Assembly (NCBI RefSeq): GCF_009914755.1
Contig: NC_060925.1
Origin: the human T2T-CHM13v2.0 reference genome, Homo sapiens
Strand: one strand, 5' to 3'
DNA: 64,000 nt
Each line of letters opens with the position of its first letter. Positions within the stretch are counted from its first letter, which is position 1. Below the pieces are notes generated by a model. The model saw only the letters and a list, made by a program, of their open reading frames with translations, was not told the origin of the DNA and ran no database searches. The translations under genes were made by a program, and so were the position numbers. Below, piece after piece: positions 1 through 64,000 of the stretch.

Positions 1-2118
1 AAGTGTCCAGTACTCTGCTGTGATAGCAAGAAATAGGTGTCAATAATATGCCTGATAGCCAATTTTTCTAGTTGTTCTTCTGATGCTAGTTACACTACAA
101 TGGAAATTAGACTCACAACTGTGTAATCTCCTTGTTGGCACTGTTTGAATAGCCTGCTCCTATTTTAGCAGCATTTTCCCCCAAACAGGCTAATTTTGGA
201 GAGTACGTTTGAATGTGGAAAGAGACATTTTAATCTGGAAGCATTTATTATAAACTCACATTGTTACAGCAAATGGCCCACATTCAAGAAGGAAGCACTC
301 TCTTATCATTTTTCGCCTTCCTTGATCTTCTGTTTGAAACAGAATGGATATGTATTGAATGTGCTAACTTGGTAAACATGCACTTTTATGGTGTCTCTGT
401 GAGCTGGCTTTGAACACGGTTCAGAGAGGTTTACAACAAAGAAGCCAGTCGGTGTCGGTTCGCCCAATGTCAACTTAAATACCAGGTTTATCCATGACTA
501 AACAATATGTTACGGGGATTTTCTTCTCAGAGCTTTGCTGGATTGGACTGTTTGTTTGGTATCACATAGACCTGGTTTAATTTCCTAAAATTCATGGCTT
601 CAGTGACAACCAAGTATATTTGCTGATGATGAATTTGAGCACTTATTTTTTTCTCTGTCTAACAAAACATACCGCAGACAACCTCATTCCCAACAGCCTA
701 ACAATAAGTAAGTTAGCATGTGATGCCTATGACTTCAACTTTAAAAATTTATGGTGCCTCTATTTATTCTTGTCAATTTTAAGAGTTAATGCAGCTTCTT
801 GAAAAATCGTTTAAGGGCAATGCGGTAAAACATGGGCATGTCTCACAGCAGAAATGTGAGATTTGCTCATATACAAAATCAAAACGGATCATAAAACAGC
901 CACTGAAACCTTTTGCCAATTGTCTGTAAAAGGAGACCCCTAATGACCTACAGCAGGAATATAGATGCAAAGTCGTACTTTGCCTCATGCCCTGGGGAGG
1001 TTTTTGGCCTTAAGATTTTGTCTCCTTGCTGCCAAATGCTGAAGCCAAGTGCATTGCTAAAGCTTTAGACACATTTTCATCAATAAAATTTCTTATAAAA
1101 CAGATCCTGAAAATGCTGAACCTATCTGCCAAGTAGCCAATTAATTATTTTACATCTTTGTTGAACAATGGGTAAAGGTTTTACCATCACAAATCAGTGT
1201 TCTGAAAACCACAAGGCCTAGCTTTCAATTAGCAGGAAGCATCACAATTAGGGATGAAAAGAAGTAATGCTGCATGTTGGAAATTCTCCCAATAAAGAAT
1301 AAAACTCCCAAGGAACAATGACCCAACTAATTTGAGGGAGTTAGGTTTTTAGAAAACCAGATCCTTGTTAAAGGGTAAAGCTCAAACACTGCTCAGATTC
1401 CTAGATGCCTCAGTCTTCTCATCCACCCTCCCAGTAGCCCTTTCTTTCCATAAGTTGTAGCTATTGAATTTGGACTATGCTTCCCCACTATGTGTTAGAT
1501 GCTGTGAATCCCAGTTCAAACACTGTGAGTCCACTCTATCATTGACAGGCACAATCCTGCACTGGGTCCATGGGGAATGGTGCCTCCAGTTCTATGATTC
1601 TCTGCATTTTCCAGAGAAGAGGAAAACCTTAGTACTCACACAGTTGATCTGGTTTGTCAAATTCAGGAATAGAAGGAGAGGCCCTGTAGGAGAGCATGTT
1701 TCAGGTCCCAGTCTGCTGACTTGGATCTTAAGGCAGGCCAATTGGAAACAGTGATGTCAAACTGAATAGGCCATGCAATCAAGTGTCATATTTGTTTACT
1801 TAACCAACAACCTGCAGGGAGACATAAGAAGCTGACAATTGGGAATGGAACAAGGAATTGTCTTTCAGGCTACAGTCCAGGGAAGAGGGAGACTAGAATC
1901 TTCATTCTTGAGTGAAATTCCTGAACCTTCTGGAACCCTGGGATATTTAAGTAGCAAGAGGTGTGTGTGTGGCGGAGTGTGTGGGGGGATGCAGAAGTCT
2001 CTAGAAACAATTTCATATGATAAAATAGGATGAAGCTTCTATTGAGAAGCTTGACTTGTCTTCTTGAGTCTCAGTATCTCCAGTATCCTCCGGGATATTA
2101 AGATATGTCTGTGATTGT

Positions 2119-2643
2119 TGTTAAATAAAAATTACAGGAGGCCATTGCTTTGGACTAGACTCCTGCACTAAGCCTCAACAGGCCAGACAAAATAAAAATG
2201 GAGTCACCCATGCTAAAGTTCCATGTCATCAAACTGAAACTAAGTTGTTGTCTAACATTCCAAGGAATCAGAAGAAAAAGATAACAGCCAATTTCCCAAA
2301 CAGGCCAGTTTCAGCTTTCAATTGTCATGTGAAGTTCCCTGTGTTTTCATCTTTAACTTGAAGTGACCTGATGTTAACCAGTCAGTTATTTTTCTATTGT
2401 TCTGTCTCTCTGTCCCCATCGTATAAGTAAAGTAACTTTGAAATGACCAATCCATTTTGTTTTGTTTTGTTTTGTTTCTGCTTTCCTCAGTCCTTTTTCT
2501 GCCTATAAAGCAAACCTCCTCTGCTCCACTCATCGAGACACTTATCCTATTTTATGGAATGAAGTGTTGCCTGATTCTAGAATCACAGTAAAATCAGTTG
2601 AGGTCATTTAATCTAAATTATGTTTTAATTTTGTCTTTTGACA
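2119..2643 (+). mobile_element. ERV1-class (MER4-group-like) solo LTR
   Basis: TG...CA termini (TGTTAAATAAAA ... CTTTTGACA); internal CCAAT and TATAAA; AAAATGGAGTC motif typical of ERV1 LTRs; exact family not assigned. Confidence 0.7.
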
Positions 2644-3550
2644 GGGTCCTTACTTTCAAATCTCTAACAATTTCAGGACATTGAACTTGCCCCTGGAGAA
2701 AACACCCACTCTCAACTGGCTTCGCTTGAACAAAAATTCCCAGAGTTGTGCATTTTGACCTTGGAGTCATAGGGGTGGCTCCTGTTGGAATTCCTGGAAG
2801 CCACAGATTTACATCAGAGAAAAAAAAAAAAATTGGCTTGGCTTTTTTCTCTTTACCCTGTCCAGGATGAAATCCCATACTTTCAGAAACTTGTTAGTGA
2901 AAACTGTTGGCAGGTCTTAGTACATGTGTTCAATACTTGTACCTTCTCCTGTCCCATGTGAGTGAATGTTCAGCTCTGGTCTTGCGCATGTTTTCTATCT
3001 CTGTGTTGCTAGCCAAGTCAAAATCATCCACACTACTTCTTCATGATGGGCCATGAGAAAGAATACTGAGAGGAATTTGGTACAGTTTTCTTTTTGGTAC
3101 CAGTTCAGCATCTGTGACATCCTCATTTTAAGGTGGCCCAATCTATAAAAGAAATTTGCATTTACAAATAAGATGAATTTGGTAGAATATAATTTTCTTT
3201 AAGAAAGGAGTTTTTATTAGTGGAATAACCACCGGCTCCCTTAATAATATACTCTTTAATGCTTCATTGCTGTGATTCAGATTTCTCTAAATCTGATTCC
3301 CAGAGAAGTTTTCAGAAGCATACTAATGATAGATCAATTGCTAGTAACATTCTTTATGGGGTCATACATAAAGTCCTTTAAGCAAATTATTCCTGAAAAA
3401 TGTGTTTGAAATTCAAATGTCTGAAAGGCAAACAAAACCCAACAAAACAATGACTTATATATTATAAGGGAAATGTGTTCCCAAAGAAATAGAAATATTA
3501 TGAAATCTCTGACTTGTTCAAGCATTATTTCCATAGGCTCAAGCCACCTC

Positions 3551-3950
3551 TGTCTTAGTCAGTTTGGGCTGCTATAACCAATATACCATAGACTAGGTGG
3601 CTTACAAAACAAATATTTATTTCTCACAGTTCTGGAGACTGGAGAGTCCAAGATTTAAGATGCTGGCTGATCCAGTGTCTGGTGAGGGCTCACTTCCTGG
3701 TTTACAGATAGCAATCTTCCTTATGTCCTCACCCAACAGAGAGCAGAGAGAGAGACAGAGAGACAGACAGAGAGAGACAGAGAGACAGACAGAGAGAGAG
3801 ACACACAGAGACAGAGAGAGAGAAACAGAGAGAGAGAGACAGAGAGAGAGAGAGAATCTCTCATATGTATCTACTTTTAAGGGCACTAATCCCATTTTTG
3901 AGGGATCCACACACATGATCTAATCACCTCTCAAAGACCCTACCTCCTAA
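3551..3950 (-). mobile_element. MaLR LTR (MLT1A-like), truncated
   Basis: TGTCTTAGTCAGTTTGGGCTGCTATAAC...TTTATTTCTCACAGTTCTGGAG...CATGATCTAATCACCTC matches MLT1 reverse complement. Confidence 0.85.
3737..3855. repeat. (GA)n/(GACA)n compound microsatellite inside MLT1
   Basis: directly visible. Confidence 0.95.
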
Positions 3951-3969
3951 TTCAGTCTGTAGCAACTGG

Positions 3970-4079
3970 AGCTGTGTGGTTTATACAGGATCACGTAGAA
4001 AGGTGGTACAACACACTGTCAATCACTTCCATTTTGTGTCTTCAATCTTTAAATCTGTCTGTCTCAGTCATACTGAGAA
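3970..4079 (+). repeat. ~110 bp direct repeat, copy 1 (copy 2 at 5725-5835)
   Basis: AGCTGTGTGGTTT.TACAGGATCAC.TAGAAA.GTGGTA...GTCAATCACTTCCATTTT...TCTCAGTCATACTGAGAA present twice. Confidence 0.9.
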
Positions 4080-4629
4080 CCTAGGCTAAAAAGAACATTC
4101 TCTGGTAGACGGGGGCTTGTGTACACAGGTGCCAATTTCCCCTGGGGTCTTGGAAGTCAAACCAAGCACCTACCAGTCCCCACCTTCATTGCAGAAGTCT
4201 GGGCTGAAAGCTGAGCAGTGTTTTACTTTCACACCTCCTGCTTGGATATGTTGGGTACTTTTCCTCACCACCATCACCTGAGTGAAGCCCTCTTAGGCAC
4301 AAGTGACTACTTTGGGGGGGGGTTTCTAACTGCTGCCTATCAAACAGTGGTGTTTTGAGCCAGGAAGCTGGATGACAGAAGAGGTTAATTCTTGAGGGGG
4401 TCCACAAGAGATGGATAGCTCCATTTATGTGATAAATAAGGTTCCCACCTCTGCCTCCTCATTTTGCTGTTTCCTGTTTCCCCTGCAACAAATAAACATA
4501 TTATCTTAGTATTCTGTAAGCAGAATCCAAAAAATAATACGCTGTGAATTATAAAATATAATTTGCCTCCTAAAAGATCACAAACATCTTATCTTGCATT
4601 ATGATGAAAGACAAGTTTGAGGCAATTAT

Positions 4630-4820
4630 CCCTAACAGTCAGAAAGAAGGGTAGACTTTCAGGCCAGATTTTATCATTTGCTAAATTTGGCACCTCTGGG
4701 CAAGTCTTTTGATCCTTGTGCCTCTCAGTGTCCTCATCTTTACTATGGGGAGAGTCACTCCAACCTCAATGGATTGCTAAGAGATGATGTATGGGAAACC
4801 ACCTTGTGTAATTCTTGGAA
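4630..4820. mobile_element. MIR fragment
   Basis: CTCTGGGCAAGTC...GTGCCTCTCAGTGTCCTCATCT MIR core-like. Confidence 0.6.
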
Positions 4821-5724
4821 CATCATACTACCTGAAAAAAATTTTCCATCTGAAAAATCTGTATTACTCAGTGGTGTTATAGAATAGATTCCTTTGTTCT
4901 GTTCAATAAGCTGCATTAACGTTCAGATGTTCAGCCCTTCTCTGTGTCTTTGAGCATGTGTGTGATGGTGAGGGCATGGGGAAGAGGGGACAAAATCCAA
5001 CATCACTTCTTGATATACTTTTTTTCCTTTTAGGACATTTAGTTTATTTCCTGTAAGCATTCATATCCTTATCTTTTTATCTCATCTTGTGATCTAACAT
5101 TGGATTAGAAGAGCTCTGAGAGGTAGGAACCCTCTATTTTATGGGAGTCTTCTCCCAGCTCAGCCTCAAAAGATGCACGCCCCCTGAGAGAGAGTCACAG
5201 CTGGCATGGCTCTGGGAGCAGATGTTTCTGAGAGAAATGCCTAGGTGGTTGGTCTCAACATAGAGCTGCAGGCGCCCCAGTGCCTGAACAAGGAATAAAA
5301 GGGATTCAGAAGTTTCCAACAAGGGGCAAAGAAGATGACTGGATATTAACCAGAGGGTGTTTTCCCTAGAGAGGACACAAGGGAAGCAAGAGCTGGTGCT
5401 CTAGCAGAGGGCTGCGTGTGGACCACTCAAGCTGAAAAGCAAATGAGAGCTGCAGTCACGTATTGGGAACAAGGATGCTGTGGGAACTGAGCAAGGGTCC
5501 CTGCAGCATCAGAAAAAATAGAGCTTTGACTGCAATTAGCAAACAAGACCTGCGCTGTATGAAGTGTGGACACCTCAAGGATGCGGAAGCCAGTAGAAGG
5601 ATAAGAAGGCCCTTCCTCACCTGTCGTAATGCACTTCCTGAAGAGAGCACAGTTTATTATAGAATCACGTGAACCCTTTGGTACCGAGCTGGTCTCCGGA
5701 AATAAGGAGTTGCTGGGGGTGGAA

Positions 5725-5835
5725 AGCTGTGTGGTTTGTACAGGATCACATAGAAAAGTGGTAGGACACACAGTCAATCACTTCCATTTTGGTGTCTTTA
5801 ATCTTCAAATCTGACTGTCTCAGTCATACTGAGAA
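5725..5835 (+). repeat. ~110 bp direct repeat, copy 2
   Basis: manual alignment to 3970-4079, roughly 85-90% identical. Confidence 0.9.
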
Positions 5836-5894
5836 AATTGAAGCAATTAAGAATTCAATTTGAGACTCAATAATAATTGTTTATAAACAGTATC

Positions 5895-6303
5895 TGATAT
5901 AGTTTGGATGTTTGTCCCCTCCAAATCTCATGCTGAAATGTAATCCCCAATGTTGGAAGTGGGGCCTAGTGGGGGGTTTTTGGGTCATGGAGGCAGAGAC
6001 CTCCTGAATGGCGTGGTGACTTCCCCTTGGCAATGAGCAAACTCTCACTCATGTGAGAGCTGGTTGTTTACAGGAGACTGGCACCTCCTCTTCTCTTTTG
6101 CTTTCTTTCTCACCAAGTGACACACCAGCTCCCTCTTTGCCTTCTGCCATGAGTGTCAGTTTCCTGAGGTCTTCACCAGAAGCAGTGCTGATGCCATGCT
6201 TGTACAGCCTGCAGAACTGTGAGCCGAATAAACCTCTTTTCTTTATAAATCACCCAGTCTTGGGTATTATTTTTTTTTTTGCAACACAAAATGAACTAAC
6301 ACA
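5895..6303 (+). mobile_element. MaLR solo LTR (MST family)
   Basis: TGATATAGTTTGGATGTTTGTCCCCTCCAAATCTCATG ... AATAAACCTCTTTTCTTTATAAAT ... ACTAACACA; flanks GTATC/GTATA. Confidence 0.9.
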
Positions 6304-6342
6304 GTATATCATTGTGATAACTCTATATCTATCTATGTATAT

Positions 6343-6631
6343 ATTTTTGAGACACGGTTTCACTCTGTCACTCAGGCTGGAGTACAGTGGCATGATCATA
6401 GCTCACTGCAGCCTTGAACTCTCAGGCTCAAGTGATTCTCATATCTTAACCTCCTGAGTAACTGGGACTACAGGCAGATGCCACCGCGCCTGGCTAATTT
6501 TTGTATTTTTTTGTAGAGACTGTGTTTTGCCATGTTGCCCAGGGTGGCCTTGAACTTGTGAACTCAAGTGATCTGGCCGGCTTGGCCTCACAAAATGCTG
6601 GGATTACTGGCATGAGCCATTGCACCTGGCT
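6343..6631 (-). mobile_element. Alu (AluJ-like)
   Basis: dimeric Alu reverse complement, ATCATAGCTCACTGCAGCC old-subfamily signature. Confidence 0.9.
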
Positions 6632-7068
6632 GGTAAATCTATATTTTTAACACAGAGGAACTTCATAAAGTATTTCCACATGAGGACATCTATAAAAATA
6701 AAATCATAAACTTATATAATGAAAGATGTTCTACTACTATTCCCTAGGACTGAATAATCTGCAGAAAATTTTCCTTTTCTGACAATTAATGGTAAGCTCC
6801 ACAAGGTAGGGAGTTTTGTGTATTTTGTTCACTAAATTTATCCCATGCCTCAATTAGTGCTTGGAATTTAAGTGCTAAGTATTTGCTGAATTGTTAATAA
6901 GGTCATAGTAATCAGTAGGCTGGGGGAGAACGGGGAAAAAATAAGCAGGCAAACTACCTGATTTGAAAGTCCAGCTTAAATTAGAAAAAGAATATAACAG
7001 TTTTTAATTTTTAATCAACTATTCAGACACAATTTATGTAGAATAAAATTCAGCCTTTTAAATTAATA

Positions 7069-7650
7069 CAGGCTGAGCATCCCGAATCCCCAAATCCCAA
7101 ATCCAAAATGTTCCAAAATAGAAATGTTCTGAGTGCTGATGTGATGCCACAAGTAGAAAATCCCACACCTGGCATTTTGGATTTTGGATTAGGGATGCTC
7201 AATCTGTGTACAAGTGTTCTGAAGATGCTACTGTGCTGCTTAGTTACTCTGAACATATCATTTTTCACTGTATTCATGGTATGTCACTTTTTTTACTGTT
7301 AAGTACTTTTGTGTATAAGAAAATGATTGCTTCTCAGTAACATAAATTCAGTCAGGAATAATGGTGATGCGAAACAACCACAGATCATCCTCATGGGTGG
7401 CTGAGATGGCAACACCTTTGCTTTCTGATGGTTCAGTGTACACAAACTTTGTTTCATGCACAGAATTATTTAAATATTATAAAAATTACTTTCAGGCTAT
7501 GTATATAAAAAAACTAATCTTGTGTTTTGACTTGGGTCCCATCCCCAAGATGTCTCGTTAGGTATATATAACTATTCTAAAATCTGAAAGGAATCCAAAA
7601 CTGGAAATGCTTCTCATCCCAAGCATTTCAGATAGGGGATGGTTAACCTG
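7069..7650. mobile_element. Tigger4/MER46 (Zombi)-type DNA transposon deletion derivative, inserted in an old L1
   Basis: TIRs CAGGCTGAGCATCCC / GGGATGGTTAACCTG flanked by TA on both sides. Confidence 0.8.
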
Positions 7651-8346
7651 TAGTTTGATATGTCTTGACACTTATTCACTAGTGTAACTACCAATCCAAA
7701 TGAGGTATAAAGCATTTCTATTTCCTCAAAGATTCCTATTGTCTCTTCTCAGTTAACACTGGCAATCCCTGTACCCAGACAACCACTGATCCTATTTAGG
7801 CTCTAATGTTAGATTAGATTTTCCCCCCATTCTAGAATTTCATATAAACATAATCATATTGTGTGTACTTTTTTCTATCTGGCTTCTTTTTCACAGCATA
7901 ATGTTTTGCAGCTTCATCCATGTTGCAGTGTGTATTAATAATTCATTTCTTTTTACTGTTAAGTATTATTCAATTGTATGAATATACCATCATATATGGT
8001 ATCCACTAGCTTTTTTGACATTTAATTTGTTTCCAGTTTTTTTACTATTATAAATAAATACGTAATGTGAACTCTTATATACATAAGCACATATTCATGT
8101 GGACGTATGTTTTATTTCTCTTGGGTAAATATCTTGAAGTAGAATTTATGTGTCACATACAGATGTGTGTTTAAATTTGTAAGAAACTGCCATGCTGTTT
8201 TCAAAGTGTTAGTACCATTTTACATGCTGCCACCACCAGCAATGCAGGAGAGTTTCAGGTGCTTCACATTTTTGCCCAGAGTTGGTAGTGTCAGTCTTTT
8301 TAATTTTAGCCCTCATAGTGGGTGTATAATGGTATTCCGTTGTAGT

Positions 8347-8646
<300 letters not shown>

Positions 8647-9439
8647 ATTTCATTGTAGTTTTAATGAATTATTTCCTTAAGGTTGGTGATTTTTTGTGTC
8701 CTAAGAAGTCTGATTATCCCAAGATTGCAAAGATCTTCCCCTATGTTTTCTTCTAATTTTACAAGTTTAACTTTTATGTGAAGGCTCTGACTCATTTTGA
8801 CTTAGTTTTCAGCATGGTGTACAGTATTTTTGCATAAAATATCTAGTTGTTTCAGCGTCTCCCCCCATTGAATTACCTGAGGATCTTTTTTGAAAATCAA
8901 TTGACTATATATGTGTAGTAATACTTCTGGACTTTCCATGCTCTGCCTTTGGTATATATATTTATTCCTTTGTCAATATCTCAGTGTCTTGCATACTATA
9001 ACCTTGCATTAAATTCTGAAATCAGGTAGTGTGAATTCTTCAAATTCCTTTTTCAATATTGCTTTGGCTATTTTTGGCTCTTTGCATATAAGTTTTACTA
9101 TTGGCTTGTCAATTTCTACAAAACAAGTACGAAAATTTTGATGGAATTGCATTAAATCTATAAATAAATTTGGGGAGAATTGATAATTTTCCAATATTCA
9201 GTGTTCCAGTCTATGAGCATGGCATATTTCTCCATGTATGTAGGTCTTGAATTTCTATTAGCAATGTTCTGTAGTTTTCAGTAAAGGTATCTTTCATGTT
9301 TTTTGTTAAAGTTATGCTTAAGTAGTTTAAGTTTTTTGGCATTATTGTAAACAATATTGCTTCTTAATTTTATTTTCCAGTTTCTCACTGTTAATATGTC
9401 TGCTCACACACACGCACATACACACACACACACCATACA

Positions 9440-10130
9440 CACACACATAAGTTTCTTTACACCTACAACACTTCAGATAGCAAATGTGTGGAGTTTTCAC
9501 ACCAAGCAATTCTCTAGTTCTCTGTGGACACCAACTCAGAGTCCTATAAATTAATTTTGACATGATATGGAATTAGCACAGAACCCACAGGATAAGGGCT
9601 CAGTCTCACAGACTGTCCCCATCCCGTGAACTCAGGAAGGTACTTTACTTACTATTAGTGGTTTATTATAAAAGATACAATTCATTAATAGCCAGATGCA
9701 TAGGTCAAGGTATGGGGAGAGGGGTATGGCATTTCCGTGTCCTTTCCCATGCACCTCCTTCTGGAACCTTAATGTGCAAATCCATCCAGAAGCTCTCCAA
9801 ACTCCATTGTTAAAGGGTTTTATGGAGGCTCTACTAGATAGACATGATTGATTAAATCATTGGCTATTGGAGATTAAGTTAATCTTCAGTCCCTTTCCTC
9901 TCCCAGGAGGTCAGGGGTGGGGCTAAAATGTTCCAATTCTCTAATTACATCCTTGGTTCACACAGGAACGAGTCCTCATCTTCAAAAAATTACCTCATTA
10001 GCATAAACTTGAATACAGTTGAAAAGGGCTTATTATGGATAACAAAAGATGCTTCTCACTTCCATAGCTCTGTGCCAGGAATCAGGCATGAAGACCAAAT
10101 ATGTATGTCTTGTTATAATACAATATCACA
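9440..10130 (-). mobile_element. MER21-like LTR
   Basis: reverse complement begins TGTGATATTGTATTATAACAAG...TTTGGTCTTC...TTCCTGGCACAGAGCT. Confidence 0.7.
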
Positions 10131-10169
10131 CACACAGATGTATGTGTGTTTGTATATATATTTATAAAA

Positions 10170-12960
10170 ATTTCATCTAAGCTGTCAAATTTGTTGACAT
10201 AAAGTTCATGATATTCTCTTATTCTTTTGCTATTGATAGGATTTTCCTCATTCTTAATATTAGTGATTTGTGTTCTCTTTTCTATCTTGATCTGTTTAGC
10301 TAAGAATTTATAATTTAAAAAATCTTTTATTTGAGAATGTCTTTTTCTTTTAAATTTGCCTTCATTATAAAGGATCTTTTCATTTGGTATAGAATTTTGG
10401 CTTGACAGGTTTGTTTTCTTTCAGCACTTTAAAAATGTTTCATCCTTTTCTGGCCTTAATTGTTTTGATGCATAGATAAAATGTATAATTAACCTACCAA
10501 TAATTTCTGCTTGAATGCATTTTTAAAATTGGTATAAACTTCTTGTTATATTATTATTGGTAGAGTTACATTAAAGTCTAAAACTATGATTGTAGCTTGT
10601 CTGTTATTTCAGCTCTAGTGTATCATTTGTTTAGCTAAGTTACTAGTCCATACGAATTCAGAATCATTTGATTTTTCAGGTTTACTGACACTTTTATTGT
10701 CATGCTATACTGTCTTTTATTTCTAATAATGTTTTATATCTTGAAGTCTACTTTGATTTTGCACAACTATACTTTCTTTTGCTTAGTGCTTTCAAATGTT
10801 CTCTGTCTTTATAGTTAAGGTATGTCTCTTATAAGCAACAAATAGCTGGACTGTATTTCTTTGGTAATTCAGTCCAACATTTTCAGTCTTCAGGTATACT
10901 TACTCCATACTTTGATTTGATTACTGATATACTTGAATTTACATTAATATTCATATTTATCTGTTTGCTGTTTGTCCTATCTGTTTACTGTGATCTTTTC
11001 TCTTTTTTTCTTGCATTCTTTTTTTGATCAATAGTATATTTTTATATTCAATATTAATTCCTACTATCTTTCTAGCTACATATTATTTTACTATTGTTTT
11101 AGCGGTTGCTGCAGGGATTACAGCGCATCCTTGACTTATAGTTTTACCAGTTCCAGGAAAGCAAAAGTGTTTGAAACACTTTAATGTCATTGGTTTTGCC
11201 TTATGTTCTGCATTATAATTTTTATACATTTGGTTCTATGTATATGTCAAGGTTCACCATACATCATCATTGTGTATTGATACCGATTTAGAGGTACTCA
11301 CTGGTTTAACCTTCCTTTGATCCTTTATTTCTTCCTGTATTTCTATGTATCCATCAGGGATTACTTTCTTCTACATTAAGATGTCCCTTTCATTTTTATT
11401 AGAGGATGGGTCTGCTGGTAACTAACTCCATTATTGTGTTTCTGAAAATGCATTTGTCCTACCTTTACTTTTGAAGAATAATTTCACAAGGTAAAGAATT
11501 TAATTCTATTGTCAACTGACTTCCATTATTTATGTATTTCTGTTGAGTAGTCATCTGTCAGTCTTTTTGTTCCTTTCTTGGTTTTACTCAACGCACCCTG
11601 ACCCCACTGCCTTTTAAAATAGGTTTTACTCTTTCTGATTCACTATAAGCAGCCTTATTATATTGTATGTAGATATGATTTTATTTGTGTTTATCTTGCA
11701 TGGTTCTCATAGTACTTCCTGATTCTGTGGCTTGATATGTTTCCTTGGTTTAGGAAATTATATGGAGATTACCCCTTTAATGTGGTTTTTCTTAGGTGTT
11801 GTTTGTCCTCTCTATTTCTGGGATTCAAATTTTTAGATTTCTTTACTGTGCCTTATGTGTTTCTTATGCTCCTTTTTTCGTATTTTCTCTCTTTTTTGGT
11901 TTTCTGCTTCTACCTGGATATTTTCTTTTCTACTGATCTAACTTCTAGTTAGTTCTCCTCTCTGCCGCTAAGTCAAATCAGGTTTTAAAATCATATATTG
12001 AATTCTTAGTTTTAATTATTGCATTTTTTGATGCTAGAGTTTGCATTTGATTCATATGTATGTATATATGTATAATATACATGTAGATAGATAGATTTGA
12101 GTTCTAAGATGAAATTCACAGTCTTATCTATGTTTGATAACTCCAAAAATTGGGTCACATGGGTATATTTTTATTTTTTGTTTTTTTTTTTTCTTTTTTC
12201 TTTATACTGTTTCCATATGCCTGTTAAGTATTGATCAAGTGCTGGGAAAATTAAATGTGGTAGATCACCTTATTCCAATCAGAGAGTAAGCTGACTTGCA
12301 GCTGACTCAGTTGTAACTTTTGTAAAGCTCTATTTATTTGTGATTTGTCCCTGCTCCTAGAGTATGGTTTTCTAGGAGTCACAACTGCTCTTTCTCGGTA
12401 AACCCAAAAGTATAATGTTTGCCTCATTTTCATTATATGATTCTAGAAAACACTGTTTTTTATCATCTTTTTCAGTTTAGCTACTTAGCTTCTAGCCCAG
12501 AGTAGCATAAGGATTCAGCAAATGTCTTGAGGGGAAAAAAAAAAAAAAAAAAAACAGAGTGTCATTCCCCGTGTCTCCCTTCTCATTAGGTTTTGGCCTC
12601 TCAATGCCTGGTTTCCTTGGTAGGCTCAAACTGTAGTATTTGTCTCCCTGGTCCTGTAATATTGCTCAAGACTGCTGTCTTCTCTGTGTCTTAGCAGCAC
12701 CCCTTTGCTTGAATTCTTAGGCTTTTGTTCTATACTGAGAATCAGCCAGTGCTCCTTAGGGGATATACCTTGAAGAATATCAACTCATCTGTCTGAGATT
12801 CCTTTGACTTCAGGATCTTAACTCCCCAAATTTTTATTGCCTTTGCAGATCACCAATGACTTTAAGTTAAACAAAACTGTTTTCTATTTTATCTGGCCTT
12901 GCTAGTTCTTCTGAGCTGAAATGTCCAGAAGAACTAGCTGGGCTGCAACTATTTTACCAT
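10170..12960 (-). mobile_element. Degenerate ancient L1 fragments (ORF2, ORF1 and 5' region)
   Basis: long T-rich tract with scattered L1 antisense motifs; boundaries approximate. Confidence 0.55.
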
Positions 12961-13374
12961 AACTGAAGGCCAAAATCATGCTTGAGACTCCTTGAAAATG
13001 TGTTTGAGTGTGTGTGTTTTTAAAAATTTGAAATATAGTATTTTTTCTTTCCTCTTCCTCCTCAAAACAAGTTTCTCTCATACATTAATTTGCACAACAT
13101 GCAAACAGTAAGTTCAAAAGCTAGCAATTGTGTTCAAGTGGATGAAGGTCCAGCAAATATTTTATCTTTTCAGGGGGACCCCACATCCACACACCATGCT
13201 TCTGACAGTTAGTGAGTGCAGGCTATGGACATTGCACATTTATTTCTAACAATAACTTCTTACCTTCCCTGCTCTGTTCTCAGTCTTAAGCCTACTTCTC
13301 CTTTATTCCTTATCTCTATCCCATTGTCAGCCAAATTCTTGCTCTTTGGACTCTAGTTTACTTAATGCAGTTTA

Positions 13375-13560
13375 GTCCAAGGTTTTTGCAAATGGTATTG
13401 GATTAGAGTCCCCTTATGAAGTAGGCTTTTAAAATGTTAGTAAGCTTGTTACGAATGCAGGTTTCTAGGCTTTGGCCACAGATCCTGAGTCATAGTTGGT
13501 CTGAGATGAACCCTAACAATTTGTATTTTTAGTAAGCACCCTAGCACCCTTGAAACACTG
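13375..13560. mobile_element. MER5-like hAT transposon fragment
   Basis: AATGCAGGTTTCTAGGC...GGTCTGAGATGAACCC...TTTGTATTTTTAGTAAGCACCC. Confidence 0.5.
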
Positions 13561-14139
13561 AGGAGTATTCAGGATATCCTACCTTGGCTCCCACCCCAGG
13601 GCCTCACACTCTGGTACTGGCTGACTTCACCAGTTCTCAGGTCTGGTCTGCCCAGGGCCCCGAGAAGGGACATTACTCACTGTGAGTTTTACTAATGTGG
13701 TTTTGTGCTATTTGAAGTGATCCCTGCCCTCTGGGGAAAAATAATCAGAGGATTATATAGAATTATCTCCCCCAAAGGCTATGAGGACATAGTCCATTAT
13801 CCACCTTAGGTGGCAATATGGTGGATTATGTGGCATTTCATCTTTGCTACTCTCTGACTCAGAATATTTAGAATGTAAAGTTAAACCCAGAAACACCTGC
13901 CATTGATTGTCTGAACTATTCTTGGGCAATCTGGAAAACCCTTTCTCATCTGATACACATAGTCTCCCCAACATTTTAAGCTATTATTTGGAACATTTCT
14001 ATTCTTTGTTTTATACTTAAGACTGTGAGCCAAGCCAAGAAGACATTTTTGTATTCCCCTGTCTCCTCCCTACCAGTGTTGGAGGAACGTCAACATGAAA
14101 GAAGAAGGGATATTATTTAGGGTGGCCTAAGGGGTAATA

Positions 14140-14398
14140 AGTAGGATTAATGGGATGAAATTGAGCAAAGGAAAATTTAAAGTGAACATCAGGAACATTT
14201 TCCGAAGATTGAAATCAATGATCCTGTGGAATTAAGATCCCAGGGGAGGTTGTGGGAGCCCTATTACTTGAATCAGTTCAAACTAGACTGGGCTAAATAT
14301 TTGAATATAATCCTACCTTGGCAGAGAGTAAACCTGCAATAGCTGGAAGATGGAAAAAATGACCTAATAGGTCTTTTCCATCCCTGACTTCTATGAGT
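14140..14398 (+). mobile_element. CR1/L3 LINE 3' end
   Basis: AATGGGATGAAATTGAGCAAAGGAAAATTTA...ATCAGGAA...GGTCTTTTCCATCCCTGACTTCTATGA is the characteristic CR1 ORF2 end and 3'UTR. Confidence 0.75.
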
Positions 14399-15631
14399 CA
14401 TCCAATGTATGCTGTTATGCGTCACACAGCCGGCCAGACCCAGGTCATTCACTATACATTTCAGCCACAAAATCCTCAGATTCTGACTGAGCCCCAACTA
14501 AACGGCTACCTCGGCAGAGACTGAGGGTCCCTTTGGGATTTCTGGTTAGTTTATAATCAATTAAATATCAGAAATGAATGCAGAAATAAGTCATAGAAGC
14601 AGAGGGTGGTGAATAATTGAGTTCTTGTCCCTACCCTCTGGGAGGGTCACCCTCAAGGCTTTGCAGACAGTCAGAAATCTTTCCACTGCAGTTGTTGTCT
14701 GTAACTCCGCCTCTCAGGCTTGGCTGGCCTCTGGATTGTGCTGGGGCAGCCACTGCCCTCTTAACTGCTGATGGCAGGCAGACCCACCTCCTGCTGTGGC
14801 TCGGGGCCTGCTGTGGCCTTTTCTGCAGACATCACTGCCCTGCAGCGGCAGCATTAGCGTAAGGTCATTTCCTCTCGTGCCCCTGCCAGAGGAATCAGCC
14901 CTCAGGAGCATTGCTTCAGGTCTGTCAGCCCACATGAGTCCCAGAGCATTTTCTTCAAACATTATTATTATTATTAGCTGCATCCTTTCTTCAAATACAA
15001 CTTTAGGAGAATATCTAAAGCTGACAAAAGCAACATTCCTTTGGTTTAAACAGGGAAGGGGACGGAGGACTCCCAGGAACTTCCTTCCTGGCCACCGCCC
15101 TGCTTCATGCCTCTTCCCCTTCATTGAGGAACAGATAGAAGCCACCATGAGGCACAGATTGAAAACACTCCTCTAGGCCCTTGCATGTATTTTCTTGCCA
15201 TTTTATGCTCAATAAAACCCACAAAGCCTGAATGAAACGATTGCTGCAGCTCTAGGCTTTACAGAGCCTCCTGACAAGGCATCTGTTGTAGACATTGGTT
15301 ATATATTCTCTCTTTTCCCTCCTCTGTTTGCTTAAACGCCCATGTAGCTGGTGGCTGGGAAGTGATTGGAGAAGATTGTAGAAAAGGAGGATTGGCTACT
15401 GGTGCTAACAACTTGTGTTTCACGTTAATTACATTAGACCTTAACCATTGCTTTTCCTTCTTTTGCATTTTCTCCTCTCTCTGGTGTTGTTTTGTGTAAC
15501 TTCAAGTTGGCCCTAAATATGCATTACCACCTGATATTCCTAGACAGGCATGGAAATATGGAGGCATGCATACTGAGCTTTAGCACTGTAGCTTTAGGAA
15601 GTGCAGGCAGCATCTATTGCTCCCCCTATGG

Positions 15632-15974
15632 CAGTGGTCCCCAGCGTTTTTGGCACCAGGGACCGGTTTCATGGAAGACAATTTTTTCATGGATGGGGTT
15701 GCTGGGTTGGAATGGTTTCAGATGAAATCGTTCCACCTCAGATCAATGGCATCAGTTAGATTCTCAAAACAATTGCTCAATCTAGATCCCTTACATGTGC
15801 TGCTCACAATAGGGTTTGCACTCCTATGAGAATTGAATGCCACTGCTGATATGACAGGAGGTAGAGCTCAGGCAATAATGCTCGCTTGTCTGCCACTCAC
15901 CTTCTGCTGTGTGGCCCATTTCCTAACATAACACGGACTGGTACCAGTACGTGGCCAGGGTGTTGGGACCCCTG
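15632..15974. mobile_element. MER1B hAT-Charlie transposon
   Basis: CAGTGGTCCCCAGCG...TTGGGACCCCTG TIRs; 8-bp flanks CCCTATGG/CCTTAGGG. Confidence 0.85.
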
Positions 15975-18579
15975 CCTTAGGGGATGTATTAGACTCATCT
16001 CCTACACCGAAAGTGGCCTCCATGTTTTAGTTTTCTAACTCATGATTTTCAAAGCATCCTTAGCTAAAATATGGAATTCTTCCAACTAATTGGGAGATAA
16101 ATAAATGGATTTGAATTCAAGTCTACTTGATGTGAAACCTATTTGATATCAGACTCTTAACCCCTGCATTGTTCTTGCTCTCGCTTAACTACAAGACCTG
16201 CAAAACAGAGGGAATTTGAATTCTGTATTTCTGGCGTACACCTACTCTGTGTGGGGCTTCCTTGGTGCAGCCAGGTAAAGAACGTCACCGGATTCGTGTT
16301 TATGTCTTTCTTCCTCTGACACTCCTTCTTTGGTGCTTTAAATTTCAAACAATTCGAGATTCAGAGAGAGGACTTAGAGGGTCAAGTCATGTGTCCTTTC
16401 TGGATCCCTGGGTAACTCTTTTTCCTATTGTTTCTCTCAGTAACCAGACATAATCTCCCCCATTATCCGGAGATAAGTACTGCCCTTAACTAAAACCTAA
16501 GGCTGTTTACTTATTTTGTTCCTTTCATAATTTCCCACCTTCATGAAAAGGAAGCTTTGAGTTAGGAGCAAGTGATGGGGCACAGGCATCCTAGACCTAG
16601 AGCGAGAAGGGCCACCAATGAGCCTTTAGTTCCTTACTGCCTTTACTGAATGAGAAAAAAGAAACCTAAAGAGAGGTTATGTGGCTCACATCCTTAAATT
16701 AGAGAATTAGGAGTGAATTAAGGTTTGACGTCAAAGTCCACAATTTTTTTCTCCTTGTTACTCAGAGAAAGAGAGACATAGGGTTAGGGCCTGAGCTTGA
16801 GGAAAATGTGGCAACTTTTAGAGAAAAGGTTTGTGTAGAAACGTTCTCAGAGGGCAATCTTTTATGAGTCAGTCCTCAGAGGGCTTTCTGTGAACACATC
16901 AGAGACATATGGATTACAAACATTTAAGATCCATATGGGTTAGAGAACAGAGACAGGGGAAAAATTTTGGCAAACACATTTGCTTTTTTAATATATGTGT
17001 GTGCCTGTGCCTATATATGTATACATATATTATCAAATTTAAAACACTTGAAAAGCAATCCCAGGCGTTTCAGCCTAAACCACAGAGTGGCTCATCCATC
17101 CCCACTAATAAGTTCCAATCCTTCTGTTGTGTGGTCTTTCCATTCCATGGGTTAGGACCCTGTAAGTCTGTTATACTTCAACCTGAATCCTGCCTGTTTT
17201 ATACATTTTTAAAGATAGGTATAAAGAGACCAAATCTCACACTCCCATACAGGAACCCAACTCCCAGGAGTCAGCATTTAGCAGAATAGCTTCTTTGTGT
17301 TTTAAAATGTTTTAAGTCCACTTATAAATAAATTGGGCTATACCAGTGCTTTTGTAACGCACATTGTGAAAAATGAACGGTCAGCTTAAAATAGATTTTA
17401 TTTTACTGCCAAGTGCATTATGTAAAAAATGTACTCCATCTGGCAGGACAGACCGTGTGGTCGTGTGGATGGAGCTCAGATAAGGGAGCAGTCCTTTGTG
17501 TTAAGAGAATGCCGCTCGAGACCCTGATGTCTATCAGGACACAAGCCACGATCGATGGAGCAGTTCATGAACAAACAAGCCATCTCCTCTTCCTGAGGTA
17601 CACAGGCAAACTTCCCTTCCTGTGAACAAAAGCAGCCAATGCTCACCAGCCTGGAATTAGCTACTCTTCCGCCTCACTTTCTCTATCACTTGTCAATGCA
17701 CCAGCTCCCAGAACGGGAACCTAGTGTGGGTCAACGTAAACCTGCAGACCCGCCTTCATCATTTCACAATAGTGACATGACCTGGAGCTTTTGACTGATA
17801 CTTCTTCATTTTGGCAAAGCTGAACTTACAACAAGCTCCTTGCAATTTTTAATTTTTGCTCTTGTAACTTTACTCATATGCTCTTCAACCTGACGTATCC
17901 TCCCACTCTTTTTCCACGAATTCATATCCATCACTTTCTTCAAGGTTCAAAACAATGTTCAGGTTCTTAAGGATTGCATCCTTAACCCGATTCAAATATA
18001 ATAATCCTCTTCTTTGAATATAAGTACTCTCATTTTCTCAAGCTTTTCTCTCCTCTGGGGTTCCTCTTCCTTTTCTTCATGTTTAACAAGTATCTAATTA
18101 GGCCCGTAGGAGAAGCTGGCAAATTATACCAAATATAACATGGCTGCCAATCTGAGTTTTTCAGCCTAGCAACTGGACACTCCATGAAATATCCTAGTTT
18201 CTTTAATAGGAACACTTTCTAAGAATAGATAGGCATATATCTTGATTACTAATCTCACCAGAACTCTACTAATTAGCTGTCTCCTTCTTGCTAAACTGTT
18301 AACTGATAATTGATAATCCTCGGGGTATTTGTATGTTAGTAGAGAATTGTCAAGTAAGCCAGCATTACCTTAAGCCTTTAAATCGAAACTTGGCTTTTGA
18401 CTTTTGACTTGAATCGAACTTTGACCTTTGACTCTAGGCTCTTATCTCTTTAAATTGAACCACCAGCACCCAGTTAGTCCCTATTTATGGTTGAAATTCC
18501 TGGAATGGGTTCTCCCATTCCTGCTCGATGCTGCCCACCCTGTTTTGTGCTTGTGCCCTCCCAGGAGGATGATATGGAG

Positions 18580-18800
18580 GTTACGAGCTCAGATGCAGGA
18601 GGCCGACAGAACTGACTTTGGCACCTACTAGCTCTGTGACTTAAATCTATCTAAGCTTCAGTTTTCTTACCTATAAAACAGGGATAATATTATCCCTCTG
18701 TATTATGTTCTTAAGGAAATTACTTGAAATAATGCATGTAAGATATTTAGCTGAGTACCTGATAAAGAAACCTTGAATTTTAGTTGTTATTATTGTTGTT
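18580..18800. mobile_element. MIR
   Basis: CTACTAGCTCTGTGACTT...CTTCAGTTTTCTTACCTATAAAACAGGGATAATA core. Confidence 0.7.
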
Positions 18801-19897
18801 GATCTGAATCCTATTTTCAGTCTTGATTTACCCACAAAATGTGAGAAATTGATAGATTTTCCTTTTGAACTTTGACTCTAGGCTCTTTTCCCTAGATTTT
18901 GACACTTTTTATATGTGATTTTACATCTTCCTCTGTCCTACTCTAGGTGACTTTCGTGTCTAGTTTGTCCTCAGCTTCTGGGCTCCCTCCTGTAATATTA
19001 TTCTATGTCTACTCAGGAGAGGAACATTCCAGGAGTCAAGGAAGAATTTCTACAGTTGCATAGCAAGAATCCTCATATGTAATACCTATACTACCTAAAG
19101 AATCATCACTTGCACCACTCTACCACTTCTATACCTTCCATGGCAGGTGTGTTTGGAACAGTGCTACACATACAATAGTCAACAATAAAGGTTCATGGAG
19201 TGAGGGGAAGGTGTGCTAAACAAAAGCTAACAGGGATAAAAGCATTCCCATGGACTTTTTGGTCAAAATGATTACTTGGAGTTTGTCCTGTATCTGAAAT
19301 TTTCTTGAACTGGCTACTGTCATAGCAGAGTGGAATTCAGTTTTCAACTAAAAGTCACAGACAGAACTGACAAGACTTTCTGACTGATGACTTCCCATAG
19401 ATGCCAGGGTCAACCTGGAAGGAACGCTGGGCAGGTGGACAAACACCAGGTAATAGCTTCCGTAGCTCAATACCCAGAGTAGGTCAGAGGTTGATAAACT
19501 CCTGGTGCCCACAGGAAACTCATAACCAGGTAGGAAACTGAGGTGGAGAGACCATGTCAGACATCAGCACAAGTTCAAGATTGTAGACATTGGAGAGCAA
19601 GATGGTCAGCACCAAAGGTAAGTTGAGACGTGAAAGTGACCAGGGAATGGGCTATAAACAGATACATTGAAACCTTGTGCTTATTAGGGGCTGATCATGA
19701 GACAAGATTGGTCTGGCTGTTGGAAAGTTCAGAGCTGGTTACACCTTTGGATTCATAGTCTACTTAAAATCTTTATTCAGGGGTTTCAAACTCAATTTTG
19801 CTATAGAGGGCTCTGTCTGTTTTTGCTTCTTTCCATCTGAACATATTAGGTACATATGGATTAAAGAAAACCAGTTTGGCATTTAAATTATATATCA

Positions 19898-20187
19898 GGC
19901 TGGGTATGGTGGCTTATACCTTTAATCCCAGCATTTTGGGAGGCCAAGGAGGGCAGATTATGTGAAGCTAGGAGTTTGAGACTAGCTTGATCAACATGGT
20001 GAAACCCTGACTCTACTAAAAAATACAAAAATTAGCTGGGCGTGGTGGCACACTCTTGTAAATCCCAGCTACTTGGGAGGCTGAGGCACAAGAATTGCTT
20101 GAACCCAGAAGGCGGAGGTGCAGTGAGCCAAGATCGTGCCACTGCACTCTAGCCGGGGTGATAGAGCCAGACTCTGTCTCAAAAAAA
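19898..20187 (+). mobile_element. Alu (AluS/J)
   Basis: full dimeric Alu with short A tail. Confidence 0.9.
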
Positions 20188-20337
20188 TACATTATATACA
20201 TCAAGTATACAAATGTTTTTTGCTTTCTTGTTTGTTTTTAAATAGGAGAAGAAGGCCCTGCTTAGCTGTGTATTTTTATCACCAAATGAGGGGCTTCAAC
20301 AAACCTTTTAGTTATGTTTGACACCACATAGGCTGCT

Positions 20338-20805
20338 GGGGTAGGAAGAATCACGGCCCCCCCAGTGATGTCCATGTTCTAATCCCTGGAATCTGTATGT
20401 TACTTGCATGGAAAAGGGACTTTGTAGATATGGTTAAGGTAAGGCTCCTGTGATGGAAAGACTAGACTGGATTATCCAGGGGAGCTCTGTGTAATTGTGA
20501 GGGTCCTCATAAATTAAAGGGGCAGTCAGGAGAGTGCATGAGGGAGAGCTCTGAAGATGCTACACTGCTGGCTTTGATGAGGGAAGGGGAACACAAGCCA
20601 AGGGGTTCAAGAGGCGACCAGGCACTGGAAAAGGCATGGATATGAGTTTTTCTATAGAGCCCCCAGAAAGGACATCACCTTGCCAACACTTTGATTTTAG
20701 CCTAGTGGGAAGCCATTTTGGACTTCTCACCTCCAGAACCCTAAGATAATGAATTTGTGTTGTTTAAAGCTGCTACATTTGTGGTAATTTGTTAAGCAGA
20801 ATACA
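20338..20805 (+). mobile_element. MaLR LTR (MLT1D-like)
   Basis: GATGTCCATGTTCTAATCCCTGGAATCTG...GACTTCTCACCTCCAGAAC...TTTGTGGTAATTTGTTA. Confidence 0.8.
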
Positions 20806-21600
20806 ATTGTGCTGCCACTACTACCTTAAGGACTAATTTTGTTTCAGATCTGGTATTCAGGGTGAAATTTTTTTCTCTTAGTCATTTCTTAGGAAATGCT
20901 GTCACCTGTTGAATAATTGAAACTTTATACTTCATGATCCTAAACACTTTTTCTGTAGAGAATATTAATGAGATATCAGGCATGCCTTTTGTTTATACTC
21001 ATTATTCTCTTTTAAAATAATAATTTTTTAAACTTTTTTTCCAAATCCCTGTTTAAATCAGTTTTGTCTTTTTTATGGTTATCTCCTTAGGCATATTTAG
21101 AATGCCTCTTTAAATTAATTTTGAATCTTTACCTCGGAGGCAAAAGCCTGTATGTTTCTGAAAATGTTTACAAAAAACAAACTCCATGATTCCAAAGGAA
21201 AAGTGTTTCTTATACTACTCAAATATCAGGTATTGCTTTTTTTCATTTCTGAGGCCATTTTTTTTCTTTTTGTCCTGGTCTTAGCAAACAAAGAAAAATA
21301 CTCTGCAGAAGAAAATGGTAATTTGTTTTCTTCATTTGTCTTCCCACAATCCCTACATATCTCTATCTTCAGGAACCCGTAACTCCTGAGAAAGAAACTC
21401 TCTCATCCTTTTTAAATCTATTTCTTTCTGCCTGTATTTTCAGTCTCACATATGTCTCATTCTTCTGGAATCTTGTTCCCTCAGTTAATCCTTTTATCTA
21501 CTTCCCACATCTGAAAATGCAAACTATCAAACACATAACACCAAGTTATTTCATTGGACCCTGTTTTTTCTCTCTGTTCTTCCTTTTATTTTCTCTCTTA

Positions 21601-22022
21601 TGTGTTAATCTATTTACATTGCTATACAGAAATACCTGAGACTGAGTAATTTATACCGAAAAGAGGTTTATTTTGGCTTATGGTTCTGTAGGCTGCACAG
21701 GAAGCATGGTGATAACATCTGCTTCTGGTGAGGACCTTACAAAGCTTACAATCATGATGGACGGCAAAGGGGGAGCCAGCATATCACATGGTAAGAGGGA
21801 GCAAGAGAGAGAGGATGGGGCACCAGCTTCCTTTTAAACAATCAGCTTTCTCAGAAACTAATAGAGAGAGAACTCACTTATCACCAAGGGGATGAAGCTA
21901 AACCATTCATGAGGAATTTGCCCCCACAATCCAACATCTGTCTCCCACCAGGCTCCACCTTCAACACTGGGGATCACATTTAACATGAGATTTAGAGGGG
22001 ACAAAACATCCAAACCATATGA
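21601..22022 (-). mobile_element. MaLR solo LTR (MST family)
   Basis: CATTGCTATACAGAAATACCTGAGACTG...CATGAGATTTAGAGGGGACAAAACATCCAAACCATA. Confidence 0.85.
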
Positions 22023-22354
22023 CTTTAATATTAAATTTGAAAAAATTCTTCACTTTTCATTCACATTTCAACTCTGGCAACCTGAATCTCATACAAACCT
22101 CTCCACTGAAGTTGTTTTTGTGAAAGTCACAGATGACCTGTTGATTGCTAACTCCCATGAATATCTTAAGGTTTAAATATTCCATGTCGGAACATATAAT
22201 AAGCACTAAAAGGCACATGTCAAGGTATAAAAAATGTTGCAAAACATACTACAAGGAATTGACATATTTAATCTGTAAAAGCCCCTTACAGAAATACTAT
22301 TAAAAGAGTAATTTATATAATATTATAATTTAAGAAAAAATTATAATTTGTTAA

Positions 22355-22789
22355 TGTCAGACCTCTGAGCCCAAGCCAAGCCATCGCATCCCCTGTGACT
22401 TGCACGTATATGCCCAGATGGCCTGAAGTAACTGAAGAATCACAAAAGAAGTGAAAAGGCCCTGCCCTGCCTTAACTGATGACATTCCACCATTGTGATT
22501 TGTTCCTGCCCCACCTTAACTGAGTGATTAACACTGTGAATTTCCTTCTCCTGGCTCAGAAGCTCCCCCACTGAGCACCTTGTGACCCCTGCCCCTGCCC
22601 ACCAGAGAACAAACCCCCTTTGACTGTAATTTTTCATTACCTTCCCAAATCCTACAAAACAGCCCCACCCTTATCTCCCTTCGCGGACTCTCTTTTCGGA
22701 CTCAGCCCACCTGCACCCAGGTGAAATAAACAGCTTTATTGCTCACACAAAGCCTGTTTGGTGGTCTCTTCACACGGACGCGCATGAAA
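22355..22789 (+). mobile_element. LTR7-family LTR, left copy, pointing rightwards
   Basis: TGTCAGACCTCTGAGCCCAAGCC ... AATAAA (22725-22730) ... CACACGGACGCGCATGAAA; TATA position reads CCTACAAAAC. Confidence 0.95.
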
Positions 22790-22791
22790 TT

Positions 22792-22809
22792 TGGTGCCAT
22801 GACTCGGAT
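22792..22809 (+). other. Primer binding site, tRNA-His (left copy)
   Basis: TGGTGCCATGACTCGGAT directly after LTR; one G>A from the tRNA-His complement TGGTGCCGTGACTCGGAT. Confidence 0.9.
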
Positions 22810-24819
22810 CGGGGGACCTCCCTTGGGAGATCAATCCCCCGTCCTCCTGCCCTTTGCTCCATGAGAAAGATCCACCTACGACCTCAGGTCCTCAGACCGA
22901 CCAGCCCAAGAAACATCTCACCAATTTCAAATCCAGTAAGCGGCCTCTTTTTACTCTCTTCTCCAACCTTCCTCACTATCCCTCAACCTCTTTCTCCTTT
23001 CAATCTTGGAGCCACACTTCAATCTCTCCCTTCTCTGGGGGTGGTATGGAGAGAGAATGGGTGATGGTTCTCAGGGCTGCTTCAAGCGGGATTAGGGGCG
23101 GCGTGGGAACGTAGAGTGGGAGAGATTAAGCTGAAGGAAGATCTTGTGGTAAGGGGTGATATTGTGGGGTTGCTAGAAGAAACATTTGTCGTATAGAATG
23201 ATTGGTGATGGCCTGGATACGGTTTTGTATGAATTGAAAAACTAAATGGAATAAGAGAAGGAGAAAAACAGGTATAAAAGGTCTAAGAATTGGGAGGACC
23301 TAGGACATCTGATTAGAGAGTGCCTAAGGAGATTCAGCATAGTCCTGCCAGCAAAGATTATTTATTTACTTCAAGAGTTTAGAGTGGCAGTTTGGGGATA
23401 GCACCAGGAGATATCAGCTGTGATGGCTTGGAGAAACAGTATAAACCGGCAGTGTAAACAAGAGCAGGGCATGTATGAGTAGTTGAGAACGGTGAATAGG
23501 AGTATGACTAGACAAAAGATAGTAGGGATGACAAGTTTTTTTGGGGCACAGTCTAAGTTGGTCTGGTGTCGAATGAGACTGGGGCCTAATAAAAAGGAGC
23601 ATCTATACAGGAGCTCAAATGGGCTGTACCTTGTAACATTCTGAGGACAGGCCTGAATTCTGAGAAGTGAAAGTGGTAAAAGTATTGTCCAGTCCTTTTT
23701 AAGTTGGTGGCTGAGCTTGGTGAGTTGTGTTTTTTAAAGACCTTTAGTCCGTTCTACTTTTCCTGAAGACGGAGGACCGTAAGGGATATAAAGGTTTCAC
23801 TGAATACTAAGAGCCTGAAAAACTGCTTGGCTGATTTGACTAATAAAGGCTGGTCTGTTGTCAGACTGTATAGAGGTGGGAAGGCTAAACTGAGGAATTA
23901 TGACTGACAGAAGGGAAGAAATGACTGCGGTGGCCTTCTCAGACCCTGTAGGAAAGGCCTTTACTTATTCACTGAAAGTGTCTATTTAGACTAAGAGGTA
24001 TTTTACTTTCCTGACTCGGGCATGTTGAGTAAAGCTAATTTGCCAGTCCTGGGTGGGGGCAAATCCTCGAGCTTGATGAGTAGGGAAGGGAGGGGGCCTG
24101 AATAATCCCTGAGGAGTAGTAGAATAGCAGATGGAACACTGAGAAGTTATTTCCTTGAGGATAGATTTCCAGGATGGAAAGGAAATGAGAGGTTCTGAGA
24201 GGCAGGCTAGTGGCTTGTACTATAGCATAGCCTGTCTTTGCTGGTGTGTGGCGATTAGGCCTGGTGGAACTGCCATCAATAAATCAAGTGTGATCAGGGT
24301 GAGGAACAGGAAAGAAGGAAATATGGGGAAATGGGGTGAATATCAGGTGGATCAGAGAGATACAGTCATGGGGGTCAGGTGTGGTATCAGGAATAATGTG
24401 AGAGGCTAGATTGAAGTCCGGGCCAGGAACAATGGTAATTGTGGGACTTAAAGAGTGAGTACAGCTGAAGGAGCTGGGGAGCAGAAAGTATATGCATCAG
24501 GTATGAGGAAGAAAATAGATTTTGGAAGTTATGAGAAATGTAGAGAGTGATTTGAGCATAGTTTGTGATTTTGAGGGCCTCTAACAGTATTAAAGCAGCG
24601 GCAGCTGCTGCACGCAGACATGAGGGCTAGGCTAAAACAGTAAGGTCAAGTTGTTTGGACAGAAAGGCTACAGGGTGTGGTCCTGGCTCTTGTGTAAGAA
24701 TTCTGACCGCACTAACCATGCCTAGGAAGGAAAGGAGTTGTTGTGTTGTAGAAGGTGCTGGGGTTTGAGAGATCAGTCGGACAAGATTGGCAGGGAGAGC
24801 ACGTGTGTTTTTATGAGAA

Positions 24820-25329
24820 TTATGCCGAGATAGGTAACAGATGAGGAAGAAATTTGGGCTTGATTGAAGTAATGGGGGCTGTCTGTGAAGCTTTGCGGCA
24901 GTACAGCCTAAGTAATTTGCTGAGCTTGATGGGTGTCAGGGTCAGTCCAAGTGAAAGCGAAGACAGGCTGGGATGAAGGGTGCAAAGGAATAGTAAAGAA
25001 GGCATGTTTGAGATCTAGAGCAGAATAATGGGTTGTAGAGGCAGGTATTGAGGATAGGAGAGTATATGGGTTTGGCACCACGGGGTGGATAGGCAAAACA
25101 ATTTGGTTGATAAGGCGCAGATCCTGTAAGGCTTGTCTGGTTTTAGGACAGGTAAAATGGGGGAATTGTAAGGAGCGTTTATAGGCTTTAAAAGGCCATG
25201 CTGTAGCAGGCGAGTGATAACAGGCTTTAATCTTTTTAAAGAGTGCTGTGGGATGGGATATTGGCGTTGAGTGGGGTAAGGGTGATTAGGTTTTAATGAG
25301 ATGGTAAGGGGTGCATGATCGGTCACCAA
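24820..25329 (-). pseudogene. pol: HERV-H pol (reverse transcriptase N-terminal) remnants, frameshifted and deleted
   Basis: QYPIP...LLKP...PYNSPILPVLKP and HPVVPNPYTLLS...LDLKHAFFTIPLHPSSQPVFAFTW. Confidence 0.9.
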
Positions 25330-25482
25330 GGAGGGAGTAGAGGTATCTTATACTTGTGGGTTAAGGTGAGGGGATACAAGAGGAGGACGCAAAGGAGGCT
25401 TTGGATTGGGAAGAAGGGCGGCAATGAGATATAGCTGTAGTCCAGGAATAGTCAGGGAAGCAGATAATTTAGTTAAAGTGTC

Positions 25483-25707
25483 TCAGCCTAATAACGGAAC
25501 TGGGCAGGTGGGGATAACTAAAAAGGAGTGCTTAAAAGAGTATTGTCTAAGTTGGCACCAGAGTTGGGGAGTTTTAAGAGGTTTAGAAGCCTGGCCGTCA
25601 ATACCCACAACAGTTATGGAGGCAAGGGAAACAGGCCCTTGAAAAGAAGGTGATGTGGAGTGGGTAGCCTCCATATTGATTAAGAAGGGGACGGGCTTAC
25701 CTTCCAC
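25483..25707 (-). pseudogene. pro: HERV-H protease remnant with degenerate catalytic motif
   Basis: PVPFLINMEATHS (D-T-G-A degenerate), VVGIDG, FLVIPTCPVPLLG. Confidence 0.85.
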
Positions 25708-25887
25708 TGTGAGAGTTACCTGAAGCTTGGTGTCCGTGATGGTCTAGGGGGCTTCTGAGGCAATTGGGCAGTATCAGTCTTCAGCTGCTAAGCTGAGAAG
25801 ATCTGGGAAGGAGTCAGTCAGAGAGCCTTGGGCCAGAGTTCCAAGGGCTCTGGGAGTGGCTGCCAGGTGAGTTGAACAGTCCAATTT

Positions 25888-26381
25888 TCAGTGGGGTCCC
25901 ACACAGATGGGATGCGGCTTAGGAGGAATCCCAGGCTGCAGGCATTCCTTGGCCCAGTGGCCAGATTTCCGGCACGTGTAGCAAGCTCCTGGGGGAGGAG
26001 GTTCTGGAGGAAGGCCTGGCTGCTGGGGTTCAGGCATTTGGAAGTTCTTGTGTGCTGGAGATGTGGCTGGTGTTTGTCTCACAGTGGAGGCAAGGAATTG
26101 CAACTTTTTTCTGTTATTGTACACCTTGAAGGTGAAGTTAATTAAGTCCTGTTGTGGGGTTTGAGGGCCAGATTCCAATTTTTGGAGTTTTATTTAATGT
26201 CGGGAGCAGATTGGGTAATAAAATGTATATTGAGAATAAGACGGCCTTTTGACTTTTTAGGGTCTAGGGCTGTAAAGCATCTCAGGGTTGCTGCCAAACG
26301 AGCCATGAACTGGGCTGGATTTTTATATTTGATGAAAAAGAGCCTAAACGCTTCTGATTTGGGATAAAGAAAAAGGAGCAT
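25888..26381 (-). pseudogene. gag: HERV-H gag C-terminal remnants (MHR and NC zinc knuckle)
   Basis: NPAQFMARL...HFITQSAPDIK; CYTCRKSGHWAKEC CCHC knuckle. Confidence 0.9.
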
Positions 26382-27208
26382 TAACCTTGACTATGCCTTT
26401 GGCTCCAGACACCTTTTTAAGAGTAAATTGCTGGGCAGGTGGGGGAAGGCTAGTCATGGAACGAAACTGTAAGCCGGACCAGTTGTGATGAGGGGAGGTG
26501 ATAAAAAGATTGTAGGGTGGAGGAGCAGAGGCTGAGGAAGAATTGGGACCTAGCTTGGTCTGGAGAGGAGCAGCCTGGGGAGGAAGGGAGAGGTCAGATG
26601 GGTCTGTAGAAAAGGAAGATTAGAAAGACTCAGCGAAGCTTGGGGTTGGCACTGAGGGGACAGGCAGGAGGGAAAGAAGGAAGATTTGGGACGAGTTGCA
26701 CTGGGCACAGAGACTAGGAAGGGACTGATGTGTAAAAGAATGCCTGGACGTCAGGCACCTCAGACCATTTGCCTATTTCACAACAAGAATTATTTAGATC
26801 TTGCAGGATGGAAAAATTCAAAGTGCCATTTTCTGGCTATTTGGAACTACTGTCAAGTTTGTATTGGGGTCAAGTGGCATTGCAGAAGAAAAGGAATTTA
26901 GGTTTTAGGTCAGGTGTGAGTTGAAGAGGTTTTAAGTTTTTGAGAACAAAGGCTAAGGGAGAAGAAGGAGGAATGGAGGGTGGAAGGTTGCCCATAGTGA
27001 AGGAGGCAAACCCAGAGAAGAGAGCATAGAGACATAGAGGGAAGGGGTTCGGGGGTTCTTACCCTCCTGAAAAGTGGGAAGGGGGGTTGGGGCACGGAAA
27101 TAAGGGATTGGGGCACAGAGATAAGAGGTAGGGGTATGGAAATAAGGGATTGGGGCACAGATAAGAGGTTAGGGTGTGGAAATAAGGGATTGGGGGTTCT
27201 TGCCCCCT

Positions 27209-27400
27209 AGAAAAGCGGGACTTGTCGCTAAGGGTGAAGGAGAAGGGGTTGAGAGGTACTTGCCCCTCCCCCAGAAAAGCGGGACTTGGCGCTAAGGGTG
27301 AAGGAGAAGGGGTTGAGGGGTACTTCCCCCTGCCCCAGGAAAGCTGGACTTGCCACTAAGGGTGAAGGAGAAGGGGTTGAGGGGTACTTGCCCCTCTCCT
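27209..27400. repeat. 3 x 64 bp tandem units in the HERV-H leader
   Basis: AG(A/G)AAAGC.GGACTTG..CTAAGGGTGAAGGAGAAGGGGTTGAG.GGTACTT.CCCCT recurring at 27209, 27273, 27337. Confidence 0.85.
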
Positions 27401-28591
27401 AGAAAAGCAGAGAAGGGGTAGAGACAAGGAGAGAAGGGGTTGGGGTACTTGCCCCTTCCCCAGAAAAGCAGAGAAGGGGTAGAGACCAGGAGAGAAGGGG
27501 TTGGGGTACTTGCCCCTTCCCCAGAAAAGCAGAGAAGGGGTAGAGACAAGGAGAGAAGGGGTTGGGGTACTTGCCCCTTCCCCAGAAAAGCAGAGAAGGG
27601 GTAGAGACCAGGAGAGAAGGGGTTGGGGTACTTGCCCCTTCCCCAGAAAAGCAGAGAAGGGGTAGAGACCAGGAGAGAAGGGGTTGGGGTACTTGCCCCT
27701 TCCCCAGAAAAGCAGAGAAGGGGTAGAAACAAGGAGAGAAGGGGTTGGGGTACTTGCCATTTCCCCAGAAAAGCAGAGAAGGGGTAGAGACAAGGAGAGA
27801 AGGGGTTGGGGTACTTGCCCCTTCCCCAGAAAAGCAGAGAAGGGGTAGAGACAAGGAGAGAAGGGGTTGGGGTACTTGCCCCTTCCCCAGAAAAGCAGAG
27901 AAGGGGTAGAAACAAGGAGAGAAGGGGTTGGGGTACTTGCCATTTCCCCAGAAAAGCAGAGAAGGGGTAGAGACAAGGAGAGAAGGGGTTGGGGTACTTG
28001 CCTCTTCCCCAGAAAAGCAGAGAAGGGGTAGAGACAAGGAGAGAAGGGGTTGAGGTACTTGCCATTTCCCCAGAAAAGCAGAGAAGGGGTAGAGACAAGG
28101 AGAGAAGGGGTTGGGGTACTTGCCTCTTCCCCAGAAAAGCAGAGAAGGGGTAGAGACAAGGAGAGAAGGGGTTGAGGTACTTGCCCCTTCCCCAGAAAAG
28201 TGGGACTTGCTGCTAAGGGTGAAGGACCAAGGCAGGCGTCCCTGCATGGTCTGACACCTTTGAAACGTGGGTGAATAATCAGAAAAGCGTCCCTGCAATG
28301 ATTAAACACTAAGGGAAGTTTGCCTTCCCAGTCCGTGACCGGCGCCGGAGTTTTGGGTCCACAGATAAAACGTGTCTCCTTTGTCTCTATGGGAAAATGA
28401 AAGGAATTGAAATTAAGAGAAGGGAGAGATTGAAGTGTGGCGCCAAGATTGAAAGGAGAAAGAGGTTGAGGGATAGTGAGGAAGGTTGGAGAAGAGAGTA
28501 AAAAGAGGCCGCTTACTGGATTTGAAATTGGTGAGATGTTTCTTGGGCTGGTTGGTCTGAGGACCTGAGGTCGTAGGTGGATCTTTCTCAT
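27356..28591 (-). CDS. Putative 411 aa HERV-H leader ORF (ESRG-like) with minisatellite-encoded repeats; translation unproven
   Basis: uninterrupted ATG-started ORF; N-terminal RKIHLRPQVLRPTSPRNISP and C-terminal GASTPQPLLLHP resemble the predicted ESRG/HESRG peptide as I recall it. Confidence 0.3.
   Translation of the reverse strand: MRKIHLRPQVLRPTSPRNISPISNPVSGLFLLSSPTFLTIPQPLSPFNLGATLQSLPSLNFNSFHFPIETKETRFICGPKTPAPVTDWEGKLPLVFNHCRDAFLIIHPRFKGVRPCRDACLGPSPLAASPTFLGKGQVPQPLLSLSLPLLCFSGEEASTPTPSLLVSTPSLLFWGNGKYLNPFSPCLYPFSAFLGKRQVPQPLLSLSLPLLCFSGEMASTPTPSLLVSTPSLLFWGRGKYPNPFSPCLYPFSAFLGKGQVPQPLLSLSLPLLCFSGEMASTPTPSLLVSTPSLLFWGRGKYPNPFSPGLYPFSAFLGKGQVPQPLLSWSLPLLCFSGEGASTPTPSLLVSTPSLLFWGRGKYPNPFSPGLYPFSAFLGKGQVPQPLLSLSLPLLCFSRRGASTPQPLLLHP
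27401..28193. repeat. 13 x 61 bp G-rich minisatellite in the HERV-H leader
   Basis: unit AGAAAAGCAGAGAAGGGGTAGAGACAAGGAGAGAAGGGGTTGGGGTACTTGCCCCTTCCCC starting every 61 bp from 27401 to 28133. Confidence 0.97.
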
Positions 28592-28642
28592 GGAGCAAAG
28601 AGCAGGAGGATGGAGGATTGATCTCCCAAGGGAGGTCCCCCG

Positions 28643-28660
28643 ATCCGAGTCATGGCACCA
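28643..28660 (-). other. Primer binding site, tRNA-His (right copy)
   Basis: reverse complement TGGTGCCATGACTCGGAT, same G>A variant as the left copy. Confidence 0.9.
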
Positions 28661-28662
28661 AA

Positions 28663-29096
28663 TTTCATGCGTGTCCGTGTGAAGAGACCACCAAACAGGC
28701 TTTGTGTGAGCAATAAAGCTGTTTATTTCACCTGGGTGCAGGTGGGCTGAGTCCGAAAAGAGAGTCCGCGAAGGGAGATAAGGGTGGGGCCGTTTTATAG
28801 GATTTGGGAAGGTAATGGAAAATTACAGTCAAAGGGGGTTGTTCTCTGGTGGGCAGGGGCAGGGGTCACAAGGTGCTCAGTGGGGGAGCTTCTGAGCCAG
28901 GAGTAGGAAATTCACAGTGTTAATCACTCAGTTAAGGTGGGGAAGGAACAAATCACAATGGTGGAATGTCATCAGTTAAGGCGGGGCAGGGCCTTTTCAC
29001 TTCTTTTGTGATTCTTCAGTTACTTCAGGCCATCTGGGCGTATATGTGCAAGTCACAGGGGATGCGATGGGTTGGCTTGGGCTCAGAGGCCTGACA
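28663..29096 (-). mobile_element. LTR7-family LTR, true 5' LTR, pointing leftwards
   Basis: reverse complement TGTCAGGCCTCTGAGCCC...CCTATAAAAC...AATAAA...CATGAAA; intact TATA. Confidence 0.95.
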
Positions 29097-29106
29097 GTAA
29101 ATATGA

Positions 29107-29410
29107 GGCTGGGTGTGGTGGCTCACACCTGTAATCCCAGCACCTTGGGAGGCTGAGGTAGGCGGATCACTTGGGGTCAGGAGTTTGAAATCAGCCAGCC
29201 TAGCCAACATGCTGAAACCCCATCTATACTAAAAATACAAAAAAATTAGCTGGGTGTGGAGGTGGGTGCCTGTAATACCAGCTACTTGGGAGGCTGAGGC
29301 AGGGAGAATCACTTGAATCCAGGAGGCAGAGGTTGCAGTGAGCTGAGATCATGCCACTGCACTCTAGCCTGAGTGACAGAGCAAGACTCTGCCTCAAAAT
29401 AAATAAATAA
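29107..29410 (+). mobile_element. Alu (AluS-like)
   Basis: full dimeric Alu with (AAAT)n tail. Confidence 0.9.
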
Positions 29411-30339
29411 TTAAGAAAGCATTCACTTTGTTTGTTAGCCAAATACCTGTTAAGATATTTGTAAAGCAGACATGACTTCCAGTGCTAGTACAACTGTGGT
29501 AAAATAGGTACTCTCAGAATTATGTGTCAACTTTGTTTTTGAGGATATTCATCATGGGCTTATTACTAAGGGCAAAATTGTAGAAACAAATAAAATTTCC
29601 AAAAACAGGTAATTGGTTAAATTACAATATATTTTAAATATCAGAAGATGATATAGGTAGTTTATTAACATTGGAAAATAGTTAAGATACAGGAAGGGAT
29701 GTAAAGATGTGGTGGGAGAGAAGAAAAAAATGCAAAATGTTTGAAATGTTTTTTTCTTTGCCTTTCTGTATTTTCTGAGTTTTTGCAACAGGCATTGATT
29801 TCATAACTAGAAATTAAACACATTACATTACAGATGAATATTTTGTTATAATTAATAATAAGCTCTAATAACAAAGGCGACATCAATATATCATACCTAG
29901 GGGCTGAGATTTTGCTAGGTCTATGGAAAAGCCGCGAGTTGGAGGTGGTGTTGCTGGAAAACTGCTAGTGGGCAGTTATTCTGTAAGGTTAAATAAGATG
30001 GACTCTTGCATTATAGCCATCTGAGAAGCCCATGGTTAGAGTGGTCACCTCTTACGGAACCTGAGGAGGCTGACAAAACATGTGCCCGACTAAAACACTT
30101 CATCAGATCATGGAAAAGAAAGCAGATTTTGGGTTAAATGAGTAATGGAGAACTGAATACGCCCTATCCTCCAGGGAGAAGAGTTGGGAGAGGTTGGAGG
30201 AGGTGTGATTTTAAGTAAGTCTTGGACAAGTCTGAACTTGCCCAGCCCACAGGCAAGCAGGTAGGAGGTTGTTATGCTCCTTCAGGAATCAGGCCTGACT
30301 GAGGCCCTGTCCAGGATGGTGGAAAGGAAGGGCCACCAC

Positions 30340-30700
30340 TAAGAAAGAATTGCCAGTACTTGGGGACTGTTTGAAGGCAGAGGTCAATAAAGAAGTTAAA
30401 GTAAAAAATGATTACAATTTTTGAGTCAGGAGGGGCCAAGAAAATTGTGGAGGCTCTGTCAGAAATGCAGTTAGGAGTGGAAGTAGGTTTTAGGTAGAAG
30501 ATGGAAGATAGTGTGTTTAGTTTTTAATGTAACATTTGAAAAAATGGTAGATAGTTTAATGTTCAGCAGACAAGTGAAAAAATGGGAGAGAGGTTAGGGT
30601 TGGGCACAGAATATATAATTTTAAACTTTGTGGAGAACTCTCAATGCAAATTGAAACTAATTGTCTGTGAACAAAATTACCTCCTGTCACTAATGGCTGA
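30340..30700. mobile_element. L2 fragment
   Basis: purine-rich degenerate L2-like motifs (GGAGAGAGGTTAGGGTTGG...ATATATAATTT). Confidence 0.5.
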
Positions 30701-31544
30701 TAAAGGGATAGATCCCTTATTGTACATAAATTCCATTTTACAAGTGCCATCAGATTTCTAGGCAGCCCAACTCAGAGTTTCTTCTTCTTGGGTGGTGAAA
30801 AGCACTGACTTTGGATTCAGATATTTATAACCTGACCTATGATGGGTTATCATATCCTGGAGATTAGCTTCATATAGGGAAGGCTTTTTACTGCATAAGA
30901 AAGCAAAATCCACTAAATCTCATTACTGAGCTGTATTGTTATTATGAAACTAATTCATTCTGGTGTAGGAGAAATTCCTGTCATCAAAATCTTCAACAAG
31001 ACATCTGTTTCGTTTGCTCCTAACTCCTAATTCCCCAGATCAGAGTAAGGAAGAAGTAAAGGTGAAATCAAATGGATAATCCAAAAATTGCAGTGTTAGA
31101 AAGAATTGTGTAATTTAACAAAGTGACAGACCATTTGTGTTTGTGTACAGCTGCACCTCAAAGAAAGCTTCCTGCTATATTCTCTTTGTTTTAAGTGTCA
31201 AGAGATTTGGCTTCTAGTCTTGGCATCTCCCCCAACAAATTCTGTGATGTTAGATATGTTATTTACTTTCCTCGGAGCTTCTTCACCATTTAGATAAAGA
31301 CTAAAATATCCTATGATCCTAGCTCACAGGAGCAGTATAAAATAAAAGATGTGAAAATACAATGGAACCCATTCTAAGTTTACCCAAATCTAATTCTGGG
31401 TGCAGATTATATTTGCAAAAAAGCATTCTTAAGAACATGCAAAAAAAAAAAAAAAAAAAAGTGAAAAGATGTCAGTGAAAAAAATAAATACTTGGTGACC
31501 CATTTGGAAAGGTGATAGTCCAAAGTAATAATTTTCTTATGAAA

Positions 31545-31598
31545 GTTAACAATTATTTTTAAACAAGGTTTAAGCCTTGTTTAAAAATAATTGTTAAC
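31545..31598. repeat. 54 bp AT-rich near-perfect palindrome
   Basis: 24 bp perfect arms GTTAACAATTATTTTTAAACAAGG / CCTTGTTTAAAAATAATTGTTAAC around TTTAAG. Confidence 0.97.
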
Positions 31599-31994
31599 CT
31601 CAAATTTATGTCTTCACAGATGTGATGACTTCCCTATTCGGATGCCTGCGAGCTTGCACACTCGTGTACGGGCACACACATACATACAGTAAGTAACTAT
31701 GCAGATGGTGTTTCCTGGTATTGACTGCCACTTGCTGTCACTAATTAGTTATGAAATGTGAAGGTAATTCAATTATTATAGCTAATATTACATAAGTCAG
31801 TAAACTGAAGCTAAAGAAGCAATTAGCAATGGTTGACATTTTCTTCAGGAAGTTTGCAATTCAGCTAGTTATATCAGAGCTTTCTAAGAAGCACCTTCTA
31901 ACTCTTTATTTTACCTCTATTTTGAACTTCCTAGAGCCCTTCAATTTTATAATATTCCAGAATCAATATGTAGAAAGCATCATCTTTACCACCT

Positions 31995-32470
31995 CCCACG
32001 AGTTGAACTGTGTCCCCTGCAAATTCATTTGTTGAAGTCATAATCCCCAGTACTTCGGAATGTGACTGTGTTAGGAGATAGTATCTTTACAGAGGTAATC
32101 AAGCTAAAATGAGGTCATTAGTGCAGGCCCTAATACAATAGAATTAATTTATAATTTCCCTTATAAAATAAGGAAATTTGGACATACACATGTGTGTGTG
32201 CATGCACATAGAGAATGCCATGTGAAGATAAAGGCAGAGACCAGGGTGATGCATCTATAAGCTAAGGGGTGTCAAAGGTTGACAGCAACCCATCAGAACT
32301 TGGAAAGAGACATGAAACAGATTCTTCCTCACAGCCCTCGGAGAGAACCAACCCTGATGAGTCCTAGATTTCAGAAATCTAGTCTTCAGAACTGTAAACC
32401 AATACATTTCTATTATTTAAGTCACATGGTTTGTGGTAGTTTGTTATGGAATCCCTAGAAAACTAAACCA
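31995..32470 (+). mobile_element. MaLR LTR (MLT1B/C-like)
   Basis: GTTGAACTGTGTCCCC...AAATGAGGTCATTAG...TTTGTGGTAGTTTGTTATGG...AAACTAA. Confidence 0.85.
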
Positions 32471-32978
32471 GCAACAAATCCTCTTCCCTTGCTTATATAT
32501 TTGCTGAGTAAACTAGCAGAAGACTTTGAAGACCATGTAAATTTTTATTAAGAAAAGTTAATATTGTATGGGTAGTCAAAATCATTTGTGTAGAGAAAAT
32601 CCATTACCAAAGAGACATCTTATTTATAGACTGGCAGCTAAATCAAGATTATTTGGAACATTTTGGTTAGAACAGACTTTTTCAACAGAATTCCAGCAAA
32701 GTAGTATGAGTATGGGCTATGAGCCAGGATATAGAAATAGCTTCATGATAGAGAACAGTGGCTTATATAATGGAATTAAATTACAGCAGCCCCATACTTA
32801 TTTAGATTTTCAATGTGATAACAGAGAGAAAACATCCAGTTTCGTGCCTGGAACAGAGTAGATGTTTAGTAAATAAATCTAAAATCTGAAACTATTGAAG
32901 TTTAGATAAAGTCGCCCAATTTGATTTTAAAGGCATAAATGTTTATAAAAAGCTGTTATATGAAATCTTCTCTGATCA

Positions 32979-33300
<322 letters not shown>

Positions 33301-35227
33301 CATACATACATATATATAGACAGAGAGAGAGAGAGCTGCTAAATATCTTCCATCAGAACACTGAACTAAACTTGTGTATATTATTATCCAGCTCCTTGAA
33401 TACAGCATAAAAGCCTGTGAAATTGGACTCTGGAGTTTCCAGCATGCACATTAACATGGACTGCTAAGGATGACTAAGTCAGGATGTTAGACCTTACTTT
33501 CTTTGTGCTTCTTTTACACATTCTGCATTATTTCTATCATAATTCCCAACATAGCCCACTGTAATTGTTGTGTTTGCGTGTTTTCCTACCAGACTGTAAG
33601 TCCCACAAGGCAATTTGCCTCACTGTTTGTAAATCCAATGCTTAGCATGGTGTCTGTCACACAGAATAACTCAGTACACATGGTAAACATGTCTATATGT
33701 TGAGAAAATAAAGCAACTCTCTCAAACCTTCTGTAGGATAAAAATCGTATCTCATAAAATTTTAGCTGGTTTGTTTTTCTGCTGCAAGATTGTTTCAGAA
33801 GCATGTTACATTAACATTGAAAACTGTAAAACTGCTAGGGCCTTTCCCTATGGTATCTTATTTAATGTTAAAAACAGTCCCAAAGGATAGGGAGGACATT
33901 CTTATTATTTCCATTTGAAAAATGACAGACTGATCCAGAGGAGAAAAATGACTGGCATGTGGTGATACAGATATTTATAGGCTTAATCAATCCCTCAGTG
34001 TTGAGTTCCAATTAAGTTCCTCTGTTTGGGCCATATATGTAATTGATTGTATGGCAATTGATCAGGTAATTTTTCTAAAACAGTCAATAAGACCTCTAAA
34101 ATTCGGGATTTACTGAAGCCCATCCTAGTAGTTTTTGGTTGCCTAATCAAAGAATGAAACCTTCCAAGATAGATTAGAAAAAGAATATTTATGAAGTAAA
34201 AACATCTCATATAAGGCAATACTTCTAGGGACAATATACAATGTAATTGGAATAAGTTATATATTAAAATAAGTTGTACACTGAATATCCTTGTTAACTG
34301 GATTTTTTTCTTGAAGCAGAGCAGCAATGGTAGAAATATGACACATATCAGTTGGGAAAACTGGTATACACATACAGAAGAATGAAATTGGACCCTTATC
34401 TCACACTAAATACAAAAATCAACTCAAAATGGACTAAAGACTTAAACATAAGACCTGAAACTGTAAAACTAATAGAAGAAAACTTAGAGTATAGTTCCAT
34501 GACATTAATCTAGGCAATGATTTTTTTTGGATATGATCCCAAAAGTACAGACAACAAAAGCAGAAATATATAAATGGAATTGTTTTAAACTAAAAAGCTC
34601 TATGTAGCAAAGGAAACAATCAAAAGAGTGAAGAGACACCTTATGGAATGGGAGAAAACATGTGAAGACTTTGCATCTGCTAAAGGGTTAATATCCAAAA
34701 CATATAAAGAACTCAAACAAATGGGCAAATGTCATAAGTAGACATTTCTCAAGACATACAAATGGCCAACTTGTCAGAATGAATATCATAAAAAATATGA
34801 AAGATTACAAGTTCTAGCAAAGATGTGGAGAAAAGGAAACCCTTGCAAACTGTCGGTTGGAATGTAAATTAGTGCAGCCATTATGGAAAACAGTATGGAG
34901 GTTCTTCAACAAATTAAAAATAGAACTACCATGTGATCCTGCAGTTCCACTTCTGGGTATATACCCAAGGGAAATAAAATCATTGTGTCAAAGAGATAGT
35001 TGCACTTCCATCTTTATTGCAGCACTATTCATGAGCCAAGATACGGAATCAACAAAAGTGTCCATCAATTAATGAATGAAGAAAAAAATATGCTGTATAT
35101 ATATATACAATGGAATACTATTCAGCCTTAAAAAAGCAAAAAATTGTATGATTTGTGACAACATGGATGAACCTGGAGGATATTATGTTATGTGAAATAA
35201 GCCGGGCACAGAAAGACAAATACTGCA

Positions 35228-35945
35228 TGATATGGTTTGGGTACGTGTCCCTTCCAAATCTCATATTGAAATTTGATCCCCAGTGTTGGAACTAGGGCCT
35301 AGTGCGGGGACGTGTTTGGGTCATGGGACAGATCTCTCATTAATGAATTGGTCCTGTCCTCGTGGAGTTCTTGCTTTATTAGTTCACTTGAATACTGATT
35401 GTTAAAAAGAGCCTAGAACCTCCCTCCCCTATCTTGGTCCTTCTCTCACCATGTGACATGCTGGTGCCCCTTCTTCTGACACCATGATTGGAAGCTTCCT
35501 GAAGCCTCACCAGAAGCAGATGCTGGTGCCATGCTTCTTGTACAGCGTCCAGAACCGTGACTCAAGTAAACCTGTTTTCTTTTTAATTTTTTTTCTTTTT
35601 TTTTTTTTTTCTTTTGAGATGAGGTCTCACTCTGTCACTCAGGCTGGAGTACAGTGGGACGATCTCAGCTAACTGCAACCTCTGCCTCCTGGGGTCAAGT
35701 AATCCTCTCCATCTCAGCCTTGAAGTAGCTGAGACCACAGGCATGCACGAGCATGCCTGGCTAATTTTTTTGTATTTTTGGTAGAGACAAGGTTTCAACG
35801 TGTTGCCCAGGCTGGTATCGAACTGTTGAGCTCGAGTGATCCACCCACCTCGGCCTCCCAAAGTGCTAGGATTACAGGTGTAAGCCACCACACCTGGCTT
35901 TTCTGTATAAATTATGCAGCCTCAGTTATTTCTTTACAACAAAAT
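35228..35945 (+). mobile_element. MST-family LTR nested in L1, itself interrupted by an Alu
   Basis: TGATATGGTTTGG...CCAAATCTCAT...CCAGAAGCAGATGCTGGTGCCATGCTT. Confidence 0.85.
35585..35899 (-). mobile_element. Alu (AluJ-like) nested in the MST LTR
   Basis: poly-T followed by Alu reverse complement. Confidence 0.9.
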
Positions 35946-37259
35946 GTGGATTCTAAAAAAGTTGAACTAAAAAATAGAGTAGAATAATGGTTACCAGGGG
36001 CTAAGCAGGGGAAAGGGTTGGGAAGATGTTGGTCAAAGGATACAAAATTTCATTTAGACAGGAGAAATAAGTTCAAGAGATCTGTTGTACAACATGGTGA
36101 CAATAACAATGTATTGTATACTTAAAAATTGCTAAGAGGGTAGATTTTAAGTGTCCCCATCACACAAAAAATTAGTATGTAAGGTAATGCAAAGCTTTAC
36201 TTAGCCATTCCACAATGTATACATATTTCAAAATATCATGGTGTACACCATAAATATATACAATTTTATTTGTCAATCAAAAAAATAGGACACATATCAG
36301 TCAGCTCACCTTACATGCTCTACCAATATATTCTCCTCCAAGTTTGTAGGTTAATCTTTAAAGATTTGCTTACAAAGCTAAGCCTGCACAGACATCCACT
36401 GCTCTCAAAGCTCTGTTAACAAGGATAACTTTTGACCCTGGGGTGCCTTGGCAGTTGAACTTTCACAGCAACTGTTGCCAGAGGCCAATTTCTTTCTGAT
36501 ATATAAGTGGAAGGAAAATGTGTTTCAGCATGTTTGAATAAGGTCAGCACTTAAAAACAACTGTACATATACATGTGGGTGCATACATTTAAAAAATATG
36601 TATATACATATGACTGAAACGTGAACAAGGTCAGCCTATAAATATGCATAGATATATTTCATGTGTGCAGTTATACATGAAGGAGATATGGAAGGAGTGG
36701 GGGCACCATTTCATGGCACTGATGCTATGGTGGATGTGAGACTTCCCCTAGGACTATCTAAAACATGAGGTTGCTCATATGGTATGTTTTCTAGATCCTA
36801 AAAACACTTCCAGTCACCAACACTTCCCTGAGTGTCTTATTGTCATAAAATCATTATTTCAACAGAGTCTTACATAGGTGTATAAATTTAACAAAGACAG
36901 TCAATTTTTATGGAATACTTGTATGTGCTTTAGAATCATTCACTCATTTAATCTTAAAATCACACTCTGAAGTTAACACCATCAGAATCTTCATTTTGCC
37001 AATTAAAAAAAAAAAAAAGACAAACTTGAACCCAGCAAAGCTGCCTACAGGCGCTGGTGTGCTTAAGCACAGCACAGCCTGCTGCCATGACAGAGGGCTT
37101 CCTGGAAGGGTAACTTTCTCTGTCACTAACATACACTGCCCCAAAGTGGATTAGGTTGTTAGTTATCAAAAAGGGTTCTGACCAAATGACAAGAGGAGAA
37201 TATTTCAGTAGGTAAAGAAAAGCTTAAAATATTTTGTGGAATAATGTACTTACACTCAA

Positions 37260-38930
37260 AGGGAACTCAGTGAATAGGAGGATATATGAGAGTTCAATTT
37301 GTCTAAAATACTTATTGATCATCTATGATGGGCTATATGCCATACTATTAGCTATGGGTGGACAAAGACAAATCAGTTTTACTCCCTGTTTTCTAGAAAT
37401 TCACAATATAATAAGGACAATTGAATAGACACAGGATGCAGGATGTTCTCAGCAAGACAAAAATATAAGAGTATATGTCAAGTGAAAGTATCTCTGACCA
37501 GGAGCCCCTGGAAAAAGGTGACATTTGAGCTGGGTATAAGATAAAAAGGAAGGGTTCATTAGGAAGAGAAGTTGGAAAAGGGCATTGTAGGAGTGGGAAA
37601 CACTAAGTTCATGGAAGGGTAAAGATTGTGAAAGGAGCTGGCCCTATGAGAGAGGCTGAATGTGAGTGGAGGATAGGAAGCATGGATTGGAATAGAAGGA
37701 AACAAAGGAGGAGAGAGAGCATTGGATCAACTTGTGAGGGTTCTTGTAATTCAAGCTAACAATTTGGACTTTGTCATGCAGGCCAGTGCTTCTCATCTGG
37801 AAGTGACTTTTACTCCCCTCCCTGCTAGGAGATATTTGGCAATGTTTAGAGACATTTTGAATTGTTGCAAAGGAGGAGGTACTATTGGCATCTAGTAGGT
37901 AAAGGTCAGAGTGTTAAACATCCTTCAATGTACAAGACAAGACCCCACAACAAAGAATTATCTAGTCCAAAATTATCTTGTTCAAAATTATCAGGTCCAA
38001 AGTGACATTGTTGATAAATCTTGATACAGGTAATGTACAAGGGGTTTAAAATTAGGAGACCGACATTGACATCTTTATTTTTAGAAATATACCTCTTTGG
38101 TGGGTTGTAGTAGGAAGAGGCTTAAATCAGGCAAACTTTTGATGAGGGGTGGCCATTTATTGAAGGCTCATTGTGTGTGAGGCAAAACCCTGAGAACATT
38201 AGAATCATTAAACATTAAACTTACTGCACAAAATAATGTCATGAGAAGATGTAGATACGTGATTTAAGCATCTCAATCAAGGATACCCAGCAAGAAAGCA
38301 GCCAAGTTAGGATTTAAACCCTGATTTTATATGCCTGTGTCCCTTGCCACAGTATCCTGCCCCTGTAGCATAACTATTCAGGTAAGAGATGAAGGCTGAA
38401 TTCTCAGAATAAGAATGGCAATAAAAAAAAGCCAGATCTGAGAGACATATCAAGTAGACAATCAACAGGATTGAGAAGACATTTGATGTAGGGGATAAGT
38501 AGACTAGGCTGAGGACCCTAGGTTGACACTGAGGTTTCTACATAGATAAGATTAATGATAAAATATTTTATGATGAAGCCTTCACTACTATCAAGGTCAA
38601 ACAAAATTATCCCCTCAAAGTGCACGAGAAATTTTTGAGGAGGTGATGAGAAGTGATAATGGGGCGGTGAAAGAGCTGATAATGGAGGCGGTAAGGAGGT
38701 GATTTCTGGATATGCTGATGTTGTGGTGCCTATGCAGCATGAAGGTAGGGACTGCATGATACTTTAGGGTAGGTTGTGGAGCAAGAGATGAGTGTTTGGG
38801 ATCAATTAGTCTACAGGTAGTCGTTGAAACCATTGTGAAACCCATGCGAATGCCCAGGGAAAGTAGGTAGAACAAGAAGAGAAAAGAACCAGGGAAAAAT
38901 CTTGGGGAATTCTTAAGGCACACTCAAGGC
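37260..38930 (-). mobile_element. Degenerate L2, interrupted by MER20 and MIR
   Basis: GGTGACATTTGAGCTGGG, TTTGGACTTTGTC, TTCAGGTAAGAGATGA, GATCTGAGAGACAT L2-like motifs. Confidence 0.6.
37784..38025. mobile_element. MER20 hAT transposon
   Basis: CAGTGCTTCTCA...ATTTGGCAATGTTTAGAGACATTTT...GGCATCTAGTAGGTA...CCCACAACAAAGAATTATC. Confidence 0.8.
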
Positions 38931-39044
38931 AGTAGGGAGAGGACTTGGAAAATCCTTTTGTTTATTTCACATATTGATCTAGGAATCTATATCTGTATCT
39001 ATATCATCTATTCCTATTTATGTCCTTTCAATGACATATAAACA

Positions 39045-39118
39045 TTATCTATGTATCTATCTATCTATCATCTATTAATATCTATCTGTCATCTGCCTAT
39101 CCATCCATTCATCCATCC
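39045..39118. repeat. (TATC)n/(TCCA)n microsatellite
   Basis: directly visible. Confidence 0.85.
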
Positions 39119-40985
39119 TTCAATGGTAGGTTCATGGAAGAGGGAAAGGACAGTCCAATAAGAACTCACACATTCCTCTGAAAATGGTCTTAATTTCTGT
39201 AGCATTAAGAGTGGTATCCTGGCTAAGTATGTACTGGTATACTGAATCTTACTGCTGGCCATTGCCCTATAGTATGGTGCAGGTAACTGAGGAGGCCAGC
39301 TTGTAGTACATTCACCCAAGGAAATGAATGTGTTCAAGTGACACAAAGTTTAGTAGAGGGGATACTCAAGTCTCTGCACGTGGAAAGAGATTTCCTGCTG
39401 TAGAGAACTAAGTTGCTATCTAACAATTCATTCACTGAAAATGAATAAACTGTTTTCATTATTAAGCCATTAATGGTAAAAAGTTCAAATAAAATTATTC
39501 CCTTGAAGTGCCCAAGAAATTCTTGAGACACAAATCATAGATCATTAATTATGATCCCCTTCAGAGAGTAAAACTAGGTTTTGACTTAAAAGGAAAGGTA
39601 ATTAAAATCAAGGAATTGGAAATTTTTCAGCTGGAAAATTGCTCTGAATCACTGGTGTCAAGGGTTAGTTTGTGCCTCAATGTTTTATACAATTTCATAC
39701 TCACCTAGATAGGTATTTATGTCTAAACACACACAAATATGTGTTAGTGCACAAAAGCATTAACACCAGTCTCTGTCATTGCGTACATTGCATGCTAAGT
39801 CAAGCACATGTCTAGCAGAAGTCTAAATAGCTGATCCCAAAATGAAACGTTCAACAAAATAATTGTTTTGTTGGAGAGGAGTGGGACTGATGGGGCAGGT
39901 AGTCTTTGATGTCAAACAATCAGCTGATTTGTTTTTAATATATTTTTAGTGGCACATTGAGAAGTCAAACCAATATGTTGAAAATGGAAAATTCAACCAA
40001 GTACTTTCAGCCTATGTGGAGAGAGGCTCATTTTGTGAAAAGACCCACTAAATTAAGTTGTATATTTAAGCACAGTTCTTCCCACGAAAGTCTCGGTACC
40101 ATCACCAAAGCAACAAGGTAATCAGGCTTGATAATGGTTATCAGGCAACCAAAAAAATCAAAACTCCACTTATATTTTCATGACATTTGTACCTTTTATG
40201 TATCCACGGCTGAGTAGGCCAATAAAAGCAGGACACCTCCTGAGACCAAACTCAAAAGTATCCTAGTGTATGAGAGGAGTGAGCCTCAGAAACAGATCAC
40301 TAGAAAGTGAATTCTTCTTCAGTAAAGACAATCTTAGCTAAAATTAAGTCAAAATGAACATGCATTCATGTTATATTCAAGGAAATGTTACTAGAATTGT
40401 TTCTACTACAACTCCAATGTCCTGGACTCAAACATAAATCTATTTCAAAATAATGTTATTTAATATTTCCTATACAATAAGAAGAGCACACACAATATCA
40501 CAAAAGTTGCTATTAAAATATAGTCAGCAGTCTATGTATTGATTTGTTATATAGGGGAGGAAGGGATTTCTCTTTGAGAGGAAATAACATCTGGAAAGAC
40601 ATCAATTTACCAAAGGAAAAAAAAAAGATTAATTTGCATGATAATAGCAGAATTTCTTAGGCTGAAAAATCTGCATTCAGGGAACTTCATGGTACTTGGG
40701 TTTTGTCCTGAAACAGTGGATGTCCATGTGTTTTACTGTATACCAGGTAGCTTTCCAATAGAAAGAAATGAAAATACCATTCCTAAAAGTAAATTTAAAC
40801 ATTCACCTTTCAGAAGACAGAAACTGCTTTTTTTGTTTTTGTTTTTTCCTTCTGGAGATAGATCTTTTGTTTATTTCTTTTTTTGGTTGTGTAACACCGT
40901 GGTTAAAGCAAATAAGCAAATAAACACAAATCAGTGTTTCATCCAGGGTCACTATGTATTTTATTTTTTTAATTCTAGAGTCTGC

Positions 40986-41260
40986 CTTCTCTCTCTTCCT
41001 CTCCTTCTCCTCCTTTTTCCTCTTTCTCTCTCCTACCCCCTTCTCCTTCTCCTCTCCTTTTTCCTTCTTCATCTGCTTCATTTTTCTCTTCCTCCCCAAC
41101 TTCTTTTTCTCCTTTCTTCCTTTTTCTTTTCTTTTCCCTTCTCCTCCTTCCCTCTTTCTCCCTTCTTCTCCCCTCCTCCTGGACCTCCTTCCTCTCTCTC
41201 TCTTTCCCCTTCCCCATCTCCTCCACCTTTTTCCTCTTCCTGTTTCTCTCCTCCTCCTTC
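40986..41260. repeat. CT-rich polypyrimidine low-complexity tract
   Basis: ~275 bp almost purely C/T on the plus strand. Confidence 0.95.
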
Positions 41261-41517
41261 CAGTCACAGCCACAATTCTGGTTGTCTGGCTAAGGTGATC
41301 CCCTCTTACTAAACTCCTAGGTGAATGTTGCATGTTATATGAAGTGTTGGTTGAAAGACTCAGGTTTCTGTGCCAGGGCACAGTTTGGTCTGGGACATGG
41401 GTGAGTGGATGGACCCAGGAAGGCATTGAGCATAGGGCCAGTGGGGTGTGTCATGGTCTGACTCAATATAGTTAAAGAAAAAAAAAAGAAAATAGCTTGG
41501 TAAAGACTGAATTGGAC

Positions 41518-41520
<3 letters not shown>

Positions 41521-41550
<30 letters not shown>
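41521..41550. repeat. poly(T)30
   Basis: directly visible. Confidence 0.97.
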
Positions 41551-44020
41551 CAGCAAGCAACACACAGTATTTGGAGCAAGGCATTTAAAGACCGCAAAGG
41601 CAAAAGCTTTGTTTCTTCCAGATAATTTTCTTTGGCTATCTTCTTTCACTCTTATAATCCCCTATTCATATCTCAGTTACAGAACTCTTCACATTGTTTA
41701 GCAAGGATCTGTGTTTTTCATTCCTCAAACTCATCAATGACAGGTGTATTTACCTAACATATATACCTGGCAGGTATATTTCACCTAATACAAAGCTGAT
41801 ACCCTATCATTTTTAAAACAAAGTCACGAAAACATTGTATTGAGTCAGCATCATGGAGTATAGAATTTTTTGAAAATTTGCAAAGGTTTATATGAGCTTA
41901 AGCTTACTATTCTGTCGTGTTTGATTAGGAAGGAGGTGCTGTGTATGATCTTGTGTTTTCCAGTCACTTGTGCCTCCTGAGACAATTATATTGTTGGGCA
42001 ATATTGCTGTCCTCCAGGGTGGTGCTTGCAGCTGAAATTTGACACTTACCTACTGTAAGATTCACTAGTAGCATATGCAAATGTTTGCTTTCAGGTAAAC
42101 TTAAAGGACCAATTCTGCTTGTGCTGAAAAACAGCAATAGATACTTTCTTCCAGAAGGCAGAGCAAATCTCCATGTTGTCGGCCTGTTGGACAGAATTAC
42201 CAGAGATAGGCTTTCCTAAGATAGGTCATCCTTAGCAATTCCTTCTTCTTTCAACCTCTGGAAAAGTGCAAACAACTCAAACACATTCAAGGAGGATGCC
42301 CCTTTCTGAGACACATTTAGAAAAACAAAGGCCTCCACAAAACACCTTTGAGAAATGTGTTTTCTCAAACAATTACTTATTTTGACTATGTGGTACTTTC
42401 TAGATGTTTTATGATCAAATGTGAATGATTGTTCTTGGAAAAAGTAGCTGTCTGATGTTTCAATTTTTTTTTCCTCCTCTATACTTATTTGCTGTGTAGA
42501 CACAACCTTGGTGAAACCTGTTTGATTAGGTAACACAAAGGAAATCTTCAGATGTGGTGGAGCCCCCACCCATCCTTACCCAAATTTCCTAGTGGAATTT
42601 TGGAAAGCATTGATGACCTTTCATAAATGTACCACGCCTCAAATTCTTATTTTTCCATTCTGTGAGCAGTTTTTTCTTTCTGACCCTGTTCTCCATCAAA
42701 GCAAACCAGACAACTTCAGGTACTTCCCTTAAATACTTTAGCAGCTGGACTTTAGCACCTAGATCAGAGTAAGCAAGATTACCTTTCATGTGTTCTCATA
42801 AGCCACTGATTTTGATTAGTCTGAGGAAATGTACAAATGACTTCCAGCTGAAGCAAGCTTCATCCCTATCCAACTGGCTCAAGTTGGGGAAAGCTTCCTG
42901 TTGGCTCCTTGAACAGACCTACTGCCTTCTGACCAGGTCTTTGTTGGAGTTCAGGGAGTAGTAATGTGAGGATACGCCCTTCTTATTCAACCACCGGAGA
43001 GGGGATTCAGATAATTAAGGCCTCTAGTGTCTTTCCAACACTAGACAGATGCATTTTCTGTCATTGTGGAATATAAATAGAGCTGGGAATGCCTGTATAA
43101 CAGGACATTATAGCTAATTTTTCCTCTCTGATGGGTTGCCAGTACTTTGAAAATAAGTTCCCCTGCTCTTTCACAAAAAAGCATCCACAATTCAGTTGAT
43201 ATTTGGGTTGAAGAATCATAGTGGTCCTCATTTTACAAAGTCATTGCTCCTGATTAAGAGAGCCACAGTAACCTGCCAAATACCCACCTCCTTCTGCTGC
43301 TTTTGGACCTGCATGTCTCTCCTTCAGCTAAGTCTGGAAATTTTCTTTTTCACAATTTTGCCTACAAGAAACTGTAGAGTAACTATAGGCCCATTCTTTT
43401 TAAGGGACTCTTTTGAGTCCCTTTGGGATTATTAAGCAGTTAAAAGTCAAACTCTCTGGGTAATGGAATTGGGTTGGAATTGATCATAGGATGCAATTCT
43501 TGGATATAGATGAAAGTATGACTTCGTTTAATTTACTACCATCCCCAGAAGTGTCAGTGTACAGTGGGAATAAGCAACATGGTAGTGCAACTAGAATCAT
43601 TACATGGGATCCTGAGAAAGCCTCTAATATTTTAATTTGCTTTCGGGCAGTGTCTTATTTACCCTCATTGAATCTCTTCAATAAGAATTAGGTAATCTCA
43701 TTTCCCAAGCAGACTGCATTTTGCTTATTTATCTCACTGAATATCATGTGTTGAGTATTTTCTTGAATACAGCAATAAACTTTGGGAAAGCATCAGTCAA
43801 CTTTATTTGGCATCATATTTACATTGTTACCTGATTAGAGTGACTCTAAGTTATGCAGCATTTGCAAATGAAACCCATGATGAGTATATAAAAGAACCAC
43901 AGAATATTAGAGCATGGATGAAATTTAGAAATCTATTGTAACTTCTTCACTTCACTGTCAAGAAAACTGAGTCCCAGGGAAATAAATGGACATACCAAAT
44001 ATCTCTGAAGAAATTAATGG

Positions 44021-44577
44021 TGAAGAGAATGAGAATATGCCACTCCAAAATATGCTGCTTTGGCATGTGGTTTATTTTAAAATGAAGGCAATTGAGAACC
44101 AACAGATGCAGAAAGACAGCTTCTTGGAGCTTCCCTTATCTAACTAAAAATGAAAAATTCCAAGAAATGAGAACTGTGATAAATCCTGTCTGTGGGGGAG
44201 TTTTATGGCCGTAAACTCACTGAGATGGCTTTGCACAGGCAAACCTTATGAAAATAACCCTCATCTTCCATTAGTTTCCCCATATACTTACCTTCTTACC
44301 ATCTGCCAGCCTTAGAAATTCAATTCCCCATCCTCTTTCTTTCATCTGGTTGCTTCTCTATAATTTATCACCCTTTGTTAAAATGGTATATAAGCTTCTG
44401 AGTCTAACTGCTACTTTGGACATTTACTTCTTCCTGTGAAGCCCTTGTTCATGTTAAAATAATTATATCAATAAAGAAACACATTCCTTTTCCCTTCTTA
44501 ATTGTCTCGTCAGTTTAATTTGCAGGCCTCATTCACTAAACTAGGAGGGTAGAGAAAAAGTACTTTCCTCCTATATA
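44021..44577 (+). mobile_element. MER34-family LTR inserted in a MIR
   Basis: TGAAG...GAATATGCCACTCCAAAATATGCTGCTTTGGCAT...TATATAAGCTTCTG...AATAAA...GGGTAGAGAAAAAG. Confidence 0.75.
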
Positions 44578-45263
44578 GTAGAAAAGTTAAGACTAAGACT
44601 CCTTGTGTTCATCTTTTGATTTTGTTTGGTACCTAAAAAAATGAAAACCAAGGTTACGTTCTATTTATAAAACGTTCTTAATACATCACAATATTTACCT
44701 GTCACTTTATATAATTTTTTATATTCTTCTGATTCTTGTTAAGAAAGGTTACAGGAGCAAGGAGAATAAAGGAATTTAATTAAGACTGGGTCTACTTAGA
44801 ATTATTGAGGTTACTATTTTGTTTACGTTGACAAGAATATTCACATATTGATAAACTCAGGAAAATAAATGCCAATTGACCTGTTTTTTTGGTTTTCATT
44901 TTTCTCCCTCTGAACTGACAACAATTGTTTAAACAAATACATACAGTATAGTGTGTAAAAGCTTGAGGTTTAGAGTCATACGGTTCTGGGTTAATCCAGT
45001 GATTTATTACATAAAGGCTGGTTATGAGAGCTTTGACAATATTATTTTTAGTCTGTATTGACCCAGCAGATAAATTGCTTGATGGTCCTGAAATCTCAAT
45101 CTGATATTTATGTTAGTCCTTGGAAAAGCTGCACTGTTCCTGGAGCTTAATATACGTGATTGTTGAAAATCCAACAGGGATAAGGTAGAGTGAGCCTCAA
45201 TGCTTGGTTTTCTGCTTTCTTCAGTGAAAACCAGCCTATACTCAGTGAAAGTTCTGTATTTTT

Positions 45264-45266
<3 letters not shown>

Positions 45267-45314
<48 letters not shown>
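45267..45314. repeat. (AT)n microsatellite, about 24 units
   Basis: directly visible. Confidence 0.97.
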
Positions 45315-45318
<4 letters not shown>

Positions 45319-47101
45319 AACTAGAGCAAGAAGTTGATAGAATCCTTTTGGTACTGCACAGCAGAAAAAAAGCTGACTTGAGAAGGCCTGCACTGCTTAT
45401 TTATGTATGAAGTTTAATGCTAAAAGGTGCCATTAAAGGTGAAGACCACATCTAGTGTCAAAGCGGTAAAATCTTAAACATCCCTAATGACTGCTTTTAA
45501 GTCATTGCTATTTCTTACAAAAACAAACCACTGCTAGATTAAGTGTGGGGCACTCACTTTACAAATGATATCAGTCATCTGAATTTCTCCTTATGGAACT
45601 TCTGCCAAGTTCAGACTCTTTGCCAAGGATGATTTAACCATTCAGAGTGTCAAACTGACCTTGTGCATAAAGGAGGGGGTGGGGAGAAGCCTAATTGCCT
45701 GAGCATCATTTTCTCATATTCTAAAATATTGAGGAGATTAAACCATAAGTTTGACTACCTTTCTTCAACACTGTAGTTGGAACCTACACGCTACATAGTT
45801 GCACTATTGAAACTGTGCTGGAGGACTTTCTAGCTTTCACATATTAAATCAAACAATTACTTTTGAGAAACCTTTTAGAGAATAATGAGAGAAAACAGAG
45901 ACAGGTAAATAGAGTCCAGAGTTGGCAAAATTAAATATGGTGGTCATTTAATCGTAGGTGTCTGCTTATGGTGTGTATTTTTACTGCCCTGAAAACTATT
46001 AGGCTGCAGTGGTAGGTCTGTGTTATAGGGAATCAAATATTGTCTGAGTCATGAGTCCACAGTTTTGAATGCATTCAAAAACAAGGTCGTAAGTCCTTCA
46101 ACACAAGTAAGCACAAATAATTAGTTTTAAACGCTTCCTGACCACTCTGCTATGAGACTGGTAGATAAAATTGTTGCAGATCTAATGCGAACAAACTTTG
46201 CATCATCATTAAAGTAATTGAAAGTGCTACCTAATCATCATTGTCATTAAACCCTCCCCTTTTATTCTGAATAGAATTGCATGTTATAGTTTCGGCTAAA
46301 GGGTTCTTAAAATACTTTGGAAATGAATTGTTCTTTATATTGTAGTAATTAGTGCTTTTGTGGGTTGGGGTAGGAGGGTAAGTCTTACTGAGTTTAACAA
46401 CACATACTCAGAAGAAGCTCTCCTTTTCAAGGCACAGAGGGTGGCCTAAACAAAAACTACTCTGCATGAAGAAGCAATTAGTGGTAAGTAAAATTCATGA
46501 GAATCTCTCACTCATCCAAACTGTTTTACAACTCATATGGAAACAACTTTTCTATCTAGGTGGGGCATTTGCCGATAAAACTCGTATTCCTGCTTTTGAG
46601 GTCTCAGTTTGTTGGATTACACATGATGTTGGTTTTCCCACTATTTCTGGCCTCCCACAAAGCCCGTAGAAGTCCCAAGGAGATGTGTGAGACAATTCTA
46701 CAAACTATCAGTAGTAGTGTAGGTCCATTTCATGAACATCAACTACAAGTCAGGTACTGTTTCACATGTTATCAAATTTAATTTATTCATGCCATTCTCA
46801 TGAGGAAGATTTTAACTCTATCTACCAACTGGACTGAAAGAGAATTCAAGTGTATTATTCAAGATTGTGCAACAATTACTGTTTGGCAGAAGTGAGGTTT
46901 AAACTCAGTCCTGCCTCACTCCAAAGCCCAGTTTTCCACTACAACATTCTGTTCATGCTTGTCTACACTTGTCCACATCTTTTGATTTTTTTTACCACCT
47001 TGGTGGTATAGGTGGCTGTTACTTACTATTTTCTTTCACTATGTCTTATTTACTTCTGAGAATTTAGAAGGAGCTGTGGAATCTTTCACTGGAGGTTTTT
47101 A

Positions 47102-47427
<326 letters not shown>

Positions 47428-50400
47428 ACTAGTTTGGAAGAATGCCTTGAATGCAGTCCTGCTCAGAAGCTACTTTGTGAGTCTGTGATTCCAGGAACTG
47501 CCAGTAAATGTAGCACTCATTAAATCATTCATTTACTCATTCAATTTTAAGTTGCTTGGTAGAAGAGAGGTTTGAAAACTGAATTAAATATAATCACTGC
47601 TAAAAAAAAAAAAAGGTAGTCACTGGTATATGCTACATTTACTGGACAAATTAATTGTCTTTCTTAGGTTCTAAATGTGATTTTCAGGAGACCTTGAGGG
47701 AAAAGGTTAAAAATATTTAGCTATGTCATTTTTGAATATCAGGAAGATCTAATATTTGGACAGGAGTTTTAGAAGTTCTGAATCTGCAAAGCTCCTGAGC
47801 ATTTCAGTTTTGATTTTTTTTCTTTGCATTCTTCTTGATCTACATGTTCTAACACTGCTTTGTTTATTTTAGTGCTGAAAGAGTTTGCAACTTGTAGTTT
47901 ATACTGCTCAAAGCCACTTTGGATAGTCTTCTCCTAGTCGAAGGACAAAATTATGCCCAGGGGCAAAACAGTAAAACAGGTAAAGTTTATCCTTGGCATC
48001 ATCCTAAACTGTCTGGATTCCCACTCTTAGTCTTTTTAATTCATTTCTATTACTAATGCCCAACAGTGTCATAATTCTTCATCTTCTATCCAGGGTAAAA
48101 GTATTCAATAAATTCATTCATATTACAAGATTACTAAATTAATAATACACTTTCCAGAAATCTTTTTTTATCTTAAAAGAGAAAATCTAAGGAGAAGATC
48201 AATAATTATTTCAAAGGTATAAATGATGGATTGTAGCAGGTAAACGCTTTGAGTGTTAGTGTATGTGTCTTTAAATTTCCTCCCTTTGGGAAGCTGTACT
48301 TCTACAGAATGCCAGGGAGAGGCATGTGAGCCAGGTGGGCTAATGATGGGTGCTTCATCTCTTTGGCAATAAAAATTAGCTCAAGGTTTCTGTGCTTGAG
48401 CCATCTAAGCCCAAAGTCCTTTCTTGGAATCAATACAGGGATGGAGGAAAAGAATTGTTCTTTCTGTTGGGATTGCTAAAACAGGTAATTATGAGGATGA
48501 AGTGCCTGGACAATCATTGTTGGCCTGTAGAAGAAGCTCCTCTGCAGTCAAAAAACAATAATGATAAAGTCAACACATAGTGAGAAGAGCTGTGAGATGG
48601 AGAGACAGCTCTGGTTTGACATTATGACTCCTTCAAGCCAAATTAACTACAACTGAAATTAGATTTAAACATACTGTGCAAATGGTGTGTGTATGTGTGC
48701 ATGTGTGTGTGTGTGCACTCACGTGTGTGGTGTGTATGTGTTATTCACATAATCCCTTCCTTATGTAGAACCACATTTCTCCCATCAGTGCCAGGAATAG
48801 ACGTGTGAATTGGGATAGGCAGGCATCTCAGTTATGGTGAACTGTAAGGCACCAATTTCCACCCTACTTTTTGGCAGTTGGGGTGGAGCTTGAACTAGGT
48901 CGACTTAAGTTTTTTTTGATACTTGGAATCAGCAGTCCTGACTCATTAATTAACAGTAGGGTTTAAGATATTTTTGAGGGAGATATTTTTGAGTGGGTTA
49001 TTTTTCTGTTGCCCCTCTCTCCTACCCTGTGAATGTTGATTTGTTGATGGTTTTGAATAATAATATCTTGTTGACATTGCAACTTGCCATTATTTTCTGA
49101 TAAGCAGCTGTGATGTGGTCTCACTCTTTCTTTTTCTGCTGGTGTTTTCGATAGGATTCAATTCAATTCAGTTTGAGTCAATTTTTTCAGTTTAATTCAT
49201 CTGGACTAGGTGCTCAGTGAGGCTCTTTTCTGGAAGGTAACCACTTTGCATTCCAACAATTATTCCACTTATAGAGGCCTAAAAATATGAGCCAATATTT
49301 CAGATTTTGCATGACAATCTATGCATCTTTTAGGTAAATCTGTTGAGCGCTGATAAAAATCAATGACTTGCCTCTGTTTTACCTTTAAAGCAATTCTGAA
49401 ATCTTTCATAAGTAGAAGATAGGATTGGTGATTACAAGCTGATACTTGAAAAATTCACTGACAAGACAAAGATTATTTACATTGATATTTCTTATCCTGG
49501 GTGGTCATATAACTTTTCTTTCAAACATCACTGTCAATACCCTGATTAATGAAAGACTACAAACATGAGATGAAAGTATCAATCCTCTGTTTCACGTTAA
49601 GACTATATTTATTCTAAGTGATTATAACTGTACATTTATTTATATGAGTATGCCAACACATAATTCTTTTAAATAGAATCTATAAGTGGCTATCATAACC
49701 ACCCTAGTTAGATATCACATGGATTCCAATGGAAGAAAAGACAAAACTGGTGGGACTTTCATAACTTTCTATTACTGCTCACTTCCTTTTTTATTTTCTA
49801 ATATGACTTTGTTTTGGCTCCCATATTGTTGACATTGAGTGTGACTAAGCCTTTTCACTGAGGACCTTCTGTTCTCCTAGTCACTGCCTTTTGCTTTCCA
49901 CCTGGGAGCTGGGGTCATCTTTCCACTTCCAGGGTGACTCTGGGTTCACAGTGAAGGGTCCTGGGTGGGAGGTTCTGATCGTGAGGGCAGGCCTGCCCAA
50001 AGGTCACTGCTGCTGTTGTAGGCACCAGGTCAATATCCCCAGCATGTCAACTGAGGACTTTCTCACATTTGCTTTTATTATAAAGCCATCTTGAGTGGAA
50101 CAAACTCTATAAAATCAGCTAGCTGAAAAGTAAAAAATTCAGGCAGTCAGCTGATCCTTCTGCCTGCAGATCAGCAAATAACCATTGCGAGTGATGGCTT
50201 TTTCAAGATTACTTTGGATTGAAGCTATATATTCTGTAACAAAACCCAGCATGCTTGCTTTGATTAGCTTGATTGGCTAACAAAGTCATATGGAAAACAA
50301 AATGCATTTTTTTGTATTGACTTAAATGAAAATAACCTTCACCTTTTTTGTGACTGATTTGAATCCAATTTAATCTTGATGTTGTTCATAACCTAAGTGA

Positions 50401-50430
50401 GATTCATTGATGATAAGAATTACGTAAGTA

Positions 50431-50749
<319 letters not shown>

Positions 50750-51627
50750 TTACTTAAGCAGTAAGATTCTTTAACAAGAGAAAAATTTTTTATAGCCTCA
50801 ATTGAAGACTAACTTTCTTAATCAGCTGTACATTAGACTGTGACTATAAATATAAATTACATTAGTTCCTTTGGTTAAAATGACTTTCATATATGTGAGA
50901 AAAACTCAAGGACTAGCTTTAGTTAAACACTATTTATTTTCCCATCTCCAAAATGACAATCACTAGCAGTTAAATTGTAACTTTTAAATGAATTATTTTG
51001 ACTTTACAAATACACAGGTTTATGCATAGAAATCTGGCTTTTCAAATGACTGAATCAAGTTGACTGGTGATCATTAATGATGATGCTTGAAAAAAAAAAA
51101 CAACTGGCTATCCAAATGATACATCCAGTAAATTAAGCATGGAATTATGAAAAATGCTATGCTATAGTTTAATGGGGTATTATGGCATAAAAAGTGTGAA
51201 ATGTGGCTTTTGACATCAATCAATTTATAATCTACTTAAGAAGGACTTGTACACACACATACACACACAAACACACACACAAGATAGTTTCTAAATGCCA
51301 AGTAAATGTTGCAGTCAGAAGTGCAGAGAAGTTCGAAAGAAGGAGCAGTCCCAGAGGGCTAAGGTGACCAGAAACTTGAATTGAAGTTTAAAGGATAAAA
51401 CAATTAATATAATTGAAGAGGGAGAAGGAAATGCTAAAGGAAAAAAATCATAAAATAAGCCTTTATTCCCCTTACAGTGCAATTGTAGCAATATTAGAAA
51501 TGTAAGGAAGCACACGGTTTTAATAAAAAGTTAGAAAAATGACCTGATGTCTCTGATTGAATCTACATTATTTATAATATTTTTCTGTGCATATTCTGTA
51601 AAACAAATTAACAAGCTATTCAATTAG

Positions 51628-51957
<330 letters not shown>

Positions 51958-52521
51958 TCTGATTATTTATTGATATATAATAAATTTCCCCCAAATTTAG
52001 TGGCTTAAAGCAACAATAGATATTTATGATCTCTGATGGTATCTGTGGGTCAGGAATGTGGGAAAGACTTGGCTAGGTGGCTGTGCCTCAAGGTGTCTCA
52101 TGTGGCAGCTGGCAGATGTTGGCTGGAGTTGGAAGAGCAGTGGTGAAGAAAGCTGAAGATGCTGGAGGTTTGCCAGGCACTTCTCCTGGATTCGCAGAGC
52201 CTCTCCATGTGGTCTTTCCACAGAGGTTCCATTGGGCTTCCTCAAAGCATAGTGGTCTCAGGACAGTCAGACTATAGATGTGGCTGCCAAAGGCTACAGG
52301 AGTGAGTATCAAGCAGTATAAAAGCTTCCTCACATGCCTTTTATGACCTAGCACTGGAAGTCACATGGCAGCTCTACCACCACTCAGTCACATTGTGTCC
52401 AGTCTCTAGGGAAAGGGACATAGACCCCATCTCTCCACATCAAAGTCCAGTTGTAAGAAGAGGATGCAGAATGGAATATATTTATGGTGGCCATAATTTT
52501 GGAAAAATATAATCTGCCACA
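51958..52521 (-). mobile_element. MaLR LTR (MLT1F/G/H-like)
   Basis: TTTAGTGGCTTAAAGCAACAA...CTGTGGGTCAGGAAT...CTCTCCATGTGGTCT...AATCTGCCACA. Confidence 0.75.
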
Positions 52522-53811
52522 ATCATTTTGGGCATTTGTCTGATTAGGCCCCATCCTTGATGAGCACAAACTCGTAGGAAATTTTGAACAACTAGTGCTT
52601 GTGCTTATTGGCTGAAATGCTTAGGTAATAGGCACTTGAAAGGTGAACAGAATTCATTTGTACGCTGGTATAATCACACATATATTAGTGATTTAAATAC
52701 CCCATCTCCCATCCCCAATTCATGGCTACTGGCCCATAAAAGTAATACAACATTTGGAGACTGGCCCTATTAAAAACAGAAATGAAAAGTAATCTTCCAA
52801 ACACCTCGCAGGGTGTTAACGTTTGGTTTTCTTACTTATCCTTCATCTGACTCCAAGCCCAATCTGGTAGTGTTTCATAGTAGTTTTCTTTAGGCTGGAT
52901 TTAATTGCTTGAGAGATGTCTTTTTCTAATGAGATTGAGCAATCTAAACTGTAACCTGCATTCCTGAGACTTGGGCTCATGTATTTCAAAACATAGCTAA
53001 GGGTTAAAAAGACTTGAAACAGAATAGCCTTTTTATTATTGTTGTTATTGTTCTTATTTTAAACATGCAGCTTCATGTCCCCAAAATATATTTGATGTTC
53101 TTTTATAAGAAAGGGCAATCCTTTAAATTCTCAAACATGAGCCAGAAAAAGATATTACTCTCTCACCTAAAGAGAAATAGAGCTTTTTTTATTCCCTGGT
53201 GTTATTTTTTTAAGAGAGATATTTTATTATTTCGGATTTGGGTTTCCTTGCCTTGCTTTCCATTCTTTTATAGATGAAACATCAACACAGAAACATCAGC
53301 TACACTGCATATGGTTAACTTGCATTCACCCCATTTTTACAAGGCACTTTGGACTGAACCAGATTACTCCTCCAAATGCTTCTCAACTGTCTAAAATGGC
53401 TGTAAAACTAAAATTTGTGTTTGCACACTCTCCTGAGCTACCTCACCCCTCCTCCAGCAAGGTCGTGCTTCACAAGGGATTGTTGGTGTTTTAAAAGGGA
53501 CAGTCTACATAATACAAACTGTTTGCACTAAAGAAGCCAAAGAGACTTCACAGAATGTCCATGGCATTGACCTTTTCCTGTTATGATATCTCTTTTGTAT
53601 ACCAGGTTATAATTCTTTGGTATTAATATCCAGCATCTAGACAGTGAACTAGAATTATGGTTTAGAAGATCTGCTTTGTTTGGGGTCAACAATAGGGAGT
53701 TGGAAAACAATTTTCTAAGTATGCTTAACCGTTAGCATTTCCTATCATAAGGTTAGACAAGTATTGCAACTAGCTTAAATATTTAACTAGTAATCTGTTT
53801 AAGTATTACAA

Positions 53812-54812
53812 TACAGAAGATAAGCTCATGAAAAGATGTTCAACGTCATTAGTTATTATTAGAGAAGTGCAAATTAAAACCACAAAATATCATTACATGC
53901 CTATCAATGGTTAAAATAAAAAAATGACAATACTAAATGCTGGCAAGGATGCAGAGAAGCTAGATTGCTCACACATTGCTGGTGGAAAAGAAAATAGTAC
54001 AGCCTCTTTGGAAAACACTTTGGCAATTTCTTTAAAAACTCAACATGCACTTACATACAATTTAACAATTGTAGTCTTGGGCATTTATCCCAGAGAAATG
54101 AAAATGTACGTTCACACAAAAACCTGTACATGAACGTTCATGAAAGCTTTATTCTTAATAGCTAAAAACTGGAAACAAACCAAATGTCCTTCAACAGGTG
54201 AATGGTTAAACAAGCTATGACATCCATACCAGGAATGCTGTGCAGCAATAACTATTGATACAGGCAAAAACTTGGATCCATCTTAAGGGAATTATGCTGA
54301 GTTTACAAAACCAATTTTAAAATGCTACATTTTATGACTTCATTTATACAATATTCTTGAAATTGTAAAATTATAGGGATAAAGATAGAGAAGAGACTGG
54401 TGGTTGACAGGGGTTAGAAATGGGGGGTGGGGGTGGGGGTGTCTGTAAAGAGTTAACACAAAGGTCCTTTGGAGAAAGAGCAGTCTGTATCTTCATATAC
54501 AGTGATGGTTATATGAATCTACACAGGTGATAAAATTGCATAGAATAAATAGATGTATATGTGCACAGATACACATATATACACACATATATACACACAT
54601 AAATGAGTGCATGAAGTGCCTGTAAAAACTCATGAAATCTGAAAAATCTCCCTAGATGATTTCACTGTCATTTCCCTGGTTTTGATATCGTACTATAGTT
54701 TTGCAAACTGTTGCTTTCAAGGGAAACTGGGTGAAAGGTACATGAGAACTCCTACATATTTTTTCCTGCAACTTTCTGTGAACATATAATTATTTTGAAA
54801 TAAAATGTTAAA
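53812..54812 (+). mobile_element. Old L1 (L1MB/MC/MD-type) 3' end
   Basis: ORF2 C-terminal remnant (LGIYPREMKMYVHTKTCT) followed by 3'UTR ending AAATAAAATGTT. Confidence 0.85.
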
Positions 54813-55202
54813 CAATGGTGTGCTCGACTCACTTTAAAGTCTAACCCTGTATTGTTAATAAGGTGCATTTATTTCTGCTAAGGGCAAAGAATAAAAGCAA
54901 CAATATATATATATAAAGCTAGGAGCAAGGAAAGAGATGTAGTTGAAATTCATTGGTAATTCACTTAGAAACTCATGTATGGTAGAATATGTTTGAGAAT
55001 TATTGTACTTGCTTACATATTTTTTCACAAATACATTTATTTATATGAGTGTGACAAGAAGGCAGAAGTAAATGTTGCCACCGCACATTGAAAATCCTGA
55101 GAGCCTGGGCTCAGATTCCCACTGGTTTTCTTGTTGCAGCAGCAGTTTCTTCAGACATAAAGGCCAGAGAAGACAGTAAAAACAACTAAAAACATGTAAA
55201 CA

Positions 55203-55506
<304 letters not shown>

Positions 55507-56495
55507 CTAATACATCTTTTTTTTTCCAAAAAGTTTTAATCAATTTTTTTTTAATTTCTCATTTTGTATTCCTGTGTTGGAATTCACTTAGGCCTCAAAT
55601 CAGATGGTTGTATTTTGGAGGAAGAAAAGCAGCATGAGAGTAAAATTTTGAGATGTTGTACACTTTTACTCTTTAACACCAACAGATAGGCAAAGTTTGA
55701 AGTTTTTTAATGTATCTTTAGCAATTGGAGTTTATCTTAAGAGCATAAAAACAGTTTCTATAAACTGTATATAATATTTTAGATGATTTCAAAGAAAAGG
55801 TCATGCCTTATCAAGAACCTTCAAATAAGTGTAAAACTTGTACAGTTTATTTTTGAAAATTAATTTGATTAAAAAATTTAATTTAAAAGCAAAACAGTAT
55901 TCATCATAGCAATAGGATACTTCTTTTACAAATTATGTAACATTTGCTCAATGGAATACTTTGCTGTAAGTTAGCTATGTCATATCTCAATAGAGGACTT
56001 TTAGGAAACATGGTTCAGTAAAAATGCAGAATAGAAAAGTATGTAAAGTACTCATCATTTAGTTAAAATGGGGGTATATACAAAATATGTATACATATCC
56101 ACTTATGTTTAAAAAATGAAAGGAGATACCTAAATATTAAAAAATTGATTACCTAGAAGGAAGGTAGGAAATGAGAAGGACACAGGAATAGAAATTTAAA
56201 TTCTGTCAATATGCCTTGTTTCATAGATTTGATATTGACACCATATACATATTTTACATAATTTTAAAATCATATTAAAAAGAATAAGCAATCCCTAGAA
56301 ATTGAATGGAAAATCAAACATATGGACTAACCTAAATATGTACTGATTTGTTGGCATAATCTCATAGACAAGAGTTCTCTAAGTGACTTTACAGTATAGT
56401 AGTAAACTGTACATTCCAGATGAGATATAAAGACAAAAAGAACCATGAAAAACAACCCTAAATTTTGTGTTTCTTGCACTAATCATATGTAGTGA

Positions 56496-62924
<6,429 letters not shown>

Positions 62925-62957
62925 CAACTTTTTATATCATGTATTTTTTAATGGTAG

Positions 62958-63372
62958 TGACAGAGACAGGAGACAGCCAAATGCTGCCTAGGTCACTGCA
63001 CACAGGAGGTTTGCCTAAACATGTCCACAGTGAAAAATTCTGTCCGTAACACATGCACAGTAAGGGAAATAAATCAATGTGGAGTGGCTCAGAGTAAGGG
63101 CCCTCGTGAACACTGGAAGAATGGGGTGGAGTCACCAGGAATTCATGCCTCATGCAGGGGCAGGAGCTGAGCCTCAACTCACCTGTGGTGCCCTGGTATT
63201 CAATCTGTGAGGTGAGAGCCTGTTGGCAGGACCCTTTCTTTTTTGCTGAGAGCTTTCTTTTAATAAAATCTGCTCTCCTCACGTTTCAATGTGTCTGCGT
63301 GCCTGATTTTTCCTGGTCATGAGACAAGAACCCAGATTTTAGCTGAGCTAAGGAGCAAAAAATCCTGCATCA
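62958..63372 (+). mobile_element. ERV1 solo LTR (LTR1/LTR27/MER52-group-like)
   Basis: TGACAGAGACAGGAGACAG ... AATAAA ... GCAAAAAATCCTGCATCA; flanks GTAG/GTGG. Confidence 0.75.
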
Positions 63373-63699
63373 GTGGTATGGGCATTGCTATTAAGCAGTG
63401 ATTAAATATTTAATGATGTACAGAATTATTATTCATAATTTAAGAAGAGATAATATTTTTATGGATATGTTTGAAAAGAAGCATTATTTTTTAGAGAAAC
63501 ATGCTGAGCTATTTACATATAAATAATATGATGCTTAGATTTGCTTCAAAATAATCCAGGTGCAGGGAAGTAGGTGGGTTGTAGTTGAAATAAGACCAAG
63601 AGTTAATAATTACTGAATCTGGGTGGTGGGCACATGAGCTTTATTAATTATTCTATTTTTGTATATATTTGTCATTTTCAAATTAAAATATTAAAAATT

Positions 63700-64000
63700 T
63701 TAATCAACAAAGGTCTAATACCCAGATTCTATAAGGAATTTAAACAAATAAAAGAGCAAAAATTAAATAATTCCATCAAAAACTGGGCAAAGGACAACAG
63801 ATATTTCTCAAAAAAAGACATACAAGCAGCCAACAAACGTATGAACAAATACTCATTATCACAGATCTTCAGAGAAATGCAAATCAAAACCATAATGAGA
63901 TACCACCTCACTTGAGTCAGAATGGCTTTTGCTAAAAAGTCAAAAAAAATAACAGATCCTGGCAAGGCTGCAGAGAAAAGGGAACATTTATACACTGTTA
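63700..64000 (+). mobile_element. L1 ORF2 3' fragment, runs off the window
   Basis: KGLIPRFYKEFKQ...REMQIKTIMRYHLT. Confidence 0.9.

What the first reader, a model, noticed from the sequence alone, without database searches (positions are those of the whole stretch)
22355..29096. HERV-H provirus with inverted LTRs: a copy-back-like element with two 5' ends and no 3' LTR
Seen: 22355-23036 (LTR + PBS-His + ~245 bp leader, plus strand) is the reverse complement of 28416-29096, so the element has ~680 bp terminal inverted repeats. The minus-strand internal region joins the inverted leader at 23036/23037 (CCCTTCTCT|GGGGGTGGTATGG). Both outer ends are exact U3 termini (TGTCAG.../...CTGACA) and the flanks are GTTAA / GTAAA, a 4/5 match. 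Established: proviruses have direct LTRs, one PBS and one PPT; by my recollection of the HERV-H consensus the junction lies only tens of bp upstream of the PPT, which is absent here. Inference: a single element formed by a strand-inverting template switch, either during reverse transcription followed by integration through two U3 att ends (analogous to copy-back defective genomes) or by a precise post-integration rearrangement.
Basis: partly seen in the sequence, partly recalled or inferred. Interest (0 to 1): 0.88.

Follow-up and report, generated by a model that had tools for sequence, protein, structure and literature searches.

The report
HERV-H provirus with inverted end copies
An ancient retrovirus copy in human chromosome 1 carries its front end twice, once at each end and pointing inwards, most likely because a malformed viral DNA with two identical ends was inserted in a single event.

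Summary
Window 22355-23036 is the reverse complement of 28416-29096: 682 nt, 97.5% identical.

The element is a minus-strand HERV-H. It is normal from its 5' LTR (29096) to a point 62-73 nt upstream of where the 3' LTR begins in 19 of 19 ordinary copies. There it joins an inverted copy of its own 5' LTR, PBS and 227 nt of leader. The polypurine tract and 3' LTR are absent.

Evidence that the arms share one origin:
- They are sisters among the 28 nearest genomic copies, with support 96/92 and equal end branches.
- They share three states absent from all 28.
- They differ by 2.5% over the LTR, inside the 1.6-6.0% range between the two LTRs of nine related proviruses.
- The flanks GTTAA/GTAAA match 4 of 5. 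Nine of nine relatives have perfect 5-bp duplications, and chance gives 4 of 5 or better in 2-3% of local 5-mers.

Best reading (about 0.7): one integration of an aberrant viral DNA bearing two U3 ends. It was made either by a strand-inverting switch in reverse transcription or by end-joining of two cDNA pieces.

The decisive tests could not be run: ape and monkey orthologues, and long reads. I rate it a curiosity, a new variant of a known kind.

The parts
22350..22354 (.). left flank GTTAA, candidate target-site duplication (4 of 5 match with the right flank)
   Evidence: 9 of 9 relatives have perfect 5-bp duplications; 4 of 5 or better by chance in 2.3-2.9% of 5986 local 5-mers
22355..22789 (+). 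left arm: LTR7-type LTR (435 nt), plus orientation, inverted relative to the provirus body; starts with the exact U3 terminus TGTCAG
22790..22809 (+). left arm: TT dinucleotide plus 18-nt primer-binding site
   Evidence: pattern match at window 22790-22809
22810..23036 (+). left arm: copy of the first 227 nt of leader; ends at the inversion junction 23036/23037
23037..28415 (-). HERV-H internal region, collinear with ordinary copies from leader to a point 62-73 nt before the 3' LTR; broken gag-pro-pol
   Evidence: provirus positions 1262-6060 align to relative L061 896-5659, 94.4% over 4821 columns
24908..25285 (-). reverse transcriptase fragment in an open stretch of 125 aa
   Evidence: RVT_1, E 5.4e-6, 26.7 bits (below Pfam cut-off 29.6)
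25483..25743 (-). retroviral protease fragment
   Evidence: RVP, E 6.2e-4, 20.5 bits (cut-off 20.7)
25888..26193 (-). gag nucleocapsid zinc knuckle
   Evidence: zf-CCHC, E 5.1e-6, 26.8 bits (cut-off 20.8)
27368..28200 (-). 61-nt tandem repeat, 13.6 copies; a usual HERV-H feature, expanded here
   Evidence: 3.7-9.6 copies of period 61 in 6 of 9 relatives
28416..28642 (-). right arm: first 227 nt of leader, in normal continuity with the internal region
28643..28662 (-). right arm: primer-binding site plus TT
   Evidence: pattern match at window 28643-28662
28663..29096 (-). right arm: genuine 5' LTR (434 nt) of the minus-strand provirus
29097..29101 (.). right flank GTAAA, candidate target-site duplication

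Best explanation
This is one HERV-H insertion whose DNA was already malformed when it integrated.

Shown directly: a provirus on the minus strand is ordinary from the first base of its 5' LTR to a point 62-73 nt upstream of the 3' LTR. There the sequence turns round and continues as the reverse complement of its own leader (227 nt), PBS and 5' LTR, ending at the first base of U3.

Inferred: before integration, a linear viral DNA with a U3 terminus at both ends was formed by one of two routes.
(a) A single strand-inverting switch in reverse transcription. A plus-strand DNA, begun normally at the U3 boundary and extended 247 nt past the LTR, left its template and continued on a plus-sense template just upstream of the polypurine tract. 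Everything after that follows the normal path, including run-off at the U3 start.
(b) Host end-joining of two cDNA pieces, each keeping its U3 end. This includes the case in which two cDNA molecules each gave one U3 end to a single integration.

The viral integrase then inserted the two U3 ends. Both carry the canonical ...CA-3'. The insertion made a 5-bp target duplication, which has since taken one substitution.

My odds for a single integration of an inverted-end DNA are about 0.7. Within that, roughly 0.4 is for route (a) and 0.3 for route (b).
For: 1. The arms are each other's nearest relatives. Among the 40 scored matches of 3316 candidates, the right arm is the best match to the left arm (1150 bits, 97.5%); the next best is 1119 bits, 96.5%.

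2. In a tree of the two arms and the 28 nearest 5' ends (681 columns) the arms are sisters with support 96/92. Their end branches are equal, 0.016 each, against a median of 0.031. In an LTR-only tree with both LTRs of nine relatives they pair at 91/88, like true LTR pairs.

3. They share three states absent from 28 of 28 relatives: 22533 A, 22685 G and 22970 T. Two are transversions and one is a non-CpG transition. They also share three further minority states, found in 5, 5 and 2 of the 28.

4. No other exact 61-mer carrying any of the three was among the scored matches: 40 scored of 272, 1906 and 869 candidates.

5. The arms differ at 11 of 434 LTR positions (2.53%). The two LTRs of nine related proviruses differ by 1.61-6.02%, median 3.0%. 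The arms therefore began to diverge at about the time such elements integrated.

6. The 17 differences are spread evenly; the longest identical run is 119 nt. There is no sign of gene conversion.

7. The flanks GTTAA/GTAAA match 4 of 5. HERV-H makes 5-bp duplications, perfect in 9 of 9 relatives. Only 2.3-2.9% of 5986 local 5-mers match that well.

8. The palindrome ends at both U3 termini. That is expected for ends set by plus-strand priming and run-off, not for copying within the chromosome.

9. No other HERV-H piece lies in the 64-kb window.

10. In HIV-1, proviruses with inverted segments formed before integration are a recognised class: 6% of 531 sequences (PMC6235535, passages) and 2 of 78 (PMC9278108, passages). 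Template switching in reverse transcription is held to have shaped HERV-H widely (PMC8912925, passages).
Against: 1. The target duplication is imperfect, while 9 of 9 relatives have perfect ones. By my estimate, exactly 4 of 5 is only about five times likelier under a true duplication than under chance.

2. Whether the two flanks are contiguous was not tested. Both are unique in this genome, so no paralogous empty site exists, and no other primate genome was available.

3. One of the three shared states, 22685 G, is not unique. The exact 21-mer occurs in three other LTR7-like copies out of 637 matches at up to one mismatch. Those copies are only 80-86% like the arm.

4. The 61-mer searches scored only 40 candidates each, so uniqueness holds only for what was scored.

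5. Only 3 of 9 true LTR pairs were recovered as sisters in the LTR-only tree. These short trees are weak.

6. The junction has 0-1 nt of homology. This says nothing for reverse transcriptase over end-joining, or over a later chromosomal deletion.

7. No second element of this form was found to show a recurrent mechanism. Only 100 of 674 PBS sites could be inspected.
Confidence: 0.7

Rival explanations
1. Two independent HERV-H proviruses integrated tail to tail a few kb apart. A later chromosomal deletion removed most of the left one (from 247 nt past its 5' LTR), the spacer, and the right one's 3' LTR plus about 72 nt.
For: The 0-1 nt junction fits end-joining after a deletion. The flank match is imperfect while 9 of 9 relatives have perfect duplications. 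Large inverted repeats are known to provoke rearrangements (recalled; PMC10164571 was seen only in the search listing).
Against: Independent copies should not be sisters at 96/92. Nor should they share three states absent from 28 of 28 relatives plus three more minority states. Rescuing this needs either a sibling origin with no other progeny among the scored matches, or an early gene conversion over at least 440 nt. Conversion strong enough to homogenise arms about 95% alike should not then have stopped, yet the arms now show 17 evenly spread differences. The model also needs a 2-3% chance flank match. Of 100 listed PBS sites, no other pair lies within 10 kb, so close pairs are rare.
Confidence: 0.15
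2. A chromosomal inversion with one breakpoint in each of two like-oriented HERV-H proviruses on chromosome 1. This locus is one product. The other would carry two 3' LTRs facing each other.
For: The geometry gives exactly the observed structure (my own derivation, no call). HERV-mediated rearrangements in primate evolution are known (recalled).
Against: The same kinship problem as the deletion model. The 3' LTRs of the two parents should carry the shared LTR variants, but no close relative with them was found. The flank match would be chance. The partner junction could not be searched for directly, because intact copies outrank it among the 40 scored matches.
Confidence: 0.04
3. A normal provirus was rearranged after integration. 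A break near its 3' end was repaired by fold-back or template-switching replication that copied the distant 5' LTR and leader in inverted orientation.
For: Replication-based inverted duplications with little or no homology at the joins are known in the human genome (recalled). The arms would start identical, as observed.
Against: Such copying has no reason to stop at the first base of U3 and then rejoin the host DNA exactly at the old provirus boundary. The inverted repeat does not extend into the flanks beyond 3 of 4 bases. The left flank is not a remnant of the provirus 3' end: its alignment score was reached by 353 of 500 shuffles.
Confidence: 0.05
4. Assembly artefact: the left LTR region was placed in the wrong orientation.
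For: None from my calls.
Against: The arms differ at 17 positions and the left arm includes 247 nt that no 3' LTR has. A flipped 3' LTR therefore cannot explain it. The junction 120-mer is a single clean sequence. Reads were not available to me.
Confidence: 0.02

Closest known systems
Ordinary HERV-H provirus (LTR7 - HERVH internal - LTR7), the common shortened form of about 5.7-6.2 kb
   Same: LTR of 434 nt starting TGTCAGG. The same PBS as 674 genomic sites. Internal region collinear with relatives at 90-95% identity. A 61-nt tandem repeat after the leader. Broken gag-pro-pol.
   Different: No 3' LTR, no polypurine tract and none of the last 62-73 nt of the internal region. In their place is an inverted 5' LTR, PBS and 227-nt leader. 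The flank repeat matches 4 of 5 rather than 5 of 5.
Defective HIV-1 proviruses with inverted segments or asymmetric LTRs
   Same: A rearrangement made before integration and attributed to errors of reverse transcription. Inversions are reported in 6% of 531 sequences (PMC6235535, passages) and 2 of 78 (PMC9278108, passages). Frequent loss of 3' LTR sequence is also reported (PMC9278108, passages).
   Different: In the passages I read, the inverted part is described as a region of the proviral genome. Here the terminal LTR itself is inverted, so integration must have used two U3 ends. This one is also a germ-line fossil.
Copy-back defective genomes of negative-strand RNA viruses (recalled; not looked up here)
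   Same: One genome end is present at both termini in inverted orientation, with a single polymerase switch point, so each strand can form a panhandle.
   Different: Those are replicating RNA genomes made by an RNA polymerase. This is DNA, made by reverse transcription or end-joining, integrated once, and shows no sign of having been copied again (junction unique among scored matches).
DIRS-type retrotransposons with inverted terminal repeats
   Same: Inverted long terminal repeats around a retroelement body. These were the only hits for 'inverted LTRs' with 'LTR retrotransposon' (3 of 3 papers, listing only).
   Different: In DIRS the inverted repeats are the family's normal design and go with a tyrosine recombinase. 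Here they are a one-off defect of a retrovirus whose 9 of 9 examined relatives have direct LTRs.
5'-inverted L1 insertions made by twin priming (recalled)
   Same: An inversion junction with little homology, created during the insertion event itself and flanked by a target duplication.
   Different: That is target-primed reverse transcription of a non-LTR element. No LTRs or integrase are involved.

Membership tests
HERV-H (LTR7 / HERVH internal) | LTR7-type LTR | tested here: met
   Both arms align over the full 434 nt at 92-97% to the LTRs of 10 genomic HERV-H loci. The name LTR7 is recalled and appears in PMC8912925; no repeat library was run.
HERV-H (LTR7 / HERVH internal) | Primer-binding site of the family directly after the LTR | tested here: met
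   The 20-nt pattern (TT plus PBS) occurs at 674 genomic sites with up to 1 mismatch and in both arms with 0 mismatches; the reversed control gave 0. That it pairs with tRNA-His is recalled.
HERV-H (LTR7 / HERVH internal) | Internal region with gag-pro-pol remnants collinear with other copies | tested here: met
   3 of 15 open stretches hit the zinc knuckle, protease and reverse transcriptase families, in that order on the minus strand.
Canonical provirus architecture | Two LTRs in direct orientation | tested here: not met
   The LTRs are inverted.
Canonical provirus architecture | Polypurine tract next to a 3' LTR | tested here: not met
   The body stops 62-73 nt before the position of the 3' LTR seen in 19 of 19 copies.
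Canonical provirus architecture | 5-bp target-site duplication | tested here: inconclusive
   GTTAA / GTAAA match 4 of 5. Relatives are perfect in 9 of 9. Chance gives 4 of 5 or better in 2.3-2.9% of local 5-mers.
Copy-back type defective viral genome | Both termini are the same genome end, in inverted orientation, with one switch point | tested here: met
Copy-back type defective viral genome | Made by the viral polymerase switching strands during genome synthesis | not testable with these tools
   The 0-1 nt junction homology does not separate reverse transcriptase from end-joining.
Copy-back type defective viral genome | Propagates as a defective genome (more than one copy) | tested here: not met
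   Of 40 scored matches (1744 candidates) to the junction 120-mer, only the locus itself spans the junction; the other 39 cover one half only.
DIRS-like retrotransposons | Tyrosine recombinase gene and family-wide inverted repeats | tested here: not met
   No recombinase family among the 15 open stretches scanned. Relatives have direct LTRs, 9 of 9.

The most novel reading that the evidence does not exclude
This locus is a germ-line fossil of a retroviral 'copy-back' DNA. A single strand-inverting switch by reverse transcriptase produced a genome with the 5' LTR, PBS and leader at both ends, and the integrase inserted it through two U3 ends. That would be natural evidence that a U3/U3 pair is sufficient for concerted integration in vivo.

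A further, untested reading: the two LTR7 promoters now face each other across 5.4 kb. If active, they would give transcripts that are complementary to each other and carry terminal complementarity of several hundred nt within the 682-nt arms.
Probability: 0.4. Interest if true: 0.6.

Novelty: new variant of a known kind. Interest (0 to 1): 0.45.

Why it matters
Proviruses rearranged before integration are well known from HIV-1 sequencing. An endogenous retrovirus whose terminal LTR itself is inverted is different. It implies that a DNA with two U3 ends, no U5 end and no polypurine tract was still integrated and fixed in the germ line.

If confirmed by an empty site in an outgroup, it would be a natural record of U3/U3 integration. 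It would also give a template for finding more such elements in other ERV families.

There is a practical point too. Annotation pipelines that expect direct LTRs will split or mislabel such loci, and methods that date a provirus from its 5' and 3' LTRs need to recognise them.

Its effect on the host is unknown. No gene is annotated in the window. I found no description of this structure in the open library. 'HERV-H' with 'inverted LTR' gave 0 papers. 'LTR retrotransposon' with 'inverted LTRs' gave 3 papers, all on Dictyostelium DIRS. Subscription journals were not searched.

Tried and rejected
1. Left flank as a remnant of the provirus 3' end. To the eye, the AT-rich 22290-22354 resembled the reverse complement of the last 70 nt of the HERV-H body, which would have meant a nested insertion. 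The local alignment score of 12 was reached by 353 of 500 shuffles. Rejected.

2. Paralogous empty site. The 400 nt left of the element match other loci only over their first 64-90 nt (39 other scored matches). The 400 nt right of the neighbouring Alu match only themselves (1 of 1). Flank contiguity therefore cannot be tested inside this genome.

3. Genome-wide scan for other facing PBS pairs. The pattern search counts 674 sites but lists only 100. Among those, only this pair lies within 10 kb. The other 574 were not inspected.

4. Partner product of an inversion. I could not search for it, because intact copies outrank a half-match among the 40 scored candidates.

5. Uniqueness of the shared variants. 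The exact 21-mer around 22685 turned up three more copies. I fetched them and found them only 80-86% like the arm, so they are not close kin.

6. The 61-nt tandem repeat. It looked unusual at first, but it is a regular HERV-H feature.

7. Literature. Searches found no description of an ERV with inverted LTRs. The PCIP-seq preprint (10.1101/558130, passages) reports deletions and duplications but does not contain the words 'inversion' or 'inverted'. A locus label 'HERVH_1q41f' appears in PMC12495673 (passage), but I cannot tie it to this locus.

Full report
**What is there**

Window 22355-23036 (plus strand) and 28416-29096 (minus strand) are copies of the same 682 nt, 97.5% identical, in inverted orientation with 5379 nt between them.

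Each copy consists of:
- an LTR: 435 nt on the left and 434 nt on the right, the left having one extra A;
- the dinucleotide TT;
- an 18-nt primer-binding site;
- 227 nt of leader.

The outer ends are tgtcag... and ...ctgaca, the first bases of the LTR. The flanks are GTTAA on the left and GTAAA on the right. An Alu starts 10 nt to the right of the element.

The body between the arms is a HERV-H internal region on the minus strand. It aligns collinearly with related proviruses; for example, provirus positions 1262-6060 align to positions 896-5659 of relative L061 at 94.4% over 4821 columns.

Short open stretches hit a gag zinc knuckle, the retroviral protease and reverse transcriptase, in that order from right to left. 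That is 3 of 15 stretches; two of the three hits are below Pfam's curated cut-off.

The right arm runs on without a break into the normal leader. So the right arm is the true 5' end and the left arm is the odd part.

**Where the turn lies**

I searched the genome with the 800 nt of body next to the junction. In 19 of 19 ordinary copies the sequence ...CCATACCACCCCC continues for another 62-73 nt, ending in the purine-rich ...AAGAAGGCAGGAA, and then the 3' LTR begins. Here that tail and the whole 3' LTR are missing, and the inverted leader follows directly.

The join has 0 or 1 nt of homology: one A could belong to either side.

A 120-nt probe across the join found no second copy. Of 40 scored matches (1744 candidates) only the locus itself spans the join; 36 cover the leader half only and 3 cover the body half only.

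**Are the arms one element's or two?**

*Nearest relatives.* The left arm's best match in the genome is the right arm (97.5%). The next best is 96.5%, and the remainder of the 28 fall to 94.3% (40 scored of 3316 candidates).

*Differences.* In an alignment with the 28 nearest other 5' ends, the arms differ at 17 positions. At every non-CpG difference one arm carries the state found in nearly all the others. Those are therefore private changes in one arm.

*Shared states.* The arms share three states seen in none of the 28: 22533 A, 22685 G and 22970 T. None is a CpG transition. They also share three minority states, seen in 5, 5 and 2 of the 28.

*Uniqueness.* 61-nt probes centred on the three states found no other exact match among the scored candidates: 40 scored of 272, 1906 and 869. 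An exact whole-genome count for the 21-mer around 22685 gave five sites: the two arms and three others, out of 637 matches at up to one mismatch. The three others are only 80-86% like the arm, so they are distant subfamily members and not siblings.

*Trees.* With the full 682 nt, the arms are sisters with support 96/92 and equal end branches of 0.016, half the median of 0.031 (the bootstrap had not fully settled). With the LTR alone and both LTRs of nine relatives, they pair at 91/88. Only 3 of the 9 true LTR pairs were recovered as sisters, so these short trees are weak.

**Timing**

I fetched ten related loci. Nine had both LTRs in the stretch fetched; L068 showed only one and was dropped. 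Their two LTRs differ by 1.61-6.02%, median 3.0%. The two arms here differ by 2.53% over the LTR.

So the arms began to diverge at about the time elements of this kind integrated.

The differences are evenly spread; the longest identical run is 119 nt. This speaks against gene conversion. Conversion able to make two independent copies (about 95% alike) identical should have kept working on identical arms, yet they have since drifted 2.5% apart.

**The flanks**

All nine relatives have perfect 5-bp target duplications. Here the match is 4 of 5.

Among 5986 local 5-mers, 2.3% match GTTAA and 2.9% match GTAAA at four or more positions. With about 2.5% divergence, a true duplication would show exactly one mismatch roughly one time in eight. 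The observation therefore favours a true duplication only about five-fold. This is an estimate of mine.

The inverted repeat does not continue into the flanks. The left flank is not a remnant of the provirus tail.

**How it most likely arose**

Both outer ends are exact U3 termini abutting unrelated host DNA. That is the signature of integrase, not of copying within a chromosome. So either two proviruses were involved, or one DNA with two U3 ends was integrated. The kinship, timing and flank evidence favour the second.

The simplest path needs one abnormal step. This is inference, built on the textbook scheme of reverse transcription, which is recalled.
1. A plus-strand DNA starts normally at the U3 boundary.
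2. It is transferred normally and extended 247 nt past the LTR.
3. It leaves its template and continues on a plus-sense template, the second packaged RNA or another plus strand, 62-73 nt upstream of the U3 boundary, just 5' of the polypurine tract.
4. From there it behaves as a normal minus strand, through to the normal finish with run-off at the U3 start.

The product has U3 at both ends and lacks the polypurine tract and 3' LTR, as observed. The switch point follows a run of five or six C. Such runs are known pause sites (recalled), but I give this little weight.

A second path is host end-joining of two cDNA pieces that each keep a U3 end. This includes a single integration that took one U3 end from each of two cDNA molecules, with the free ends then joined. 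The data do not separate the two paths.

The U3 end gives the canonical ...CA-3'. The normal U5 end of these LTRs reads ...GAAA in 9 of 9 relatives. A U3/U3 pair is therefore not an obviously poor substrate; this too is inference.

**Rivals**

- *Two tail-to-tail proviruses fused by a deletion (0.15).* This needs a rare close pair: no other pair within 10 kb among the 100 listed of 674 PBS sites. It also needs a deletion with both ends inside the elements, a chance flank match, and either sibling origin or an early conversion that then ceased.
- *A chromosomal inversion between two proviruses (0.04).* This has the same kinship problem, and no kin 3' LTRs were found.
- *A fold-back repair after integration (0.05).* This does not explain why copying stopped at the first base of U3.
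- *An assembly error (0.02).* This cannot create 247 nt of PBS and leader beside a flipped LTR with 17 differences.

**Comparison with what is known**

HIV-1 proviruses with inverted segments are a recognised defect class: 6% of 531 (PMC6235535, passages) and 2 of 78 (PMC9278108, passages). The same work reports frequent loss of 3' LTR sequence.

HERV-H history is full of template-switch recombination. It has about 748 LTR7 proviruses, inserted in waves at 25-40, 9-20 and 4-10 million years ago (PMC8912925, passages).

I did not find an endogenous retrovirus with an inverted terminal LTR described in print. The searches were made, over the open library only. 'Inverted LTRs' brought up only DIRS elements of Dictyostelium, where the inversion is the family's design.

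The element works like a copy-back genome in its architecture. It is not a member of that class in the sense of a replicating defective genome, because its junction is unique.

**Verdict**

It is a new variant of a known kind and of moderate interest.

The decisive test is the orthologous site in other primates, which these tools could not reach.

Noticed in passing
window 27368-28200 (minus strand): The 61-nt tandem repeat after the leader has 13.6 copies here, against 3.7-9.6 in the 6 of 9 relatives that show period 61. The other three show periods of 21, 42 or 63. The repeat is a variable minisatellite inside HERV-H, and it makes this element about 400 nt longer than its relatives.
   Followed up: partly
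L061-L070 (nine related proviruses) and window 22789 / 28663: The 3' end of these LTRs reads ...CATGAAA directly before a perfect 5-bp target duplication in 9 of 9 relatives. The integrated U5 end therefore does not finish in the usual CA, while the U3 end is a canonical TG...
   Followed up: no
window 22725-22740 (and the mirror site in the right arm): The R region reads AATAAACAGCTTTATT, so an AATAAA hexamer is present on both strands within 16 nt. A transcript from the right LTR running antisense through the inverted left LTR would still meet a polyadenylation hexamer.
   Followed up: no
window 29107-29415: An Alu on the plus strand lies 10 nt from the right end of the provirus. Its own target duplication is not obvious in the A-rich sequence, so the order of the two insertions could not be read.
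   Followed up: no
window 21955-22040: The first 64-90 nt of this stretch belong to a highly repeated family (2499 candidates in the genome). That family ends about 310 nt before the provirus; the sequence between it and the provirus is unique.
   Followed up: partly
L071, L072, L073 (G000 C6:121.65 Mb, C12:4.03 Mb, C19:23.17 Mb): Three LTR7-like copies only 80-86% like the arm carry the same 21-mer with the rare G of window 22685. The state may be ancestral in older LTR7 subfamilies, or it may have arisen more than once.
   Followed up: partly
LTR tree (L062, L066): The 5' LTR of L062 pairs with the 3' LTR of L066 (88/80) rather than with its own partner. This may be noise in a star-like tree, or a hint of exchange between proviruses.
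   Followed up: no
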